Shown here: in pieces, positions 1 to 7,732 of the stretch
How positions within the stretch are numbered: position 1 is the first letter of the stretch
Layout: the number at the start of each line of letters is the position of its first letter
Source of the DNA: a virus
Lineage: Duplodnaviria > Heunggongvirae > Uroviricota > Caudoviricetes
Reading direction: 5' to 3' (one strand)
DNA length: 7,732 nt
IMG/VR virus record: IMGVR_UViG_2724679236_000001
Location: 1-7,732 of that record
Made by a program: the position numbers and the translations under genes
The notes under the pieces: model-generated
What the model was told of the DNA's origin: nothing
Databases searched by the model: none
What the model saw: only the letters and a program-made list of their open reading frames with translations

Positions 1-25
1 TGCAGTGTTTATTCTGTTGTTTATG

Positions 26-53
26 CCAAAAATAAAGGCCGACTATGCGGCCT
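26..53 (-). terminator. Putative intrinsic terminator directly downstream of the 58..480 gene
   Basis: Plus strand reads aaaaataaa-GGCCG-actatg-CGGCC; on the minus strand this is a 5-6 bp GC stem with a 6-nt loop followed by a U-rich run (UUAUUUUUGG), starting a few nt after the stop codon at 58-60. Confidence 0.45.
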
Positions 54-57
54 GAAA

Positions 58-480
58 TTACTTAACCAATGATGCTGCATATTCAATTAGGAATAACTTA
101 GGTGCAAGCCAAATCTTCAACCATTCGAAATTGAAGGCAATAATTAAAACGCCAATAATTGAGCCAAATATAGGAGCAAATACAGTGCATATATCGTAAT
201 AAAACGAAGATATAAAATACCTATCGTTTGGACATCCATCTAAAGACGTCCATCTCTCGCCATTATTTCTTGCCGTTCTTGCAAAACTAGGAAGTTTCAT
301 GGCCGCAATTAAAAGCAACAACCCAGCCACTTGGAAAAGTGCGCTATGGACAAAACTCCATATTAGCAACTGACGAACAACATCAGGAATCTGTGCTTGA
401 CTAAATGAAACAGCCGCATCTATTCCATTGCTGGCTTTTTGCAGTAGTTCTACGAGAATCTTGTTTGCTTGTTCTTCCAT
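58..480 (-). CDS. Hypothetical membrane protein, 140 aa, in the leftward (PL) early operon
   Basis: Supplied ORF; ATG at 480 preceded by AGGTGA (short spacer); two long hydrophobic segments (ALFQVAGLLLLIAAM, ICTVFAPIFGSIIGVLIIAF) consistent with transmembrane helices; same strand as N and ral. No family recognised. Confidence 0.55.
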   Translation of the reverse strand: MEEQANKILVELLQKASNGIDAAVSFSQAQIPDVVRQLLIWSFVHSALFQVAGLLLLIAAMKLPSFARTARNNGERWTSLDGCPNDRYFISSFYYDICTVFAPIFGSIIGVLIIAFNFEWLKIWLAPKLFLIEYAASLVK

Positions 481-538
481 ATATCACCTTGATTGTAATA
501 AGCATGAAATTATTTACGGACAACAATAAAGGCCACCA

Positions 539-739
539 TCAGGCAGCCTTGTTATTCTGTTTACCAAGTTCTCTGGCAATCATTGCCGTCGTTCGTATTG
601 CCCATTTATCGACATATTTCCCATCCTCCATTACAGGAAACATTTCTTCAGGCTTAACCATGCATTCCGATTGCAGCTTGCATCCATTGCATCGCTTGAA
701 TTGTCCACACCATTGATTCTTATCAATAGTCGTAGTCAT
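539..739 (-). CDS. ral: Ral-like restriction-alleviation protein (66 aa, Cys-rich)
   Basis: 66-aa ORF MTTTIDKNQWCGQFKRCNGCKLQSEC... matches my recollection of lambda Ral in length, sequence and position (leftward of N in the PL operon). Identity is from memory, not from a search. Confidence 0.55.
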   Translation of the reverse strand: MTTTIDKNQWCGQFKRCNGCKLQSECMVKPEEMFPVMEDGKYVDKWAIRTTAMIARELGKQNNKAA

Positions 740-809
740 ACGGATAGTCCTGGTATTGTTCCATCACATCCTGCGGATGCTCTTCGAACTCTTCAAATTC
801 TTCTTCCAT
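723..809 (-). CDS. Tiny acidic ORF (28 aa, MEEEFEEFEEHPQDVMEQYQDYPYDYDY) overlapping the ral start by 17 nt
   Basis: Hand translation of the minus strand; ATG at 809 preceded by GAGGTGAGAT; stop at 723-725. Lambda is annotated with a comparably placed 28-codon ORF upstream of ral, as far as I recall. Below the ORF-track size cutoff. Confidence 0.3.
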   Translation of the reverse strand: MEEEFEEFEEHPQDVMEQYQDYPYDYDY

Positions 810-843
810 ATCTCACCTCAAATAAGTGGTTTGCTGCCTGAGC

Positions 844-993
844 TTATTCTGCTTTGAGCAACTTCATCGCTTCATCAATGCGTGATTGTGTCCCTGCGTT
901 TGGTTCCACTACCTGAAGGCGGCGGGCATCTTCAAGAAGTTTCGCAATCATTTCTTTAAGTGCTTCGTTATCGTTATTCATGGTCATGCTCAT
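844..993 (-). CDS. Small hypothetical ORF (49 aa, MSMTMNNDNEALKEMIAKLLEDARRLQVVEPNAGTQSRIDEAMKLLKAE)
   Basis: Hand translation; starts 31 nt downstream of the N stop on the same strand; predicted helical, charged; weak RBS. No homolog recognised. Confidence 0.3.
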   Translation of the reverse strand: MSMTMNNDNEALKEMIAKLLEDARRLQVVEPNAGTQSRIDEAMKLLKAE

Positions 994-1024
994 GTCGGTT
1001 AGTGCCCTCGTTGGCTGGGTATCG

Positions 1025-1333
1025 TCACCTTGCTGTCAGTTGTTTTGATTTCCGGTAGCCTGCCGCGTAAATGGCTACGTTTGGCAGGCAAATACTTCCA
1101 CTGCATTCGTCGGTATTTTGGTTACGAATGTTGCCGAGTGATATTGCTTTTTCAGAAAGGCTTAAACGCTTTCTCGTGCCTTTCTGAACTGGTTCCTTGC
1201 TGTCTGTTCCGAAGATCGAATCGATGATGTTGCAGATGGAATCACGCTCGATAGCCAGCTTTCTGCGCCGCTCATGACGGCGAGTTTTGGCATTTCCTGC
1301 AAATGTTGATTTTCCGTACACGATTACCGTCAT
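1025..1333 (-). CDS. N: Transcription antitermination protein N, P22 gene 24-like (102 aa)
   Basis: Contains GNAKTRRHERRRKLAIER, the arginine-rich boxB-binding motif of P22 N as I recall it; first gene downstream of PL and nutL. I place the start at ATG 1333 (GAGG 8 nt upstream) rather than the in-frame GTG at 1417 used by the ORF track. Confidence 0.8.
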   Translation of the reverse strand: MTVIVYGKSTFAGNAKTRRHERRRKLAIERDSICNIIDSIFGTDSKEPVQKGTRKRLSLSEKAISLGNIRNQNTDECSGSICLPNVAIYAAGYRKSKQLTAR

Positions 1334-1452
1334 GATGTTTTCCTCATGTGAAATGGCTTTGGTGGTGATGCGCCAGATGTTGATCTTCTGGTTGCTGTCG
1401 TTGCAGCTGCAATTCACATCACCGCCAAACCCATCTCGTTTGGTATCTGTTT

Positions 1453-1487
1453 GCGCTTTGTCAGCGCGCCATCGAAGTTAAAGAGCC
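1453..1487 (-). promoter_or_regulatory. nutL (boxA + boxB), P22-type
   Basis: Minus strand reads GCTCTTTAAC (boxA-like, plus 1477..1486), then GCGCT-GACAA-AGCGC (plus 1453..1467): a 5-bp stem with GACAA pentaloop, matching the P22 boxB as I recall it. Lies in the PL leader upstream of N. Confidence 0.7.
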
Positions 1488-1525
1488 TGCCAGTCTGTTC
1501 CGTTTGGCTGCCAGCGTCCTGCTGA

Positions 1526-1561
1526 TGTGTTTAGTATCACCGCTAGTGGTATGTGTGTCAA
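1526..1561 (-). promoter_or_regulatory. PL promoter (-35 TTGACA, -10 GATACT, 17-bp spacer)
   Basis: Reverse complement of plus 1556..1561 is TTGACA and of 1533..1538 is GATACT; hexamers overlap OL2 and OL1 as in lambda. Confidence 0.8.
1535..1551. promoter_or_regulatory. Operator OL1 (cI/Cro binding site)
   Basis: 17-mer TATCACCGCTAGTGGTA; one central-position difference from the lambda OL1 I remember (TATCACCGCCAGTGGTA). Confidence 0.8.
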
Positions 1562-1575
1562 CACCGCCAGAGATA
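1559..1575. promoter_or_regulatory. Operator OL2
   Basis: 17-mer CAACACCGCCAGAGATA, as in lambda OL2 from memory. Confidence 0.8.
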
Positions 1576-1578
1576 ATT

Positions 1579-1595
1579 TATCACCGCAGATGGTT
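1579..1595. promoter_or_regulatory. Operator OL3
   Basis: 17-mer TATCACCGCAGATGGTT, as in lambda OL3 from memory. Confidence 0.8.
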
Positions 1596-1753
1596 ATCTG
1601 TATGTTTTTTATATGGATTTATTTTTTGCAGGGGTGCATTGTTTGGTAGGTGAGGGATCAGAATTGCACTGTTTAGCAAGTTGTATCTATCAATTTTTCA
1701 ATAAATACAATTGGTTATGGTGTTATTAGGTGTGGGGATCGAGAGGCAAAGAA

Positions 1754-1775
1754 AACCCGGCACTGAGGCCGGGTT
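1754..1775 (-). terminator. Intrinsic terminator ending the cI operon (tImm-like)
   Basis: aaCCCGGC-actgag-GCCGGGtt (stem 1756..1761 / 1768..1773, extendable by two A-T pairs); on the minus strand it is followed by UUUCUUUG and begins 2 nt after the stop of the 1777..2100 gene. Confidence 0.65.
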
Positions 1776-1776
1776 G

Positions 1777-2100
1777 TTATTTATGGAAAAACACTTCAAG
1801 TATTTTGGGGATTGCTGGTATGAGTTGTGAGGATACGACCGCACCTACAACCCATAGAATTATCGAAGTTTTCGCGTCGCTTACGTCTGATTTGGTTGCA
1901 TAATTCGAGCGCATGACAGCCAGGTCGGTTTTCATTTGCTGAACATCTTTTTCGAGTTCTTTCACTCTTTGAAGCACATCATCACCTCCGCCATTGCCGC
2001 CACCATGCCGTGAGTATGCATCATCAGTTGGATAGTGTCCAATTGGGCGAGATATGTTTTGATTTGGACGAAGCTGAGTAACCTTGTTATCTAAACTCAT
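1777..2100 (-). CDS. Hypothetical small membrane protein (107 aa): Gly-rich linker, coiled-coil-like segment, single C-terminal TM helix; distal gene of the cI operon
   Basis: Supplied ORF; ATG at 2100 with AGGA upstream; overlaps the upstream gene by 14 nt; sequence shows HGGGNGGGDD, then VLQRVKELEKDVQQMKTDLAVMRSNY, then hydrophobic IILWVVGAVVSSQLIPAI. Architecture resembles XhlA-like/holin-like small membrane proteins (resemblance only). Confidence 0.6.
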   Translation of the reverse strand: MSLDNKVTQLRPNQNISRPIGHYPTDDAYSRHGGGNGGGDDVLQRVKELEKDVQQMKTDLAVMRSNYATKSDVSDAKTSIILWVVGAVVSSQLIPAIPKILEVFFHK

Positions 2101-2524
2101 CGCGAACTGATCCTGTTATCTTCACGTCAAAAAACGAACTTTTTACATCAATTACTTCGCCTTTCTCAGGATTAACCAGTGATGCTCTAACTTCGAATAT
2201 CCCAGGCTTGATAATTTTCACCCTTGGGAAGTTAATTCTCATAGAAGTTGATACGATGGTTTCTCCATCGTTGGCTTCTGCTACCGTAAAAAACTTATGG
2301 TTGGAGTACAGTTTTGTGTCAATTGGTATCGGTATTTCTTGAGCATTGAAAACCTCAATGCCTATGGAATATTTTTTTGTAGCCTTAAGGCCGATAAAAA
2401 AAGCGCCAAATGACAGATCCACTTCATGGGAGTCTTTATCCATTTCATAGATAAGAACTGGAGTTACGGGGTTGCCTTCATCCATCGCAATCGGAATGAT
2501 ATAAGAAATACGTTCTTTAATCAT
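2087..2524 (-). CDS. Hypothetical protein (145 aa) immediately downstream of cI, in the rexA-equivalent position
   Basis: Supplied ORF; ATG at 2524 is 7 nt after the cI stop on the same strand; region visibly more AT-rich than cI; no recognisable motif. Confidence 0.6.
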   Translation of the reverse strand: MIKERISYIIPIAMDEGNPVTPVLIYEMDKDSHEVDLSFGAFFIGLKATKKYSIGIEVFNAQEIPIPIDTKLYSNHKFFTVAEANDGETIVSTSMRINFPRVKIIKPGIFEVRASLVNPEKGEVIDVKSSFFDVKITGSVRDEFR

Positions 2525-2531
2525 TTACGTG

Positions 2532-3248
<717 letters not shown>

Positions 3249-3251
3249 TTA

Positions 3252-3280
3252 AATCTATCACCGCAAGGGATAAATATCTA
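3252..3280 (-). promoter_or_regulatory. PRM promoter (-35 TAGATA, -10 TAGATT on minus strand)
   Basis: Reverse complement of plus 3275..3280 is TAGATA and of 3252..3257 is TAGATT, 17-bp spacer; cI ATG at 3245 sits at the expected leaderless start. Confidence 0.8.
3256..3272. promoter_or_regulatory. Operator OR3
   Basis: 17-mer TATCACCGCAAGGGATA, as in lambda OR3 from memory. Confidence 0.85.
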
Positions 3281-3295
3281 ACACCGTGCGTGTTG
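3279..3295. promoter_or_regulatory. Operator OR2
   Basis: 17-mer TAACACCGTGCGTGTTG, as in lambda OR2 from memory. Confidence 0.85.
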
Positions 3296-3321
3296 ACTAT
3301 TTTACCTCTAGCGGTGATAAT
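3293..3321 (+). promoter_or_regulatory. PR promoter (-35 TTGACT 3293..3298, -10 GATAAT 3316..3321)
   Basis: Canonical hexamers with 17-bp spacer overlapping OR2/OR1; cro follows with AGGAGG RBS. Confidence 0.85.
3303..3319. promoter_or_regulatory. Operator OR1
   Basis: 17-mer TACCTCTAGCGGTGATA; one central-position difference from the lambda OR1 I remember (TACCTCTGGCGGTGATA). Confidence 0.85.
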
Positions 3322-3336
3322 AATTGCATGTACTAA

Positions 3337-3546
<210 letters not shown>

Positions 3547-3553
3547 GTAACAC

Positions 3554-3588
3554 CGCTCTTTATCAATCTGCACCGCCGACAACGCGGT
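3554..3588 (+). promoter_or_regulatory. nutR (boxA CGCTCTTTA + boxB hairpin with GACAA-containing loop), P22-type
   Basis: CGCTCTTTA at 3554..3562; ACCGC-CGACAAC-GCGGT at 3572..3588 (5-bp stem). Shares the GACAA loop core with nutL, consistent with the N arginine-rich motif. Not lambda-type from memory. Confidence 0.65.
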
Positions 3589-3599
3589 AACTAATTAAT

Positions 3600-3633
3600 C
3601 ACTCATCGAAAGATGAGTGTTAGTGATTATTTA
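3600..3633 (+). terminator. Stem-loop with GAAA tetraloop followed by T-rich tract (tR1-position terminator or attenuator candidate)
   Basis: CACTCATC-GAAA-GATGAGTG (3600..3619), perfect 8-bp stem, then TTAGTGATTATTTA. Alternative pairing of TAATCAC (3594..3600) with GTGATTA (3623..3629) is possible. Confidence 0.4.
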
Positions 3634-3639
3634 CCTATG

Positions 3640-3676
3640 GAAATAGTAAGAAATGGAACAAACAAGTTACAGCAAA
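3640..3676 (-). promoter_or_regulatory. Candidate PRE-like CII-activated promoter (TTGC-N6-TTGT repeat plus -10-like TACTAT)
   Basis: Minus strand reads TTGC-TGTAAC-TTGT across plus 3662..3675, inside the 5' end of the cII-like gene as in lambda; TACTAT on the minus strand at plus 3643..3648. One repeat is imperfect. Confidence 0.3.
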
Positions 3677-3952
3677 CTATCACAGCGCGACGTTGATCGC
3701 GCAGAAACAGATTTACTCATCAACCTGTCAACGCTTACCCAGCGCGGTCTGGCAAAGATGATTGGCTGTCATGAATCGAAGATAAGCAGAACGGACTGGA
3801 GATTTATTGCTTCGGTCCTGTGTGCTTTCGGAATGGCATCAGACATCAGTCCGATTAGCAGGGCTTTTAAGTATGCGCTTGATGGAATCACCAATAAAAA
3901 ACGCCCGGTGTGCAAGACCGAGCGTTCTGATCAAATACAAATGGAATTTTAA
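3653..3952 (+). CDS. cII: CII-family transcriptional activator (99 aa)
   Basis: C-terminus ITNKKRPVCKTERSDQIQMEF closely matches the lambda CII C-terminus as I recall it (ILTNKKRPAATERSEQIQMEF); the N-terminal HTH region is divergent; position after cro/nutR is canonical. Confidence 0.75.
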   Translation: MEQTSYSKLSQRDVDRAETDLLINLSTLTQRGLAKMIGCHESKISRTDWRFIASVLCAFGMASDISPISRAFKYALDGITNKKRPVCKTERSDQIQMEF

Positions 3953-3974
3953 CAACATCCAACGAGGTAATTAT

Positions 3975-4118
3975 ATGCGAAAAACGCAGGAAAATAAACG
4001 CGTTAATCACCGAAAAGATGTGCTACGTGACCAGTTTTATCAGGGGGTTAATCCAGCAATAGCTGTGCCACTGAGAGAGATACTTAACAGGTACAAAACT
4101 TCGGAGAAGTCAAAATGA
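3975..4118 (+). CDS. Small basic ORF (47 aa, MRKTQENKRVNHRKDVLRDQFYQGVNPAIAVPLREILNRYKTSEKSK) coupled to the replication initiator
   Basis: ATG at 3975 with GAGG 7 nt upstream; stop TGA 4116..4118 overlaps the ATG of the next gene (ATGA). The supplied ORF 3807..4118 is this frame extended back into cII; I take the real start as 3975. Confidence 0.4.
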   Translation: MRKTQENKRVNHRKDVLRDQFYQGVNPAIAVPLREILNRYKTSEKSK

Positions 4119-4933
4119 GCATGAATCTTATGGCTAAGGCCATGAATATAAAGGTTGGCAACCCACTGAGAAAACTGGTTCTGATTAAACTTGCCGATAA
4201 CGCCAATGATAATGGCGAATGCTGGCCTTCATATCAACATGTCGCTGACCAGTGTGAGGTGAGCAGATCGACAGTAAAAAGTCACATTAGGGCACTGGAA
4301 GAGATGGGGCTTTTGAAAAGGGAATTCAGAAGAAAAGGAGAGCTTAACCAGTCAAATGTTTTTTATCTGACATTGGATAATGCACAACAAATCCAACCAG
4401 AATCAGGTGGGGCAGGAGCTGCCCGGGGTGGGGCAGGAGCTGCCCGGGGTGGGGCAGGAGCTGCCCGGGGTGGGGCAGGAGCTGCCCTAGGGGGTGGGGC
4501 AGGAGCTGCCCCCAGAACCTATCACTCTTTTGAACCAGTCAATGAACCTAAAAACATTATGTTCGAACATGTCCGAACAGAGTGTGAAAAAACTCCTGAC
4601 CGTCACGAAGAAACCGACAAGGCATTCGAGGAAATATTCTGGTGTGCAGGCATGCGGAAAGCCGGGAAGAAAAACGCAGCTTCGGCATTCAGAACACAGT
4701 TCAGGGAATGGCGTAAAACTACCAGGGGTACGGCAAGCGAGTTTGCCACGATGCTGGCAGAAGACATCGCATGCAGGAGTGGTAAGCAGTTCGGATTCGA
4801 CAGGTTGTTACCATCTAGCTACCTGAACGGTCAACGCTGGAACGACGAGAAGCCAGAAACTATTCAACCACAATCCAAACCATCATCCGCAATCACCGTA
4901 TCGAAAACTGGCTACGTGTTTTTCGACAGGTGA
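4115..4933 (+). CDS. Replication initiator, O-like (272 aa): N-terminal winged-HTH (HTH_36-like) domain, iteron-encoded Gly/Ala-rich linker, C-terminal domain
   Basis: GGAG RBS 8 nt upstream; N-terminal LRKLVLIKLADNANDNGECWPSYQHVADQCEVSRSTVKSHIRALEEMGLL has the pattern of phage/plasmid replication-initiator HTH domains; internal tandem repeats as in lambda O; precedes a helicase gene. Not lambda O at sequence level. Confidence 0.75.
   Translation: MSMNLMAKAMNIKVGNPLRKLVLIKLADNANDNGECWPSYQHVADQCEVSRSTVKSHIRALEEMGLLKREFRRKGELNQSNVFYLTLDNAQQIQPESGGAGAARGGAGAARGGAGAARGGAGAALGGGAGAAPRTYHSFEPVNEPKNIMFEHVRTECEKTPDRHEETDKAFEEIFWCAGMRKAGKKNAASAFRTQFREWRKTTRGTASEFATMLAEDIACRSGKQFGFDRLLPSSYLNGQRWNDEKPETIQPQSKPSSAITVSKTGYVFFDR
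4406..4513. repeat. Five tandem 21-bp iterons (GGTGGGGCAGGAGCTGCCCGG) inside the initiator gene: candidate origin of replication
   Basis: Units at 4406, 4427, 4448 and 4469, with a fifth at 4493 after a 3-bp insertion; first three identical, last two with 2-bp end changes. Each unit contains the dyad GGGCAG-gag-CTGCCC; in frame the array encodes GGAGAAR repeats; an AT-rich stretch follows (about 4530..4600). Confidence 0.7.
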
Positions 4934-4936
4934 ACC

Positions 4937-5044
4937 ATGAAATCCAGAATCAAATCGTTACTTATCGCTGGCTATAACCATGGCTGGCTTAGTTCTGCAT
5001 TCGTTGAGTTCTGGTTTAACCGTCTCGATCTGAGGTCAGCGTAA
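4937..5044 (+). CDS. Possible small ORF (35 aa, MKSRIKSLLIAGYNHGWLSSAFVEFWFNRLDLRSA) between initiator and helicase
   Basis: ATG 4 nt after the initiator stop; its TAA stop overlaps the ATG of the primase-helicase (TAATG). No homolog recognised; could be chance. Confidence 0.2.
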   Translation: MKSRIKSLLIAGYNHGWLSSAFVEFWFNRLDLRSA

Positions 5045-6924
5045 TGACTCCAAGTGAACTGAGCGACCTGCTTTGGGCGCAGGTTGACAGGGTGGCTCCG
5101 CACCTGTTGCCAAACGGCAAGAAAGAGGGGCATGAGTGGGTTGCCGGTAACGTCAACGGTGACAAGGGAAACAGCCTTAAGGTCAACCTTAGCGGCAAGA
5201 AAAAATGGGCTGATTTCGCTGAGGGAGACGGCGGTGACATGCTTGATTTGTGGATGGCATGTCGTGGGATTAACCTGCATCAGGCTATGCAGGAAGCGAA
5301 AGCATTTCTCGGTATCAAGGATGACGATCACCATTTCGATGCCAAACGTGAGAAAAAATTCTCCAGACCTGATCGCAAGAAAATCGCCCGCTACGTTACC
5401 AGAACAGAATCCCATCTTGAGTACCTGCAATCGCGTGGCATATCGCCAGAAATCGTAAAGCGCTACGAGGTTGTCAGCGGCAAGGTGTGGAATGGAGAGC
5501 GGGAACTGGATGCTCTGGTGATTCCGTACAAACGCGATGGTGAGTTGTTGCAGGTCAAGCGAATCAGCACTGAGCGCCCGGACGGGAAGAAAGTCATTAT
5601 GGCAGAAGGTGATTGCGAACCTTGTCTGTTCGGATGGCAGGCTCTGGACGCTGGCGTGAGGGCGGTTGTACTTTGCGAAGGCGAAATTGATTGTATGAGC
5701 TATGCGCAATACGGCATCTCGGCGTTATCCGTGCCGTTTGGTGGCGGGAAAGGCGCTAAGCAACAGTGGATTGAGTTTGAGTATCACAACCTCGACAGGT
5801 TTGAGGAAATATTCATCTCGATGGACGTTGATGATGTTGGTCGTGAAGCCGCAAGGGAAATCGCAAGCCGACTCGGTGAACATCGTTGCCGTCTTGTTAC
5901 TCTGCCGTACAAAGACATCAACGAATGCCTGATGAACGGTGTTACCGAGGATGAAATCTGGCAGTACATCGGCACGGCATCCTACTTCGATCCTGAAGAA
6001 CTCTACAGCGCGCGAGAGTTTTACCAGGACACTATCAACGCTTTCTACGGCAAGCAGCAGTATCTGTTTAATCCACCGTGGGAATCTCTGGCAGATAAAT
6101 TCCAGTTCCGTGAGGCAGAGTTGACGCTGGTCAATGGTGTGAACGGTCACGGAAAAACGGAGGTTGTCGGGCATATGGCACTTGAGGCAATGCGTCAGGG
6201 TGTGAAGACATGCATCGCGTCACTTGAGCTGAAGCCTGGTATTCTCCTTAAGCGCCTTACCCGTCAGGCGACGTGCTGCAAGATGCCGCCAGTGCTGGAA
6301 ATTGACTCTGCATTTAAATTTTATGACGAAAGACTTTGGGTGTTTGGCCTGACCGGAACGGCGAAAGCCGACAGGCTGATCGAAATATTCGACTACGCTC
6401 GCCGCCGATACGGGATCCAGTTATTCATCATCGACAGCCTGATGAAATGTGGCATAGGCGACGATGACTATAACGGGCAGAAGGCGTTTGTTGACTCGAT
6501 TTGCGACTTCAAAAACAAAACAAACTCCCACGTCATTCTCGTTACTCACTCGCGAAAAGGAGACAGCGAAGAAAAACCAACCGGGAAAATGGACGTAAAA
6601 GGCTCTGGAGCGATAACAGACCTGACAGACAACCTTTTTATCATCTGGCGTAACAAGGCTCGCGAGAGAGCGTTACAGAGAGTTCAGAGTGGTGAAAAGA
6701 TGTCAGAGAAGGACGAACAGCTACTGGCATCTCCTGCATCTGTTTTGATGCTTGAAAAACAACGTAACGGCGAAGGTTGGGAAGGTGGTGTCCCGTTGTT
6801 CCTTGACGAGCAATCGCACCAGTTCCTGCAACTTGAATCAGGATCGCCATATAGCTACATCGCCAATATGCCGAAATCGGAATATGACGAGGCGTGGCGA
6901 CAGGAAAACGTGACGGAGTATTAA
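5044..6924 (+). CDS. Bifunctional replicative primase-helicase (626 aa): toprim primase domain fused to DnaB-like (RecA-fold) helicase domain
   Basis: Toprim motifs CEGEID (5674..5691) and DVDDVG (5824..5841); Walker A GVNGHGKT (6136..6159); Walker B-like LFIIDS; DnaB-like KGSGAITDLTDNLFII and EKQRNG. N-terminus has the spacing of a DnaG zinc ribbon but without the cysteines. Confidence 0.8.
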   Translation: MTPSELSDLLWAQVDRVAPHLLPNGKKEGHEWVAGNVNGDKGNSLKVNLSGKKKWADFAEGDGGDMLDLWMACRGINLHQAMQEAKAFLGIKDDDHHFDAKREKKFSRPDRKKIARYVTRTESHLEYLQSRGISPEIVKRYEVVSGKVWNGERELDALVIPYKRDGELLQVKRISTERPDGKKVIMAEGDCEPCLFGWQALDAGVRAVVLCEGEIDCMSYAQYGISALSVPFGGGKGAKQQWIEFEYHNLDRFEEIFISMDVDDVGREAAREIASRLGEHRCRLVTLPYKDINECLMNGVTEDEIWQYIGTASYFDPEELYSAREFYQDTINAFYGKQQYLFNPPWESLADKFQFREAELTLVNGVNGHGKTEVVGHMALEAMRQGVKTCIASLELKPGILLKRLTRQATCCKMPPVLEIDSAFKFYDERLWVFGLTGTAKADRLIEIFDYARRRYGIQLFIIDSLMKCGIGDDDYNGQKAFVDSICDFKNKTNSHVILVTHSRKGDSEEKPTGKMDVKGSGAITDLTDNLFIIWRNKARERALQRVQSGEKMSEKDEQLLASPASVLMLEKQRNGEGWEGGVPLFLDEQSHQFLQLESGSPYSYIANMPKSEYDEAWRQENVTEY

Positions 6925-7194
6925 ATGAATAAAAAACAATTAGCCATTCTCGAAAAGGCATGGGATGCACAAATATCATGCGCTTTGAAAGAACAGGCAC
7001 TACCAATAATCCAGACCAAATCGAAAATAGCCAGGCAGTTATGCGATGGCGGATTCCTGAACGAAGTTGAGATTACGCGCCAGATGGTAACGTTTAAAGG
7101 GTATGAGATAAATCATCATGGTATAGCGGCGTATTGCTCCCATCTTCCTAATGACGTTGACATTGATGAAATGGAAAGGGAGATGAAGCAATGA
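6925..7194 (+). CDS. Hypothetical protein (89 aa) in the ren-equivalent position
   Basis: Supplied ORF; ATG immediately after the helicase stop, GGAG 8 nt upstream; no similarity to lambda Ren recognised. Confidence 0.55.
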   Translation: MNKKQLAILEKAWDAQISCALKEQALPIIQTKSKIARQLCDGGFLNEVEITRQMVTFKGYEINHHGIAAYCSHLPNDVDIDEMEREMKQ

Positions 7195-7220
7195 CCATCT
7201 ACATCACTGAGCTAATAACA

Positions 7221-7250
7221 GGTCTGCAGGTAATCGCAGGCCTTTTTATT
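7221..7250 (+). terminator. Putative intrinsic terminator (tR2-position)
   Basis: GGTCTGC-aggtaatc-GCAGGCC (7-bp stem with one G-U pair) followed by TTTTTATTT; lies between the replication genes and the nin region, where lambda has tR2. Confidence 0.45.
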
Positions 7251-7266
7251 TGGGGGAGAGTAAATC

Positions 7267-7473
7267 GTGGTTGAGTTGATTTTCTCTGCATTGAGGCTTC
7301 TCGGTGCTATGTGGATGGTGGCGACGTTCATTGTAGTTGCTGGCTGTTTTGTCCGGTTGGTAGGCGAAGGTAAAGACCTGGTTGGTGTGCTTTTCGGTAG
7401 CATTTTCCTGTGGGTGATTATCGGTGTTATGCCTGTTGTCGTAGCAAAAGTGGCGTGGCGTTTTGTGAGTTGA
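7267..7473 (+). CDS. Small hydrophobic protein (68 aa, two predicted TM helices)
   Basis: GTG start at 7267 with strong SD GGGGGAGAG 6 nt upstream; MVELIFSALRLLGAMWMVATFIVVAGCFV and LVGVLFGSIFLWVIIGVMPVVVA form two hydrophobic helices separated by a short polar turn; stop overlaps the ninB RBS. Confidence 0.55.
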   Translation: MVELIFSALRLLGAMWMVATFIVVAGCFVRLVGEGKDLVGVLFGSIFLWVIIGVMPVVVAKVAWRFVS

Positions 7474-7480
7474 GGTAACG

Positions 7481-7732
7481 ATGAAGCAAATATACATGCT
7501 TCGCAACGAAGCAATCAGAAACAATGCCATAGACGCAATACTCTCACTTTCGATCGACGACAAGTCACCTCACGAAGTCCACATTAAAGAACCAAAGCGG
7601 AGCAATCCTCAAAACCGCCTTATGTGGGCGTTATTGCAGGACGTATCGCGTCAGGTGCTTTGGCATGGACAGAGACTTGCGCCGGAGGACTGGAAAGACC
7701 TGTTCACTGCCCTGTGGCTTAAGACCAAAAAA
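7481..7732 (+). CDS. ninB: NinB/Orf-family recombination protein, 5' partial (runs off the window)
   Basis: Hand translation MKQIYMLRNEAIRNNAIDAILSLSIDDKSPHEVHIKEPKRSNPQNRLMWALLQDVSRQVLWHGQRLAPEDWKDLFTALWLKTKK shares the QNR-L-W-DVSRQV-WHG core with lambda NinB as I recall it; GAGG RBS 7 nt upstream. Absent from the ORF track because no stop lies in the window. Confidence 0.75.
   Translation, partial: MKQIYMLRNEAIRNNAIDAILSLSIDDKSPHEVHIKEPKRSNPQNRLMWALLQDVSRQVLWHGQRLAPEDWKDLFTALWLKTKK

Follow-up and report, generated by a model that had tools for sequence, protein, structure and literature searches.

Which genes take the place of rexA and rexB in a lambdoid prophage that has kept the lambda repressor region, and what could they do for the lysogen? 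The question is raised by a viral sequence (IMG/VR record IMGVR_UViG_2724679236_000001) of which we analyzed the first 7,732 nucleotides, referred to below as the window, which comprises the immunity and early-replication region of a lambdoid prophage (Table 1). The interval between cI and N is a recognized hotspot of mosaicism and is home to both rexAB and bstA (PMC8585504, citing Degnan 2007). An earlier reading of the letters and open reading frames (the sequence-only reading) had pointed to a two-gene cassette in this interval as a candidate phage-exclusion system. Here we describe the cassette, its relatives, and the roles that could be assigned to it.

Table 1. Features of the window discussed in the text, with the subdivisions of the small membrane protein given by codon
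Feature	Position	Strand	Basis and remarks
Ral	539-739	minus	
N antiterminator	1025-1417	minus	
PL promoter and OL operators, lambda-like	1533..1600	-	TTGACA-17-GATACT at 1561..1533; alignment to lambda; borders the next (lytic) operon
Intrinsic terminator	1754..1775	-	8-bp stem with 6 GC pairs, T-run; shared with lambda, where it lies 3' of rexB; ends the cI-cassette transcript
107-aa small membrane protein gene	1777..2100	-	ORF; 89 homologous clusters; phrog_6324/6136, function unknown
Variable N-terminal tail, codons 1-32	2005..2100	-	Alignment; co-varies with partner
Gly-rich linker GGGNGGG, codons 33-39 (G33-G39)	1984..2004	-	Putative recombination joint between N-tail and coiled-coil/TM part
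Conserved coiled coil, codons 40-79	1864..1983	-	Invariant R45, L49, E50, D59, A61; near-invariant K70, D72
Beta-layer motif Y67-A-T-K-S-D72	1885-1902	-	Inside the coiled coil; nearly invariant in the family
C-terminal transmembrane helix IILWVVGAVVSSQLIPAIPKIL, codons 80-101, then a 6-residue tail	1798..1863	-	KD(19) maximum 1.96 at residues 79-97
145-aa partner gene	2087..2524	-	Predicted all-beta Ig-like sandwich, presumably cytoplasmic; proposed specificity/sensor subunit
cI repressor, 237 aa, lambda immunity type	2532..3245	-	Peptidase_S24 (E 5e-28) and HTH_3; ~92% nucleotide identity to lambda cI; first gene of the lysogenic transcript
OR1-OR3 with PR and PRM	3246..3345	.	98% identical to lambda 37931-38045; PR hexamers 3293-3321; PRM is the presumed promoter of cI and the cassette
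cro	3346-3546	plus	
CII-family gene, O-like initiator, Toprim/DnaB-like primase-helicase		plus	Same strand as cro

The sequence-only reading had placed genes of 145 and 107 aa, overlapping by 14 nt, on the cI strand between the cI stop and an intrinsic terminator, and the reading frames and hairpin that we located agree with this arrangement. Only 7 nt separate the end of cI from the ATG of the 145-aa gene, the overlap covers 2087-2100, and the hairpin with its T-run (1775..1754), right after the 107-aa stop, is the sole minus-strand terminator between cI and PL. Both genes are real, as full-length homologues of the two proteins extend to 44% identity and dN/dS values are 0.07 to 0.16 for the 145-aa protein (hereafter the partner) and 0.17 to 0.34 for the small protein.

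Homology to lambda is limited to two segments of this region, 1514-1781 (PL, OL1-3, and the terminator that follows rexB) and 2536-3400 (cI, OR, and cro), and nothing aligns to lambda between 1781 and 2536. From these limits, the 754 bp at 1782-2535 occupy the exact place of lambda rexA-rexB, so the cassette replaces these two genes exactly, with OR/PRM, cI, the terminator, and PL/OL retained. The assignment to the rexAB slot, between the cI stop and a lambda-type terminator and downstream of a lambda-like OR/PRM, is thereby borne out, as is the idea that the block was acquired separately. This last point had been drawn from the AT-richness of the block, which holds for the 145-aa gene (37.9% GC) and fails for the 107-aa gene (43.2%, against 43.8% in cI; the window has 45.7%). 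Being modest and confined to one gene, AT-richness was judged a weak sign of acquisition, and we relied on the mosaic limits instead. A prophage of E. coli LR-60 matches the stretch at 1700-2531 with 99.6% identity but has different replication genes on the right side of the immunity region.

The location in the rexAB slot and the 98% identity of OR/PRM to lambda make co-transcription with cI a sound inference, and there are strong sequence-based grounds to consider that the cassette is read from PRM (and PRE) together with the repressor. The 7-nt gap between cI and the cassette has no promoter-like site on the minus strand. The two sites found on this strand, within cI (2678..2649) and within the small gene (2041..2013), are weak, with 9/12 matches, which is the chance level. 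As PL and OL lie downstream of the terminator, the cassette belongs to the repressor-strand transcript, outside the PL operon and apart from the late genes.

The 145-aa protein is confidently predicted to fold as an eight-stranded beta-sandwich (pLDDT 86.7, pTM 0.82), probably of the Ig-like type, and no leader peptide or export signal was found in it. It belongs to a small superfamily, for which 117 clusters (50% identity) were recovered at E <= 1e-3 from 1.84 billion representatives. Almost all members are stand-alone proteins of 130-150 aa, and no Pfam family covers these clusters. Almost no residues are invariant in the superfamily (P22, G108, and F132) and no catalytic motif was found, as would be the case for a binding module. 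A search of PDB sequences with the partner profile returned nothing significant. Arms-race diversification was not seen within the close subfamily, in which the dN/dS range of 0.07 to 0.16 corresponds to ordinary purifying selection.

For the 107-aa protein, the Gly-rich linker, the coiled coil, and the single C-terminal membrane helix described in the sequence-only reading were all recovered (Table 1). Residues 79-101 form the only hydrophobic segment, and the cassette indeed codes for one soluble and one single-pass membrane protein, as had been suggested. The consensus of the conserved helix is DDxLQRVKxLExDVxxxKTDxAVxxSNYATKxDV, and the AF2 monomer model gives a helix at residues 40-105 with low confidence (pLDDT 57.7). 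The best PDB matches of the family profile are the GCN4-MATKDDIAN beta-layer constructs 5apx, 5apz, and 5apw (E 6.5e-5), and the constructs T9, T6, and Tcar0761 are matched with E values of 6.5e-5 to 3e-4. In trimeric coiled coils, the motif [aliphatic]-A-T-K-[polar]-[DE] gives rise to beta-layers, and it is a hallmark of the DUF1640 membrane proteins (PMC4786415). The version in the window, Y-A-T-K-S-D, departs from this definition in its first position, which is aromatic and not aliphatic. With this motif, the small protein is likely to be a trimeric, tail-anchored stalk. As the partner has no export signal, the N terminus of the small protein would be on the cytoplasmic side.

DUF1640/CCDC90 proteins (MCUR1) are an architectural counterpart of the small protein, with a coiled-coil stalk that carries an x-A-T-K-x-[DE] beta-layer beside a C-terminal membrane helix, and one E. 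coli relative of the small protein is annotated as "CCDC90 family protein." However, the small protein has no Pfam match to DUF1640 (E <= 1), is much shorter, and has a Tyr before A-T-K, and DUF1640 proteins are not known for an N-tail and a partner of this kind. With regard to a role as membrane effector, one helix per chain would be a thin basis for a pore, and the helix is swapped among unrelated types, a behavior that a plain anchor fits equally.

Relatives of the small protein were found at 80 loci in a scan of viral contigs. At 69 of these, the small gene is preceded, at a spacing of -41 to +5 nt, by a gene coding for 100-160 aa, and once over-extended ORF starts were allowed for, a zinc-ribbon partner was recognized in 7 more, so that approximately 76 of the 80 loci are paired. 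Partners come in two types. Members of the beta-sandwich superfamily, which are linked to the 145-aa protein transitively by BLASTP (phrog_5893/5881), were found in 48 loci, and zinc-ribbon proteins of ~120 aa with a CxxC...CxxC pattern (phrog_4293) were found in 19 loci plus the 7 just mentioned. These two types are unrelated to each other, and what they have in common is the small protein.

The genomic setting of the pair is recurrent. Immediately upstream, 28 of 61 loci have a gene for a Peptidase_S24 repressor, and genes for other HTH, CI, Arc, Mnt, or antirepressor proteins are frequent in this position. A divergent small cro-like gene accompanied by a repressor-sized gene was seen at no fewer than 29 of 57 distinct loci. 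In the Salmonella phage epsilon34, the same pair (gp45 and gp44) lies behind a different repressor. A strong terminator follows the small gene within ~70 nt on its 3' side in 43 of 62 distinct loci, copies in baseplate clusters included. The sequence-only reading had also suggested comparing the slot among related prophages. In the lambda-immunity phages HK97, HK544, HK542, HK244, CL707, ev099, and PhiR5_2, this place holds other cargo. Over the ~80 loci, the same kind of pair recurs behind varied repressors. Some copies are located inside tail clusters instead. One is flanked by a baseplate hub gene and the spike/gpW/gpJ genes, and another has antirepressor genes on one side and the genes for a lipoprotein and the tape measure on the other. 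No convincing plus-strand promoter was found before the tail-cluster copies. Their presence inside tail gene clusters shows the unit to be a mobile moron, not bound to the rexAB slot. The pair thus behaves as a self-contained accessory unit inserted at the usual sites of lysogen-expressed genes.

This distribution bears on the possibility of a lysis function, in which the small protein would assist a holin during the lytic cycle in the manner of XhlA, with the partner as its regulator. XhlA (PF10779), from the lysis cassette of Bacillus PBSX, is similar in size (~70-120 aa) and likewise has a coiled coil with one C-terminal membrane helix. In NCBI or UniRef, the name hemolysin XhlA is given to some relatives of the small protein, there are sub-threshold matches to the Pfam XhlA model (21.6 bits for P0085, the variant of strain E2348/69, and 19.8 bits for L070), and a faint match to phrog_1193 ("hemolysin") was also obtained. 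However, the protein of the window has no XhlA match at E <= 1, all the matches are below the Pfam cutoff of 34.7 bits, and the usual site of the small-protein family is a terminator-closed repressor transcript and not the lysis cassette in which XhlA is found. We therefore consider a lysis role very improbable.

Comparison of the paired proteins revealed that the small protein is built from parts that are exchanged independently. The similarity between partners is correlated with the similarity between N-tails (Spearman 0.50, Mantel P = 5e-4), against a value of only 0.125 for partner versus the C-terminal part. The same partner and N-tail are found with at least four C-terminal modules, the break being at the Gly linker, and the family as a whole has at least four interchangeable types of transmembrane segment. 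The prophages of E2348/69 and UMNF18 illustrate this point, as their homology to the window runs from 3400 down to exactly 1984, the last codon of the Gly linker, and resumes at 1777. Their variant is a 123-aa protein with an XhlA-like end, and P0085 is identical through GGGNGGG and different beyond it. Conversely, the coiled coil and membrane helix of the window type occur with many partner subfamilies and also with zinc-ribbon partners, and small proteins that have no N-tail have no partner either (L054). Taken together, the co-variation suggests that the N-tail is the docking peptide of the partner, and the position of the breaks points to the Gly linker as both a hinge and a recombination joint.

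Both proteins and a set of diverse relatives were scanned against Pfam, NCBIfam, and PADLOC, and no family was assigned to them. PADLOC-DB 2.0.0 gave 0 matches for the two proteins of the window at E <= 1 and only noise for 10 diverse family members, while PHROGs gave families of unknown function only. Of the profile and structure searches that had been proposed as a check, then, the family searches returned no assignment, structure prediction provided the beta-sandwich of the 145-aa protein, and the profile search against the PDB provided the beta-layer matches of the 107-aa protein. Relatives of the small protein are spread across Enterobacterales and are also present in Burkholderiales and other Proteobacteria, and members of the family come only from prophages and viral contigs. 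Approximately 16 of 5426 complete E. coli genomes, among them that of the EPEC strain E2348/69, have the partner gene, and only two of these ~16 carry the exact variant of the window. The E. coli lysogens with the cassette include LR-60 and EPSSH018 as well as E2348/69. Among isolated phages, the tblastn hits to the small protein were limited to epsilon34, g341c, and NM-3. A genome-wide scan recovered 33 loci, mostly distant coiled-coil relatives with no partner, such as those in tail-like clusters of Xenorhabdus, and gave no link to defense islands. The 0 PADLOC matches, the lack of a defense-island link, and the ordinary purifying selection are observations that weigh against a defense reading.

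As for previous descriptions, the protein accessions were not found in published papers or in the DefensePredictor supplements, and the searchable literature yielded no description of the proteins, their pairing, or the plug-in design. Database entries for these proteins include WP_000588959, WP_001560903, WP_000588958, and WP_000050903. The Fc02 exclusion genes olg1 and olg2 were considered as a counterpart and discarded, as their architecture differs. Cassettes of exclusion type that share a transcript with the repressor are well known as a kind; the proteins, pairing, and plug-in design of this one are undescribed in the searchable literature.

From its position, architecture, and context, the cassette is probably a new anti-phage module. 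An anti-phage role is favored over the alternatives by the position on the repressor transcript, the substitution of rexAB, the moron-like distribution, and the use of exchangeable binders on a common membrane component. As a more specific proposal, the one that we prefer among those considered and put forward tentatively from the context, the module may be expressed in the lysogen and act by abortive infection through a sensor and a membrane effector. The cassette would be transcribed with cI from PRM and its two genes would be translationally coupled. The small protein would be tail-anchored in the inner membrane, with the beta-layer coiled coil probably forming a trimer, and its Gly linker would present the short variable N-tail, on which, judging from the co-variation, the cytoplasmic beta-sandwich would dock. 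The partner would be the specificity subunit and would recognize a component of the infecting phage. Recognition would alter its grip on the N-tail, and the membrane-anchored trimer would then disturb the inner membrane, so that infection is stopped at the cost of the cell. A mechanism of this type would resemble the action of RexAB with no relatedness to it.

The same evidence of position and family could also be explained by a non-lethal form of superinfection exclusion, in which the trimer tethers three binders at the cytoplasmic face of the inner membrane, where they would capture either a protein ejected by the phage or the machinery for DNA entry, or else bind up a late structural protein, and the cell survives. 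An anchor and tether would suit both the swappable membrane helices and the flexible Gly linker, the partner resembles a pure binding fold, and some copies adjoin tape measure or baseplate genes, as does the HK97 gp15 moron. On the other hand, a single fused polypeptide would be a simpler solution for a tethered binder, yet the genes are separate in ~76 of the 80 loci, and the coiled-coil core is conserved far beyond what a passive spacer needs. We regard this kind of exclusion as unlikely, although it is the nearest rival of the sensor-effector proposal.

A further alternative is that the pair is not directed against phages at all and serves lysogenic conversion or prophage maintenance, whether in envelope physiology, in the control of induction, or as a toxin-antitoxin-like addiction pair in which the partner counteracts a membrane toxin. 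For the control of induction, the Hex gene of phage 434, which adjoins cI, is an example. Expression together with cI implies only that the product is useful in the lysogen, whatever its nature, the order of a soluble followed by a membrane protein with translational coupling is reminiscent of antitoxin-toxin operons, and the restriction of the family to prophages and viral contigs would fit as well. However, the existence of two partner folds with no relation to each other and the unrestricted swapping of N-tail/partner units are ill-suited to a fixed host target, and the slots that follow repressors, like the morons of tail clusters, are best known for exclusion genes. A non-defense role thus seems improbable to us.

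Returning to the anti-phage module, its wider form would be a widespread modular family of prophage immune systems of which the cassette is the first-described member. Interchangeable sensors (Ig-like beta-sandwich or zinc ribbon) would connect, via a short cognate N-peptide and the hinge formed by the Gly linker, to a shared effector, a trimeric, tail-anchored alpha/beta coiled coil with an exchangeable membrane helix, and the codons of the Gly linker would act as a recombination joint that reshuffles specificity and effector. This generalization to the whole family is possible, if doubtful at present.

RexAB, an abortive-infection pair that excludes phages in lysogens through membrane depolarization, is the obvious reference for the cassette, as it occupies the same slot, from the cI stop to the same terminator, upstream of PL/OL and on the cI strand, and also consists of two genes, a soluble protein followed by a membrane protein, presumably expressed from PRM. 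The likeness ends there, as the cassette is unrelated to RexAB in sequence and fold. Neither of its proteins shows sequence or profile similarity to RexA or RexB (Pfam, NCBIfam, PADLOC), and in the lambda annotation these two have 279 and 144 aa, versus a 145-aa beta-sandwich and a 107-aa single-pass coiled coil here. RexB is polytopic, with four membrane helices, in contrast to the one hydrophobic segment of the 107-aa protein, and rexAB takes up ~1.4 kb in lambda versus 754 bp for the cassette.

Another occupant of this kind of site is BstA, from the Salmonella prophage BTP1, whose gene in diverse prophages is directly downstream of the repressor, apparently shares its promoter, and is followed by a terminator (PMC8585504). 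The pair described here is likewise found behind repressors of several types and before a terminator. However, BstA is a single protein, described as localizing to sites of phage DNA replication (PMC8585504), and it has no similarity to the proteins of the cassette, which have no PADLOC match.

Morons provide the third comparison. HK97 gp15 is a moron involved in phage exclusion, and morons of this sort are self-contained, have their own terminator, and are found at several unrelated positions, all of which applies to the cassette family as well. The differences are that no sequence relation to HK97 gp15 was found and that the copy in the window would rely on the cI promoters.

The mechanism of RexAB remains poorly understood after some 60 years (PMC8585504), so nature offers a useful comparison in an unrelated and much smaller pair that occupies exactly this slot. 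If the cassette is an immune module, it would be a compact system of sensor plus membrane effector with only 252 aa, and its plug-in design would ease the mapping of specificity. It would also provide a function for the PHROG families 5893, 5881, 4293, 6324, and 6136, and assign a role in bacteria to the membrane architecture with a beta-layer coiled coil that DUF1640/MCUR1 proteins exemplify.

The form of the cassette that is commoner in E. coli (that of strains E2348/69 and UMNF18) shares its partner gene with the window and is 98-100% identical to it in DNA over the shared stretch. The N-tail and Gly linker of its small protein (123 aa) are also identical to those of the window, while past the linker the protein continues into a different coiled coil and membrane helix, resembling XhlA (PF10779), the membrane protein of the Bacillus PBSX lysis cassette. 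The break between the shared and different parts corresponds to window position 1984, within the small gene.

The terminator located 3' of the small gene is often near-identical, AACCCGGCC...GCCGGGTT (window 1754-1775), in many of the viral loci containing relatives of the small protein (e.g., L008, L013, L020, and L067). As these loci differ in both partner and repressor, the terminator seems either to move together with the unit or to represent a favoured junction. Some copies of the pair are inserted within tail gene clusters, flanked by a baseplate hub and spike/gpW/gpJ genes or by antirepressors and genes for a lipoprotein and the tape measure. A terminator comes after each of the two baseplate copies, mid-way through what is presumably a late operon. 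Short relatives of the small protein were found in tandem at two loci (77 and 64 aa in L054), with no N-tail, Gly linker, or partner gene, and their first residues already form part of the coiled coil.

Coordinates of features in the window and in viral loci with relatives of the small protein
Location	Feature	Coordinates	Strand	Remarks
Window	140-aa protein with hydrophobic stretches	58-480	-	PL operon, downstream of ral
Window	N ORF as listed	1025-1417	-	130 aa, GTG start
Window	O-like gene	4115-4933		HTH_36 replication-initiator-like protein
Window	Toprim_2 + AAA_25/DnaB_C-like fusion	5044-6924	+	626 aa
L021	Pair within tail gene cluster	3634-4273		
L063	Pair within tail gene cluster	3466-4219		
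L070	Pair within tail gene cluster	3597-4252		
L054	Tandem pair of short relatives	1113-1560		
L055	Tandem pair of short relatives	478-1024		
L083	Commoner E. coli form	3246-3617		E2348/69
L084	Commoner E. coli form	3081-3452		UMNF18

In the PL operon, the 140-aa protein belongs to phrog_3054, of unknown function, and had no Pfam match; it is possibly another accessory membrane protein. The N_peptide profile covers residues 29-130 of the listed N ORF; translation of N probably begins at residue 28, an ATG codon (MTVIVYGK...). Aligned with lambda, OR is identical except for a G-to-A change at 3310, giving OR1 as TACCTCTAGCGGTGATA, and GG to AA at 3322-3323, immediately past the PR -10.

Within the O-like gene, we identified a tandem repeat (4406-4511; 21-bp unit, 4.9 copies, 96% match) that translates to GGAGAAR repeats. 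These may be origin iterons contained in the initiator gene, similar to those of lambda O. The position taken by the Toprim_2–AAA_25/DnaB_C-like fusion is that of P in lambda. In the closely related prophage of E. coli LR-60, the fusion is replaced by a separate "hypothetical" gene and a DnaB-like helicase, which indicates that the replication module is mosaic too.

What the first reader, a model, noticed from the sequence alone, without database searches (positions are those of the whole stretch)
4406..4600. Five 21-bp dyad-containing iterons inside the initiator gene, followed by an AT-rich stretch: probable origin of replication
A near-perfect 21-bp tandem array sits in the middle of the O-like initiator gene. 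Each unit contains the inverted repeat GGGCAG/CTGCCC; in frame the array encodes a GGAGAAR x4-5 low-complexity linker. This mirrors lambda ori, where iterons lie within O and are bound by O dimers, with an adjacent AT-rich unwinding element. The 21-bp period and the sequence differ from the lambda iterons I remember, implying a distinct initiator-origin specificity. The 3-bp insertion before the fifth repeat and the degenerate ends of repeats 4 and 5 suggest slippage, so copy number may vary between relatives.
Basis: partly seen in the sequence, partly recalled or inferred. Interest (0 to 1): 0.6.

Follow-up and report, generated by a model that had tools for sequence, protein, structure and literature searches.

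The report
Replication origin inside a prophage initiator gene
Five identical 21-bp repeats inside a prophage replication-initiator gene are very probably the initiator's own binding sites, so the phage's replication origin lies there as in phage lambda, but with an unrelated DNA-binding domain and a strictly conserved DNA block beside the repeats.

Summary
A 21-bp unit (GGTGGGGCAGGAGCTGCCCGG, dyad GGGCAG/CTGCCC) occurs 5 times at 4406-4512, in frame, inside the initiator gene 4115-4933. Chance expects 0.05 matches.

The origin reading is well supported by comparison, but not by experiment:
- **Position.** The array sits where annotated lambda-type iterons sit in mosaic relatives (ES18 gp59, Sf101). 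These share only the C-terminal half of the gene, from 4549 onward.
- **Family pattern.** In 119 distinct arrays from homologous HTH_36 initiators, 3-5 dyad repeats spaced 21-24 bp follow the DNA-binding domain.
- **Covariation.** The repeat sequence changes with the predicted recognition helix.
- **DNA-level signal.** In 22/23-bp-spaced arrays the same DNA motif falls in different reading frames.
- **Copy number.** In the window's own clade it runs from 1 to 9.

The "AT-rich stretch" is only moderately AT-rich (30% GC over 40 bp). The real feature there is a 38-bp block (4511-4548, GAACCAGTCA-type 12-mers) with no synonymous variation across 30 diverged genes. The 24-bp last spacing with a G5 tract is a conserved family trait, not repeat decay.

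The initiator is not a lambda O homologue in its DNA-binding domain. The module is the "Eru5" unit of Stx phages, for which I found no described origin.

The parts
4115..4933 (+). Replication initiator gene (272 aa). It has an N-terminal winged-helix HTH_36 domain, a Gly/Ala linker encoded by the repeats, and a C-terminal domain.
   Evidence: ORF; Pfam HTH_36 E=5.8e-14 at residues 17-67; PHROG 4617/270/8540 'replication initiation protein / O-like'; 93-97% identical to 'O' of Stx2 phages phi24B, Min27 and Stx2a_F403.
4115..4405 (+). Coding region of the N-terminal DNA-binding domain (residues 1-97). Residues 3-47 are nearly invariant in the family. Residues 48-72 (predicted recognition helix RSTVKSHIRAL and the start of the wing) are hypervariable.
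   Evidence: Alignment A1/A2. Column entropy is 0.46 bits for residues 3-47, 1.21 for 48-62 and 1.38 for 63-72 over 69 unique sequences.
4406..4512 (.). Array of five 21-bp dyad repeats, the putative iterons. Cores GGGGCAGGAGCTGCCC lie at 4409-4424, 4430-4445, 4451-4466, 4472-4487 and 4496-4511, spaced 21, 21, 21 and 24 bp.
   Evidence: It occupies the same position as the lambda-type iterons of ES18 and Sf101. The GGGGCAG core is conserved in non-identical repeats of 78-84%-identical relatives.
4488..4495 (.). Spacer TAGGGGGT with a G5 tract, which sets the last iteron 24 bp from the fourth.
   Evidence: Sequence. The last spacing is 24 bp in 85 arrays, and a G5 or C5 tract precedes the last repeat in 105 of 119 arrays.
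4511..4548 (.). Conserved block CCCAGAACCTATCACTCTTTTGAACCAGTCAATGAACC (peptide PRTYHSFEPVNEP). It contains 12-mers at 4514-4525 (variant) and 4532-4543, then GAACC at 4544-4548. Proposed site of melting or helicase entry.
   Evidence: None of the 12 codons shows synonymous variation in 30 dereplicated genes. The top-codon fraction is 0.57 in conserved N-terminal codons.
4549..4580 (.). A-rich run (TAAAAACATTATG) plus the palindrome ATGTTCGAACAT (4559-4570) and its 10-bp repeat. This is the start of the module shared with ES18-type initiators. Together with the block it forms the least stable DNA next to the array.
   Evidence: TRF 4559-4579; hairpin 4560-4579; homology with ES18/Sf101 begins at about 4548; 40-bp GC minimum of 0.30 at 4520-4559.
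4549..4933 (+). C-terminal module of the initiator. In ES18, epsilon34, g341c, Sf101 and mEp043 it is fused to lambda-O-type N-terminal domains (92-97% DNA identity). It presumably recruits the primase-helicase.
   Evidence: Megablast matches to query 435-819 only; annotations of ES18 gp59 and gp61.
4937..5044 (+). 35-aa ORF between initiator and helicase (counterpart of ES18 gp60); function unknown.
   Evidence: phrog_21848 E=2.4e-28; gp60 at the same position in ES18.
5044..6924 (+). Toprim primase fused to a DnaB/gp4-like helicase (626 aa), the replicative partner of the initiator.
   Evidence: Pfam Toprim_2, AAA_25, DnaB_C; phrog_239 'DNA primase/helicase' E=1.5e-171.

Best explanation
The array is the initiator-binding part of the prophage's replication origin.

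Shown:
- Five phased dyad repeats lie inside the initiator gene, immediately after its winged-helix domain.
- Homologous initiators all carry such arrays, and the repeat sequence tracks the recognition helix.
- A strictly conserved DNA block and a moderately unstable A-rich/palindromic stretch follow the array.
- The C-terminal half of the protein is the one that lambda-O-type chimeras (ES18 gp59) use with the same primase-helicase.

Inferred mechanism:
1. Dimers of the N-terminal domain bind each GGGGCAG-GAG-CTGCCC dyad.
2. A 21-bp spacing is two helical turns, so the dimers sit on one face of the DNA and build an O-some-like wrapped complex.
3. The strain melts the adjacent block and A-rich region (4511-4580).
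4. The C-terminal domain brings in the phage's own primase-helicase (5044-6924). No P-like or DnaC-like loader is encoded between the initiator and the helicase.

Because the sites are also codons, each unit adds 7 residues of Gly/Ala linker. Slippage therefore changes the number of sites and the linker length together.
For: - **Not chance.** Five exact cores against 0.05 expected.
- **Positional equivalence.** ES18 gp59 and Sf101 gp44 share window 4549-4933 at 92-97% identity. Just upstream of that junction they carry four lambda-type iterons spaced 20/24/23 bp, annotated as rep_origin 'similar to lambda ori' in ES18 and as the gene 50 protein binding site in epsilon34.
- **Family-wide architecture.** 119 distinct arrays; spacings of 21-24 bp make up 277 of 363 intervals; 4-5 copies is typical. 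More distant HTH_36 initiators (SfIV, phiP27 L17, Burkholderia vB_E174) also carry internal arrays.
- **Covariation.** RS[TS]VK.H goes with GGGGC[AG]G. KRSVM and RRSVM go with GTGCAG..T.CAC. KSAV[KR] goes with [TC][AG]TGCC...GCACA. KRTAMR goes with AGTGAC..GTCAC. DRSTVR goes with GTAGGC. Variability is concentrated in residues 48-72.
- **DNA-level selection.** L036 differs by 25% in codons 3-47 yet its last iteron is 23/23 identical. ZF40 is closer in those codons (79%) but has another helix and a 48%-identical site. Spacings of 22 or 23 bp (55 of the 363 intervals) put the same motif in two reading frames.
- **Minimal arrays.** Published work on lambda, as cited in PMC7466680, reports that the two iterons next to the AT-rich region suffice for unwinding in vitro. 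That fits the natural 2-copy arrays.
Against: - No experiment exists: no binding, melting or replication data for this family were found.
- The five units are identical, as expected for a recently expanded coding VNTR.
- Natural variants with a single unit exist (L023, L024, L027). That is fewer sites than lambda needs, and those prophages may or may not replicate.
- One lineage carries CTGACC in all units, which weakens the dyad with no compensating change.
- The neighbouring DNA is only moderately AT-rich.
- Helix/iteron covariation is confounded by shared ancestry. Iteron identity correlates as well with background divergence (rho 0.55) as with helix identity (rho 0.48).
Confidence: 0.75

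Rival explanations
1. A purely coding VNTR. The repeats only encode a flexible Gly/Ala linker of variable length between two protein domains, the dyad is a by-product of GGN/GCN codons, and the origin lies elsewhere.
For: The units are identical and in frame, the copy number is polymorphic from 1 to 9, and one variant weakens the dyad in all copies. Gly/Ala codons are intrinsically self-complementary.
Against: Homologues have non-identical repeats that keep a DNA core while the peptide changes. In 22/23-bp-spaced arrays the core falls in different reading frames. Repeat sequence tracks the recognition helix. The position equals that of true lambda iterons in mosaic relatives.
Confidence: 0.07
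2. The repeats are initiator-binding sites but are not the start site. They would act as regulatory iterons (autoregulation, initiator titration, handcuffing or exclusion of related phages), while unwinding happens at another locus.
For: Lambda iterons cloned on plasmids inhibit replication of rep-lambda phages (PMC3349717). Variable copy number would suit a titration role. The adjacent DNA is not strongly AT-rich.
Against: The conserved block, A-run and palindrome next to the array reproduce the lambda/ES18 origin layout. No other iteron-like site exists in the 7.7-kb window. The two roles are not mutually exclusive.
Confidence: 0.1
3. The conserved block and array mark a recombination junction, a 'linker' that promotes exchange of N-terminal and C-terminal modules between phages, and have no replication role.
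For: Module boundaries fall here. Homology with the ES18 type starts at about 4548. C-terminal domains and helicase partners differ downstream of the block: DnaB-like, P-like loader or primase-helicase.
Against: Recombination alone does not explain zero synonymous change across phages of Vibrio, Pseudomonas, Pasteurellaceae and Enterobacteria, nor the helix/repeat covariation. It is compatible with the origin function rather than an alternative to it.
Confidence: 0.05

Closest known systems
Phage lambda origin (ori-lambda inside gene O: four dyad iterons, an AT-rich region and an inverted repeat), and its variants in 933W/P27 with six iterons
   Same: Iterons lie inside the initiator gene, between the DNA-binding N-domain and the partner-recruiting C-domain. 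Each repeat is dyad-symmetric. Spacing is about two helical turns. Less stable DNA and a palindrome follow. The iterons also encode the interdomain linker, so extra iterons lengthen the protein (PMC7466680).
   Different: The DNA-binding domain is HTH_36, not Phage_rep_O. The iteron sequence is unrelated and GC-rich (77% GC). The units are identical and number 1-9. A sequence-conserved 38-bp block occupies the place of the simple AT-rich tract. The partner is a primase-helicase, not P plus host DnaB.
ES18 gp59 / epsilon34 gp50 / Sf101 gp44 replication module (lambda-O N-domain and iterons fused to this window's C-terminal module, followed by gp60 and a primase-helicase)
   Same: The C-terminal half (4549-4933), the small ORF and the primase-helicase are 92-97% identical. 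An origin is annotated at the equivalent place.
   Different: The N-terminal domain and the iterons are swapped as a unit: ATCCCTCAAAACGAGGGA in ES18 and TGTCACCAAAACGGTGACA in Sf101. Those phages also lack the GAACCAGTCA block.
Eru5 replication unit of Shiga-toxin phages (Stx2a_F403, phi24B, Min27)
   Same: Same genes. The initiator is 93% identical and carries 3 repeat units instead of 5.
   Different: The papers that define the Eru types mention neither iterons, nor repeats, nor an origin of replication, and state that nothing is known about the replication proteins of Eru phages (PMC8951638).
Iteron plasmids (pPS10 RepA, F RepE, R6K pi, RK2 TrfA)
   Same: Winged-helix initiators bind about 20-bp phased repeats next to an unwinding element made of repeated 13-mers. 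Full dyads and half sites coexist in some relatives of this window's array.
   Different: No Rep_3-type domain is detected. The origin lies inside the coding sequence. No DnaA boxes were seen by eye.

Membership tests
Lambda-type origin architecture (origin inside the initiator gene) | At least two phased direct repeats with internal dyad symmetry, located inside the initiator ORF between the N- and C-terminal domains | tested here: met
   Five cores spaced 21/21/21/24 bp at 4409-4511, in codons 98-133 of a 272-codon gene.
Lambda-type origin architecture (origin inside the initiator gene) | Same position as proven or annotated iterons in homologous genes | tested here: met
   The ES18, epsilon34 and Sf101 iterons end about 37 bp before the shared C-terminal module begins, as the window's array does.
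Lambda-type origin architecture (origin inside the initiator gene) | Strongly AT-rich unwinding region directly downstream of the iterons | tested here: inconclusive
   The 40-bp minimum is 30% GC (4.5th percentile of the window) and the 100-bp value is background. A conserved non-AT-rich block occupies most of the space.
Lambda-type origin architecture (origin inside the initiator gene) | The initiator binds the repeats, and the fragment supports replication | not testable with these tools
   Only indirect support is available: helix/repeat covariation and DNA-level conservation.
Lambda O protein family (Pfam PF04492 Phage_rep_O / TIGR01610) | N-terminal domain matches the Phage_rep_O profile | tested here: not met
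   The window protein has no hit at E<=0.01, while ES18 and Sf101 score 1e-35 to 1e-38. hhalign of the two N-domain alignments gives probability 0.3%.
HTH_36 phage replication initiators (PF13730; PHROG 4617/270/8540) | HTH_36 winged-helix domain at the N-terminus, in a gene that lies in the early-right operon after cII and before a helicase or loader gene | tested here: met
   HTH_36 at 52 bits against a cut-off of 25; PHROG E-values from 1e-49 to 1e-81; gene order cI, cro, cII, initiator, primase-helicase.
Eru5 replication unit of Stx phages | HTH_36 protein followed by a primase gene next to the immunity region, homologous to Stx2a_F403 (AP012529) | tested here: met
   93.4% DNA identity over the whole initiator gene to AP012529. 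The definition is in PMC8951638. No stx gene lies in this window, so 'Stx phage' itself is not shown.
Plasmid iteron replicons (Rep_3 / RepA-type) | Rep_3-type initiator with two winged-helix domains | tested here: not met
   No such Pfam hit; only single HTH families are matched.
Coding tandem repeat (VNTR) in a linker | In-frame identical units with copy-number polymorphism among near-identical alleles | tested here: met
   1, 2, 3, 4, 5, 7 and 9 units in genes at least 93% identical. This is true in addition to the cis-acting role, not instead of it.

The most novel reading that the evidence does not exclude
The 38-bp block after the iterons (AGAACCAGTCAC-TCTTYT-GAACCAGTCAAT-GAACC) is a sequence-specific initiation element shared by a large family of HTH_36 phage initiators across Enterobacteria, Vibrio, Pseudomonas and Pasteurellaceae. 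It would be read by the invariant first 47 residues of the initiator, possibly as single-stranded DNA, or by a host factor. It would take the place of a generic AT-rich unwinding element. The origin would then need two keys: swappable helix/iteron pairs that set specificity, and an invariant protein-surface/DNA-block pair that performs melting or helicase entry whichever helicase system is attached.
Probability: 0.4. Interest if true: 0.7.

Novelty: new variant of a known kind. Interest (0 to 1): 0.55.

Why it matters
Phages with this module include Stx2a-converting phages of outbreak E. coli O157:H7 (Eru5 type). Toxin output depends on phage replication, yet the papers that define these replication units say nothing is known about how they replicate (PMC8951638).

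Placing the origin gives a concrete cis element to test. It also gives a natural allelic series of 1 to 9 sites that may tune replication, and so possibly toxin dose.

More generally, the family offers a readable code of recognition helices paired with iterons. It also shows an unusually clear case of DNA-level constraint inside a coding region. The conserved block can be tested cleanly, because synonymous recoding would change the DNA without changing the protein.

Tried and rejected
- **Rfam**, whole window: no match.
- **RNA or ssDNA structure as the main explanation:** the fold z-score is only -2.5 with an empty centroid over the array, as expected from simple dyads.
- **Literature:** searches for iterons or origins in phi24B, Eru, SfV and ES18-type phages, and for the repeat and block sequences as text, found nothing on this origin. 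One search was too loose and uninformative.
- **PDB sequence search:** only noise from the low-complexity linker.
- **Remote homology to the lambda O N-domain by hhalign:** none detected, though the profiles are shallow.
- **Statistical separation of helix/iteron covariation from phylogeny:** inconclusive, because both predictors correlate with iteron identity. I rely on specific contrasts instead.
- **First block analysis:** it used a DNA pattern that biased some codon positions. I repeated it with a protein-level anchor and got the same result.
- **Plasmid search with the N-domain:** it found about 40-kb 'plasmid' records that look like circular phage genomes. This was not informative for origin function and I did not pursue it.
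- **Not run:** structure prediction and the large protein searches, because they would not decide the question.

Full report
**What is in the window.** The window is the immunity and replication region of a lambdoid prophage. The genes are:
- a cI-like repressor (2532-3245, minus strand);
- cro (3346-3546);
- cII (3653-3952);
- a 272-aa gene (4115-4933) whose only Pfam domain is an N-terminal HTH_36 winged helix;
- a 35-aa ORF (4937-5044);
- a 626-aa Toprim plus DnaB-like primase-helicase (5044-6924).

PHROG families call the 272-aa protein a replication initiator or "O-like".

**Checking the observation.**
- Tandem Repeats Finder reports a 21-bp unit, GGTGGGGCAGGAGCTGCCCGG, 4.9 times at 4406-4511.
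- The 16-bp core GGGGCAGGAGCTGCCC occurs exactly five times, spaced 21, 21, 21 and 24 bp. Shuffles expect 0.05 matches, and there is no other site in the window at up to three mismatches.
- Each unit carries the dyad GGGCAG/CTGCCC. The array is in frame and encodes GGAGAAR-type heptads.
- The "AT-rich stretch" is weaker than described. It has 43% GC at 100-bp resolution, which is background. The 40-bp minimum is 30% GC at 4520-4559, the 4.5th percentile of the window.

**Close relatives and copy number.** The same gene occurs in Stx2-converting phages (phi24B, Min27, Stx2a_F403/F451, Stx2_EH2085/EH2086/16002) and in about 100 complete E. coli genomes at full length.
- Near-identical alleles carry different numbers of units: phi24B 3, the window 5, Stx2_EH2085 7, E. 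coli 07_3636 9, Salmonella phage SI5 2. IMG/VR prophages carry 1, 2, 3 or 4.
- In Stx2_EH2085 all seven units carry CTGACC instead of CTGCCC, so the units evolve in concert.

**Positional argument.** Megablast shows a second class of relatives that match only from query base 435 (window 4549) onward. These are ES18, epsilon34, g341c, SEN22, Sf101 and mEp043.
- Their N-terminal domain is the true lambda O domain (Phage_rep_O, TIGR01610). The window protein does not match it, and profile-profile comparison finds no relationship.
- Immediately upstream of the shared part, ES18 has four lambda-type iterons (ATCCCTCAAAACGAGGGA, spaced 20/24/23 bp), annotated as rep_origin "similar to lambda ori". 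Epsilon34 annotates the same stretch as the binding site of its gene 50 protein. Sf101 has four iterons of a different sequence (TGTCACCAAAACGGTGACA).
- In an alignment, the window's array occupies that same slot. The homology starts at TAAAAACATTATG, and a palindrome follows in all of them.
- So a DNA-binding domain and its repeats have been exchanged as one unit in front of a constant C-terminal domain, small ORF and primase-helicase.

**Family-wide argument.** tblastn with the N-terminal 97 residues finds 357 phage records.
- Eight diverged homologues, 49-72% identical in the N-terminal domain and infecting Pectobacterium, Klebsiella, Pseudomonas, Vibrio, Shigella, Aggregatibacter and E. 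coli, each carry 3-5 dyad repeats right after the domain. The repeat sequence differs between them.
- Eighty IMG/VR loci found with the N-domain alignment, plus 120 loci found with a DNA pattern for the downstream block, give 119 distinct arrays.
- Spacings of 21-24 bp account for 277 of 363 intervals, and 4-5 copies is typical. The last interval is 24 bp in 85 arrays. A G5 or C5 tract precedes the last repeat in 105 of 119 arrays.
- The window's "3-bp insertion" is therefore conserved architecture.
- More distant HTH_36 initiators (SfIV gp41, phiP27 L17, Burkholderia vB_E174) also have internal arrays, with 15-bp or 21-bp periods.

**Evidence that the repeats act as DNA.**
1. Relatives 78-84% identical to the window protein, with the helix signature RSTVK.H, keep GGGGCAG in repeats that are not identical to each other. 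The right halves are CTGCCC, ATAACC, CTGACC or ATGACC.
2. Some arrays have 23 + 22 bp spacing, for example L046 in the window's specificity class, and RothD. There the same DNA motif lies in two reading frames and encodes different peptides.
3. L036 differs from the window by 25% in codons 3-47, yet its last repeat is identical at 23 of 23 positions. ZF40 is closer in those codons (79%) but has a different helix, and its site is only 48% identical.
4. Variability in the N-domain is concentrated in residues 48-72, the predicted recognition helix and the start of the wing. Residues 3-47 are almost invariant.
5. Helix classes pair with repeat classes:
   - RS[TS]VK.H with GGGGC[AG]G;
   - KRSVM/RRSVM with GTGCAG..T.CAC, shared by Shigella SfV and Pseudomonas PseuP_222;
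   - KSAV[KR] with TGCC...GCACA;
   - KRTAMR with AGTGAC..GTCAC;
   - DRSTVR with GTAGGC.

A global correlation could not separate this pairing from shared ancestry. The covariation is therefore supportive, not proof.

**The neighbouring element.** A block follows every array: CCCAGAACCAGTCACTCTTYTGAACCAGTCAWTGAACC, encoding PRTSHSxEPVxEP.
- The window has the variant AGAACCTATCAC at 4514-4525.
- I anchored the block on the protein motif only. In 30 dereplicated genes each of the 12 codons then appears as a single codon. Conserved residues of the N-domain use their commonest codon only 57% of the time.
- The amino-acid changes that do occur fall in the TCTTYT spacer.
- Of the 120 pattern hits in IMG/VR, 110 carry this family's N-terminal motif. 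The other 10 are cut at a contig end or narrowly miss my motif pattern.
- The block is independent of the helicase system downstream: DnaB-like, P-like loader or primase-helicase.
- The most diverged N-domain (mEp044) also has the most diverged block.
- I infer that the block is a cis-acting DNA element tied to the invariant part of the initiator or to a host factor. It occupies the place of the lambda AT-rich region.

**Mechanism proposed (inferred).**
1. Initiator dimers bind the five dyads on one face of the helix, since 21 bp is two turns.
2. The resulting complex destabilises the block and A-rich region at 4511-4580.
3. The C-terminal domain recruits the phage primase-helicase.

Lambda work cited in PMC7466680 reports that the two iterons next to the AT-rich region suffice for unwinding in vitro. 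It also reports that extra iterons lengthen O. Both points parallel the natural 2-copy arrays and the coupling of sites to linker length seen here. Single-copy alleles are the main unexplained point.

**Comparison with the literature.** The module equals the "Eru5" replication unit of Stx phages (reference Stx2a_F403). The defining papers list an HTH_36 protein and a primase, state that nothing is known about replication proteins of Eru phages, and mention neither iterons, nor repeats, nor an origin of replication (PMC8951638, PMC8044961). Text searches for the repeat and block sequences found nothing relevant. Subscription-journal papers are not covered, so an earlier description cannot be excluded.

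**Verdict.** This is a lambda-style origin inside the initiator gene, built on a different DNA-binding domain. It has its own iterons and a sequence-specific companion block. It is a new variant of a known kind. Confidence in the origin reading is about 0.75, and all functional steps remain to be tested.

Noticed in passing
window 4511-4548; L010-L016, L033-L217: A 38-bp block after the repeats (GAACCAGTCA-type 12-mers, peptide PRTSHSxEPVxEP) shows no synonymous variation across 30 diverged genes from phages of several bacterial orders.
   Followed up: yes
window 4488-4495; 119 arrays in L018-L217: The last repeat is set 24 bp from the previous one and is preceded by a G5 or C5 tract in 105 of 119 arrays. 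The tract occurs in either orientation, which suggests a structural rather than a coding role.
   Followed up: partly
window 3898-3928 (minus strand): A strong terminator-like hairpin with a T-run lies antisense to the 3' end of cII. From memory it resembles the lambda oop terminator, so an OOP-like antisense RNA is probably encoded here. Rfam gave no hit.
   Followed up: no
window 4559-4579: A perfect 12-bp palindrome, ATGTTCGAACAT, with a 10-bp direct repeat lies just after the A-run. ES18 and Sf101 have an inverted repeat at the same place (ACATTATGTCCGAA/TTCGGACGAAGTGT). From memory this parallels the inverted repeat to the right of ori-lambda.
   Followed up: partly
L006 1879-1964 (Sf101); same in mEp043 (L009): A lambda-O-type N-domain is paired with four iterons of non-lambda sequence (TGTCACCAAAACGGTGACA), at the same 20/24/23 bp spacing as in ES18. 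This is a second specificity within the Phage_rep_O family.
   Followed up: partly
L022, L047 (IMG/VR prophages): Some alleles are truncated inside the array. L022 (122 aa) has a deletion that starts in the G5 spacer. L047 (123 aa) has one base fewer in both the G5 and the C5 runs. The array and its homopolymers may be mutational hot spots, or these may be sequencing errors.
   Followed up: no
L220 1482-1601 (phiP27 L17, NC_003356): The RefSeq phiP27 record has an HTH_36-type gene with 15-bp dyad repeats (TGACCCGTCAGATTCTGA) followed by a DnaC-like loader. The 'P27' O protein studied in PMC7466680 has lambda-type iterons. I did not resolve the discrepancy.
   Followed up: no
E. coli 07_3636 (L004) and SJ2D: Single genomes hold 4-5 separate places that match this gene, at least its C-terminal module. 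Several co-resident prophages therefore share parts of this replication module, which raises the possibility of cross-talk or incompatibility.
   Followed up: no
(PLSDB records, e.g. Arsenophonus nasoniae 38-48 kb, E. coli NZ_CP148393 44.6 kb): About 40-kb circular 'plasmid' records encode this initiator family. They may be phage-plasmids or circular phage genomes assembled as plasmids.
   Followed up: no
window 780-803: A short 9-bp tandem repeat, CTCTTCAAA x 2.7 (TRF score 34), lies far from the finding. It may well be a chance match.
   Followed up: no

Follow-up and report, generated by a model that had tools for sequence, protein, structure and literature searches.

What lies between the last replication gene and ninB in this lambdoid phage, and how are the small genes found there expressed? 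The window, by which is meant the whole stretch of 7,732 nucleotides that was analysed, comes from the immunity and early-right part of a lambdoid phage or prophage with a mosaic genome (Table 1). Among phage records it is nearest to Stx2a-converting phages, each of which covers no more than 56% of it. The primase-helicase is the final gene of the replication module, and its TAA stop abuts the ATG of ORF89. Two small genes separated by a hairpin had been proposed for the interval between the replication module and ninB (the original prediction), and ORF89, the hairpin and ORF68 were all located as described. The further proposal that both genes are functionally uncharacterised agrees with the databases, in which every name given to them is "hypothetical protein". 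Searches of ORF89, ORF68 and ninA against Pfam, NCBIfam and PADLOC returned nothing above threshold; among the PADLOC defence HMMs there was no match for ORF68 or ninA and a sub-threshold one (E = 0.012) for ORF89.

The interval may best be read as a standard lambdoid junction, in which the last replication gene is followed by a gene in the ren slot, by ninA with tR2, by variable first nin genes and finally by ninB. ORF89 would be the occupant of the ren slot and ORF68 a cargo gene behind tR2, with a guess at a membrane role attached to the latter. Taken as a whole, this explanation seems on balance to be the right one, if not by much. Its established part comprises the reality and conservation of the genes, the architecture of the junction, the identity of tR2 and the predicted folds.

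Table 1. Features of the analysed window, with positions counted from its first nucleotide.
Feature	Position	Strand	Evidence or details
cI, lambda-like	2532-3245	minus	
cro	3346-3546		
cII-like gene; O-like initiator with 21-bp iterons	within window		
Primase-helicase, Toprim/DnaB-type, 626 aa	5044..6924	+	Pfam Toprim_2, AAA_25, DnaB_C; phrog_239 DNA primase/helicase, E = 1.5e-171
ORF89, 89 aa, acidic tail	6925..7194	+	ATG 6925, TGA 7192-7194
ninA mini-ORF, 27 aa, MTIYITELITGLQVIAGLFIWGRVNRG	7191..7274	+	phrog_5907, E = 1.9e-17
tR2 intrinsic terminator (predicted), stem-loop AGGTCTGC-AGGTAATC-GCAGGCCT then T-run	7220..7253	+	Terminator scan; likeness to lambda tR2
Shine-Dalgarno GGGGGAGAG, serves ORF68 here	7252..7260	+	Direct reading of sequence
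ORF68, 68 aa, two-TM (predicted), opens nin region here	7267..7473	+	GTG 7267, TGA 7471-7473
ninB RBS GAGG (7472-7475) and ninB 5' part, ATG 7481, incomplete at window end	7472..7732	+	Pfam NinB, E = 4.5e-28; phrog_72

The terminator-like hairpin noted between the two genes is present at 7220-7243 and is followed by a T-run. Judged by sequence, the hairpin together with the TTTTTATTT that follows it is the tR2 terminator of lambda. The terminator scan returned a GC-rich stem-loop with a U-tract, the alignment showed it to be homologous to lambda tR2 in both sequence and position, and terminator activity is predicted. The stretch running from the ATGA at 7191 to the end of GGGGGAGAG at 7260 is near-identical to the segment of lambda that separates the end of ren from the start of ninB, and it also matches features annotated as "ninA" in HK620, HK630 and SPN9CC and as "tR2" in HK620. 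At an identity of at least 90%, the 79-nt ninA/tR2 linker was found in 388 phage records, where its upstream neighbours are ren, DnaB-like helicases, primase-helicases or ORF89. Since the linker is near-identical to lambda and to annotated tR2, and is widespread at this position, the hairpin can be assigned to tR2.

The open reading frame that spans tR2 is ninA, which had been missed in the original prediction. NinA mini-ORFs are 26-29 codons long, begin at an ATGA shared with the preceding gene and span tR2, and the reading frame in the window has all of these features. Its ATG shares the ATGA with the stop of ORF89, and its TGA overlaps the GTG of ORF68 (GTGGTTGA). The first of these overlaps occurs in all 87 copies compared and the second wherever ORF68 comes next; lambda shows a like arrangement of the stop of ninA and the ATG of ninB. 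Overlaps of the ATGA type are typical of nin regions (PMC8022706). A translation start for NinA is known to exist, with tR2 lying inside that ORF, and termination at tR2 is suppressed by ribosomes near it (PMC4824070).

ORF68 had been credited with a strong Shine-Dalgarno sequence of its own, and this was borne out only in part. GGGGGAGAG does lie upstream of the GTG, with its GGAG core 8 nt 5' of that codon, but it belongs to the conserved sequence 3' of tR2, which in lambda precedes and serves ninB. It is invariant in an alignment of lambda, HK620, SPN9CC, HK022 and Huey. The supposed terminator and strong RBS together make up the canonical ninA/tR2/ninB-SD linker of lambda. Relative to lambda, the same alignment places ORF68 exactly between tR2/SD and ninB, which upholds the earlier view of ORF68 as an insertion at a module boundary, as in lambda tR2/SD leads straight to ninB. 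At its other end, the TGA of ORF68 shares bases with the GAGG 5 nt 5' of the ninB ATG, just as had been suggested. With its stop in the ninB RBS and its start in the ninA stop, ORF68 is integrated in the nin operon, again as expected. Compared with the lambda ren-ninA/tR2-ninB junction, then, the ninA mini-ORF, the tR2 hairpin with its T-run and GGGGGAGAG are nearly identical, the ATGA-type overlaps are shared and ninB lies downstream in both; the window differs in having ORF89 in place of ren, a 207-bp ORF68 between the SD and ninB, and a tR2 stem with a G.U wobble.

Across the loci compared, ORF68 travels with tR2 and is not tied to ORF89 or to ninB. The exact tR2 core lies upstream of ORF68 in 80 of the 86 loci, while ORF89 is found upstream in only six. 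NinB adjoins ORF68 through the same +8 nt junction in around 35 of the 86, with 290-1100 nt of other small genes separating the two elsewhere. The order in H-19B is ren-tR2-ORF68, and HK022, from which the 5' part of ninA is absent, has kept tR2, the SD and ORF68. In O157 Stx2 prophages the slot is filled by another hypothetical gene, a DUF7301 gene and Lar. The DUF7301 name, which E. coli annotations use in this region, was also considered; it belongs to a different gene, which does not occur in the window. The genes of nin regions are tightly packed, with ATGA overlaps, and non-essential (PMC8022706; PMC5630979), and the region has been described as a gene pool with 30-50 non-essential members, around ten of which are carried by any one phage (PMC5630979). 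The modularity of ORF68 matches this published gene-pool view, and ORF68 may be regarded as one alternative cargo gene of the slot just 3' of tR2, having taken over the SD of ninB. Literature searches on this slot yielded general descriptions of the nin region and no characterised gene.

That ORF68 is a real gene is supported by its family and by its conservation. It aligns over residues 1-68 with positions 1-68 of the 68-position profile of phrog_1165 (E = 5.1e-35), and a tblastn search recovered it from 107 phage records, in each of which the copy is hypothetical or unannotated. Identities range from 92-97% in HK022, HK75, HK630 and mEpX1 (95-97% for the HK022 and mEpX1 copies) through 88% in many Stx2a phages and 58% in HK620 to 41-43% in P22-like Salmonella phages. 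Beside these 68-aa hypothetical members of phrog_1165, ORF68 shows nothing materially different. On the bacterial side, a cluster of 340 E. coli sequences matches it at 99% identity, and 450 of the 5426 complete E. coli genomes contain it under the PGAP label "hypothetical protein". A total of 193-239 protein clusters were recovered; nearly all are exactly 68 residues long, and none is named or contains a Pfam domain. At the position of the tblastn match, several of the phage records show ninA; identity of ORF68 with NinA was considered on this ground and rejected, as the annotated ninA is a separate 27-codon ORF across tR2 that merely overlaps the ORF68 start.

More distant relatives were also found. 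An exhaustive phmmer (HMMER) search of 1.84 billion representative proteins returned 16 clusters, five of which are homologues of 63-68 aa at 30-38% identity, and these retain K/R10, W16, G35, D37, F47, W49, G53, P56, K61 and W64. Two of the remote homologues lie among arrays of small early-type genes in other phage contigs. Together with this search, two large-database searches, one with the single ORF68 sequence and one with a profile, gave only unnamed homologues of 63-68 aa. Family and PDB-profile searches found no homology of ORF68 or ORF89 to any characterised protein. One spurious match, a repetitive protein of 375 aa, also appeared in the ORF68 searches.

It might be argued that ORF68 encodes no functional protein and that its frame is kept because a recombination linker or a regulatory RNA is conserved at the DNA level. 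The HK022, HK620 and H-19B records carry no annotation for the gene, and its 3' third is nucleotide-identical between copies that have diverged elsewhere. Pairwise dN/dS is around 0.33-0.36, with variation lowest at the second codon position; at about 0.35 the ratio is only moderately low and indicates no more than moderate constraint. The H-19B copy, which was fetched separately and stands outside the 86, carries an in-frame stop at codon 15, so ORF68 appears to be dispensable. Against these points, loss of the frame in relatives had been named as the observation that would speak against a functional gene, and the frame is intact over 68 codons in each of the 86 fully read copies, the disrupted H-19B copy not being one of them. 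The position of the start is likewise constant in 86 of 86, the codon being GTG except for ATG in SPN9CC. Homologues at 30-38% identity in unrelated phage contexts share the motif set, and the AlphaFold2 (AF2) confidence is high. Nor was there any sign of a functional RNA: folding of 7185-7285 showed no extra stability over shuffled controls, the tR2 stem aside, an Rfam search of the region found no match, and no family was found for the minus-strand ORFs. We therefore regard conservation for DNA or RNA alone as highly improbable and treat ORF68 as a protein-coding gene. An antisense explanation was also considered and set aside, the minus-strand ORFs at 7212-7563 being without family.

The description of ORF68 as almost entirely two hydrophobic helices holds well. 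Hydropathy analysis gave two putative transmembrane segments, at residues 11-29 (Kyte-Doolittle 2.31) and 41-59 (2.62), and the AF2 model is a helical hairpin with helices at 2-33 and 38-67 (pLDDT 91). A conserved basic residue before TM1, K61 and R65 after TM2 and an acidic loop with a G-x-D motif suggest an N-in/C-in topology. We infer an inner-membrane hairpin with both termini inside and a short periplasmic loop that would bear the conserved G-x-D motif. Conserved residues in TM2 form a stripe (F43, F47, V50, G53, V57, K61 and W64), and conservation is periodic on one helical face with a marginal shuffle p of around 0.03 from eight sequences. Such a pattern may reflect a specific interface for helix packing.

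Class II holins such as the pinholin S21-68, of about 68 aa and with two transmembrane helices, come to mind at this point, and a holin, antiholin or pinholin-like protein of lysis timing would agree with ORF68 in length, in number of transmembrane helices (two within some 65-95 aa) and in the AF2 hairpin. The agreement ends there. ORF68 has no charged C-terminal domain of the S21-68 type, the highly charged basic tail being absent and only K61 and R65 falling in the last eight residues; it has no dual-start motif, and it matches no Pfam or PHROG holin family. Its place in all loci is between tR2 and ninB, within the early nin region, and not in a lysis cassette. A role in lysis timing therefore appears very unlikely, and a small membrane protein of the early operon is the preferred reading.

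How such a protein would be expressed bears on the proposal that ORF68 is a moron, that is, an independent transcription unit inserted between genes (PMC3594210). Insertion between genes that are adjacent in related phages does apply to ORF68, as lambda tR2/SD runs directly into ninB. The expression signals expected of a moron are missing, and this part of the original prediction was not sustained. A sigma-70 consensus scan found no promoter-like site at 7195-7266, between ORF89 and ORF68; the sole promoter-like site in 6700-7732 falls inside ORF89, and a count of one is the chance expectation. Over 7473-7732 the terminator scan found no plus-strand terminator-like site after ORF68. The GC content of ORF68 (0.488) is not anomalous beside that of ninB (0.48) and of the window (0.457), and the SD is that of lambda ninB. 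With no promoter, downstream terminator or GC anomaly of their own, neither ORF68 nor ORF89 is a classical moron.

A prophage-expressed accessory gene, independently transcribed and acting as a membrane toxin or a superinfection-exclusion factor to the benefit of the lysogen, would nonetheless fit several properties of ORF68. The protein is small, very hydrophobic and of the two-TM type, its slot is highly variable and located at a module boundary, and it is present in only around 28% of phages with the tR2 linker (107 against 388 records). Precedents are P22 SieA and HK97 gp15, prophage-expressed membrane exclusion proteins (PMC10883804; PMC3594210), which are morons, whereas ORF68 lies behind tR2 in an early operon. 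Between tR2 and the start of ORF68, as well as 3' of the gene, the scans found no promoter and no terminator, respectively; tR2 itself is 14 nt 5' of the start, which lies in the ninA stop and is preceded by the ancestral ninB SD. As base composition is not deviant and PADLOC gave no match, expression from the prophage for the benefit of the lysogen is considered improbable.

ORF68 and ORF89 are more readily seen as genes of the delayed-early class, probably N-dependent, with ORF68 probably embedded in the pR delayed-early operon and translationally coupled there. Given the lack of an own promoter and the position behind tR2, ORF68 would be made from the pR transcript only upon N antitermination or read-through of tR2. 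Its product would thus appear early in infection and in lytic growth, and not in the lysogen. Translation would use the SD that in lambda belongs to ninB, with the start overlapping the ninA stop, and probably in part by coupling to ninA. HK022, where tR2, the SD and ORF68 persist although the 5' part of ninA is gone, suggests that this coupling is not obligatory.

As to function, the best guess is that ORF68 serves as a small inner-membrane modulator or exclusion factor in lytic growth, with unregulated pore-forming toxicity being less likely. Through the conserved face of TM2 it may contact, helix to helix, a host inner-membrane protein or itself, and such contact would alter membrane function during the lytic cycle, exclusion of secondary DNA injection being one example. 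This combination of a membrane partner with exclusion is speculative, draws on analogy with other phage proteins, and is offered as a tentative possibility. T4 Imm, like P22 SieA and HK97 gp15, is a small phage-encoded inner-membrane protein; ORF68 resembles the three in size and predicted membrane location only and has no sequence or family relationship to them. T4 Imm is made early in lytic infection. A wider proposal, which we consider rather doubtful, is that phrog_1165 as a whole may be a widespread family of inner-membrane hairpins of 63-68 aa, made early in the lytic cycle of lambdoid and other enterobacterial phages and acting on a specific target, whether by a T4 Imm-like block of injection or by modulation of FtsH/HflKC or of a transporter. 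Such a family, if it exists, would constitute a new class of lytic-phase membrane effector whose synthesis reports read-through of tR2.

Both ORFs are already catalogued hypothetical families in known variable slots and not a new kind of element. The present analysis is mainly corrective, the junction being textbook lambda with nothing structurally or organisationally surprising. Should ORF68 prove to have a defined membrane target, a gene that is present in around 8% of complete E. coli genomes as well as in many Stx2a-converting, HK022-like and P22-like phages would gain a function, and a lytic-phase membrane effector would be added to the poorly understood gene pool of the nin region.

ORF89, the other small gene, matches phrog_2239 over its full length (1-89 of 89, E = 3.5e-62). 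A total of 115 phage records carry it at 93-98% identity, in each case immediately behind a helicase gene, the helicases being of several types, and it occurs in 219 of 5426 E. coli genomes. Only 25 protein clusters were recovered, all of them from Enterobacterales and all named hypothetical. The phrog_2239 members ORF30 of phage ST104 and vb_24B_14 of phage 24B, 93-98% identical and in the same post-helicase position, are not materially different from it. ORF89 had been called unrelated to the ren product of lambda, and the comparison agrees: hhalign gave a probability of 0.3% (E = 0.2), and homology to Ren is thereby not supported.

The AF2 model of ORF89, built on an alignment of 16 sequences (pLDDT 92), has a helix-helix-beta-hairpin-helix topology and is predicted to be a winged-helix fold with an acidic C-terminal helix. 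In the model the helices and the beta-hairpin wing follow the winged-helix arrangement (H-H-H-beta hairpin) and are superposable on solved MarR/PadR-like proteins. Foldseek matches to winged-helix proteins are weak (E around 0.01), and one of them is the replication terminator protein RTP. The 50 matches listed against BFVD viral structures were generic winged-helix proteins only, with Ren absent, and a PDB sequence-profile search with ORF89 found no significant match. ORF89 may thus be an alternative occupant of the ren slot that, with the predicted fold as the pointer, probably binds DNA or a replication or transcription protein.

Rather than a generic DNA-binding protein, ORF89 could be a functional analogue of Ren, giving Rex-type exclusion protection, or a regulator of the adjacent helicase. 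It shares the position of ren between the last replication gene and ninA/tR2, is near Ren in size (89 against 96 aa) and is invariably placed next to helicase genes of several types; the appearance of RTP among the winged-helix matches points the same way. The lack of sequence similarity to Ren and the generic character of the fold matches, which are winged-helix regulators, speak against an analogue of Ren, and we consider this more specific assignment unlikely; a winged-helix protein binding DNA or a replication or transcription protein is preferred for ORF89.

A minor feature of the junction concerns tR2 itself. Two positions differ between the hairpins of lambda and the window. Relative to the version carried by 62 of the 87 loci, a C to T change in the window turns a G-C pair of the stem into the G.U wobble and is accompanied by one change in the loop, and this pair of changes is unique to the window among the 87 copies compared.

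In the O157-type Stx2 prophages compared (L089, L002 and L003), the slot between the lambda terminator hairpin tR2 and ninB was found without ORF68, the gene for the 68-aa two-TM predicted protein, and with other genes in its place, which marks the slot as a hot spot at which small genes alternate. The ninA mini-ORF that spans tR2 overlaps its neighbours on both sides. Its ATG overlaps the upstream stop codon (ATGA) in all 87 ninA/tR2 copies compared, regardless of the upstream gene, and its own stop overlaps the ORF68 start at every locus where ORF68 comes next and, in lambda, the ninB start. Termination at tR2 could be modulated by translation across ninA (cf. PMC4824070). The tR2 of the window carries a C to T change in the stem, converting a G-C pair to G.U, and a T to A change in the loop, a combination found in no other of the 87 copies. 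Together, these changes could weaken termination.

Among the relatives of ORF68, the stop in the H-19B copy either marks a pseudogene or stems from an error in the sequence, which is an old one. The ORF68 match in the Stx1a phage 11KH263 shows the same level of identity as that of H-19B, and the two may have the stop in common. Versions of 93-94 aa are also present in Salmonella (P0168-P0170); these and the 104-aa homologue are probably fusions or extended forms.

Features located in the window and in related loci
Feature	Location	Strand	Remark
Hydrophobic predicted protein, 140 aa	window 58-480	-	phrog_3054, no assigned role
Ral restriction-alleviation homologue	window 539-739	-	
N-like antiterminator	window 1025-1417	-	
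Two overlapping ORFs	window 1777-2524	-	directly downstream of cI
Tandem array, 21-bp unit, 4.9 copies	window 4406-4511		within O-like gene; GGTGGGGCAGGAGCTGCCCGG
ninA mini-ORF, 27 codons	window 7191-7274	+	spans tR2
tR2 hairpin	window 7220-7243		
92-aa hypothetical gene, DUF7301 gene, Lar	L089 (E. coli 95NR1) 1466-2339		tR2-ninB slot; also L002, L003
H-19B copy of ORF68	L090 (AF034975.3) 1495-1701		in-frame stop, codon 15 (GV*W)
ORF68 homologue annotated longer, 104 aa	L091 (Salmonella phage 146851_sal5) 1501-1815		

The hydrophobic 140-aa protein, the Ral homologue and the N-like antiterminator are encoded on the pL side. The two ORFs downstream of cI occupy the slot held by rexA/rexB in lambda. 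One encodes 145 aa (phrog_5893) and the other 107 aa (phrog_6324) with a C-terminal hydrophobic segment; neither had a match in Pfam or PADLOC. Together they are a candidate for a two-gene cassette, accessory or defensive in role and expressed from the prophage. The array in the O-like gene, which encodes the repeated peptide GGAGAAR, probably represents the origin iterons.
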